This document shows, piece after piece, positions 1 through 64,000 of a DNA stretch of 64,000 nucleotides (position 1 is its first letter; each line of letters opens with the position of its first letter). The stretch comes from Octopus vulgaris (taxonomy: Eukaryota): contig OX597823.1 of NCBI GenBank assembly GCA_951406725.2, positions 43,462,001-43,526,000 on the forward strand, written 5' to 3'. A program made the position numbers and the translations under genes. Under the pieces are notes generated by a model. The model did not search any database, was not told where the DNA came from, and worked only from the letters and a program-made list of their open reading frames with translations.

Positions 1-145
1 GTTCAAATGTCACCGGGGTTTACTTTCCCTTTCATTCGTTTCGAGTTCGATAAGATAAGTACCAGTTGATCACTGGTGTTGGTGTAATCGACTTATAACC
101 TCTCCCGAAATTGCTGGTCTTATGCCAAAATTTGAAACCAATATG
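1..145 (+). mobile_element. SINE family A (tRNA-type head plus conserved core), 5'-truncated by the window edge
   Basis: GTTCAAAT B-box, then core CTTTCCCTTTCATTCGTTTCGAGTTCGATAAGATAAGTACCAG and tail AAATTGCTGGTCTTATGCCAAAATTTGAAACC; homologous to many copies in the window. Confidence 0.75.
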
Positions 146-649
146 TTCCGGCAGATTAGAAAGTGGATATGCTAAACGCAATTGTGTTTCAACATAGGCG
201 AACAGCTTCTCCTTTCAGACACTTGTGTGCTCACAATACACTTGATTCATTTGAGCAAGGGGCCTTTGGGACATCTGGTGTTTCGGCATCGTTCCACCTC
301 GTCAGTCAAAGTCATCCAAGTCAAATTAATTGGAGAATCTTTTGTGGTTCTTGTTTTATAATTTCAACGAATATAACTGTTTGCTGATCTGTACTGATAA
401 CTACCAATCGAAAATAAATATTTACACGCATGGTAAACAATAAGAACGAAAAAAATGACATGTATATTCAGGCTTAATTCCTTCCAGTATATTTGAATAA
501 TAATATGTCAATCGCTGTTTTGCCTCGTCAAACGAGAAATTTTGATGTTCACCGTATACATGACGATATATTATATAACAACAACAATAACAGCAACAAC
601 AACAAAATAGATTAAGCATTGCCCTTTCACACAACCATTTATGTGAATT

Positions 650-990
650 CTAATTATTACTTATGTCTGGCAATACCCTGTTCTTCAAATGAGCTGGGGA
701 ATTCACCTTGATAGCAATATGAGCCAAACAGATATCACCGTTCCCATCAGTTGGTACTTTCCCATTTCCTAATTGGAGGAAGCAGGTTGAAAACTGTTTT
801 GCACATTGGTCCCCATGATAAAGTAGCATTGGCACAGCACTTCTGCTGAACCTGAATCTTTGCTTATGTTACAACTTAGACTGTCACTTGCGACCAGGTT
901 TAACAGTAATTTAAAAGCAGAATGAGCTGTTCGACCCCCTGTAAGAATGGTGGCAGCAAAGCCAGTCATCGGTACAGCAACTGCATTTTT
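650..990 (-). mobile_element. Helitron PIF1-family helicase remnant
   Basis: TGFAATILTGGRTAHSAFKL...CNISKDSGSAEVLCQC and FLQLGNGKVP are typical PIF1/Helitron helicase segments; internally deleted and frameshifted. Confidence 0.75.
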
Positions 991-1069
991 TTTTGTTATT
1001 GCCTTACTTTGAAGATAAGTAGAGTTACAAATTTTTTTACGTGTGTCGCCAGGAGCATTAAGAAGGAAA

Positions 1070-1385
1070 TTTCTTTCCGAGCTGAGATACCGTCGTAATC
1101 ACCAATAGACTCATCCAACTCTTTCCAAATCCTCGACAATGTCCTCAGATTGACACTCAAACACTCTGAAATGTTCATTTTGGAGCTTCCGGCGCGAAGG
1201 CCAAGCAGTACATCATGTCGTTTCCAAATATCCGGCAGAGTGAATTGCATCATGGTGCTGTTTTTCTCGCAGACGGTGCCCATCTGACCGTACTATACTG
1301 TGTAGTCGACAAAATCAAAAACGAACAATGCGCAAGCGCAAAATTAAAAATATGAATTGGCAACAAATTAGCAATCGCAGCCTGC
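1070..1385 (-). mobile_element. Tc1/mariner-superfamily (maT-like) transposase N-terminal HTH remnant
   Basis: WKRHDVLLGLRAGSSKMNISECLSVNLRTLSRIWKELDES resembles a transposase N-terminal HTH; ends next to a (TA)n tract. Confidence 0.5.
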
Positions 1386-1420
1386 ATATATATATATATA
1401 TATATATACGCGCGCAATAG

Positions 1421-1472
<52 letters not shown>

Positions 1473-2365
1473 CCTTGTGTGTATAGAGCTGATGTAGAAC
1501 TAATAGTATTTAAGCATTTTACTATGACTGACAGCGACCTTTTAATCAAGTTTGCTTTCGGTGAGAAGCGAAACCCTATTCTGACTCAACTCACGAAGAA
1601 CTTACCGCCTGACCAAGTTGATCACCATAAATAGAACAAATTATGAAAGAGAAATAAAGCTTCAAAAGCGCTCAAAATAAACATCAGAAAAACTAATTAT
1701 AATCATGTGCAACAGCCTATCCAGCCCTGCCTGTCATCATCAACAACGCTAATGATATCAATAATACCAAAAGTAACAATAAAAGCTAAACAACCAACAA
1801 GTTTAACATGAAAGCCATGTCTAAAGTAGTTATGAAATAAGAGGCAGCACCAATAATTAAAGTATAATAATCATTATTTTCCGAAAAGAGACGAATTTTT
1901 CAGATCTCTTTCTTCTAAAGCAGCTGAAAGTAGTGGGTGATGGAGTAAAGATAGGAAGTGAAAATAATGACTGGCGCTGAGCCATCTGTTTTGTGCGGTC
2001 GGTGAGGTTTGAAAATAATTATTTCAGCTCCTGGTGAAAAAAAAAAAAATACTGAGAAACTATAATAGTGAGATGGCTTTTATTATAACTTGATACAGAT
2101 TAGTAACTCACCTTAGTTAATTCAGTATAATGAAAACAGAGAGTATTATCAAAGAGTGATGAACATATTCGTACAGCCACTTGACAGTTGCATACATAAT
2201 GATATTATTTAATATTTAAAAAATCCCACACCCCGTCATTTACATTCCAAGCCGCCTGCGCAGTATCATACTGAAATATATCAGTATTAACAAACCATTT
2301 CTGATATGAAGAGACTGAACACAAAAGAGAGGGTGGCTTCCAATATATGCGTATATATTTATGTG

Positions 2366-2409
<44 letters not shown>

Positions 2410-2621
2410 CATGCATACATAAATGTTCACTCACACAGAGTTGTTAGAACTTCGGGTAATTTCCTTTCCAGTAATATGTGTAGCTCTTTGTGCTCTCTAC
2501 ATCGAAATCAACTTTGCATTTTTTTACTAACTCCGGGTTTGATAAATTATGTACTTGTATTAAATTTCCTCTTGTCTACCTTTCACTCAGTTTGTCTGTA
2601 TTTCTACTTGTGGAAATAATC

Positions 2622-2923
<302 letters not shown>

Positions 2924-2964
2924 CTATACTAGTCTATATAGTACTATATTATAAATATATATGT

Positions 2965-3175
2965 ACAAGAATTTTTAAGGAAGCAAATTTGACAGGATCT
3001 TTCGCATGCTGGACAAAATGCTTTGCGACATTTCTTTCAGTTCTTTACATTCTGAAATCAAGCCCACCGGGGTCAACTTCGCCTTTAATCCCTGTGGGGT
3101 CGATGAAATAAAGTAGAAGTCAAATACTGGGTGCAATGCTCAACGAACTTTTCGCCACAAATATGCTGGTCTTAA
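2965..3175 (+). mobile_element. SINE family A, degenerate
   Basis: GGGGTCAACTTCGCCTTTAATCCCTGTGGGGTCGATGAAATAAAGTA core preceded by a degenerate head. Confidence 0.6.
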
Positions 3176-3591
3176 AAACTACAACAGCGTACCGTTCAAG
3201 TGACCACGATCACCATATTCCTTTGAAATTGGGATATGAATTCCCCCGATCTTATCCCAGTTATTTAGTGTATTTTCTTGTTATTACAAGAAAGAAGAAT
3301 TTGCAACGGATGGGATTTGTCGGTCCCTTGATATTTTTATTATCTATATTCGCCCTGTAATTCCTCGATGGCTCACAGAGATGTTTATCGGCGAGTAGAG
3401 TACAGTTATTTGCATGATGTATTTTATACTGTAGCATCAGTCCAAAGTCTTGAAGTGGACAGAGTATGCTAGGTTATTTGGTCCCTTTATATTTGGAGGG
3501 GTAGATAAGGTTGTTTATGTCTGTATATGTGTATATCCATGCATATATATGTACATACACGAATATGTAAGTAAATAGATAGAGATATCGG

Positions 3592-3700
3592 CGCAGGCGT
3601 GTCTGTGTGGTAAGAAAATTGCTTCCCAACCACGTGGCTCTGGATTCACACCCACTACATGACACCTTGAGCAGGAATCTACTACTATATCCTCGGGTCG
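3592..3700 (+). mobile_element. SINE family B, 5' part (tRNA-type head, CORE-like segment)
   Basis: GTGTGGTAAGAAAATTGCTTCCCAACCACGTGG...GACACCTTGAGCAGG...TACTATATCCTCGGGTCGAC matches the full copy at 15220-15680. Confidence 0.7.
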
Positions 3701-4149
3701 ACATTACACATAATCGTTTTACTCAGGGACTAGTAGACCTGACACCGTTCATTAATCGGTGTGCATTCAAAGCAATGGTTAATAAATTCACGAAACCGAT
3801 ATGCTTTTGAATCTCTTTAACAATTCACAATAATGACTTTTATTACTTTTATTCCTACCTCACTTCATCTAAATGTATATATCAATCGTTACTTTTCATA
3901 CTTATTTTTCTTCTTACTTTCCCCTTACATTTCCACGTGTAGTTTCTATTTTCTTTTTGTAACATATTTCTATTATATATATATATTATTATTGTCAAAC
4001 TGTGCATGTGTGCTTATAGTCGGTACTATTGTCGTCATGTGATAGAAGTTTGAAGCTGATCTCGCCGTTTTTCTTCTTGACTTTACAGTGTAAGCATGAC
4101 CACTCCACTAGTAATGTACACCAAGCAAGAACCAAGAGCAGTGATCTGA

Positions 4150-4572
4150 TTTCTCTGGAAGATACATTACTTTGGTGGACAAGAAGCCGAAGCTAGCAAT
4201 TCGGACCAAACATCGAATCCTTCTTTGTTGTTGTATGACCATGCATGCACGCACACAACCACACAGACCGTTGAAACAATTAACCAATTGGGTTTTGAGA
4301 TGCTGGGACACCCTCCCTACAGCCCAGATCTCGCCCCTTTCGACTATCATATATTTGGACCGCTCAAAGATTTCCTAAGGATGAAAACGTGAAGTAAGCA
4401 CGATCAACCGATAACCTTCTTCTTGGAGGTTAAATCTCAAGCTTAAGGAACATTCGACCAAGTGCATCGAAAAGGAAGCAGACTATATAGTAAAATAACG
4501 TATTTATCCTCAGATTTTGTGTAAATACATTGGAAAAAGAAGAGTGCGTGTAATTGTTTGCTCTCCCTTGTG
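4150..4572 (+). mobile_element. mariner (DD34D) transposase C-terminal remnant with probable right TIR
   Basis: Plus frame reads LLYDHACTHTTTQTVETINQLGFEMLGHPPYSPDLAPFDYHIFGPLKDFLR, with the mariner YSPDLAPxD motif. Confidence 0.85.
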
Positions 4573-4578
4573 GATATT

Positions 4579-4645
<67 letters not shown>

Positions 4646-4917
4646 TCACACGAAGAGCTTTCTCCTTCAGTCTTCCAAATTCCATTACCCGCTCAAAAAA
4701 CATTAGCTTATTCCATGTTTATGACGGAAGGCACCTGCTCAATGTTCAGTATATTGCATGACAAAGGGGGCATATATTATTGCCATAAAAAAAAGCATAA
4801 GTACGCGGTGGAGCATGTACCCAGAACCCTCTCCCAAGCTTCTGAATAATAGCGTTCAGAACATTTGACCGATTGACCGATTATTTACATAGTTCCCAAT
4901 GTTAATATTTCCTGTGC

Positions 4918-5490
<573 letters not shown>

Positions 5491-5733
5491 GTAGCTACGA
5501 ATGGCAATACCAATAATATTAGCTGCAGCACCAATGATATTAGCAGTGATGTTCCTAAAATTCCGCCTTGCGTTACTACAAGTTAAAGAACGAAAGCCAA
5601 AACACTTTAATACGGAATTAAAGAAAATCTTATCAGTGTCAGCTTTAAGTGATTGAGGAACAGAAGAATGATATTCCAGAGACATAATGATAATAATAAT
5701 AATAATAACAATAATAATAACAACAACAACAAG

Positions 5734-5809
<76 letters not shown>

Positions 5810-6134
5810 GCACGCTAATGCACAGTATGCGATTTGTAGTTAGCTAAGAGGAAAGCAATAGAAGTTGCTGATTGAATTAAGGGCAAATGAAGAGTGTCCT
5901 GAAAGTTTGGCCGGTTCAGCAGATAAGGAGTATTTCCCGCTAGCGGTCATCTGATTTGGTCGGAGGTGGATGAGTAGCGAACGGCAAGATATCTCTTATA
6001 ATTGGTTGCAACAGTTAGGCAAAATAAAAGGAAGACGAAAAGGAAAATGAAATCCGTTCGTGAGACAAAATGGCGTCCATTCAGAAGTTGTAAGAGAGAG
6101 ATAAATGGAGACATTTTTACGTAAATTCGTATGC

Positions 6135-6193
<59 letters not shown>

Positions 6194-6724
6194 TGAGTGT
6201 ATGTGGGCTCCAATGAATGCATGTGTGTATATGTGTGGGTATGTGCATGTGAGAGAGAGAAAGTGTTTACCCATATAGGTAAGAATGTAGTACTAATACT
6301 CGAAACTACATTTCATCGATTATACAGACTGTTTATTACATACACACATACACACAGTGACACACACACATACATTATATATATGCATGCCTGCATATAT
6401 ATATATATATATACATACTTACACATATATCTATGCATAGAAATATATAGCCACATAAATATATATACATATATATAGATATATATATAGCAGCATAAGT
6501 ATATATATATACACACATACATAGTTATGTGTATATATAGATATGTGTGTGCGTGCACGCGTGAATAATATAAATCTGTATATAAGTATACGTATACAAT
6601 ATGCATACACACACACACACTCACACATATCTCGACACACTCACTTATATAGGTCTCCAGGTCTCCCTCAACATACACACATATGTATGCAGAGGCGGTC
6701 TGTACATAAATATATGTATACGTT

Positions 6725-6768
<44 letters not shown>

Positions 6769-7128
6769 TGCCTTCTTGCTTATATTATATACGTATTTGT
6801 GTTTGTCCATATACGCGCATTCATTAATTTCATTTGTCCGCTTTTAGAATTAGACATTGATCATTGGGAATATCAATGCTGAAGCGTCCCTTTGTTGTTC
6901 AGTTAAGAAAGTTAATATTTGGTTTGATAGTTTGATATGTTCCCAATAATCCGTCCTTTTCAAGTGTGAAATATCCTAATATTCTTCGATTTATGATAGA
7001 GTCTTCAATGACGCATATACATATTTATGTAATACATAAACACAAACATGAACGGAAAAACGTATGCATACAATCACGCGCACGCACACACATAAACACA
7101 CTCACATAAACAGACACATAATGTTTAC

Positions 7129-7191
<63 letters not shown>

Positions 7192-9040
7192 CATGCATAC
7201 ATACACACATGTATATAACTATACATATATAGGAGTATACGTGTGTATGTGTATGTACTTTTTATATATATACATTTATATGTGCATAGTATACACATAC
7301 ACGCATATACACAACGTATGTTATACGTATAAATATATATATATACATATATCTATATCTATCTCTCTCTCTCTATATATATATATGGGTATATATATAT
7401 ATATATACATACATGGGTATATACATACATGGGTATATACACACATCTATACATAAACATACAACGTAGATACACATATGTATACATAGACATAGATATA
7501 TGTGTGAGTGTGTGCGTGCAAGTGTACTTATATGTGTGTATGTGTGTATATATGTGTGTACATAATTGCACAAATGCGTGTGTCTAACATTGTATATGTA
7601 TAATTCGCTCTGTGATTATGTATTAAATGTAGCTGGATACTTTCGCCATGAACGTGTATCGAGTGCTGGCTGTAATGTTTTTACACTAATCACAACATCC
7701 ACTAGATTCTATTTATAAGGAATGTGCGTGCGTGTGTCTGTGCTTGTGCTTGCTAATCCGTATTAGTGTGTGTGAGTATGTGATTGTGTGCCTATATATG
7801 TGATTGTGTGCCTCTATTATATGAATACGTTATATGTTTTAATATAGTGCGTATATTTGTCTTTGTGCGTGTCATCGTCCAAAGCGCCACGTTTCTTTCC
7901 CGGTGATCATTCCGATAGTAAGCGCCATCTCTCTATTCAATTAAATATTGTCGATATGTCAGTCAGTTTCCATAATTTAGCAACAACAGCAGAGAAGGAA
8001 TAGAAAATTAAAGGGAAAGAGTTGTGGAGAGTAAGGATCGGTACCCGGGGTTTGCCCTTTCTTCGGTAAAATAATTAATACGGATCGATTTTTTTCTCCC
8101 TCCAGCTATAATATCTCAATGCCATATACTGAAATATTATTGTTTGTTGAAGAATGCTGCTACAGATGGTGTTGATTGATGTATTGAACATCGTAAACGC
8201 TAGTTTTGTGTTAGTGAATCCCTGTTGGTTATCAGTTTGAAAAATATAAAGCACTCCAGTAGATAATAATTTAACTTCTTGACTCAAAGTCTAGAAGTTC
8301 GTGTCGCTGGACAAGAGCGTAAAGCTCTCCTATTTCCACTTATTTGTTAGTATGCACGTAGATTTTCCATGTAGTTTTTTCGACCTTCTAGAAATAACAG
8401 CCAAATCTTCCACCAAAAACTACATTTCTCTATTGTCGGAGACAATAAATACAGGTTCTAATGCACTAAAAGATGAGATGGTCATAACTGGAACGTCTTT
8501 CCTTGTTGTTCTACTTATTCAAGGATGACCTGAAATCAAATTACAATGACTCCAGCCGACAATTGCAAGTGAGTATGACTTAGTAGTAAGTACCATGTTT
8601 TAACTAATAGTCGTCGCTGCCTGTGTAATCAGGACACCTTCTCAGCCCTCCCACGAGTTGACGCACCAAAACATCAAAGATATGACAGCAGGAAAGAAAA
8701 AGGTTTGCGCAAGCACAAGGCAGTCACTCTTTTTTGTAAGTAATGTTATATGAAATACTTTGCTGAAGGACACAAAGCCCTGCTTGCTTCAAGAATCGAA
8801 CCCACGACTTTACAATCGTGATCCCCACACTTCAACCACTAGGTCACACGCTGCACACTAAAAGGGTACGTACACACATGCATAGTTATATATATATATA
8901 TACATTTATATATATACATTTATATGTGCATAGTATACACATACACGCGTATACACAACGTATGTTATACGTATAAATATATATATATATATACATATAT
9001 ACATATATCTATATATATATATATGGATATATATATATAT

Positions 9041-9105
<65 letters not shown>

Positions 9106-9170
9106 CATACATGGGTATATACACACATCTATACATAAACATACAACGTAGATACACATATGTATACATA

Positions 9171-9270
9171 AGTTTCCCAAGCAGTTATTCCTCTAAATAT
9201 CAAATTGGTTTCATGCTGCTTAACTTCGATAATTCAACGGGAAATGGAGTTTTCTATGAGAGATCGGAAG
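9171..9270 (-). pseudogene. Degenerate 5S rRNA-like sequence (pseudogene or 5S-derived SINE head)
   Basis: Plus strand TTCCCAAGCAGTT...TGCTTAACTTCG...ACGGGAAATGGAGTTTTC follows the reverse complement of 5S rRNA in order and spacing, with many mismatches. Confidence 0.4.
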
Positions 9271-9889
9271 TTTAGAATGTCCAGAGATAAATTTGTGTTC
9301 GCCATGAAAATATAAAAACTGTGCGAAAGGTTATTCGAATGACTTCAGCAGTTCTCGTGTAGTCTCCTTGCCTAGTCTTAACACCTTTTTCCATGAGCCT
9401 AGGTGAAGTGAATATTTTCATACTCTACACTGATGTACAGTTTGTTTGCAAAGCGAAAACTATACTGTTGTAGAATCATCGAATTACAGGAAATCAACAC
9501 TTTTTTTCTGATAACAGTAACCTTCAGATATTCAGGTTGATGATCAGACTCATCAAACTCACCATTTTGGGAGAGACTATGCAAGTGTAGAGAGACTTCC
9601 GTGAACCTACTCTGTCTTAAGGCATCACTAAGTAATTTGCATTTAGTTAGTGGGTTAAAGAGCAAAAACACGGGTCATTTCTCATTGCTTGCTTCTATCC
9701 TTTCTCTACAAGGTCTATTAGTTCTCCTTGGTGACTAACTTCAGAAACACTGTGTACTTTAATAGGAACTTCGTGGTTTTCCGTTGTTTTCGGAATGTTT
9801 TCACACCATCAGTCTGGTCGCTCAGAACACAGAGGACAAGAAATGTATACAGCAAAAGAGTTTGTCGAACGCTCCTAATTCCGCCATGG

Positions 9890-10030
9890 TGAGTGGCGAC
9901 TTTATTTTATCGACCTTAGAAGAATAAAACGCAAAGGTGACCTCTGCAAGATTTGAACTCAGAACGCAAAGATAGGTAACATATATTACAAATCATTTTG
10001 TCTCGCTTTCTACCACTTCACCATCCCCAG
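9890..10030 (-). mobile_element. SINE family A, degenerate
   Basis: TTTTATCGACCTTAGAAGAATAAAACGCAAAGGTGACCTC...ATTTGAACTCAGAACG. Confidence 0.6.
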
Positions 10031-11559
10031 ATCTACTAAAATCACACAAGTGACTTCATAATATTAGATATTTGTTGTTTCATTCAGTAGTAAACAATCA
10101 CTTCCTGTGGTGGTTACTTAATTTACATCGTTGTGGTCATTGATAGAGAAGTATGTTGTCCACAAATACAACAAATCGCTGGTGACATGATACTACAAAC
10201 CATTAATCGCTCAACTGGTTGTGTAGAACCCTATTGATTGAGTCATCAGGATTCGTGTTACTGCTACTGCTAATACTATTTTGTTGTCGGTTAGTGTTAT
10301 TGCTTCCACAAATGCAATCGCTTTTACAATTGCTTTTGTTTCAATTCCTTATAGCAATATTGAATACTTATTTTGGCCTAATGCCACATATCTGTAAGAG
10401 AGAACTATAGAACATGTCTGGGAAATATATATCGACTCCTAGTCGGATAAAAAGACAATCAAAGTCAATTCCACTGGGATTTGACCCTAGAACACAGAGC
10501 CCAAATTAAAAGTCTGTTGCTTTTGTTCAGATTGTTGTTGCTATTTTCTTGGTGTAATTGTTGCTGTTTATGATGTTACTAATACCAAAATTAAACCTGA
10601 TCGAATAGATTTGATCATTCGAGCTGTAGCATGTCAGAGAAGCAAACAAAAAGCCGTGTAATATTTGTTCCGGTTCTTTACGTTCTGAGTTCATATCTTG
10701 CCGAGCTCATTTTCACTATTCATCCTTCCGATGTCGATAAGATAAAGAACCAGCCTAGGACGGATGAGGATAGCGTTGGTCGAAATATATGATCAAAAGT
10801 GATCCAACTTTCGCCTTTCAGTATTTTGTTTATAAGTCATGGTGTGTCTATAAATCTCTATCAGTCAAAGTGAACTTCTTTTTTTTATCTAAAACGATAG
10901 ATTGAAATATAATGGAGATTTGTATGTCATTTTCTCCAGAAGGATAGGTGATGTCTTAAATTTTTTCCCAATTCTGTTGTAAGAAATTCAGGATCGTGCA
11001 CCACCGTTTCTCCAAACACAGCAAATAAAATTCCAGTAACCAACTTTATTCCTGTTACGGAATTTTGGTTACATCAGTAAAGAACTTTTGGCTGATATGT
11101 TACCGTTCCTGACACTGGTGTTGGTGGATGATGTACTCATTTATATCATTGCTTCTATAATAGCTAACATTTCTACTGATGATCAATCGAAGAGAAATTC
11201 CTATACGGTATTTCTCTATTGACTTAGCCTAACTAGAAATAGCAGCCAAATTTTTCCCCCAAAGTCGAACCCACAGTTTCTGAAACAAGGAAGAATAAAA
11301 TTGGTAATGTAATCCTAAATATAACTGAAAATAAATTGGCAATGTCACGTGTCAAACATGTTGCTTTTGAATCAGTTCGGTGAGGACATGTGTGAAATTA
11401 TATCTCAGCAAAAATTACATCTGACGGACCCTATTGTTGTGAATTACCAGTACCTATAGTACAACTTCATTACAATCTCTGCCATCACAACTAACTATTA
11501 TTACAAAAGCACTGCCCTTACAATCACTGTTTCACTACTAACCTCGTTAATTTTTACCA

Positions 11560-11700
11560 AGGCCAGCAATTTTGATGGGAAAAGCAAAGCTGATTACATT
11601 CTTTTCAGGGATTAACTGGCACTTCTTTTATCGAACTCGAAAGGATGGAAGGCGCAATTTACCCCGGTAGAATTTGAATTCAGAACGAAAGGAGCCAGAA
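11560..11700 (-). mobile_element. SINE family A interrupted by a CR1 3' fragment (resumes near 11843)
   Basis: TTTATCGAACTCGAAAGGATGGAAGGCGC...ATTTGAATTCAGAACG; the head continues AAATGCTGATAAGAATTTTG after the insert. Confidence 0.65.
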
Positions 11701-11842
11701 GTTAAGTTAAGTTAAGTTAAGTTAATTTTTTGGCTCAAAAAGCAAAAAGCAAGGCCATGTAGGGGGATATGGAGTTATGTACAGGGAGGGTGTTCATGCA
11801 AAGAGTTCAAGCCATTTCTGGTCAAGAGAGACTTTGAACCGA
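11701..11842 (-). mobile_element. CR1-type LINE extreme 3' end with (AACTT)n tail
   Basis: Minus strand reads RFKVSLDQKWLELFA* (CR1-like FKxxLDxxW C-terminus), a short 3'UTR, then a pentanucleotide tail; possible AGAA duplication on both sides. Confidence 0.65.
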
Positions 11843-12094
11843 GAAAATGCTGATAAGAATTTTGTTCAAGTTGGGGGTTTCCATTTCCAAAACCCATTAT
11901 TAACATTGTATTTTTGTTGTGCCTATCACAGTAACTAACCGTTGAACCAGTGACTGAGTGGAAACTTTTCATTCTAAGTGATTCGTCCTAAGTTTTAATA
12001 TAGAAAGTTTCGATATCGCCATTTAACTTTTTTTAATACGTAGAAATATGCTGTTGGTGTTGATGGTGGAGGTGGGAGTAACAGTAATAGAAGC

Positions 12095-12169
<75 letters not shown>

Positions 12170-12495
12170 TGTTGTTGTTGTTATTGTTGTTGAAGCAACA
12201 GCAGCTGCAGGCTGAGGAGTACTGATGTGTGAATTACACCAAAATATAACGGAATTCACTCGACAAAATGTCTTGATCAAACACACACGCACACACACGC
12301 ACACACACACGCACACGCAAACACGCACACGCACACCCACGTGCACACACACACACACACACACACACACGCATTTAACATTTAGAAGAGAATAATATAA
12401 ATGTCACAATTGGCTTGCTATTTATTTTACATGTGTATTTGTGTCTTTTTGTGTGAGTGTTTGTGTATGTGGGTCTGCATGTTTGTGTAAGTGTA

Positions 12496-12551
<56 letters not shown>

Positions 12552-14507
12552 AGCGCGTGTGTTTTTGTCTAGGTATCTGTATATACGTGTGTGTGTCTGT
12601 GTCTGTGTCTGTGCGTACATGTGTGTGTTTGCATGTGAGTGCGTGTGCGTTGTGCGTGTATATATTTGTGTGCGTGTGTTTTGATATTTCCCAAAAGGTT
12701 ACTGACCTCTAGCATACATTCCGATCGTAAAATCCTGACTGATCACTGCCGGGTCAAGGAAAATAAGCATTTGAGTTTGGACGTGTGTGGTCATGTGTTC
12801 TGTTTTCCCAATCTTTACCGATGGCACAGGAATAAATAGTCACAAGATTAGTATCACCCTCTGTCAGACGTGTTTACGATATATTGTTCATGATCTCACC
12901 TCTCTAATTTCATTTTATAGTTCTTTCATACAAAGTTTCAATGTCTAGTATAAACAAATACAGACATATTATACACCATACAACATAGAATATTGATTTA
13001 TTAGAGGGTTTATCATTAATAACTAAGTGGTTGTTAAGAACAGCTCCACTTTAAAAGGGGAAATAATCGCAAGATTAAGGAGAATGACAGGTTTCTTGAC
13101 TAGAGATATGTGAACTGTCATGGACACGTTCCTGGACCAATACCAGTCATTAGCACGACAATTGTTCGACTTTATCTTCATAAGGGCCAAAGGATTGGGA
13201 CAGATACAAAAAGATTAGAGAATATGTCATAATTACCAAATTATTTATGACCTCGGTAATTTGCATAATTTGAACAAAATGAGCTAAGAGAAATAACTGA
13301 GTGGCTAGTGGTATGCATTTGAATAACATTGATAAATATAGGTATATCAAATACAATACAGTATTAATTCTTCATTTATTAAAATTATCTCCACCTCTAG
13401 AGGATGTATCATAATTGCAAATTGTGAGTTAGACCAGCTCAATTTGAGAAGAGGAAATAATGTTGAGAATCAAGAATTTTTTAAAAATTGAAACACCTCC
13501 ACGTCTGTCCTCTTATCTCCAGAGAATGAGCCTGTCGTTTCCCTTGACTGCATGTCAGCTTTGGAGAAATTCTTGATTTTTTAGATTACCTCTCCTTGTC
13601 AAGTGAAGTCTGTCTTATCCGTCATTTGGTAATTATGACAATTTCTCTAGATGTGGAGGTAGTTTTAATAAATCAAGAATTCATATTGTATGGTATTTGG
13701 CATTTAGATGTTGTTCATATACATGCCACATTTTCTTCAGTTCATTTTTATTAAACCATCAATAACCAAGTTAAATTAATTTACTGAATGAATTAGAGCA
13801 CATCTCAACCCGCTAATGATAACACCAAACAAGAACAACAATAGCTACAAAAACAGTAAAAGCTACAATAACAGCAACTACTTTAACAACAATAACGGCG
13901 ACAACAAGAGCAACACCAACACCAGTAGCAGCGGCAATAACTTCAACTACAACATCGGCATGACTACCACAAAACAAGGCAATAACAAGACCACAGCTGA
14001 ACATTTGTGTCGTCTACTGATCTGCCAGCGGTAGAAGATCCATGGTGCCTATAACATTTCATTTGACATAAACATATGTTCCACTAAAGGCGTGGAGTCA
14101 CAATTTTACATTTCTCCTAAAATTGGAATCTTAAGAAAAGAGCCTAGACTTTTAAAGGTAGAAGCAATGTTCATGCCAATTAACAGCTATTTGTGATAGA
14201 AACGCTTGTTTTCTCATCAATTATCCGCCATATTGGCTGGTTTTGAAATGTATCATTTAGTTACAATCCCACTCTGTTTAGTAATGTAAATGATCTGTTT
14301 ACTTTTACATATAGGCATCAATTAGCTATCAGGATATGGCTTTTCTCTGGATGTCTTTTCAACTATAAAAATCACTATATAAAGAAAGTTAAGTGAAAAG
14401 GCATAACTTCGTAGCGTATCACAAGCATGACAATGCATTCTGAACAGGACACCAGGAGCTATCTTTTAACAGACTAAATAATACATATATATATTATCGA
14501 GTGTGTG

Positions 14508-14539
<32 letters not shown>

Positions 14540-15219
14540 TGGTACAGTGTTTCAGCACAAGGTCATGCAACGAGTCGCTCTATTTTTAAAATGTTATGGT
14601 TTGATTTGAGAGAGATTGAATTGATATTTCTAGCATGTGAATCGACGACACATTGTGCGTGGGCATCTGCTTTTTCCCTATTGTCTTCTGTCTGACGATC
14701 CATGATTATGTTTAAAACAAAATAAGATTAAATAGTCCGGGATTAAGAATGGGAGTGGAGAAAATCTAGGAGATATTGAGAGACAACAGAGAGAGAGAGG
14801 CGGGGAGAAGAAAAGGATTGAAAAAGAAAGGGATAGTACGGAAGAAAGGAAGAGGAAGAGAGCAACGGAGATAGAGTTAAGTACAGCAAAAGTGTAAAAT
14901 GGGCGTGGGAGATGAGAGATGTGGAAGAGTCGAACGTAGAATTATCGACAGGCAAGTGTATAGTTGAATGTGAAATGTCGCCATTTATGTTCTGTTAATT
15001 AGCATCGAAAATGTACCAATAAACATATAGTTCTGGCATCTAGGTATCAGCATTTCAAATGTAATTTAATACATTAATCCAACATTATTAAAACATAATC
15101 ACATACATATAACGTATTCACCAACTGGCTTTTACATATATATATATATTTATGTGTGTGTGCCTCCCTTTGTGTGTGTGTGTGTCCATCCGTAGAAACT
15201 TTTTTCAGTATTATCTTAT

Positions 15220-15436
15220 ACTCTTTTACTTGTTTCAGTTATTTGACTGTGACCATGCTGGAGCACCGCCTGTAGTCGACCAAATCGACCCCGGGACTTA
15301 TTGTTTGAAAGCCTAGTACTTATTCTATCGGTCTCTTTTGCTAAACCGCTTAGTTACGGGGACGTAAGCACACCAGCATCGGTTGTCAACCAATGTTTGG
15401 GGAACAAACACAGACACACAAACATATACATACGCA

Positions 15437-15498
<62 letters not shown>

Positions 15499-15680
15499 TG
15501 TATGTATATATATACAAATATACGACGGGCTTCTTTCAGTTTCCGTCTACCAAATCCACTCACAAGGCTTTGGTCGGCCCAAGGCTATAGTAGAAGACAC
15601 TTGCCCAAAGTGCCACGCAGTGGAACTGAACCCGGAACCATGTGGTTGGTTAGCAAGCTACTTACCACACAGCCACTCCT
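15220..15680 (-). mobile_element. SINE family B, full-length with internal microsatellites
   Basis: Head GTGTGGTAAGTAGCTTGCT...GGTTCAGTTCC, core CACTTTGGGCAAGTG, internal TA/GA tract, 3' part ending GACTGAAACAAGTAAAAGAG-like. Confidence 0.85.
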
Positions 15681-15914
15681 ACACCTACGTAAATGAATAA
15701 ACAATACAACTGCTGCTGAATATTCTCTTGATCTTTTGGTTACAGGCTTCAAGAATTTATAAGCAACTGTGGTTATAAGTGTTTACGCTCTCATATGTAT
15801 GCATGCATACGTAATGATGGATGAAATGAAGCTTAGCATTTTGCCCGACATGCTGACGCTTCTGCCAGCTCACCACCTTAGTACTTAGTTCTAAATTAAT
15901 ATTACCACAAAATG

Positions 15915-16097
15915 AGGTGGCGAGCTGGCAGAATCGTTAGAACTCCGGTCAAAATGTTGAGCGGCATTTCGTCCGTTTTTACGTATCCATCCATTCGAGG
16001 TGGATAAAACAAGCACTAGCCGTATAGTGTGTCCGCTCTAATCGATTTATCTATTCTCCAAAATTACTGGCATTGTGCTAAAATTTGAAATCAATAT
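15915..16097 (+). mobile_element. SINE family A, head-to-head with a minus-strand head fragment at about 15830-15880
   Basis: GGTGGCGAGCTGGCAGAATCGTTAG head; tail AAATTACTGGCATTGTGCTAAAATTTGAAATC. Confidence 0.7.
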
Positions 16098-16852
16098 TGC
16101 CACAGATTATATGAGACAATTTACGAAAAAATTGGTCGGCAATGGTATTTAAAATCATTGTAATTATACTGAGCTGAATATTCTTTTTTTCTTTATATCA
16201 GTCTTATCTTTTTATACAGTTCACAAGCTATAATTTATGTTCATCTTATTGTGCTATCTGCCCACGGAGCTCGAGAATTAAATGATTACCGAAGTCTTAT
16301 TTCTGCATAAAAATGAAATGCCTTTATTAAATGAGATAAATAATTACATACTGTAGCGTGTTATCGTAGAGCTACCGTGGGAAAGTGAGGTCTGACCAAG
16401 CTTTCACAACAATGTTTTACGTAAAATATTCTGGATAAACTTCTATAATTAATAATGGTAAGTTATGTGTCTCGGGATTTAGATAGTTTTTTGCTGCTGA
16501 AAATACATGGTTCTTTAAATAGTTCACAAATTCGAAAAATTTGACTGCAGAGGTAAATATCGCCTAATCAGGAAGAAAATTTTCTGCTCATGGATTTCTT
16601 TCTTTATTCTTCTTTATTTCAGTCCTCAGACTGCAGCCATGCTGTGGTGATTTTATTGTTCTATTATCATTAATAAAAGTGTAAATTCGAAAACGGAATT
16701 TGAAGTACGCATAATGTGTGGCACATTTTTCATCGTACTGCTTTGGATTTAACGGTCTGTACTGTATACCTCAAAAACTTCAGGCTTCACTAGTCCTTTC
16801 CCCAAAAACTTCAGGCCATATGCCTATATTTGAACGAATTATTAATATAATA

Positions 16853-17485
16853 ATCCTTTCTACTATAGGCATATGGCCTGAAGTTTTTGGGGTACAAGAC
16901 TAGTCAATTAATGGTACTTAATTTATCGACCCCCGTAAGGATGAAAGGCAAAGTCGACCTCGGAGGAATTTGAACTTAGAACATAAAGCCGGACGAAATA
17001 CCGCTAAGCATTTTTGCCTAGTGTGCTAACGTGGCTGCCAGCTCGCCGCCTTTAATAATAACATTTCTCCTAAAGGCACAGTGTCTGAAATTTTGTAGGG
17101 AGGGAACTAGTCGATTTCATCGACCCCACTGCTTCATTCATACTTAATTTATCGATTCCGAAAGGATGAAAGGCAAAGTGGAGCTCGGCGGAATTTGAAC
17201 TCAAAACGTAAGGACGAGCAAAATACCGCTAAGCATTTTGTCAGCATGGTAGCAATTCTGCCAGCTCACTGCCTTGAACCAATAATAATAATCCTTTCTA
17301 CTATAGGGGAGGGAAACTGTCGATCACATCGACCCCAGTACTTGATTGGTACTTAATTTATCGATTCCGAAAAGAAGAAAGGTAAAGTCGAGCTCGGTGG
17401 AATTTGAACTCAGAACGCAGCGACAGACGAAATGCCGCTAAGCATTTTGTCCTGCGTGCTAAAGATTTTGACAGCTTGCCGCCTT
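16853..17485 (-). mobile_element. Three head-to-tail full-length SINE family A copies separated by short (TAA)n
   Basis: Three ~200-bp units, each CTTTCTACTATAGG...ATCGACCCC..AAGGATGAAAGGCAAAGTCGA...ATTTGAACT...GCCAGCTCGCCGCC. Confidence 0.9.
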
Positions 17486-18117
17486 GAAACAACGATAATA
17501 GCAATAATGTTCTTTTAACTTAAAATACTAATGTTCAAAACGGTATTTTAAATTTTTTCTCTGTCGGTCGTTTTATTATGGCAAAAATTTCAACTAAATC
17601 TCAGTAAACAAAAAGAGTTGGGAATAAATTTCCATACAAAAAGTTCCCAGAGAGTAAATGGAACAAAAGTGGTTAGGAAACTCAGTGCTAACTTCCAATC
17701 ACATAAAGGAGATGATTCCGCTGGTTATAAACAAAACCATTCTTTTGTTTTTATTTGTTTATTTGTCTTTTTTACAGTAACCCATCAAAATTATATGTAA
17801 ATCTATATCAGATGTAGACGGTAGGGCATTATGGCGGCTAAAAACATCATAAAATATAACAAAAACCATAAAATAAGCTAAAAAAATACAACAAACAACG
17901 ACCGTTTAGATCAATAAATTGGTCGATCTTTACTACTCATATTTTCAAAATGCAGACCATTTTCTTTGCAATATTCCTTTTATGTTTTGTGTGTGATGGT
18001 ATTGATAGACAAATTTAACATCGATATGGATAATGATAAATATATATTGTTGGACTACAATATTAATCTGAGTAAATATAGAAATGTAATCTTCCGAACA
18101 GAAAACAATAAACTTAC

Positions 18118-18253
18118 CGATTTAGTACGCAAAACGTAGCCAGTATATAACAGCATGCATAACATCAAGAAGAGAGCGCTGCAGATACAATAGACAAAGG
18201 GACTGTCGACTTGGTCCTCTTTCCCTATTTCATTGTTGGGCTCAAAATCCACT
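18118..18253 (-). CDS. Candidate internal coding exon (136 bp) of a host membrane-protein gene
   Basis: Acceptor TTTTTTCAATTAATTTAG| and donor TCG|GTAAGT; open frame VDFEPNNEIGKEDQVDSPFVYCICSALFLMLCMLLYTGYVLRTKS (acidic stretch, hydrophobic segment, then basic residues). Confidence 0.6.
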
Positions 18254-18276
18254 CTAAATTAATTGAAAAAAATATG

Positions 18277-18505
<229 letters not shown>

Positions 18506-18591
18506 GGGAAAAGGGACTTACTGGCAGACAGACAGGCAGACAGACAGGCAGGCAGGCATATACTAGATAGCAAGACAGAGATTTAGAAAGA

Positions 18592-18626
<35 letters not shown>

Positions 18627-19070
18627 CGAGGACGGACAAACGGGCAGGTAACTAAATAGATAGAGAGATAGCGAGAAAAATAGATGGATAGCCAAATAGG
18701 CGAACCGAAAACAGATAGGTAGATAGGAAGGCATGATTATTTTCAGTAGTATAATCGAAATGTCAAATGGTTTTAAAGCAAGTTTACTGGAGAAAACGCA
18801 ACACTTAGCCACACATATACACTCACATACACACACACACACTAACACACACACACATACACACATACACGCATATATGTGAGAAGGGAGAGTTTATGAA
18901 CAAATACTTTGTTTTACGAAGTGCGAAGAGCGTAAAATCTAATGTACTCAACCGAGTACATAAAATAATTATATTTGGTATATCATTTCGGCTTCATATT
19001 GGCGCTTATAATATTTAATATGTATATCTAAACAAACATCGGTTGTCAAACGATAGAAGGGAGAAACACA

Positions 19071-19136
<66 letters not shown>

Positions 19137-19182
19137 CACACAAACGCGCGCGCGCACACACACACACGCGTGTGTGTATACA

Positions 19183-19403
19183 CACGAACATATGCTGAAA
19201 AGTCCCTGGCTTTGAGTAAAAGAAGATACAGGTGGATCAGTTAGTTATGATTTTATTCAACTTATTCCCCTCAGAGATTCACACACTTAGTGCAGCGGTC
19301 CCTCTGTTTTTCTAAGATCTGTAAAGGAACACAGAAGGTTGGGCCTCCAAGCAAGACTTTCGCGATACCCTTAAAGTCAGGAACTTTTCAGCATCTCCTC
19401 GTG
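19183..19403. mobile_element. mariner-type MITE (~220 bp)
   Basis: TIRs ATGCTGAAAAGTCCCTGGCTTT / AAAGTCAGGAACTTTTCAGCAT, extending to CACG...CGTG; right end followed by TA; no ORF. Confidence 0.8.
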
Positions 19404-19434
<31 letters not shown>

Positions 19435-19437
19435 GGT

Positions 19438-19473
<36 letters not shown>

Positions 19474-19479
19474 TGTGTG

Positions 19480-19665
19480 TTTGTTCCGACCACCATCGCT
19501 TGACAGCCGGTGCTGGTGTGTTTACGTCCCCGTAACTTAGCGGTTGGCAAAAGAGACCGATAGAATAAGTACTAGGCTTACAAAGAATAAGTCCTGGGGA
19601 ATATTTGTTCGATTAAAGATGTTGCTCCAGCATGGCGGCAGTCAAAATACTGAAACAATTAATAG
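19480..19665 (+). mobile_element. SINE family B, 3' half
   Basis: GCTGGTGTGTTTACGTCCCCGTAACTTAGCGG...GACCGATAGAATAAGTACTAGGC...GCTCCAGCATGG. Confidence 0.8.
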
Positions 19666-19689
19666 AATATACATATATATATATATACA

Positions 19690-19850
19690 TAACGGGATTC
19701 TACATAGCTTCTACGAACCAAATTCACTCATTCACTCACAAGGCATTGACCGGCTCGAGGTTATAGTAGATGATGTGCCGCGCAGTGTGACAGAACTCGA
19801 AAGTCGATGTATGCAAGACGATCTCTTGAACACACGCCATGCCTCCGCCT
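19690..19850 (-). mobile_element. SINE family B, 5' half, degenerate
   Basis: CCAAATTCACTCA...CAAGGCATTGACCGGCTCGAGGTTATAG...GTGCCGCGCAGTG matches the minus copy at 15530-15680. Confidence 0.65.
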
Positions 19851-20799
19851 ATGTAAGAACATTGACTTATCTATTGCGAAATTAAAATTCAGTAGAACGA
19901 AACTATATTTCCTAGATTCGGAGACGAACGCTATAAGCCTGCATCAATCGCTGTTCCTTACATGCATAAATTTTGTATTATAGTAATGTGCACTATACTG
20001 TTATTACAATGTTCTCAATTGTCGCTTCTCGTCCTCATATTTTCGCTGTTAAATTTCTTCAAGTTTGCTATAAAACTCATTATTTATTTTCTGCGTCTTC
20101 ACTTGATCCTGTTGCCAAATGTAGAGATTTGTCTTCTGTCGATTTTCGAACTAATTCCCTTTAGATAAACTGAAGCCAAGCTTGTAATAGAATATATACG
20201 CTCTTGCATATTATAGTCTGCTAAACTAATACATAATGAGACCAACTTCATTTATATTACTCTAAGGGTTTCCTTTCGCATTAGTATTCATTTTTTTCTT
20301 TTCCTTTTTCTAAATATTTCTTTCTTAATATCTTTTTGCTTGAAATAATATTCATCGTAATCTATCTTGTACGAGTTAAACGAAACTTTAGAAAACAATG
20401 AAAATATTATTATGACCAAACAACAGTAAAGTGCAATTAACGAGATAATATCTTCCTATACACCGCAGCCAGCGTCTACAACTAATGCTAAACAAACTAT
20501 GTCGAACACAGTATATTATTTTCTTTTCATATCCTTCGTTATTGAAGCAGTAAAACCAACTTGAAACTTTATTTCTCTGAAGAAGACGATAAATTGCTTA
20601 AAGGAACATAACGCGTCGACTATATTCCTTATAATGCAGCAAAAATATTCTTTTGTTTATGCTGAATTGGACTGGTTATTTCTTCATTTGTGTTGTCTAC
20701 AATATCAACGAAGAGAATAAACTGCGTTGCTACATGTGGTTATAATGATGAGATGAAAAGATTGTATGCACCTTGTAGATAACAGTTTCTTTTAGAGCA

Positions 20800-21800
20800 A
20801 ACTTTGCATATAAAAGGAATGCAAGTTTATATTATCTATGTCATTTCTTAAGACTAATTTGATCGATAAAAGCTTCGATTTGACGTTGGCTTTCCTCACA
20901 CAATACAGGTTTTGTATATTGTGTTCACTAAAATCTAAAACGAATCTACTTGAAGCCTATGAAGAGAAGTACTACACCAGGTTATCGAGATAGTTAACAT
21001 ACCAAACTAAAACTATAAATGCGAGTTAGAAACGTTAGAAACACAATATTTATATGTATACCGACGGCCTGGTATTATAGACAAAACTAAAACATTGTTG
21101 TACTTTGGAACGGTCATACTGCCAATAAAAGCACATGCACTGGTTATGTTTTACTTCAATTTTATTACCAGTCGATCAACTAATTAATCAATTGATAAAT
21201 TAGTAATGAAACTGAAGTGAGACATAACCAGTGCATATTCATTATGACCTTCAACATATACAATATAACTTCCAAAACATGATTGCACATCAAGAATCTA
21301 GTAAACCAATACAAAACGGAAATCAAAACACCAAACCACGAGTAGAAAGAACTAATTTGAAGCAACTATAATTCTAATATAAATATTAGACATAGTTATA
21401 AGCAGAAATTTGAGACTACCGTAAATAACCAACCAACTGACGGTACTAGAAACCCGTAGTTATCGATTGTTGAGCAATATATTAACTGTCTCCATATCAA
21501 CTAATCAACTTGTGAGCATATTTCATAGAGTGTCACCAATCTCTAGGCATAACTGAATTATTCATAATCTAAATAAGATACTACAATGCAAAACTAACAT
21601 GCAAATTTCCAGGCCTATTACAGAGTAATTATAACTTTCACACCAACGTATAGATGTAATAAACGAAGTCATCTACAGCCAACAACATCACTGATTTCTA
21701 GGGATAATTAACACGTCTTACTTAATATATAACACACAAATTAAAGCCGCAACTAACATATCAATTTTCAAAAGCAAAATTCAGAAGTTATTGGCCGTCA
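20800..21800 (+). mobile_element. Highly decayed LINE (CR1/L2-like) remnant
   Basis: Scattered motif-like translations: QVYIIY near 20820 and IKAATNISIFKSKIQKLL near 21740-21795; many stops. Confidence 0.3.
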
Positions 21801-22275
21801 GTTATTGACCGAAGAAAAGCTAATCAAAGCTTGTATATTTGACACCTCAATGACAAAAGTATATCGCCATACTTACTCGCTACACAGAAATGCCTCTATT
21901 ATTTCCATACATTTAGATTCTACTTGGAAATTTTAAGTGTTGGTGTAAGAAAATAGAGGAAATATATGTCTACTTCATTGAACAAATTAACAGGAAATGC
22001 GTACCATAAGGAGCTCCTTCTCTTGTAAATTTATTACTTGCCACACCTTGATTATCTTCAGCACAGAATGGATTGTAGGAAAAAAAATACTGGCTCATTT
22101 CATTGGGTAACTAGAAAATCTTTAGATTAATTTAACAATTGTTTGTCTGATAGAACTCAACAGATGTGTGATATTTGACATATGATGATATCGCTGTATT
22201 TCGTTGTCTTAATTGTTCGTCAGATTGTCGGATCAACATCTCGCGCAAGAGTGCAAGCACACAGACAAAGGCAGC

Positions 22276-22311
<36 letters not shown>

Positions 22312-22341
22312 ATGTAAAATAAAACATTCACAGACAGGCAG

Positions 22342-22501
<160 letters not shown>

Positions 22502-22522
22502 GTAGGTAGGTAGGTAGGTAGG

Positions 22523-22580
<58 letters not shown>

Positions 22581-22637
22581 TACAAGCAGACAGACAGACA
22601 ATCAGACAGACAAACAGACAGATATATATATATATAT

Positions 22638-22720
<83 letters not shown>

Positions 22721-22761
22721 GACAGACAAACAGATAAATAGATAGATAAATAGATAGATAA

Positions 22762-23910
22762 GTTTCTTTATTGGCCACACAGGGCTGCACACAGATGGGA
22801 CAAGTTACAAGGTAGAGCTTTTCTTTTGGGGATGAAAAAAAAGGGGGTGGCTTAGGTTTTCGATCAAGAGGGATCGTAAAAGGGAAGAAAAGAACAAAAA
22901 AAAAAGAAAAAAAGAATAAAAAAGAAAAGGAATAGAAGAAAAAAAAAGAAAGGGAAAGGAACAAAAGAAAGAGAAATGAAAAAAAAAAAAAAGGGGAAAA
23001 AAGGGAAGAGAAAAAAAAAAGGAACGATCAATAGGGATCGTGTATCACAGTGTTATGATATATGGTGTAAAGGGGAAAGCAAGTAAGGTTTATCCGTGGG
23101 AAGAAAAGCCTACGAAAAAGACCACGGTAACCTTGGTCAATATTGTTATATGTTACCACATTTGTTTGCAAGTGGGTAACCCTCTGTTTTCAATTTCTGG
23201 GTTCATAGGATTATGCTCAAGGTGGCTTCGTCATTCATACGTGCCACCCTTGCTACATTCACCCATCTTTTTTTAAAACATTCGCTAGACAAAACTTGCC
23301 CTCTACTCTCACTTTCCTTTTCAAGTGGTACTTGAAGAAGTTGATGAGAGATTGACCAGAGAGGAAAGTGTTTGTCTCCAATCCTTTCAGACGCGTCCAC
23401 CAGATACATTCTTTCGCCATAGCCAGAAGGATGATGAAAATAGCTCTTCCTTCCCGTTTGAAGGAAGGAGGCGTGACAATATTGACGATAGACTCAGCTG
23501 ATAAACCGACTCGTCCCACACGTGACAGCAGTTATTCGACACAAGCCCACAGGTCGGAAATTGTTGGACACTGCACGAGTGCGTGCAGAACGGTTTCGTC
23601 GCTCTGACCGCATCTCGGGCAGGTCAGCCCCGTGTTTCTCGAGCAGTGTCTGTAGAGCTTATCCCGAACGGGTAGCGCTTCTCGGTAACACTGCCAGGCC
23701 AGGGATCTCTGGAAGTTGTCCATGGGCCCTGGCCCGAAAGTCGTCCTGAACAGGCGGGTCAGGTACTCCTCGTCGACGTCCAGGTTCGCCCCGAGCTCGT
23801 CGTCGTACCTCCCCTCCACTAATCCCCTATAGAATGCTTTGGTTGTGTTGAAGTCACTCAAGGTCGACCCAGGACGGCAGAGTTGCTTGAGAGCAACGCG
23901 ACACTCGCGA
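22762..23910 (-). mobile_element. Tx1/L1-clade LINE, 5'-truncated: ORF2 C-terminus (zinc-binding region) plus 3'UTR
   Basis: WQCYREALPVRDKL...CPRCGQSDETVLHALVQC...AKECIWWTR; one stop and one frameshift; pyrimidine-rich 3'UTR with AATAAA; (GATA)n on both sides. Confidence 0.9.
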
Positions 23911-23935
23911 GATAGATAGACGATAGGCAGATAGT

Positions 23936-24032
<97 letters not shown>

Positions 24033-25388
24033 TGATTGATAGATAGATAGATTGATAGATTTTTAGACATAATTAATGGACTGACATAGTTATTATATCC
24101 AAAAGAAATGTACAGTATCACTAAGCTATATATGTACAGTATCACTAAGCTATATACGATAAGACAAGTTTAGAGCCAGAAATCCTTGTAAACTACAGAT
24201 AGAAAATCAACAGCAACACACACATGCACATATACACACGTACTTACACAGAGTCACATTCGCATATTGTCTTTGAAAGAAACCTCAACTCGTTGCAAAA
24301 TACATGATGGAGAACTGAACAAGATGTGTGTGTTTGTGTATGTGTAAGTGTGTTAGTGTGTGTGTGTGCGTGTGCGCGCGCCAACACGCACGTGTGTGCG
24401 TGCAGATTTTTATTACACTTTCCTAACAAGATTTGGTTTGACATCCATCTCACTGATATTGGCAAAATTGATATTAATATTGATATTAATATGAATATTG
24501 ATACCAATATTAAATATTAATATTAATGTTAATATCGATAATATATTATATATTTGAACACTTCTATTAATTTTGATATGAATATTATATCAATATTACT
24601 ATTCATATATGATATACTTGAGTAATTGTATAAGTTTTACCCATGTCATATCGAAGGAAAAGGTATGTATGCGGATTTATATCGAAGTAAACGATGTATT
24701 TAGACGGTAAAACTGATTGCTGCAATTATTTTTTTCTTATTTCCATTGAACGTGTATATTCATTGTTTAAGGACATTTTAATGCAGATGAGAAAGTCTGA
24801 CAACGTATCCTAAGAAACTGGTGGGAAAAATCAAGCGAGAAACAATAACTCATGCAGTTAGAAAGAGTACAGGAATATATCGAGGTATCCTTTACTGAGA
24901 CCGAAGCTCTCATCAGAACACTTATCATAGAGTGGAGTCTGCTAAAGCCAGCCAAAGGCTAAATATTGCTGTTTAACCGGAAGTCGAGCTTATCAAATAA
25001 GAATACAGTCCAAAAGTTTCCGGTTACCCAAGTTTACTTACAAGGCTAGGATGCATTCGGTGAAATGACAGAAGATACTTTCCCAAGGTTCTACACGTTA
25101 GAATCGAATCCGATATCATGTAAATTCTATGCTAACATTTTAAAGTAAACAGTCATGTCTTATGAACATCTGGTTCCAAGTTCAATAAATACAACAGGTA
25201 AATGTGTGTTCCTTTGTATTTACTTAAGTCTCTCCATGTCGAGCTGCTACTTCTCCGCATTGAGAGATCACAGCACCGCTGCTATGGGCATGTAATTAGA
25301 AGGTCGCAGGAAAGAATTGCATGATGGATTTTTCAAGCCGAGTCAATTGACAAGAAGCCTAGCGGTAGACGGAGAACAAGATGGGTAG

Positions 25389-25423
<35 letters not shown>

Positions 25424-25699
25424 TCTCAGTCGGGCACGCTAGGGAATTTTGCGAGAAATTCTAATGATGGCTGCTTCTGATAGGACCTTATGGTGGTTGT
25501 GCCAGAGGGCTCTACTCCCACGACTCTCCCAGTAATAATGGGCGGCGAAAATCGGTAGATTCATGTAATTGGCGAATGAATTGCAGTTATATAAGCAGTT
25601 CTATAAAAATGCCCTCTCAGACTGCAGGTTTCCATGGCGATTTGTTACTCTCATCCGAGATCATCACGTCGACGAAATTTAGTGTATTAATATTTTGTA

Positions 25700-26135
25700 G
25701 GTGCAGGTATTGTAACCACATGGTTTCGGGTTCAATCATACAGCGCGGCACCTTGGGAAAGTGTCCTCTACTTTAGCTTCGGGTCGACCAATGACTTTTG
25801 AGGGAATTTGGTAGATGGAAAGTGTGACGACTCCATCGTATATATAATGTGTATGTGTGTACGTGTGTGTGTGTGTGTGTGTGTTTGTGTGTGTATGTGT
25901 GTGTGTGTGTGTACCTTTTCATCTATGTCTGTGACCCTTCACCACCACTTCCACAGCTTGACAACCAGCTTTGGAGTTTTACATCTCGGTAACTTAGTGT
26001 TTCGGTAAAAGAAAACAATAAAATAAGTATCAGACCTTAAAAAATACTGGAGCGATTTGTTCAGCAACAAACCCGTCAAAGCAGTATTCTAGCATGACCG
26101 CAGTCCAGTAAGGTGAAATAAGTGAAAATAAATGA
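25700..26135 (+). mobile_element. SINE family B, near full-length, degenerate
   Basis: AACCACATGGTTTCGGGTTCAATC...GGCACCTTGGGAAAGTGTC...GGTAGATGGAAA, internal (TG)n, 3' part CTAGCATGACCGCAGTCC. Confidence 0.75.
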
Positions 26136-26220
26136 TAGTAGATAGTTTATATCATTGAGAGATTTAAATCATCAAATTACAATCTCTGATGATGATAAAA
26201 TAAAACATCTTTCGTAAGAC

Positions 26221-27348
26221 CAAAGGTGGGCACCGTTAATCGAAAAGTTATCTTCGTTAACCGTCAATCCGTTAACCAAAAGGTTAACTTCGATAACCGT
26301 TAATCAGTTAATTCTTTAAAAATGTAGCGGAAGTTATCGATAAACATTTAACTTTAATTTTTATTATAGTAAAAACAAAAAATCAGTTTTTGCTCTAAAG
26401 CCACCTAAAAACACCTTTAAAATGTGCCAAAACTATAAAATCAGCTTTTTTTTTTTTGCCTTTTTAATCGCTTTAGAACTCCACCAAATATATTGTTTTT
26501 GCTTTAGTTTTAGTTTAGTTTTAACTTTTAAAAAATCTAAAAAAGTTTGGTTTCATAGATTTGGCACTTTTATTAGGTTTCTAAAGGCTTTTAGAGCCGG
26601 AAAAGGTTTTTTAAATGTCAAACGAAACACAATATTAGTATTAAGCTAAAAAAACTTTCTCGATAAAGTGGCCGTGAAAAAATAAAAATAATGAAAAGCA
26701 TGATATATACATAATAAAATGTTACCTCTTCTTTTCGTTCCCCATTTTGTTCATGAGATGCATGTTGCCCTTCATGAAAATTAGCATGTTAAAGTTTTCA
26801 TCAACAGGGATGATCTCTTGGCCCTCAAAATGTCCTTGCCCACAGAGAAAAAACGCTCTACCGCAGCACTGGAAGGGATGGCTGTGTTGAACTTGATGAA
26901 CCAACACTGAGGAAGTCAACCGCCTCTTCGTTGTTGCTGCCTCCACAGTTGCTTCTCACTGCTTCAGACTGCTGCCTCATGGCCTCCTCGACCTTAACCC
27001 CATGTTTTTCCTGACCTTGGTATTGTAATACTTATCCAAGCAGATAAGGCGAAACATGAATTGGAAAGCAGCAGCCAGATAGCATTCCTCATCCTCCAGG
27101 AAGATCCTAAACCTTTTGTCGATGCATGCCAAAACTGCGTCGACCAAAAGGATGCAGTAAAGTCCTTGAGCCTAAAGATCGTCGTAGCAACTTGAATTAA
27201 CGAAAGTTAACTCAAGCTGGCTTGAGTTAACGGTAGTTAATTGGTCCGATAATGATTTCCGAAGCTAACTTGAAAGTTAAATCGTTGAAGAAAATGTGAA
27301 CTTCGTTAATTAACGATTAACATATTAATGATTTGGTGCTCAGGTTTG
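26221..27348 (-). mobile_element. hAT DNA transposon, internally deleted, both ends retained
   Basis: TIRs CAAAGGTGGGCACC / GGTGCTCAGGTTTG (11/14); 8-bp flanks CGTAAGAC / ACTAAGAC; subterminal GTTAA repeats; dimerisation domain FIKFNTAIPSSAAVERFFSVGKDILRAKRSS, then (frameshift) DENFNMLIFMK. Confidence 0.9.
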
Positions 27349-27969
27349 ACTAAGACATCATTTACTCTGGGCCTTTCAGGTCTTATTTCCGCAGTCGATA
27401 GCATAGATCCAATTTGCGACAAGGGCCACACTTAAGATAGTTGAATTCTATTTATCGATGGACAGAAGAGACAGAATTCCCACGGGTCGGAGACAATATG
27501 GAGAAAATAGCTGGTAAATATTTCACATAGCCATAAACAAATATTTATAAGCTCGGTAGTATTACTTGAAGATGACTGGGTTACACCATGTTGAGCTTGT
27601 CACATACCTATGAAAACTAATCTGGCAAATGAACATTATTCTACCGCTCGGACGTAGCTGCAATCTTTCATCGCACCCGGAAAGGTGACAGTCAGAGTCA
27701 GAAAAAGAAACGTGCAGAAATTATATACGGCTGTTTGGATACTGATGTTTTTGTGCATGACTGATTGGACATTCAGCCTGTTTTGGTGATGGTACATTTT
27801 GGCACTGAAGGCAATACATACACTAACACATGCCCACACGCGCACACTCGCATGCAGAAATATACACATGCATTTAAAAAGTCTGGGAGAGAGGGGAAGA
27901 GAAAGAAAAAACCTTAGAATTATTTATTGAACACGATTGATATAAACACATTCTATTTCCTCGTACACA

Positions 27970-28176
27970 TAGGAATATGGAAATAAGCTCCCACACAATA
28001 TTAGAGAGAAATAGAGAGGGGAAAGTGTGATGGGGGAGATGAGAGAGCGAGAGAATCAGTAAACGAGAGAAGAATTAAAGTGTCTGATGTCAAATAAGGA
28101 ATAAGTGTCTAATGTCAAAATAGGAATTAAAGTGTCTCGTGTCAAATAGGAATATGGAAATAAGCTCTCACCCATT

Positions 28177-28230
<54 letters not shown>

Positions 28231-28292
28231 AGAACAGAGAACAAGAAAACCATTAAACGAGACAAGAATTAAAGTGTCTAATGTCAAATAAG
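27970..28292. repeat. Short minisatellite-like duplications (~25-bp unit GAATTAAAGTGTCTRATGTCAAATA)
   Basis: About four unit copies plus duplicated ATAGGAATATGGAAATAAGCTC. Confidence 0.75.
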
Positions 28293-29581
28293 TCAGCATT
28301 GAATCAACGACACAAAAACGGCTGTGACAAAACCTTTCATTCTCTACAATGAAGATGATCATAATGAATAAACGTGAAATATACGTGTGTGTGTAATTGT
28401 GAATGTACGTGTTTGTGCGTGTGCAGATTAGTGGTAGATATAAAGCTAAATTCTAAGCCACCCATGCAGGTACCACCAGTATATACATTGCTGTTATGTA
28501 CATTGTTAATATTAACAAATATTAATATTAACAAATAAAATACAAATTCCACAAGAATCACATGAAAAGCTTAAGGCAGATAGATTCAGAGAACATGAGG
28601 GAACTACAAAATATTAATAACAAAAACATTAAAATACGTCCTTATATTGCCAAATGGAATAATGAAATATAACCATGTAGTTCCATAGAAGTCTGCTGCT
28701 AACAAGTACAATGCATACAAAAATGGTAAGATGCCTGCGGGCCAGTGGTGAGGAATATACCAATTTAGTTTTCAGTATAGTCTCACCGCTAAATAGAATT
28801 ATCATTGGAGCAATGGTGAAAGTACCAAGTCACCCGGAACGTTGTACTAAAATTAAAATACTACAAATGATCCACGTATTGAAAACAATGGGAAAAGTTA
28901 GCATAAATGATTTGCAGAACGTATATTAGAAGGGATACACGCTTGTTAGTTGCGAAATTTTGTCCGAGGAAGCCACTTTAAGATATGTAATGTCAAATTC
29001 ACTGAACATCTCAAGTTTAGGCGAAATAAATTGCCCCGTAGGTGAAGGAGAACGGTGGATATCAATATATCGCTGTTATTTCAGATCCTCAACATCGACT
29101 CGAGTCACCCTCGAAACGAAATCAAAGCGCTGATCTGAGGTATATATGCAAATAACGAAACATCCGTCTGCAATTGTGCAACAGCGCCGCAGATGTGAAA
29201 TAAAAACATACTTAGAATTAGTAGCAGCACTATTGGGCGTCTCTTATATAACGCAAAATATAGCTCCATTCACAAACTTATAAGCATTTATGTATAATAA
29301 AAAACGCACCGTAGACATTCATGTTTACACTTCCATAAGCATATTCTTAAAGCACATATATTGTAAATATTTAACTTAGCAGTACGAATATGATTAGCTT
29401 TACACAAACATAAACATGGAACCAGCATCTTATGTAGGAAATGTGCATATAGAAAAAATGTAAGTATGTACATGCACACTTGACTGAAAACAGATAAAGA
29501 ACGCTTTCAGATAACTGTAAGAGAACACCTGCACAAACTTAGGTATCTACAAAAAAAAACATTACACGTAATCTTTTTTTT

Positions 29582-30166
29582 TTTTCTACTCTAGAAACAA
29601 GGCTCGAAATTTTGGGGGAGGGGACCAGTCGATTAGATCGACCCCAGCACGCAACAGATACTTAATTTATCGACCCCGAAAGGATGAAAGGCAAAGTTGA
29701 CCTCGGAGGAATTTGAACTCACAATGTAAAGACAAACGAAATACCGATTTCTTTACTACCCACAAGAGGCTAAACATAGAGTGGACAAACAAGGACATAG
29801 AAAGGGATTAAGTCGATTACAACGACCTCAGTGAGTAACTGGTACTTAATTTATCGACCCCGAAAGGATGAAAGGCAAAGTTGACCTCGCAGGAATTTGA
29901 AATCACAACGTAACGGCAGGCGAAATACCTATTTCTATTTCTTTACTACCCACAAAGGGTTAAACACAGAGGACAAACAAGGACAGACAAACGGATTAAC
30001 TCGATTATATCGACCCCAGTGCGTAACTGGTACTTAATTTATCGACCCCGAAAGGATGAAAGGCTAAGTTGACCTGGGCGAAATTTGAACTCAGAACGTA
30101 GCGGCAAACGAAATACCGCAAAGCATTTCGCCCGGCGTGCTAACGTTTCTGCCAGCTCGCCGCCTT
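29582..30166 (-). mobile_element. Nested/tandem SINE family A array; two units carry a Tx1-like tail
   Basis: Three cores (TTTATCGACCCCGAAAGGATGAAAGGC); only the rightmost keeps a complete head; junctions near 29746 and 29929. Confidence 0.9.
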
Positions 30167-30684
30167 AATACGACGTAATCTTAAAATACAAAATACGTTG
30201 TCTGTGTGTGTGTCTTCTATACACAGCCAAATCTCTGAAACAATCTGTACTATACTTGAGTTATATGAATCATTTGACTTCGGAAATAATAATACGGTTT
30301 TGGTTTATTTCTTTTTATTAAAAATAAATAATATTGCTTTTTATATATAATAAAGATTCATTTCTTCAAACCGTTTCAAACGCTACCTGTGTCTAGCGTT
30401 CTGACCTAGTAACTAAGTAACCAGCTATTTACACACACACACGTATGTATACATCATTACAATTGTGGCGATTTCTGATTAAAAAAATAATTTCTAAAGG
30501 TATATGTGTGTGTATATATGTGTATTAGTATATATATATATATTTATACTTATGTATGTGCATACAAGACGCACGCATGGAACTTACGGGCGTTGAGTTG
30601 CTTAATTACTTCGTAACTTCTACGGATTAAAAGTACAATGTATGTATATATATATGTGTGTGTGCATATATGTACTAATGTATG

Positions 30685-30731
<47 letters not shown>

Positions 30732-30783
30732 TGTATACATCATTACTGATGTGACGATTTCTGATAAAAATAATTTCTAAATG

Positions 30784-30840
<57 letters not shown>

Positions 30841-32637
30841 GTATATACAAATAATAAGTCCTGGAGTTGATTTCTTCGACTAAAACTGCTGTACCAGCAT
30901 GGCCGCGGTGAATTGATTAAAACACGTAAAAGAGTAAAAGCGTATATAATAATATATGACTCATATTATATAATAATATATAAACAATTGACAGAAAAAA
31001 GATGGGCCAACCGCTGGGAATTGAACACCGTTTTCGGTCAGTTGTTCAGGTTTAGTCGCTTTATATAAATAATATATAATTATAGTTATTATTAAAAAGG
31101 ACCTATGTATGTCGCTCTTTTCCATAATTTGCAGTCTTTGGGTTGTTTACAAACTTATAAATTTACATACTAGATTAAAATTATATATATTTATGCATAT
31201 ACATACTAGATTAATATATATATAAATATGTATACTAGACGAAAATCATCTAAAATCATTTCAGCAGGTTAAAGTTGGCTGAAATTGATGACAGGGCCAT
31301 GTGGTTGAATGGGTGCGTACGGAGCCATGTAAGCATTGATGTCGTGTTCAGTTCGAAGTGGGTCGTCGTATCTTTTTTCGGTTAATCAACTAGGTTTAGT
31401 CGCTTTAAATGCAGTATAAATAAGATATAATATATAAAATATATAATCATAGTCATTATATATATATATATTAACCCATACATACACACACACATATATA
31501 TGTATATATACATATACATATATAAGTAAATACATACATATATATTTGTCAACGTGTATAAATGAGTGTGTATGAGTGTGTGTATCCAAACATTGACATA
31601 TAAATGTATGCATGTAAATGCATACATACATAAGCATGTGTTTATGAGTATGGATGTGGAAACTAGGCTTCTGCATATATGTGTACTGGTATGTGTATAA
31701 GTATGTGGGGGTGGGGGCATAAAGGTGCGTGTAATTTGATCATTTTAAAAAAATACACGCAATCTCTTTCTCTCTCTCTATCTATCTATCTATCTCTATC
31801 TCTCGCACACACACACACATGCAAGTATATACATACATACTCATCGAGAAAAACGTCTATACACAACACGTCATCAAAAGTGTGCATTGTATGACTTGAA
31901 GGCATAAAAATTATTAAAACGTAAGCAATACGCAAGCCGAGACTGAACACTGCAACACAGACACGCATGCGCACAGGGAATCCATTCAGATTGTTTTCTG
32001 TTTTCTCCACATTCACTATGTTTATTACAGCTGACTCAGCATGTTGCTAACAATAAAATTATCAAGACGTCCAATCCCATGAGCTTCCAATCTTATTAGA
32101 CTTTTCATATAACGGCTGCCGTTACAATGAAACGTTACGACAATTCTAATAATAATAATAATAATGTAAAAGAAAAAAAGATACTAGATTTATCCAATTC
32201 GAATAGGTTCTTCTCTCCCATTACTATTTAGTTTCATTCTTCTTCTTTCTTTCTTAACTTCTTTATTGGCTTCTTTTATTTCCCTCAACAGTGTGTCAGT
32301 CTTCATTTTTTTTTCTTACGTGCACGCAGAGTTGCATATATGTCTGTTTATGTGCATGGAACTTGGATGCATGTATTTGAATCTCTGTGCGTGTAAGAGT
32401 GTACAGTATACGCATATTTATCTGTGTGTGTGTATGTGTGCATGCATGTATGGACATATATGCGTGCATGTAAACTACTCTCAAACGTATACCTGATTTT
32501 ATGCAGCTAAATAAAGAGTAATATATATGTATATATGTGTATATATATATGTATATATATATATGTATATATATGTATATATATATATGTATATATATCT
32601 CTCTCTATATATATATGTATATTTATATATATGTATG

Positions 32638-32702
<65 letters not shown>

Positions 32703-33320
32703 AAGAGTCATATATGTGTGTGTGTGTGTGGAATCGCGTGCGTGAGTGTATGAGAGACACTGTGGAGGCAATTATATATGAATATGAGCGCGGACGTGCG
32801 TGCCTGTGTGTGTATGAGTGCGTGTGTGTATACACATATGTATACATATATCTATATGCGTGTGTGGGTGGCGATGTGTATGTAGACATATATATTTTTG
32901 TGTGAGTGTATGAGTGTGTTGAGGTGTGAGTGAGAGAGAGAGAGAGAAAGTTAGAGAAAGAGCAAGAGAGAGTGTGAGGGAGTTGGTATATTACCGTATC
33001 AAGAATGGAATTGATATGCCCGATTATATACTATTATCAAAATATTAATACTTAACACACCCATACACGCACACACACATATTATGTGTATGTTCACATA
33101 CATTTGCAGAGAAACATATGTTCGTGTGACTTTGCTTGTATGTCTGTTCATGTAATTCCTGCTTCACAACTAAAATGAAGTGAAAAATAATATATTTACT
33201 AACGACTTGTCCCACTAATAGTTTCTTTTGTACTTTTATTTGTTACTCTTAATTTATCTGTCATTTACGCGTACACTGCGCATATACATAAAGTACATAT
33301 AAACATATGAATCTGTATAT

Positions 33321-33363
<43 letters not shown>

Positions 33364-33488
33364 CAGATAGACAGAAAAACAGACAGACAGATGGATAGAT
33401 AGATAGATATATACATACATACATACATAGATTTACATACATATATGCATAGATATTCTACGTTCATATATATATTTATATGTGTATG

Positions 33489-33519
<31 letters not shown>

Positions 33520-34841
33520 AGTGTGTGTGTGTGTGTCTGAGTGTGTGTGTGTGTGTCTGTGTGTGTCTGTGTGTGTGTGTGTGTGTGTGTGTATACATGG
33601 TTGTATATGGTGTATATGTATGAATGTCTAATATACATACATTCACACAGAAAGAAGTGGGAATGAAAGGTAAAGTGTGTGAAGGAGGAACGATGATTGT
33701 GAAGCGAAAGGAAGCCAAAGTGAGAATCTGCGTTTGAAATGGGAAGAGGTGGTATAAAAAAAGTAGCGAGGGAAATATCAACGAAAATATAACAGATGCA
33801 ACATATGTCTAAATACTAATCGACATTTCATCAAATCCTTTTCGTATGCATCTTTAACGCCGGCAAAACGTGCTCGACAAGGTCTGAACAGATCATCTTA
33901 AACCTCTTAAGTCAAGTTAAATCATATGGCAGCCATTTTGAGATTTCCAGTTTTCTCAAGCGTCTCTATTTATCGTGTTTTTCTTTCTCATTCTGCTTAT
34001 CATTTCATTCGGACTCTGCAGACGGCTTCGTGACGTGCTGGTAGTAGTGAATCTTTATGGAATGTGGGGTGGGCGGAGAAAAAGCAGCAACAGTTCTAAG
34101 AAGCAATATGTAGAAGATAATGTTTTAATGCTTTTACACATGAAATCTATGAATTGTTTCCACTTGTATCATGAAAGAGAGACTAGAGAGGGATAAGGGG
34201 GATAACTGTAGAGAATGTGAGGGAGACTGACAGAGGGCGAATATAGTGAAGGCTGAAATGTAAAAGGAGATGTTGGGTTGGGTTGGTTCTTAGTGATTCG
34301 TGGCAATACACAGTGTGTTTGGTATGGAATGAAAAGAACAAGATATCAAGAGAGAGAATTTAGAAGTCACACATCGCTTGAAACGTGCCAGGCGTACAAG
34401 TTTTGCGTTTTTGCGTCTTGCTTTTGATATTGTCCAGTAAATTAGAATATGACAAGTGGAGGTAATGTTATTTAATTAGGGGGATATGTGAAGGAGATGT
34501 ATGCAGGGTGTGATGGCGGCGAGATTGTATGTGTGTGTGGCGATGGTGGTGAAAAGAGGGTGAATACGTAGGAGACTGAATATTAGGGTAAGAGGAGTTT
34601 GGCTGGGATGGAATAACTGTTTCTCGGAGAAATGGACAGGATCGATCGATATGTATCATCTAATCAATTGGATTACTGACTTAGAACAGAGGGAATATCA
34701 CCATGACAAAATTGTCCTGTTCATATCGAATATATATATATATTCATATACATGCATTCATACAAATATGCATACACAAACACACACACACAAACATAAA
34801 TATATATATAGGCATACAGATGCACCTACGCACATACATGC

Positions 34842-34889
<48 letters not shown>

Positions 34890-35261
34890 GAGTTTGTGCA
34901 TATGCGTATGTACGTGCACATTATTAAACATATATTACATACATATATATATATGTACATATACATATATTTGTATACATGTATATAAAGGTTTTTATAG
35001 ATATATGTGTATACACAGAGAGGAAGACACACACACATATATATAAGAGTATATTTATATAGATATATAAGTGTATATATTAATATGTTATAACATCATA
35101 TAAAATATAAGCAAAGACATGCCCACATACAAAAACGCGTGGAACACACTACGCACGCACGAACGCACACACATGCACACACACTCACTCACACACACAA
35201 AACATATACAATACATTTTTACAATATATAGATAGACAGATGGATAGAAAGATAGATAGAT

Positions 35262-35368
<107 letters not shown>

Positions 35369-35372
35369 ATGG

Positions 35373-35431
<59 letters not shown>

Positions 35432-35887
35432 GCATATATGTGCATAGATATATGTTTATTATATATATATATATATATATATATAAGCCTACATATATAT
35501 AATACATTACATATACATATATGGATTTAAATTAAATAATTATGTATATAAATATATACATATAAATTTATTATATACATGCATCCTAATACATAGAAAT
35601 ATAGATGCATACACAGACACACACGCGTGTGTGTATGTTTATATGGATTTGCGAGTTTCTACGATTAAATCATGAATAGCAATTTATTGAAATTTCCCTC
35701 CCCCCTCTCTCTCTCACTCTCTTCCCTCTATCTCTCTGTCTCTCCCTCTCCTCCTCTATGTTTCTCCATTTCTCTCGTGTTATGCTTCGCTCTTTATTCC
35801 AATGGTATTAAATATACATCTACCTTCTATTTATAATGCTGTGTGTATGCATATATACGCACAAAGTAATATTCTTTTGCATCTGTA

Positions 35888-35962
<75 letters not shown>

Positions 35963-36449
35963 TTGTGTGTGTGTGTACGAATGTGCTATGGGTGTTTGTG
36001 CATGTTGTTACATATATGTATGGGTATACGTATGTGTAAATGCCTGAACATGATATGTGCCATAAAATTTCTGCATCTCTAAGGACATTAACTATCCACT
36101 TCCATAAATCTTTCTTAATGCAACACATAGATGTGTTGACCTTGGTTTCCTTTTAGAGTTAATTTTTCACCCTTGAAGAATTAAACTTGTGGATTCTTTA
36201 GTATTAAACTGAATGGACTACATAAATGTTAAATGTTATATCAACTAAAATTATGCATTGCTGGCGGCAACGCGCGAACTGCTGACCTGAAAGTTGGTTC
36301 TCCATTTTCTTACTGCATACCTCCTATCCACTCATTTATCGTAGCGTAAAAATATAATTAGAAAATCATAATCGAAAACTGATTAATAGTACATCTAACC
36401 GTCCTTATTACGAAAGAGTGGTAAAAAGAAAGAGTAACACACTGTGATA

Positions 36450-36620
36450 TGCACTTTGCATATGAAACGAATGGTAGATTCATTAACACCAAACTCGTGC
36501 TCCACAACAGCAAATTTCAAACGTCGCTTAATTTTTTTCATTACCATTTTCTGCAGAGAAATTATACTCGTTTGTTAGGATCAGTCGCCTTCGTAATTTC
36601 TCTGTTCACTAGTCCCATGT
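36450..36620 (-). mobile_element. pogo/Tigger-like transposase N-terminal HTH remnant
   Basis: Minus frame IKRRLKFAVVEHEFGVNESTIRFICK resembles the Tigger GVNESTIR motif. Confidence 0.5.
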
Positions 36621-36879
36621 TAATGAGTACGAGCACAGAAAATCCGCATGAAAATACGTAGCTTCGCCGCACAATCAAGTAGACTCAATCGGTAATTTTT
36701 GGGTGATACAAACAGAAACTTTAATTGAACGCCGATCGGTTTTATCAAACGATCAATTTGCCATAAACGTAAAATAGTTCATAATGGAGTGTACCGTGTT
36801 ATACCGGATCAGTGATAAAATGAAACCGTGACAGACAAGGCTACAATTACAAAGCCAGACGTTACTCGTGAGCGAATAT

Positions 36880-36985
36880 GTTAAGTCGGGACTCCTCGCT
36901 GACCACCCATGCAGACCGCAACGACCAATCCATCTCCTAAGAAAGTGGACATTCAGCTATTCACGAACGACAAGAGCAATATGCT
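36880..36985 (-). mobile_element. Tc1/mariner-superfamily catalytic-domain fragment
   Basis: Minus frame VRE*LNVHFLRRWIGRCGLHGWSARSPDLT matches the RWIGR...WPARSPDLT motif. Confidence 0.65.
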
Positions 36986-37109
36986 TACAGATTAAATTAT
37001 TATACTTCAAAAAAAAAAAACACAAACATTTCGAGAACAAAATTACAATTGATATATAATTTATAAACATTTTGAAATAGGGAGTTACGTTTCAGTCATA
37101 CTGTACATA

Positions 37110-37300
37110 TTTTTTTAGCTCTTATTTGTTTTAGTTATCGGACTGCGGCCATGATGGAGCACCAATTTGAAGCGTTTTGTCAAAGAAGTAGACCTCAGTA
37201 TTTATTTATTTTTTTTATGTCTAACACTTGTTCATACATTACGTTTGGTAAGCGCTAGGGTGTACAAGACCACCACCAGTTGTCAAGCAGAGGGTGTGAG
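37110..37300 (-). mobile_element. SINE family B, 3' half, degenerate
   Basis: GACTGCGGCCATGATGGAGCACC...CACCAGTTGTCAAGC. Confidence 0.55.
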
Positions 37301-37509
37301 ACACACAAGCAGAAAGACAAATATATATATATATAAGTATATATATACACGCACACCCGCGCACACACATAGACATTCACAACCCCGCACGCATTCACGC
37401 TTGCACTGCACACGCACACTCATATACACATATATTATGCACTGGTCGTCTCGAAACTATACAAATCGCTTGCTAAAGATATAAAAACCTTATTTCCGAC
37501 CACCGGCCG

Positions 37510-38050
37510 AGTATACGTGTGGAGACAGCCAAAAGAAGCATTTGACCCAGACTGCCTTCTTCCAACTGTTAAACACAGACGAGGATCCGTGATGATCTGT
37601 GGGGCTATATCTTGGAAATCCGCCGGCCCAATAGTTTCCCTTCATGGCAGAATTAATAGTCAAGACTATTTAAGCAGTTTATCTGATCAAATTCATCCTA
37701 TTGTTGCAGTACTGTTTGCGGAGGGAAACGCAATCTTTCAGGATGATAATGCACCAATTCACATAGCACGAGGAACATTCTTGTGAAACTGGACATCTTA
37801 TCTGGCCACCACAGTTCCCAGATCTCGATATTATTGATCATTTATGATGCATTTTAGAAAAACAAGTAAGGAGTTGGTATCCTCCACCATAATCACTGCT
37901 AGAACTGGAGACTGCTTTAGCGGAAGAATGGACAAGAAATCCTTTGAAAATAATTCAAACGAGTCCAGACTACCAAAAGCGGTTGTATCCCATATTAAGA
38001 TCAATTTGTTAGAAATTTTAAGGTGTTTCCATTATTTTGTCCAACACTTG
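37510..38050 (+). mobile_element. Tc1 (DD34E-type) transposase remnant with probable right TIR
   Basis: PTVKHRRGSVMICGAISW...IFQDDNAPIH, then WPPQFPDLDIIDHL; ends GTTTCCATTATTTTGTCCAACACTTG|TA. Confidence 0.85.
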
Positions 38051-39724
38051 TATGCATACCTTGCTACCTTATTCTCTCATTATTTTAATATAGTTAAGGT
38101 GGTCGGGTATTTAAATATACGTCTAAAAAATGCAGTCATCCTCCGAAACTGAATTCAGATTATGGTGTAACGTTCGCCTCATAATGTAGGAAGAGCTCGA
38201 AGCGACAATCAAACAGCGACTCGCTAGTAACAGCCTGTAGTTCGTTTCAGGCTCCTTCTATTGCACGGTTTCTTTACACTGGGACCAAAATAGTCTTATT
38301 CTTCACCATCATCTTCCTCCTCGTTGTCCCCGTCATCATAATCATCATCATTATTACTATAACAATACTAATCATCATTTTCACTGGCATCATCACCACC
38401 AGTACTACTACTGCTGCTGCTGTTGGTGCTGTTGCTGCAGCTGCTGCTGCTGTTGCTGCTGCTGATGATGATGATGATGATGATGATGAGGAGGAGGAGG
38501 AGGCTAGTTCTGTATCTTTTATTTCCAAAGTTTATTTCAGTTACTTCTCTCTTATCTAAGCACAATATATTTTTCTTCCTTCTTTTTGTTTTTGGGGGAG
38601 TTGAGTGTTCTTTTTCATGTTTTTTTTATTACTTTTTCTATTCCATTAAACGGCCCTTCTCTCTCTTCTCGTTGCAACATATATTTCATATTTCACAATT
38701 CCCTCTAGGATTGCCTCCCGTGTTCGCCTTCTCTAGCATGCATCGCAGTGGAATTCGATTGGGTTTTTTTTTTCTTAGTATTTTATTTTCCACTCTCCCT
38801 CGAGCAAATATTCAACGTTAAAAGATCAATGCCAATATTCTAAAATCAATTTCTATACAATATAGTTATTGTTTTTATATAATTTTTTTTCGCTTACTTT
38901 CTACTTAACATTTCGTTTTTGTTCTATATCTTTGCTTTCAACAACCTAAATTAATGTTTCTGCGTTGCTTTCATTGTCTCATGCCGACATCCATATCTTG
39001 TTTGTTTTGGATCCTGTTACACTCAACAAAATTATACAGATCATTCTTCATGTTGCCACTAAAAAAAAAAAAAACAACCATATATTTTACATTTAATAAC
39101 GACTCAATGAATGGCATTGTATACAATGCCAATATTTGAAGCATTCATCGATAAAAAAAATTAAAATCTTTTAAATATATATAATAATCTTGTGTTGATA
39201 CATTATGTAAAAATTAAACAGCAACTTTAATAACCTCTTTTTAGCGATATCTAAATATTCCATCCATTTGATACAACAGCGCATTTTTATTCTCCAGACA
39301 TCTAAATAAATGCCATTGTGTTGCAACCGGAGAGGGAGACATGTTTTATACGTAAATGTTCGTTGAATAGATACATTCTGTATCTGTCGAAGATACGCAC
39401 TCTTTATGGTATTTTATTGAAATGTTTTTTCTTTCCTTTTTTCACCAAATGATGTTCCTCTCGGCGAGGATTAAAGCAAGAGCCGTTATGCAGTATAATT
39501 GTTTTACCATGCAGCCAAGTCCCGTCTCCGACCAACACTTAAGGTCGTTTTTATTGTCAGAAAAGGTGAAACATGTCTAGTCTCTTCTCTCATTTCTTGC
39601 ACACACATTTCCCGTCGTCACCATAGTATTTACTATTATCCGTCCTACGACGTATTTTCTCCCCTCTCATTGAGTATCATCTAGTAGAATTGATCACTCT
39701 CTCTCTCTCTCTCTCCCTCTCTCT

Positions 39725-39792
<68 letters not shown>

Positions 39793-40499
39793 CTCTCTAT
39801 CCCTCTCTCTCTCTCTCTCTCTGTCTGCGAAAATGTATTCAATATAAAGAATAACTCGATTTGAACCTTCAATTTATGATGTTTTTTTTTACAACGAACA
39901 ATGGACAATTACTATACGAGCTGCGTCAGAAAGACACAAATATACTATTGTACTAGAGAAGAAGAAGATGATGAAGAAGAAGAAGAAGAAGAAGAAGAAG
40001 AAGAAGAAGAAGAAGAAGGAGGAGGAGGAGGAGGAGGAGGAGGAAGGAGAAGAAGAAGAAGAAGAAGAAGGAAGAAGAAGAAGAAGAAGAAGAAGAAGAA
40101 GAAGAAGAAGAAAGGGGAGGAGGAGGAGGGACGGAGGGGGGAGGGGGAGGCGGCGGTGGCTTCTTCTGTGCTGGCATGAACAGACTGAATAACTAAAACA
40201 TTGAAGAGATAAAGTGGAAAGTGGGTCAGACACAGGTTTAGCGTGGAATCAAAGAGAATGGAAATAAATTTATCTACGCCACATCTTGATGATAAAGGTA
40301 ATTCTTGCCGGAAGAATTTAAACTCAAACCAAATTCTAGAAATTAAGAGTTTGGTCCTCCATCAATATAGCAGGTTGAATTAGGAAAGAATGCAGTAAAA
40401 TTATGTATGCACATGTAAAAAGAGAAAATGAAATAGCCATTCGTTTCGACGACCAGAACTCCCTGTGGTTCGATAGACAAGATAGTTTACTCATTGGTT

Positions 40500-40710
40500 T
40501 GATTAGTAGAATTGGCAGAGCGTTGCAAAAGTTACATTGTGGTATTTGTACTAAATCCTTAGTTCTAAGTCACAATCTCACCGCGATCAACCTAAACTTT
40601 TCATCGTTTCAGGGTCGGTAAAATAAAGTACCGCGTCAAATATTAGAAAGGATGTAATCGACTAAATCTTCTCCCCTTAAATTTGCTGCCCTTAAGCTTC
40701 AAGCAGAAAT
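40500..40710 (+). mobile_element. SINE family A, degenerate
   Basis: ATTGGCAGAGCGTT...CTTTTCATCGTTTCAGGGTCGGTAAAATAAAGTACC...GATGTAATCGACT. Confidence 0.6.
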
Positions 40711-41171
40711 ACTCGTAGGGGTTGTGGTTGAGTATTCCGTAAACAACTGTACACATATTACTTCCAAACAGTATGGCACAGTGTGGATTTTTGTATCATA
40801 CGTACATCCGACAGAATTCAACACAGTTTCTGTCAACCTCCCAGTGTGTTGATGGTATTGGTGAAAGTGTTAGTTGTGGTAATGTTGGGGGTGGGGGTGG
40901 GGCGATATTTATTGTGGTGATGATGTTGATGGTGAATTTGAATAGAAATTGTTTTACCATATGATCAACAGTATCCGATGTACTAATGAAATTACCAAGA
41001 TATGGACACTGCAAATAATTGCTCGTTTCCACTACTAATACAACAACAACAACAACAGCAACTACTACTACTAGTGTTACTACAACTACTACAACAACAA
41101 CAAATACTACTAATACAACTACTACTACTAATACTTCTAAACTACTACTACTAACAATAATAATAACAATA

Positions 41172-41276
<105 letters not shown>

Positions 41277-41958
41277 TAAGAGCAACAACAACAACAATAA
41301 TAATGCATGAAATTCTTGTTGCTTGACGTCTCTGGGACTTGGGTGCAGTTTGTACAAATTAAAACAAACGCAAAATCTAATAATAATAATTATTATTATA
41401 ACAAAATCAGGAACAACAACGACGATGATGATGATGATGATGATGATGATGATCATGATCATGATGATGATGATGATGATAATGATCATGATGATCTTGA
41501 TCATGATGAGGATGATCATGATGATCATGATGATCATGATGTTAATAATAATAACACGCCATGAGCCACAACATTATTAATTAAAATCGCAACACTAATG
41601 ACATTATCCAACAACACCGGCATAAGCAAGAACCAACCAAAAAAAGAAAGAAAGAAAACAAGAGAACGAACAGAAAATTATTACATTTTGAATGTGTTTA
41701 CCAAATGTAAACCGCTTCTTGGTTTATGTGTTATGTAATATTGACACGCCAGTTGTCTTAATTATTACGGTGTACGCTTTCTCTCTGTGGGGTCGTTGTT
41801 TTATGTAGGTGAACGCAGGTAGCTGATTTTTGGCTTAGATGTGAGTGGACATGTGTTGCTACGTGTATATACACGCATATGTATATACATACATATATGA
41901 ATACATATATACATACACACACACACACACACATATATATAAATATATAAATGCATCC

Positions 41959-42384
<426 letters not shown>

Positions 42385-42835
42385 CCTCGGCTGAAATAGC
42401 GCAAGAATTAACCAATACTTAGAACTGCATAGAAATCCTTGAATATTGGAATTTCGGTCGAGTACCATAGTATATTTGCCGCCCGATTTCGTTTGTTATT
42501 CTATTCATCCTTCAAAAGTGCTTATATCTGAGGGTAGTACAAAAACAAATATTGGTATTTCAACAATTGTCGTATAATGTCGCAGTATTCCCTAACGAAA
42601 CACATGATGAGTGACTGAAGATGTTGCAATAAAAATACTTAAACCATCTCTGACATCCATACATATATATATATAATTATATGGTAATTTTATGTGTGTG
42701 TGTGTGTGTATGCGCGTGTGTGTATACTTGTATGTTAGTGTGTGTATGTATATATGTACCAAGATACATACATATACGTGTGTGTGCGTGCGTATATATG
42801 TAGGTATGTTCCGTGAGTACACCGTCTGGTGAGAG

Positions 42836-43545
42836 ACAAATATTATTTAATATACACAGTAAATGATTTTATGTGCTACTATTAATTTCATGTGCTGAGA
42901 ACAGGCCAAACATTGTTTTATAACATGTTTGGTGTTCAAACCCTATCACCAGGAACTGCTCACATAGCATAACGAATTAAAAATGGAGCCCGTGAGAAAG
43001 TGAGAAAAGGCAAAAAGTAAGCATATATAAAACTTGGAGGGTTGAAAACCGGAAAACGACTATCAGAAAGAAGAAAACAAAAGATGAATAAGGGTTATTT
43101 CCCTTAAACCGTAAATTATAAAGCTGGAAAGGTCGGGTTTAGAGCTTATACTATAGTTATTAATCTGACGTAGGAGGTACTTACCAATTCTTCAGCAGGA
43201 ACTTAGGCAAACGCTTACAACCGTTGAAACTTTCATATGAATAATTACAACATAAGCTCTAAGCCACGACCTTTTCAGCTCTATAACTTGCAGTCCACGG
43301 TAAATAACTCTTATTCCCTTTCTTTTGCTTTTGCTTTCTCATTTTTCTTCGTTTTCTGGTTTTTCAGCCCTCAAAATTTTATATATGCGTCCTTCTCTCC
43401 ATTTCTCGCTCCATTTTTAATTCGTCACGCCTGATGATTGGGCTGGGACACTAAGCATGTTATGAACCAATGTTTGGCCTGTTGTCAGCACATGAAATAG
43501 TATCACCTAAATAATATATCGTGCTTATTAAGTAATAATTTAATG
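42836..43545. repeat. Long imperfect inverted repeat (~300-bp arms, ~80-bp spacer), each arm ending in a hammerhead-like motif
   Basis: Matching blocks GAATAAGGGTTATTT..AGAGCTTAT / ATAAGCTCT..AATAACTCTTATTC; CGAATTAAAAATGGAGC / GCTCCATTTTTAATTCG; TTTCATGTGCTGA.AACAGGCCAAACATT / AATGTTTGGCCTGTT.TCAGCACATGAAA. Confidence 0.85.
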
Positions 43546-43768
43546 TTTATTAAATAACTATATATAATATATAATAATGTAGGTAGCCGATTAACAGTAG
43601 GCGCAGTATGTATGCATGTAAGTATGTAAGTATGTATGTAGGTATGTATGTACACTCACGGGAACTCAGATCAGGTGAGACCGAGATCAGTACGAAATCA
43701 GGTGAATTGGGTATATCTGCTTCCTCACTTGTGAGCTTGTCTCACTACGGTACGGAGCTTTCTCGCTT

Positions 43769-43873
<105 letters not shown>

Positions 43874-44149
43874 ATATATATATATATGTAGGCACATGTA
43901 TGGTTATGTGATTAAGAAGTGATGCAAGGTATTTTGGGCAAGTGTCTTATACTAGAGCCCTGTGAGTGAATTTATTCAACGGAGAAGGGAGAAATAAAGA
44001 AATTGAAGAATCTAGGCGCTGTATTCACGAATGAGAGAAGTGAGAGACTTAATTGGATGTTAGTATTGCTGTTGCTGGCAGCTCTAGCATTCGAACATCA
44101 AAAAAGGAGAAGTTGGTAAAATAAAGAAAAAACAAACAAACTCGTTATG

Positions 44150-44561
44150 TTGAATTCTGTTTTTGTGCCTATTCACATATATGGTAAGGAATGTTGCATA
44201 ATGCCTGAAAGAATACGATCAACAATGAGGTTCCTCCGAAGAATACCATGAATAATGTTACTCAACATGGTGCGTAGCTCTGAAATTAGATAATCACTCG
44301 AGCAGCAACTCTCTATATCCTGAGTTCACTACTTTGGCACTACATTTAAACTGAATGATGCAGGAAAGAATAGCAAGACAGATCCCTCAAACCCAGTCAA
44401 CCAGCAGCAGTCCTGTGGGTAACCCAGGAATACCATGTCTGGATTATATGTATAAGCTCAGTTATTCACATTTGGACAACAAGCCCGGAAAGTCTAGTGA
44501 CGGTCGCTTCTGGGAGGACCCTATAGTGGAGGTGCCTGAGTTATTTACTAGCACGATGTAA
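44150..44561 (+). mobile_element. RTE-clade LINE 3' remnant
   Basis: FLRRI...VRSSEIR, then MMQERIARQI...PVGNPGIPCLDYMYKLSYSHL, a decayed version of RTE RMPQER...RPRGRPRTRWxDY. Confidence 0.65.
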
Positions 44562-44699
44562 CTAATTATAGTGGACGAAGGAAATGGTTGGATAGATGTA
44601 TATATATACATGTATGTGTGGGGTTGTATATATATATATATTATATTATATATACATACATACATACATGTATGTGTGGAGGTGTATATATATGCTCAT

Positions 44700-45300
44700 A
44701 CACAAGGTATTCGGACTGAATTTGATAGTGAGTAAACAAAAACAGATTATCCTATCCAAAAATAAAAGTAATTTGAAAAGTAAAAATATCATCTTGATTA
44801 CGGCTAGAACATAAAAGTTTGCTCAAAGTAGTAGCCCACCACCGTCACAAGACGGCTCTGGCGCCTGGCCCACACATTCCTGGGGGAGATCTTCAAACTC
44901 TACCATCAGCTCGGCCTTTATGCAGCGAGCAGAGCGGTTGGTGTCCTTCACAATGCTGCCACATGCATAACGATTCATGGCTTTGATACCAAAGAAATTA
45001 TGAGGCCAGAAATTAGGGACGTTGAAGTAAAACTTTTCCGCCAAGCAATTCTGATTTTTTCTGAAATATGGCAAGTAGTCGAATCTTGCTGCCACTCATA
45101 TGGCTTTCCACCTGCAACGCTCTAACCAGAGATTGACCACAGTCCACAGCAGCTTCACTACGCCGTCCGAATTGAGTTTAAGACCTTGTGGAGTGGCATG
45201 ATGTCACTCTCAGAGGAAACTCACCAAAATACCATCATACTTTGAGGAAACTTGGTTTCCATGATGTCCATGTGACGTCTTACCGCCTTTACAGTGTTCA
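44700..45300 (-). mobile_element. maT/DD37D-like transposase C-terminal remnant
   Basis: Minus strand WQQDSTTCH, then (frameshift) QNCLAEKFYFNVPNFWPHN...IVKDTNRS...KAELM. Confidence 0.7.
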
Positions 45301-45383
45301 CAGGGCATTGAGAAGTAGACATGAAGAAGAAGAAAGAGAAGAAGAGAAGAAGAAGAAGAAGAAGAAGAAGAAGAAGAAGAAAG

Positions 45384-45415
<32 letters not shown>

Positions 45416-45760
45416 GGAGAGGGAGGGGAGGGCAGTGGGAGGAGGAGGAGAATAATGATTGACAGTTTAATGTTGATCATTACGAGAAAATCCAATACTA
45501 CATTTGACTACATGTAGAATTAATTAAATCCGAATATTGCATTTTAAACACAGAATTGAATCACTGAAGCAAATATTTACCCACATCATGACACGCAATA
45601 TTATCCAATTTAAGGTTTACCTATGCCCGCATGTTCAAACATGCTTCTTCCTGAAAAGGCATACTTTCTGGTCTATAAATTAGCATATATATATGTATAA
45701 TCAAACAAATGGACATCTATATAGTTATACAAATAGATGGCAGCAATAGCCAAATTTCGC

Positions 45761-45812
<52 letters not shown>

Positions 45813-45882
45813 GTTGTAGTTGAAGGGGTAAAATCAAGCCCAGCCAAAGTCAGTAGTGGCGTTGTCATCAGCCAAATTTCGC

Positions 45883-46774
<892 letters not shown>

Positions 46775-47159
46775 TGTATGTATGTATGTATGTTGCAGCG
46801 TGGAAGATGTTTGTAAGCCATTTAAGAACACATATATGTATATGTATGCATGTGTACATACATACATATAGATATAGATATATATATATATATATATAGA
46901 CAATATTGCATTTTAAACACAGAATTGAATCACTGAAGCAAATATTTACCCACATCATGACACGCAATATTATCCAATTTAAGGTTTACCTATGCCCGCA
47001 TGTTCAAACATGCTTCTTCCTGAAAAGGCATACTTTCTGGTCTATAAATTAGCATATATGTATGTATAATCAAACAAATGGACATCTATATAGTTATACA
47101 AATAGATGGCAGCAATAGTTGTCATCAGCCAAAGATACACAGAGATAGAAACACAGAAA

Positions 47160-47216
<57 letters not shown>

Positions 47217-47253
47217 TACATATATATACATACATACATATATACATACACAT

Positions 47254-47296
<43 letters not shown>

Positions 47297-47301
<5 letters not shown>

Positions 47302-47540
47302 CTTTATGAACCCACAAGGGGCTAAACACAGAGGGGACAAACAAGGACAGACAAAGGGATTAAGTCGACTACATGGACCCCAGTGCGTAACTGGTACTTA
47401 ATTTATCGACCCAACGAAAGGATGAAAGGCAAAGTCGAAAGAAGGAATTTGAACTCGGAACGTAACGACAGACGAAATACGGCTACGAATTATCGCCATA
47501 TATACATATATATACATACCAGCTCGCCGCCAGCTCGCTA
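47297..47540 (-). mobile_element. SINE family A with Tx1-like tail, 3' end in (TA)n
   Basis: TTTCTTTATGAACCCACAAGGGGCTAAACACAGAGGGGACAAACAAGG, then core and head. Confidence 0.85.
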
Positions 47541-47545
47541 TATAT

Positions 47546-47656
47546 AGAAGAAGAAGAAGAAGAAGAAGAAGAAGAAGAAGAAGAAGAAGAAGAAGAAGAA
47601 GAAGAAGAAGAAGAAGAAGAAGAAGAAGAAGAAGAAGAAGAAGAAGAAGAAGAAGA
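47546..47656. repeat. Pure (GAA)n tract
   Basis: Direct reading. Confidence 0.95.
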
Positions 47657-48700
47657 ATGTGGAAGTGGTATAACAGTAGCAGGATGTGGTGGAATCCTCT
47701 TAAATGGTCAAGTGACTTAAAAGTGACTCGTTTTGGTTGGAATAGTAGTGACTGGAATTGTTCTGAATAAATTTATATGAAGTGACTGATTTGAAAATAT
47801 CGTTTTTAATATTTGCGTGTGAGTTATACTAAGGCCCTGGGGATATTGTCATTTGTGATGGATGCATTCAAATTGATAGAGGGGAAAAATTCTGAAGCTG
47901 GGTTGTTTGTTATTGGTGCAAATATCGATGTGTTCACTGAGTTGAACCGTTCAACTCATGCTACCCCAGACACACTAGAATGAATATCCCCTTCAATCTA
48001 GCAAAAAAGATTTGTATTATAGTTTCTAATACAAGCACTAGGGACACACGGCTACATGAACCAAAGGACACGCTCATCACCAGGAACTACCCACCATCAT
48101 TAATTGATATATGCTTTCAACATGTCTTACATTTCAACATCCACGAACTCAGACATCCCAAATTAAAGAAGGATTTAGAACCAAAAGCTCTACCATACAT
48201 CACACACATCCCTCTTAACACTGACGCCTTCGACACCATCCTCCAAAACATTCCCCTACTAAAAAGGGACCACAGAATTAATTTAATCTTCCAAACGAAC
48301 ACCATAATAAAGAGTAAAAGACATCCCAAATTTATGAAAAGTCTCCTAATACACGCCCGAATACGCTCAACAACAACACTGAAGCTCTCAGTAAAAAATG
48401 AGGAAGACCTAAGTATTGGTACATGCGTCAACCTAATTGAGGAATCAGAGTTCTTTTTCGAACAGGGTCAACGTTTCACAGTGAAAAGCAATTTCATATG
48501 TGCTTCGGACTACCTGATATATGTATTAATCTTTTCTGGGTGTCGTGAGCAATACATAGGCAAAACCCAAAACAGTCAACGTCAGAGGATGTCTCTACAC
48601 AGATCTCAGATCAAAATTCCGAAAACCAGACAAATAGCATCCTTCATGCTTTACTCTTAGCTGAAAATGTAGCAAAACTGAAACCGGTACTAAAATGTTC
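47657..48700 (+). mobile_element. Penelope-like element remnant (RT C-terminal region plus GIY-YIG endonuclease), rearranged
   Basis: PFNSCYPRHTRMNIPFNLAKKIC...YLIYVLIFSGCREQYIGKT...RQRMSLHRSQI; the apparent continuation LSEHIDIC lies inverted at 47657-47946. Confidence 0.85.
48657..48693 (+). ncRNA. Minimal type I hammerhead ribozyme-like motif (probably decayed)
   Basis: TTAG-CTGAAAA-tgtagcaaaact-GAAA-CCGG-TA-CTAA: stem I TTAG/CTAA, palindromic stem III ACCGGT, GUA site; core G8 is A and stem II is weak. Confidence 0.55.
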
Positions 48701-48747
48701 TTCATGATAAAATTATTTTAGCATTTTATACTTAGCCCTATTTTCCT

Positions 48748-48799
<52 letters not shown>

Positions 48800-49331
48800 T
48801 GTGCATACACATTCACAAAACACTCAAAAATTCCTGTATCTAAGCTATATGTATTTATACCTGTACACACATATGTGTATACATATAATGAATGTGTGTT
48901 TGTGTGTAGACAAATTAGGATAAGTTGTTCAATATAAACGATGTTAGAGAATGTATTCAACTGAATGGGAATTAAGGATCGAAAAATCGAAAAAGCACCC
49001 CACGAAACTCCCTAAAATTAGTCGAAGCATAAACGTATCGGTAATCGGTGATTCAATCGTCCAGCAAGTTTTAAATTCATATTTCGATTCATACCAGTGG
49101 CTTTGTGATCGCGTTTCAGTTTCAAATTAGCTTCATGAGTATGATACCATTGATATTGTTCAAATTAATATACACACATGCGCACATACCTACATACACA
49201 CACACACACACACATACATACATACATACATACATACATAATACATATATACAGAAAGACAGACATATATGCATGTATACCAACCATATTCGACGCTTCC
49301 AAAGTTCGAGCACACACACGCACATATATAT

Positions 49332-49385
<54 letters not shown>

Positions 49386-49458
49386 GATGTACATATACCT
49401 CTATATCTGTATTTATCGATTAATATACATATGTATATATATATATTTATTAATATAC

Positions 49459-49500
<42 letters not shown>

Positions 49501-49811
49501 CATACACTTATTTGTGTGTATGTAGGTATAGATACATACATATATGCATGTATGTATACATATATGCATGCATATATATATATATAAATGGATGCAAGTA
49601 TATATACATACATACGTACATACACTTATGTATGAAAGTAAATTTATTAATACTTGTTTTATGTATGTTATACTATCGAAAATTAATTTGAAATAGAACT
49701 CCCTCCAGGTATCCTGTTTATATGCATATATTTCAAGGTGGGGGTGTATAAATGTACGCGCGCACACACATGCACACACAACGCTCGAGCACATACACCC
49801 ACACGTGGATT

Positions 49812-49876
<65 letters not shown>

Positions 49877-49877
49877 G

Positions 49878-49934
<57 letters not shown>

Positions 49935-49990
49935 GCATACATACATACATGCACACACAACGCTCGAGCACATACGCCCACACGTGGATT

Positions 49991-50048
<58 letters not shown>

Positions 50049-50083
50049 AAGACACACAGGCAGACATACAGACAGACAGACAA

Positions 50084-50157
<74 letters not shown>

Positions 50158-50729
50158 GCATGCATACATACATACATACATACATACATACATACATGCA
50201 TGCATTCATACATACATACACACATACATACATACATACATACATACATACATACATACATACATACATACATACATACATACATACATACATTCTTAAC
50301 AACATAGATGTATATGCCGATACCTAATTTAGATTTAATATAATTGAACTAGATTGTAGAAATGCATTTTACTTGGAATGAAGCTTAAAACAGTTATCAC
50401 TAAAGTTAATTTATCCTTGACCTACAAATATTTACAAACCTGGTCTCACGCAATTATATTCGTAAGCATTTTTAATTAATATTTAATTAACAGAATATAG
50501 CCCCCCAGCCACATAAACTCCAACGCAAACTTAATGGTTAGTTCCCGGCTTTAGTTGTTTGCTCTCCTGTGTTATAACAGTAACATATATACAAGCAACA
50601 ATCACTAAAAACACATATATAAATATATGTATATACAACCCTGCGTTTACTACCAAACTAACACAGCTTTTGTGGGGTGGAGAGAGAAAAGCGATCTCAG
50701 TTTTTGTTTAGCAATATTTTTGATGTGTA

Positions 50730-50980
50730 GGGCGGTGAGCTGGCAGAATCTTTAGCATCCGTTTGTCTGTCTTTGTTTGTCCCCTCTGTGTTTAGCCACT
50801 TGTGGGTAGTAATGAAATAGGTATTTCATCTGTTTTTACGTTCTAAGTTCAAATTCCACCGAGGTCGACTTTGCTTGGGTCGATAAGTTAAGCACCAGCT
50901 GCGTACTGGATTTGATCCAATCGCCTGCCCCCTTCACATCGCACAAAATTTCGAGCCTTGTGCCTAGGCTATAGTAGAAA
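50730..50980 (+). mobile_element. SINE family A with a ~60-bp Tx1-like tail piece inside its head
   Basis: Head GGCGGTGAGCTGGCAGAATC, insert about 50760-50819, then GGTATTTC...GTTCAAATTCCACCGAGGTCGAC and the ordinary tail. Confidence 0.8.
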
Positions 50981-51598
50981 CACTTGTTCAAGGGGCTCCG
51001 CAGTATGTTTGGGCTCAATTCTTATTTGTCAATTGATTAACTTTACTACCAATTGATTAATCGATTGTTTGATTGATCGTTCAGTCAATTAATCAATCAC
51101 TTATATTTGTCAAAGTATTTTCTTTACCGTTTTGCAACCTCATCAGTGATATGCTTTCTGTACCCCAAGTTTAAGAAGTGAAATATGATCTGTGCTTCTG
51201 TTATTGACATAACGACTCTGACGCGGTGCAAAGAAAAAGAAAAGAGAATTTGTCTTTGCCACTCTTTTCTCTCTACTCATTCCTTATAAATATACGCTCC
51301 CAAATCTCTTTCTCCAAGTCTTTTAATAAAATCACCTCTCTACTTTCTCTCTACAAACTCATTTATACCTTACCCATCCTGCATATATACCACTAAACAA
51401 CCAATACCCTCCTACCAAATAAGTTTGAAAATCCATAATAAGCAGAAATTTTGAAGTCACAACATTTTCTTTGGAAAACATAAATGCACGCAGAAACGCT
51501 CGTGCATACACAAAAATTCACAAAAACACAAAAGACAAAGACAAATGGTATAGTCAACAAACAGATGCATTAGTTTAACGCTTCGGAAGTGAAAAAGT

Positions 51599-51634
51599 CT
51601 TTAACGTTTCGAGCCTAAGCTCTTCCACAGAAAG
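51599..51634 (-). ncRNA. Minimal type I hammerhead ribozyme-like motif in a probable Penelope-derived repeat
   Basis: Minus: CTTT-CTGTGGA-A-GAGC(TTAG)GCTC-GAAA-CG-TT-AAAG; stems I and II perfect, palindromic AACGTT stem III; core A6 is U. Confidence 0.6.
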
Positions 51635-51955
51635 GAATACAGAAAGAAACAAGGAGACAAAGTAATGAATGTGTAGTGGCTAGCGATCTATCATGGCGAA
51701 GGCCGGACAGAGAGGTAGCAAAAAAGTTTTGAAAGCACAAAAATGTTAAGAAAGGTTCAAAAATTTCAAACGTGGTGGTGTATTGGAACGATTGCTCATC
51801 AACAGAGGAGTCCTGTGTAATCCATGGGCAGAAGAGGTGCAACTGAATTGTACGAGAGTATGTGCGAATGTGTATGTATGTATGTATGTATGTATGTATG
51901 TATGTATGTATGTATGTAGGTATGTTTGTATGTATGCATGCATGTATAGTTATAT

Positions 51956-52004
<49 letters not shown>

Positions 52005-52724
52005 GGACCGGGTTTATAACTGCGTTTCTATTTTTCATTTCTGACGTATATTTTAATAGTAAAAGGTATGAATTGCGTATTTATAAACCATGTGTGCTCA
52101 TGGACTTGCACATATCTGGATGAAATATAATATGTCTATGCCGATATTTATATGTTTTTGCTGAAATATATGACGTATGAGATTTCCTATCCATGCGATA
52201 TTGTCCGACTATAATTTTTAGGGACGTATTCAGCACTCCCCTATTCTGCTTCCAATTCTATTTGATGTTGTCTTCTGTTATCTCATAGTATTCTATAGCA
52301 TTGATTAATTGCTTATTTAAGCACTCGAACAAATATTGGATTTTTCTACAGAATAACGTGCTAGTTCACTGGCTTTGGTGTTGAGCTAACGATCATTACA
52401 TCTGGAATCGATTCACGGCCATGTAGGCGTGATTTTTGCTCGAGCACAGCGCCTCGTTTTATGTTGCTACAGTCTACTCAACTAAAAAGATTCGCAGCTT
52501 AATGTTAGGACAGATTTTTCTACATCCAGTGATCCCATTCTGGTTGTTTTGCTGGGCCTAGAGACAAGAGGGCCGAGTGTGTGTTTATTTCTCAAGAGTA
52601 CATAGATATCTAAGCAACACTAACGAAAGCATGAGACAAGCTACAAGCTCTTGTTCGTTTGTGTGTTACTGCTACAGTTTTCTTTTTAAATCAAATGTAT
52701 TTTTCTGATGTATTAACGTAATGA

Positions 52725-52885
52725 GATTGCAAAATCGTTAGTGTGTCAGATAGAATGCGTTATATTTTCCAGTTCTCTATGTTCTTAATTCAAATACGGC
52801 CAAGGTCAACTTTGCCTTTAATCCATAGGGTCGATAAAATTCGCGCCAATCAAATTGCTGCTTCGTGACACATTTCGAAAAATAT
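52725..52885 (+). mobile_element. SINE family A, degenerate
   Basis: TTCAAATACGGCCAAGGTCAACTTTGCCTTTAATCCATAGGGTCGATAAAA; another degenerate copy at about 53130-53274. Confidence 0.65.
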
Positions 52886-53274
52886 TATTGATATATATTT
52901 TGTCGATATTAGTGTGGTTCGAAATCGGAATAGAAATAATCAAAACTCGATATATGTAATGCGTATAATTACGATAATCTATAGAAATATGTTAAAGTCA
53001 CAAATTATGTTAATATTACTACTATTAAATAATAGAGTGGTTGTAACTTAATAAACGTCCGTTAAATGCTAATACTTAACGGCGTTGTTTTGCGTTTTGA
53101 TTCAAATCTTTTTAGAATTGATGGACTTTGAAATAATCGGGCAATGGGAACAATACTTCTGGGATTTCTTCCAGGCTTTTATGTCTCGGATTCTATTCTC
53201 TCAGTGGTCAACTTTGCCGTTCATCCCTCTGGGGTAATCAAAATAAAGTATCAGACAAATATTTAGGATGATGG

Positions 53275-54360
53275 TATTATAAAAATAGGATCACATGCGG
53301 TCGTATCGTGTAGGAGACACGGTCGCACGTGGTCATATTCTTAATGAAATATTACTGACCATATAATACATACAGCGGCAATAGAACACAAGTGGAATGA
53401 CAACAAGATTTCTTTTTGAGATATATACATTATTTATTTCACATATTTTACAATCATGCTGATGTTGGAAGTTTGTAAGTGTTAGCATGTTTTTGTGTCC
53501 GTGTGTTCGTGAGAGCGACAGAGCAAATCAGGTGAATGTGATTGACATAGAAAAGTTAGTAGCAGATGGCTTAAAGTAGTTCTTAGAAGAACTAGAACTC
53601 AAGACAGATAATTGATTTACCGTTTATGAGGTACACGGAGTGTAAGAGTTCTATACCAAGACGTTGCGTCTCGAAGTTGAGATTAATTGAATCACTTGTG
53701 TTTATCTTTCTCTTGATATGAATATTCTTTCAGATATATTTACTGTAGCCGTTTTTCCCGTGGTGAGATTTTCACCTAACCGCTAGAGTTGAATCCGTAG
53801 TTGTCTTGTGTACAAATTAAATCTTCGTAGACAAAGACGACGTTGGCGATGACGTCGTGTCTGTCGCTTGGTTTTTGGAGCGTCTTCATTATATGTTCTG
53901 CTTGGTTATTTTTCTCTTGATATAATGGTGGTCGCCTGCCTTTCGAACTGGAACATGGTCGAGTATGCTCTGTGTGGTCAGAGGTTTAGTACTGAGAAGG
54001 ACTAGAACCCAAAGAAGAACTCTGTGGTCAGAGGTTAGCCCTGAGAAGGACTGTAACCTAAGACGAACTCTGTGGTCAGAGGTTTAGCTCTGAAAAGAAC
54101 TAAAAACCTAAGACCAAAGGTGTTTGAAAACACTCCTTTATATATTGTTTGGGTGGCTCAAGCGAACTTCAGAAATGGAAAGCTGTGATTGGCTGCTTGG
54201 AACAAATGGCGCGAAAATAAGCGGAGGCAAATCGCGTCACGTGACAACCAGGGGTGCGAACGTAGTAGAGACCACTCGTGTCACATGTCAATCAGTGGCG
54301 CAAAAATAGGTAGAGACAAATCGCATCACATGTCAACCAATCGGATTAGTGTTTACAACA
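53275..54360 (-). mobile_element. Probable solo LTR (~1.09 kb)
   Basis: Minus strand starts TGTTGTAAA and ends TTTATAATA (imperfect terminal IR); flanks ATGG/ATGT; CCAAT, then TATATAAAG, then AATAAA in LTR order; three ~48-bp tandem repeats. Confidence 0.6.
54135..54345 (-). promoter_or_regulatory. Pol II promoter-like cluster in the putative U3
   Basis: TATA 54135-54144, CCAAT 54187-54192, E2F-type GGCGCGAAAA 54208-54217, palindromic GTCACGTGAC 54236-54245, two TCACATGTCA motifs. Confidence 0.55.
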
Positions 54361-54911
54361 ATGTTAAACTAGCCGAAGATGTTTGTAATCTCGAACGAGA
54401 TTATTCTAAATACTCTTCTCAAACAGTGAAGATAGCAATGAGGGAAACGATATTGCTACAGTATCAACAACCACGCTCACCTGAAAATCTTTGGCTTTGT
54501 GTTTGAATTAATGACAATTACCTATAGAAGTTGTTATAAAGATAATGGCATTAAATGAATGATCGTCGAGCAAGAAATAATATCCATAAAAATTGAATAT
54601 TAGCTAAGGTTTGTTTCCCTTCAGTTATAGCTTGCAAATCTTTTATATACATAAATATTTAAATATATAGGTATATGTATGTATACATTCATATATATAT
54701 ATATATATGCTGATATAATGTATGTATGTATGTATGTATGTATGTATGTATGTATGTATGTATGTATATATGCATGTATGTAAATATACATACAGTCATT
54801 ATTCAAAGTACAGACATAATTTCTTTGGTGAATGCATTAGAAATTTAGTTCTCTAGTATCCGCTTGTTTCTTTTGCTTCATTTATTTAAACTTATTTAAG
54901 ACGTTATACAA

Positions 54912-55042
54912 AACTAGAAAAGCACTCGGAGAGCGCAGACCTCCGCCAAACAGCTCATTTCCACCCATATATACGCATGCTGAAAATCACCCAATTTCCC
55001 AAACCAACGCCGGCAAAAGCATAACTTCCTTGGCAGGGTTAA
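54912..55042 (-). mobile_element. Short deletion derivative of a Helentron-type (HINE/DINE-like) element
   Basis: AGCACTCGGAGAGCGCAGACCTCCGCCAA and ATAACTTCCTTGGCAGGGT resemble the two ends of the element at 61001-61770 in reverse orientation. Confidence 0.6.
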
Positions 55043-55319
55043 AAAAATAAGACAGCCATATGAATTTAAAAAAAAAACTTTAAAAACAGGAATCATCTGA
55101 AGCAGTTATAATACCTTAATGACAACAGCAAGCTAGTTTCACCGTACAACGAAAAAAAAAGAACAGTTTCTTAAACGATTAGTGTTAAGATAGATGCGCC
55201 AGTAAAATTACTAATAGAGAAACGGAAATAAACTTTGGAAACAGCAACGCCACCATAGGTTAGGTGGAAACAATGAATGTGTTTTCAAGGGAGATAATCA
55301 AAGAATGTAACACTGTAAT

Positions 55320-55680
55320 AATTTTGGCAGGAAACCAGCAACATCGTGAGAATGCTTTTAGTCGATTACTTTGGCATCAGTACTCAAGAGGTGCTTAAGT
55401 CATGGTCTCGGAAAAGATGAAGTGAGAAGTAGACGTCAGCGACATTTCAGCTAAGTACGTAAAGAACCGGAAGAAATGCTGCTAAGGATTTCGTCCGGTG
55501 CGCTAACGATATTGCCAGCTCGGCGCCTTTCAAATCCATCGATCGCAGAGCTCAACTGGCACCAAAAAGATGAAAAGCAAAGTCAATATCGGTGAAATTT
55601 GAACTCAGAAAGTAAAGCCAGAAGAATTGTCATTACGCATTTTGTCTGGTGAACTAACATTAAAGCCAGATCGGCACTTT
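55320..55680 (-). mobile_element. Two degenerate SINE family A copies in tandem
   Basis: GCCAGCTCGGCGCC head at about 55515; GATGAAAAGCAAAGTCAA...ATTTGAACTCAGAA core at about 55570-55610. Confidence 0.6.
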
Positions 55681-56987
55681 AAATTAATAGAAATAATAAA
55701 AAGTCTTAGAGGATACGTTTTACTCCACCAATATAAATTTTTTTATCATTCATCCTCTTCTGCAAAATTACTAAAGTTCACGAGCTACCGAACATAACAG
55801 GTTCCTTTATAGGTCCATCGACGAAGTCTACATATGTCGGAATACACCATGCATCAATGATGAAGACTAATAAGGCAGGAGCATATGCAGAATTGTACTC
55901 CTTCCTCCACGGCACACTATATTGTATTCGTAATAATTAATGAAAATCATTGAGTTATTTCAAAATATCTTAATTTGGCTCAAATTATTATGTAAAAAAG
56001 AATAATTGTTCTCATTAATAAGGCTGATATTTTAATTGATTAAAAGATCTTAAATTATTAAATCAAGTATGCTATCCTCCCACTTTATGATGTGTTTGTA
56101 TGTGTATATATATATATACATACGTATATATGTGTATACACACACACACACACATAGGCCTAGTTAAGATATAATTCTAGATGTGGGTGTATACGTATAT
56201 GTGTGTATTTGTGTAAAGTCATATAATGTGTGCATCCCTGTGCGCATGTGTACTCATGCGTGTATAGTTGTGTTTGCGTCTCTGTGTGAGTAAATGATTT
56301 GTCGATGTATGCACGTGTATATACACTCACAAACGCATGCACGCACACATGCTTACATACACACACACCTATATATATGTATGTATGTATGTATGAATGT
56401 ATGAATGTAAGGATGGATGGATGTATGTATGTATGGATGTATGTATGGATGTATGTATGTATGTATGCGTGAATGTATAGTTTCCGATACACTAATTCTA
56501 CATATTAGATTTCATAATTACATGCTTATTAGATCAAGTTACACATTGATGTGAGACTAATTCTATACACGAGTGTACATACATATGAAAGTAGTTTTGT
56601 GTCTGTGTACATGTGTAAGTGCCTGATGTGGTAAAAACGGAACCGCGCGTGTATATAAATGTATATGCGTGAGTGTACACACATACACACACACACACAC
56701 AAACATACACACTCGTACATTTCTGTGAAAGTGAAGCTAATATTGTTAACTTCGAAATTATCTCAGTTTGTTATACTTTATTTTTTTCCACTTTAGCTTT
56801 CCTTTTTGTAATTTGTCATTTGTTCTCGCCGAAAACATGTACATACGTGAATACACTTACATACATACATACATACATACACACACACATGTACGTACAT
56901 ACATACATACATACATACGTACGTACTACGTACATACATACATACATACGTACGTACATACATACATACATACTTACATATAGTTAC

Positions 56988-57033
<46 letters not shown>

Positions 57034-57057
57034 ATGCGCGCTTACATACATATATAT

Positions 57058-57105
<48 letters not shown>

Positions 57106-57604
57106 GTATATTATATATATATAGTACATATATATACATATATATATAAATATACATATTTAATAAATATATATAAACATATATATATATATATATAAGT
57201 ATATATATATGTATACATTTATACATACACATAGATATACACATATACATACAAAGATATTCGCATACATTCATATATATAGTTATGAGCTTTATGACAT
57301 TGCTGGCACTCACACATTTCCATTGACATTGCATACACATTTGTGCGGTTGTACATTTTTGTGTGCATTGTGTCTTTATAGTCCGTGTATGTGTGTGTTT
57401 GCGTCTGTCTATGTGTGTGGGTGTCTATGAGTGTGTGCGTGTGTTAGTGCGCACGCGCGTGTGTGAAGGTATGACGTCGTGCTAGAAACACACTTTGTAC
57501 ATCTGCGTCTATATTTCTATATTCTAAACACTATTAAATAAACATATCTAATTTTCATAGCGGGGTTATATTTCGTACTTTAGTAATAATAGATAGATAG
57601 ATAA

Positions 57605-57673
<69 letters not shown>

Positions 57674-57704
57674 TTGTAAGATAAATATTTAGATTTATAG
57701 ATTG

Positions 57705-57735
<31 letters not shown>

Positions 57736-57744
57736 GATAAATGT

Positions 57745-57841
<97 letters not shown>

Positions 57842-58849
57842 CAGATAGATAGATAGATTTGTAAATAACAAAAAACATTTATTTTATTTTTTTAGTTATT
57901 CAATGATTTGATCTGTAATTACAGTTGTAATCGTCGCAGTTATTTTCGTAAAAAAATTAACCAAGAAAAAAAAAAGAGTAGAATAAGAGAGAAGGGGGTG
58001 GCGTGTCGGTAATTGCTTCTGAGGAAGCCACGTGATATTCAAATATCATGGCAGCCGATAATATTGACAAGCAACAAGAAGCTAACAGGAAACCGCTATA
58101 TTAGGTTTTAATGGATTCCTTTTTGCTTAACGGAATCTTACAACTCTTGCATATACTTTTGAATAAACCATCGGATTACACAAACAATGTAGGACATATG
58201 AAGATGGGTTTGTATGGTGTAGCGAGGTATGCTTTGGTGTAGTGTTCTTCTTTTAGTAGTCGTGTACTTCGCATTTTCCTTAATTGTAATGCACCGGATA
58301 GATTTGCTACAAACTCTCTTCTTTCTTTCTAAGCAAATACTGCTCACACATTGAAGAATATGATGCTTGATTAAAATGTTATTCCAGTAATATTAACCCT
58401 GTTTATAGATTTGCTCTAAATTCTCATCGCTGCTCGTCGTACTTTTAATTGAGAAAGAACTAGTTTTTTACTTACTGACTGACTGACTGACTGACTGCTT
58501 GACAGTGATTGACATATATTTGTTGCTATTAATATTTAAGTAGAATTCTTCGTGTTTTTATTATTATTATTCCAAGTTGAGCTTCGTCAGAGTCAACTTT
58601 GCCTTCTGTCATTCAGATATTTCATAGCTAACATTATGCGCCAGTTAAATGCTGAATAGATATAGTTATTTTTAATGTACGGTTAGTATCGGACAAAATG
58701 CCCTCTCGTGTTTGTTCCGGCTCATTACATCCTCAGTTCAAATAACGCAGCAGTCAACCTTATTCTTTCATCCTTTCGAGGTCAATAAGATATGGTATAA
58801 ATTAAATCGTCTAAACGCTCTTCTTCTGAAACATTTTTGATGATGCTTT

Positions 58850-59812
58850 GATTTATGTTCGCACCACTTTTTTGCTATGTCAAGTCCATACTTGGTGCAT
58901 TATCATGACGTCTCTTATATTCTTTATGGGCTAGTGACGTACATTGACTGGTACATTGACGTACATTGACATACAGTTTCACCATTTTGCCCACAAATTC
59001 TCCACATATCAGTTTCTGATGTGTTGTCTATTCTGTATTTGATGTAATTTGTTCTTAATGCTTGCTATTGGGCAGCACAATTTAGAGCCTCCGTTTCCGG
59101 TTTTAAATCACTTTTAGTCATCCACAACCATCTTTTTTTCTCTGTCTGTCTTGTCAACATCCCTATGAAATTATCCATGCATTCTTTTCTTTATCCACCT
59201 ATTTTCAGTTTCATTCATTCTCAAGTGTTTGTACTGTGCTTTATCTATGCAATCTTCTATCCTACACAAGACTGACCTTTTTACATCCAATAATAGCGGT
59301 TCTGTGGTATTTTTTATATACCATGCTATGTTGTTTTCTTCTGCTCTGATGCTGTGTTCGCATCCAATCAGTCCTCTTCCTCTTTTTTCTCGTGGTACAT
59401 ACAGTGTGTCTATGTCACTTTTTGAGTGGAGTATCCCATATCTAGTCAGCAACTTCTTTCCCTTTTTGTCTAAACTGTTTAGTTCGTCTACTGTCCACGA
59501 GGTTACCCCTACTCCATATCTAAAGCGTAAAACCGTCCATGGGTTTGTAGCTTCAATCTTATTCTGTCCGTTTACTTTCGACTTAAGGGTCAGTTTCAGT
59601 CTGCGCAAGTACTCCACCTTACATTCTTCTGTCATTTCTTTCTCCATCAATTTATCCATTTCCAATATCCCCAAGTACTTATAGTCCATCTCTTCTATCT
59701 GCTTCATAACCTCCCCCGATGGTATTGCTAGCCCGCCCATACATTTGATTTTGCCTCCCTTCAAGACTAACACATCACACTTTTTCAGTCCGATCTCCAT
59801 TCTCCATTCTGA
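58850..59812 (-). mobile_element. R4/Dong-clade non-LTR retrotransposon fragment (late RT, thumb, decayed CCHC)
   Basis: MEIGLKKC...YKYLGILE...EYLRRLKLTLKSKVNGQNKIEATN...LYVPREKRGRGLIG; the 5' truncation point abuts (TAA)n. Confidence 0.85.
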
Positions 59813-59912
59813 GAATATTATTGCTATTATTATTGTTATTATTATTGTTGTTGTTGTTGTTGTTATTATTATTATTATTATTAGTACTATATTTTTTTTT
59901 ACTATTATTATT

Positions 59913-60377
59913 GAGTAAGAGAGCAGTGCATGCCATCAAAGTGACACTGGGGTAAAATATACGAAGCCCAATATATCCATTATGAATATCCATCTGATAA
60001 GGATACACCAGACACGTACATCACAAACATATGTGCACGACATGGTGACCTCGTATAAAAATAATCAGTGCATGAACTTGCAGGTGGGATCCAGTTATAG
60101 TTCTTTTCAGGTCGAGTAGACCATCCCGCACAAAAGGTCCCTGAATCAGCGATATTTAAGGATGTTGAAACACCCATATATCCAAAAGTGAATTATCCAA
60201 ATCCAAAAGAATTCCTCTCAACGCATCGCTATGATGCTCCCTCACTACATCTGCACGTAATCAGAGATGCACATATCGTCAGCCACAAAGGGACATGCTC
60301 AACTGCTTAAGGTCAAACAACTGACAAGCAAATATGTGGTATTGAGCAGGATATTTGTTGTAGCCCATCTTTTACAC

Positions 60378-60379
<2 letters not shown>
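59913..60379 (-). mobile_element. ~470-bp non-coding retroposon-like element, copy 1, bounded by (TAA)n
   Basis: Colinear end to end with copy 2; both ends run into TTA repeats; no conserved ORF. Confidence 0.85.
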
Positions 60380-60452
<73 letters not shown>

Positions 60453-60477
60453 CATCATTATTATTATTATTATTATT

Positions 60478-60948
60478 GAGTGAGAGAGCAGTGCATGGCA
60501 TCAAAGTGACACTGCTGTAAAATATACGAAGCCCAGTATACCCATCGTGACTACCCGTCTGATAACGGTACACTAGGCACATGCATAACAAACATATGTG
60601 CACGACATGGTGATCTCATATCAAGATAAACAGCACATGACCTTGCAAGTGGGACCTAATCAGAATTTTCTTCTGGTCGAGTAACCCATCCTGCTCAAAA
60701 GGTCCCTGAATAAAGGTTGTTTAAGGATGTTGAACGAAACATCCATGTTTCCAGAGGTGAATTATTCAAACCCCAAAGAATTCCTCTCAACACATGGCTA
60801 TGATGTTCCCACACTACTTCTGCCCGTGATCAAAGATGCACATATCGTCAGCCACTAAGAGACATACTCAACTGCTTAAGGTCAAACAACTGACAAGCAA
60901 ATATGTGGTATTGAGCAGGATATTTGTTGTAGCCCATCTTGTACACCA
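60478..60948 (-). mobile_element. ~470-bp non-coding retroposon-like element, copy 2, bounded by (TAA)n
   Basis: Same termini as copy 1 (plus strand GAGT.AGAGAGCAGTGCATG ... GTAGCCCATCTT.TACACCA). Confidence 0.85.
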
Positions 60949-60951
60949 TTA

Positions 60952-61000
<49 letters not shown>

Positions 61001-61566
61001 CATTACCTCTGCCTAAGTGAAGGCGGAGGTATTGTGTTCAGTCGTATTTGTTTGTTTATCGGTGGACAAGGTATCGCAAAAAATGCTGGGTGAATTCCGA
61101 TAAAACTTTCATGGATGTTTGGCCTGATGTTTGGCCTGCCATGGTGTCGTTAGATTGTGGGATCGATTCGGTACCGAACATGGATTCTGGATTATTTTTT
61201 TATATTTTCTCTACTTTATATGCATATGTAAAGTTTCACATAGTTATCCTGTACCTGCACACATACACACATATACTCACACATTTTCAGCGTTGAATAT
61301 TGCCAACTCATTTCCATTGTACACACACATACACGCATGCAAACATAGATCTCTTTTACACACGCATATACTCACACTTCAAACGCCGTTTATCGGCTTT
61401 TTCACTCCTTCGCCCTTTCTCATTCACACGACGCTGTCTTTGCCACTTCGTTTCGTCTTTCTCATTGTCATTACTTTTTTTCCCTCCCTCTCAGTCATGG
61501 CTATTACTCTCACTAATTCTCCACCACTGTATTGGCATTTAATCTCCTTTCACTTTACTTCTCATG

Positions 61567-61606
<40 letters not shown>

Positions 61607-61770
61607 ATTATTTGTCCGTTTCAGAGCGATCGGGATCATTTTTAGTATTCTTGTTTTTGAGAGCAATCCATTTTATTTCAGATATTCTTATTTTAAAGAT
61701 CATCTCCAGTTAATTCTTGAGAGGATGTTGGTGTTGCGTTGGCGGAAGCTTGCACTCTCCGAGTGATTTG
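61001..61770 (+). mobile_element. Helentron-type non-autonomous element (HINE/DINE-like)
   Basis: Terminal hairpin ACCTCTGCCT-AAGTGA-AGGCGGAGGT, short TTTG repeat, far end TTGGCGGAAGCTTGCACTCTCCGAGTG as a subterminal inverted copy. Confidence 0.65.
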
Positions 61771-62940
61771 TTATTATTATTATCATTTCTTATTTATCAC
61801 AGGTTCTGTTGGAACTCCTGGAGCCTTGCATACATAGCGGGCTTGCTGCCTGCAGCATACGGTACCATGGCATCCGTTCTTTTCAACTATCTAATACTTC
61901 CCTAATTATATAAGGAGGCAAACTTTTTGCAACAGCTCTACTGGGTACTCCGTACTGGGTATTCCGATTTCTTTTATATTCCTCTTGATGCTTTCTAATA
62001 CTGTCCCCAAGAAGCCATAAATAATTGGCACTATCTTCACCTTCTTCCTTTTCCAGAGCCAGGCTATATCGTACTTAAGAGGGTTGCATTGATCTATTTT
62101 TTCACCTTCCTTCTTGAGTGTTGGTGGATCAAAGGGGTATGCAACATCAGCTATATAGAACATGTGGTGCATCTTGTCAACTACCACTAGGTCCGGTCTG
62201 TTACGCTCTAGCACCTGATCTGTTTGGATTGGGAAGTTCTCGAGTCCGCCACTCATTACGGTTTGTGCTCATACCACGTCTTGCCTCTCTCTAGTCCCCA
62301 CTTTTCGTACGGTTTCCAATGTAGAACTTTCGCTACCTTATCATGTCGCCACAACTTGTAGTGGTTTGGAGCAATTCTAGGGTATTCGCTCGTGATATGG
62401 GCAATGGCTTCATCCACTCTATTACAGATGCGGCACAGTGGAGAAACTTTCTCATTCCTAAGGTTGACTCGCCAATTTGTTGCCAAAGCTTAATCTTGCA
62501 CCTCCAGAATAGGGCTCTCGGTCTCTTTTTTCGGTGGTCCTCTCTGCAGCCAATCCCACATAGGTTTTCAAGCAACTTCTGTTGTGGCTACATGGGATTG
62601 ACTGTGTAGTCCCTTTTTGTGTAATGCTTCCTCATGTCCTTTTTGTACTTCTTCCTTTCTTTTTCCAAACTCTCCATTCTTAACTGACACTAGCAAGGTT
62701 TCCTTATTTTTGGACAGGGATTTCATTAAGCTTTCAAGTTTGATATGTACACAGTCTTCCACGCTTATCAGTTCCCTTCCTCCATTTGCTCTCTCCATGT
62801 ATACGCGATCAGTGTCTGCATGTGGATGGTGGGCTCCATGCATCGTTAGGAGCTTTCTTGTCTTCCTGTCCATCTCCTTTAGCTCCCCCTCTCTCCACTT
62901 TAGGATTCCAGCGCCATACCGAACTACTGTGACTGAGCTT
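61771..62940 (-). mobile_element. R4/Dong-clade retrotransposon 3' portion with CCHC, restriction-like endonuclease and (TAA)n tail
   Basis: YGAGILKW..ELKEMDRKTRKLLT, CRICNRVDEAIAHITS, RHDKVA, RPDLVVVDK...IADVAYPFD...EKID...VKIVPII; the 3'UTR ends in TAA repeats near 61771-61785. Confidence 0.9.
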
Positions 62941-64000
62941 GGAAGAACTAAATTTAAGGATTCTGAGGTTTTGAACTTAATAACAAAACTAATTAATTTA
63001 GTATATGCCCAATTCGATTTTCTTGCAGAATATATCATCGTAAACAATGCCAAGACATCCCAAGTCACTTTTAAAAGTACAGCTATGAATTCTCACTTAC
63101 ATATACATGTACGTACATGTACATATATTTACACACATCTTTACATAAATATATAATACATGCAAGAACAGAGATTTTGGCGAAGTTAGAAAATATTTTT
63201 CAGGAAGTCCATCGAGTAAAAGTTACCATTATTCAATAAGTAACATCTCTGAGCTAATAAATAAATATTCGTTATAATAAACTAGAGTCAAAATAGTGAA
63301 CTGTCAATGACAATGTCTGTATACATTAGATTCATTTGAAGTAGGTGTCGTCTGCCACCGTGAACAAAATATATGAGAACTGTAATTCATATTGACTTTA
63401 TCTCCACAAGAATCAATGTTACCATCTTCGGTAAGAAAATAACCATTTTCATTAATAGAAACTTCTTAGAGGTTTTAGTCTTTATTTCTTTTCCTTTATT
63501 CATTCTTTTATATTATTTTATTATTTTTTCGATATTATTTTCATTCTGTAATATCTCATGATAATCTAAAATAACTGTATAAGATATAAGATACATCGAT
63601 AATTATTTTCCATGACTAGGAACAAGAGCCACGTTACATTTTATTAAGAAAACGGCGCGAGAGAAATATAGTGGATGGAATTATTCTCTGAACAAAAAGG
63701 TACACTGTACAGAATAGGTCAATAACACAGGTTTGTTGCTGTTGTAGCAATTGACATTATTGTAGTTGATCCCGGGATTAGCTCTGGATTCTTGCCGAGA
63801 CAATCCAGTCTTTTTCTAGTTGTAATGTGCGTAAGGTGTATTTCTTTGTTTAAGACGTTATGGTTAGCACTCTGAGGATAATTAAACAGCTTTCCTTAGT
63901 AAGCTTTGCGACCATGTTCAGCTACTCCGTTACCATGTTTTTGGCAAAGGTAGTTAACATTAAATTCACCTGGTCTAGCTATACAAAATACTTTATCCGT

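What the first reader, a model, noticed from the sequence alone, without database searches (positions are those of the whole stretch)
59817..61000. Tandem ~470-bp non-coding retroposon in (TAA)n, between two R4/Dong fragments
Seen: two diverged copies with identical termini, in the same orientation, each bounded by TAA repeats. I see no clear pol III A/B boxes, no TIRs and no conserved ORF. R4/Dong fragments on both sides (58850-59812, 61771-62940) have the same orientation and also abut TAA. Established: Dong-type R4 elements target (TAA)n. Inference: a non-autonomous, microsatellite-targeted partner of a restriction-like-endonuclease retrotransposon, comparable to R2 SIDEs. Its 3' end does not visibly match the Dong 3'UTR here, so the partner may be another family.
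Basis: partly seen in the sequence, partly recalled or inferred. Interest (0 to 1): 0.7.

Follow-up and report, generated by a model that had tools for sequence, protein, structure and literature searches.

The report
Truncated octopus retroposon pair in TAA
Two neighbouring copies of a very abundant octopus-type repeat sit in a TAA microsatellite, where the enzyme of a TAA-seeking Dong retrotransposon likely pasted them; both are shorter than other copies of the family and their matching short ends likely arose by one copy overwriting the other, so this is a fairly ordinary pile-up of a repeat family whose true start is still unseen.

Summary
The pair is real: copies at 59913-60379 and 60478-60948 are 85% identical, face the same way, lie in (TAA)n, and show no TIR, tRNA, Rfam or ribozyme match. 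The family is very abundant (61,950 and 28,857 contigs in two DNA runs) and also occurs in Octopus bimaculoides. It is not a 470-bp unit with fixed ends. Of 5 outside copies readable across the 5' junction, none ends where the window copies do: 3 run on (at least 69 nt, about 86 nt by inference), 1 meets ATT repeats slightly earlier, and 1 belongs to a sister family sharing a ~165-nt core. The identical 5' ends are not independent: in the 5' 83 nt the two copies share 4 of 4 minority bases, against 2 of 22 elsewhere, which points to local conversion. The 3' end is in register against TAA in 3 of 3 readable copies. Best reading: 5'-truncated copies of a likely non-autonomous retroposon of about 555 nt or more, moved by Dong/R4 machinery (0.55). 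The long 3'UTR of an unseen autonomous Dong family is not excluded (0.3). No sequence link to a partner LINE was found.

The parts
58846..59812 (-). Left R4/Dong-like fragment: end of RT region to the CCHC zinc knuckle, one frameshift; 5'-truncated against TAA, 3' end (endonuclease and UTR) missing
59816..59912 (.). Degenerate (TAA)n tract at the 3' end of copy A
   Evidence: TRF
59913..60379 (-). Copy A, 467 bp, 5'-truncated; strand inferred from fixed end versus variable end
60298..60379 (-). 5' segment of A homogenised with B (1 mismatch in 83 nt)
60380..60477 (.). (TAA)n spacer between the copies, 33 units
   Evidence: TRF
60478..60948 (-). Copy B, 471 bp, 5'-truncated
60478..60620 (-). 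3' region predicted to fold (z about -3 in B, not in A)
60762..60926 (-). Core of about 165 nt that appears shared with a sister repeat family having different sequence on both sides
   Evidence: loose ends at 60762 (246 RNA reads; 114, 104 and 10 contigs) and 60926 (226 RNA reads); P0030 follows the 60926 branch
60867..60948 (-). 5' segment of B homogenised with A; carries four minority bases (60875, 60903, 60919, 60927) shared by both copies
60949..61003 (.). (TAA)n tract at the 5' junction of copy B
   Evidence: TRF
61004..61770 (.). Unrelated 765-bp element inserted in the same TAA tract; 11-bp inverted arms at its left end
   Evidence: not classified by any search
61771..62936 (-). Right R4/Dong-like fragment: CCHC knuckle, PD-type endonuclease region, 3'UTR of about 120 nt and short TAA tail (61771-61787); 5'-truncated
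   Evidence: tblastn 37-41% to P0001/P0003/P0004; weak zf-RVT hit below Pfam's cut-off

Best explanation
The two copies are shortened members of a very abundant octopus repeat family, likely a non-autonomous retroposon of about 555 nt or more, that were likely written into a TAA microsatellite by target-primed reverse transcription with the protein of a Dong/R4 retrotransposon, and whose matching 5' ends likely result from later gene conversion or unequal crossover between the neighbours. Shown: the pair, the TAA tracts, the high abundance, longer copies elsewhere, the allele mosaic, and a sister family sharing a core. Inferred: the strand (fixed end taken as 3'); that a Dong protein nicks TAA DNA, binds a structured 3' end and often stops early; that each insertion renews a TAA landing site; that the full-length element has its own 5' end about 86 nt beyond 60948; and that A and B inserted separately.
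For: Abundance: 61,950 of 40.6 million, 28,857 of 28.6 million and 3,486 of 1.72 million contigs, and 8,315 of 12.9 million RNA reads, lie on copy B. 3' end in register with TAA in A, B and the diverged copy P0029, 3 of 3 readable. 5' side: of 14 spurious ORFs retrieved, 5 read across the junction; 3 continue with non-repeat sequence, 1 enters ATT repeats about two codons earlier, 1 is the sister family. TAA at two different 5' junctions fits targeted insertion better than a tail made by the element. Conversion: 4 of 4 against 2 of 22 shared minority bases, Fisher p=0.001; 1 mismatch in 83 nt against 64 in 388; 21 of 20,000 permutations give such a window. Dong inserts in (TAA)n in most insects, molluscs and cnidarians (PMC7998251, passages) and covers 92.7 Mb in 51 families in O. 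vulgaris (PMC13282606 supplement). For a separate 5' end: the loose end that overlaps the extension stops in ATT and joins other sequence at one expressed locus (551 reads; translation).
Against: No partner LINE sharing the 3' end was found; the only Dong 3'UTR at hand does not match. No ribozyme, no tRNA head and no place where many RNA molecules begin or end, though the TAA flanks were masked. The 5' terminus rests on one locus and on a four-codon overlap between a protein model and a 30-letter loose end. The ORF read-outs are few, may be spliced, and favour copies with the extension. The reads come from runs whose species may differ from the window's. The 3' fold is not significant in copy A (z -0.25).
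Confidence: 0.55

Rival explanations
1. The sequence is the long 3'UTR (555 nt or more) of an autonomous Dong/R4 family not present in the window, and the copies are ordinary 5'-truncated insertions.
For: Variable 5' ends, fixed 3' end, TAA on both sides; no promoter boxes or ribozyme in the part seen; 51 Dong-R4 families in O. vulgaris leave room for an unseen one.
Against: The one Dong 3'UTR in the window is only about 120 nt and unrelated. The extension appears to stop in ATT at one locus, and its last 30 letters show no Dong C-terminal motif in any frame (motif from P0001/P0003). A core shared with a family that differs on both sides is more like SINE module shuffling (PMC4758252, passages).
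Confidence: 0.3
2. The family is moved by another enzyme (RTE, CR1, Tx1 or Penelope-like) and makes or prefers TAA tails, its closeness to Dong being shared use of microsatellites.
For: No sequence link to Dong; RTE (106 Mb) and Penelope-like elements (191 Mb) are as abundant in O. vulgaris; Naiad Penelope-like elements favour microsatellites (PMC8557442, passages).
Against: TAA at differently truncated 5' ends (window, P0028) fits targeted insertion; Naiads favour (TA)n and are remnants in cephalopods; no credible hammerhead.
Confidence: 0.11
3. One reading: a 470-bp unit with two fixed ends, comparable to an R2 SIDE.
For: A and B do start at the same base.
Against: That match lies in a converted tract; 0 of 5 outside copies readable across the junction end there; no ribozyme.
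Confidence: 0.04

Closest known systems
Dong (Bombyx mori) and Dong-like R4-clade elements
   Same: (TAA)n target, one orientation, fixed 3' end and variable 5' ends; two Dong-like fragments share the tract
   Different: No ORF in the part seen; no HDV-like ribozyme, which B. mori Dong has at its 5' end (PMC3774820, passages); no match to the neighbouring Dong 3'UTR
R2 SIDEs (Drosophila willistoni R2Dwi_SIDE, 529 bp)
   Same: Similar size, non-coding, would borrow a restriction-like-endonuclease LINE and its target
   Different: SIDEs carry the partner's ribozyme (64% identity) and 3'UTR (81%) and most 5' junctions are precise (PMC3414825, section 5); none of this is shown here, and this family is far more abundant and dispersed
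EhSINE1 of Entamoeba histolytica
   Same: 500-600 bp, no ORF, only limited likeness to A/B boxes, partner LINE with a restriction-like endonuclease, chimeric family members (PMC2996970, PMC2657916, passages; R4-clade placement of EhLINE is recalled)
   Different: EhSINE1 shares about 70 bp of 3' end with EhLINE1 and has ordinary target-site duplications; no shared tail is shown here and the target is a microsatellite
Central-domain SINE superfamilies (CORE, V, Ceph, Deu, Nin, MESC)
   Same: A middle block of about 165 nt appears combined with different heads and tails (known domains are 45-150 bp, PMC4758252)
   Different: No tRNA head in the part seen; the core was not compared with those domain sequences, which no tool here held

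Membership tests
R2-type SIDE | HDV-like ribozyme at the 5' end | tested here: inconclusive
   No Rfam match; my descriptor hit only internal sites of copy A, and 8 of 60 shuffles also hit; the true 5' 86 nt or more are absent from the window
R2-type SIDE | 3' end shared with the autonomous partner | tested here: not met
   No similarity to the single Dong 3'UTR available; other Dong families could not be tested
R2-type SIDE | Precise, repeated 5' junction | tested here: not met
   For the 470-bp unit: 0 of 5 readable outside copies end there; for the longer unit only one locus is seen
tRNA-derived SINE | tRNA-like head with boxes A and B | tested here: inconclusive
   No tRNA; one box-B-like word, no box A; the head of the full-length element is missing from the window
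SINE or non-autonomous retroposon in general | Short, non-coding, very many copies, fixed 3' end with simple-repeat tail | tested here: met
SINE or non-autonomous retroposon in general | Own 5' end, not a truncation of a LINE | not testable with these tools
   No genome is held; ends were masked in the read lay
SINE or non-autonomous retroposon in general | Unit-length transcript | tested here: inconclusive
   8,315 RNA reads, equal on both strands, no common start or end listed; short reads and masked flanks cannot show it
Dong/R4 clade (flanking fragments) | RT followed by CCHC knuckle and restriction-like endonuclease in one ORF | tested here: met
   Fragments align in order to single-ORF RT proteins, whose closest solved relatives are R2 proteins
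Dong/R4 clade (flanking fragments) | Placement in the R4 clade by RT phylogeny | not tested
Dong/R4 clade (flanking fragments) | Insertion in (TAA)n | tested here: met
   One junction of each fragment lies in TAA; the other junction of each is lost or not in a tract of 4 or more units
MITE or other DNA transposon | Terminal inverted repeats | tested here: not met
   None joins the two ends of A or B; the full-length 5' end was not available
Non-LTR retrozyme / Penelope-like pLTR | Type I hammerhead in each tandem unit | tested here: not met
   No Rfam hit; one loose CUGANGA...GAAA pair 103 nt apart in B, absent in A; definition from bioRxiv 10.64898/2026.07.22.740005, part 1 of 5

The most novel reading that the evidence does not exclude
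Octopus genomes carry a superfamily of Dong-dependent, TAA-targeted SINE-like elements with tens of thousands of copies, no tRNA head, and a shared central domain of about 165 nt combined with different 5' and 3' modules: a microsatellite-targeting non-autonomous partner of an animal R4-clade retrotransposon that seeds and reuses TAA tracts.
Probability: 0.35. Interest if true: 0.55.

Novelty: new member of a known kind. Interest (0 to 1): 0.3.

Why it matters
If the family has its own 5' end, it gives a very large natural set of RNAs accepted by a Dong/R4 protein, which would help define what 3' structure these enzymes recognise, and would classify part of the 250 Mb of 'unclassified SINE' in the O. 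vulgaris annotation. If it is a Dong 3'UTR it is routine. Either way the locus is a caution: matching ends of tandem copies can come from conversion, and this repeat produces spurious 'uncharacterized proteins' in the O. bimaculoides annotation.

Tried and rejected
No genome is held for the window, so no genome-wide count of junctions was possible. Pattern scans found nothing in viral contigs or prokaryote genomes; the 2 metagenome hits matched only the 20-letter pattern and are chance. Run search: no RNA holder listed on record; this says nothing on expression. Whole-element folding is not better than shuffles (z -1.0 and -1.65), nor is the shared core (z +1.3). A coding origin was rejected: mismatches are not clearly concentrated in one codon position (8/6/6 and 19/15/11) and every frame has stops. 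HDV, hammerhead and SECIS descriptors gave nothing above chance; twister and pistol were covered only by Rfam. Summed contig depth divided by typical depth suggests 5e4 to 1e5 copies, but the tool states this is no copy number, so only contig counts are used. Earlier scan notes held no look-alike sequence and nothing for this genome. Six 14-letter words of the element occur in no paper's main text. The O. vulgaris transcriptome file of PMC9115989 could not be read, two of its files were too large, and the octopus genome paper PMC4795812 is not held; these, Repbase and Dfam may already name the family.

Full report
Observation. The region holds two copies, A (59913-60379) and B (60478-60948), 85.4% identical, with no third copy in the window. 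TAA/ATT tracts lie at 59816-59912, 60379-60477 and 60948-61005. There are no terminal inverted repeats, no tRNA gene, no Rfam match at a gathering score among 12 weak hits, and stops in all six frames of both copies. The flanking fragments align on the minus strand to unnamed single-ORF RT proteins of 1,100-1,200 residues, whose nearest solved relatives are R2 proteins; the R4/Dong label is recalled from their motifs. They cover the same protein region at 30% identity, so they are two families. The left one meets TAA at its 5' truncation and lacks its 3' end; the right one ends in a 3'UTR of about 120 nt and TAA, and is separated from B by a 765-bp unrelated element.

Abundance and host. No genome is held. 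Twenty of 24 listed runs, from 10 studies and 4 organism labels, hold words of copy B. I laid 4 of these 24 runs on 60454-60975 at 80% likeness: 61,950 of 40.6 million contigs (X4), 28,857 of 28.6 million (X9), 3,486 of 1.72 million (X15) and 8,315 of 12.9 million raw RNA reads (X23). RNA depth was equal on both strands and no common start or end was listed; the TAA flanks were masked, so ends could not be read. Chance ORFs of the repeat match 14 database proteins, 13 labelled Octopus bimaculoides and 1 from an unnamed Logan contig. The family is therefore present in Octopus; the window's own species was not determined.

The identical 5' ends are not independent. A and B differ at 1 of 83 bases at the 60948 end but at 64 of 388 elsewhere; 21 of 20,000 permutations give any such window. 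One search showed 40 of 279 variant rows. In 26 of the 40 the other base is carried by at least 75% of RNA reads (my threshold); A shares B's minority base at 4 of 4 such places in 60870-60949 and at 2 of 22 in 60478-60869 (Fisher p=0.001; the boundary was chosen after seeing the data). The same four bases are minority in the three contig runs too. This mosaic is best explained by recent gene conversion or unequal crossover across the 5' junction (inference). A and B differ at two places that are polymorphic in the runs (60754, 60766), which suggests separate insertions rather than an old duplication, but this is not settled.

The family is longer and its 5' ends vary. I used the chance ORFs as read-outs across the junction. 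Of the 14, nine stop at or before it or leave early and say nothing. Of the other five, P0025, P0027 and P0047 continue with non-repeat sequence (13, 13 and 23 codons), P0028 enters a poly-Ile run (ATT repeats) about two codons earlier than the window copies, and P0030 follows another branch. None ends where A and B do. The last residues of the P0047 extension overlap, over four codons with three identical, the translation of a loose end seen in 551 RNA reads at 60896; joining them gives an extension of about 86 nt and a unit of about 555 nt or more (inference). That loose end stops in ATT and joins another piece, which hints at a terminus, at one locus only. These models may be spliced and favour copies that keep a 50-codon frame. 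At the other end, the diverged copy P0029 has its poly-Leu run five codons before the same His as copy A, so the 60478 end is in register in 3 of 3 readable copies. I take that end as 3', which puts the element on the same strand as the Dong fragments.

A sister family. Among 24 of 1,822 loose-end rows shown, two mark branches: different sequence before 60762 (246 RNA reads; 114, 104 and 10 contigs) and behind 60926 (226 RNA reads). P0030 aligns only over 60764-60931 and its tail matches the 60926 branch. A second family thus appears to share a core of about 165 nt with different sequence on both sides.

Signals looked for. Local alignment to the right fragment's 3'UTR is no better than shuffles (132-455 of 500). 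My descriptors found no box A, one box-B-like word, no SECIS, HDV-like hits only inside copy A at a rate seen in 8 of 60 shuffles, and one loose hammerhead-like pair in B only. Of 11 windows scanned per sequence, the 3' 140 nt fold at z about -3 in B and in B with majority bases substituted, but not in A; this is a modest sign of a structured 3' end.

Mechanism. Established: Dong elements encode RT and a restriction-like endonuclease and insert in (TAA)n in most insects, molluscs and cnidarians (PMC7998251, passages); Dong-R4 covers 92.7 Mb in 51 families of O. vulgaris (PMC13282606, part 1 of 3 and the supplement). Inferred: a Dong protein bound the 3' end of this RNA, nicked a TAA tract, copied from the 3' end and stopped about 86 nt or more short of the full length; each insertion left TAA on both sides, so the tract collected two Dong families, two copies of this repeat and one other element; later one copy's 5' junction overwrote the other's. 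TAA at two different 5' junctions (window, P0028) favours targeting over a tail made by the element, on two cases. Whether the RNA is a free non-autonomous element (0.55) or the long 3'UTR of an unseen Dong family (0.3) cannot be decided without a genome.

Comparison. It would work like R2 SIDEs (PMC3414825, abstract and section 5) and EhSINE1 (PMC2996970 and PMC2657916, passages), but it fails or cannot be tested on their defining features: a ribozyme as in Dong (PMC3774820, passages), a tail shared with the partner, and a precise 5' junction. A shared middle recalls central-domain SINEs (PMC4758252, passages). Penelope-like origins are less likely (PMC8557442, passages; bioRxiv 10.64898/2026.07.22.740005, part 1 of 5). 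Passages of PMC9115989, PMC8967140 and PMC6685494 mention Dong but no such partner. Nine searches listed no description of this family or of a Dong-dependent SINE; I saw most listed papers only as titles and abstract starts, and Repbase, Dfam, unreadable supplements and the 1994 and 2010 cephalopod SINE papers (seen only as references) may name it.

Verdict. A real, very abundant repeat in an ordinary TAA pile-up, like those noted by earlier agents in other genomes (unchecked). The 470-bp fixed unit does not hold. Novelty: new member of a known kind. Interest 0.3.

Noticed in passing
window 61004-61770: A 765-bp element inserted in the same TAA tract, with 11-bp inverted arms at its left end, a copy of one arm and a short hairpin near its right end, and internal CA and TA runs. 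The layout recalls Helentron-associated non-autonomous elements (HINE/DINE-1); the label is recalled, not tested.
   Followed up: partly
window 60762-60926: Branch points in reads and contigs indicate a sister repeat family that shares only this core (P0030).
   Followed up: partly
window 60495-60552 (minus strand): By eye, with majority bases the 3' hairpin has an AUGAU/UGAU pair around a 12-bp helix, as in SECIS cores, but lacks the apical AA and the internal loop; my descriptor and Rfam did not call it.
   Followed up: partly
window 29629-30117; related pieces near 58690-58790 and 10646-10744: A 188-bp unit in 2.6 tandem copies with dispersed relatives; recalled as a common octopus tRNA-derived SINE. 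One piece lies just beyond the broken 3' end of the left Dong fragment.
   Followed up: no
window 60267-60374 and 60727-60948 (+ strand frames): Chance ORFs of this repeat are annotated as at least 13 'uncharacterized proteins' of O. bimaculoides in UniRef; they are probably not genes.
   Followed up: yes
run X23 at window 60896: One strongly expressed locus (551 reads, agreement 0.98) joins the far 5' extension of the family directly to a piece of the element, suggesting an internal tandem duplication.
   Followed up: partly
window 53973-54114: A 49-bp unit in 2.9 tandem copies.
   Followed up: no
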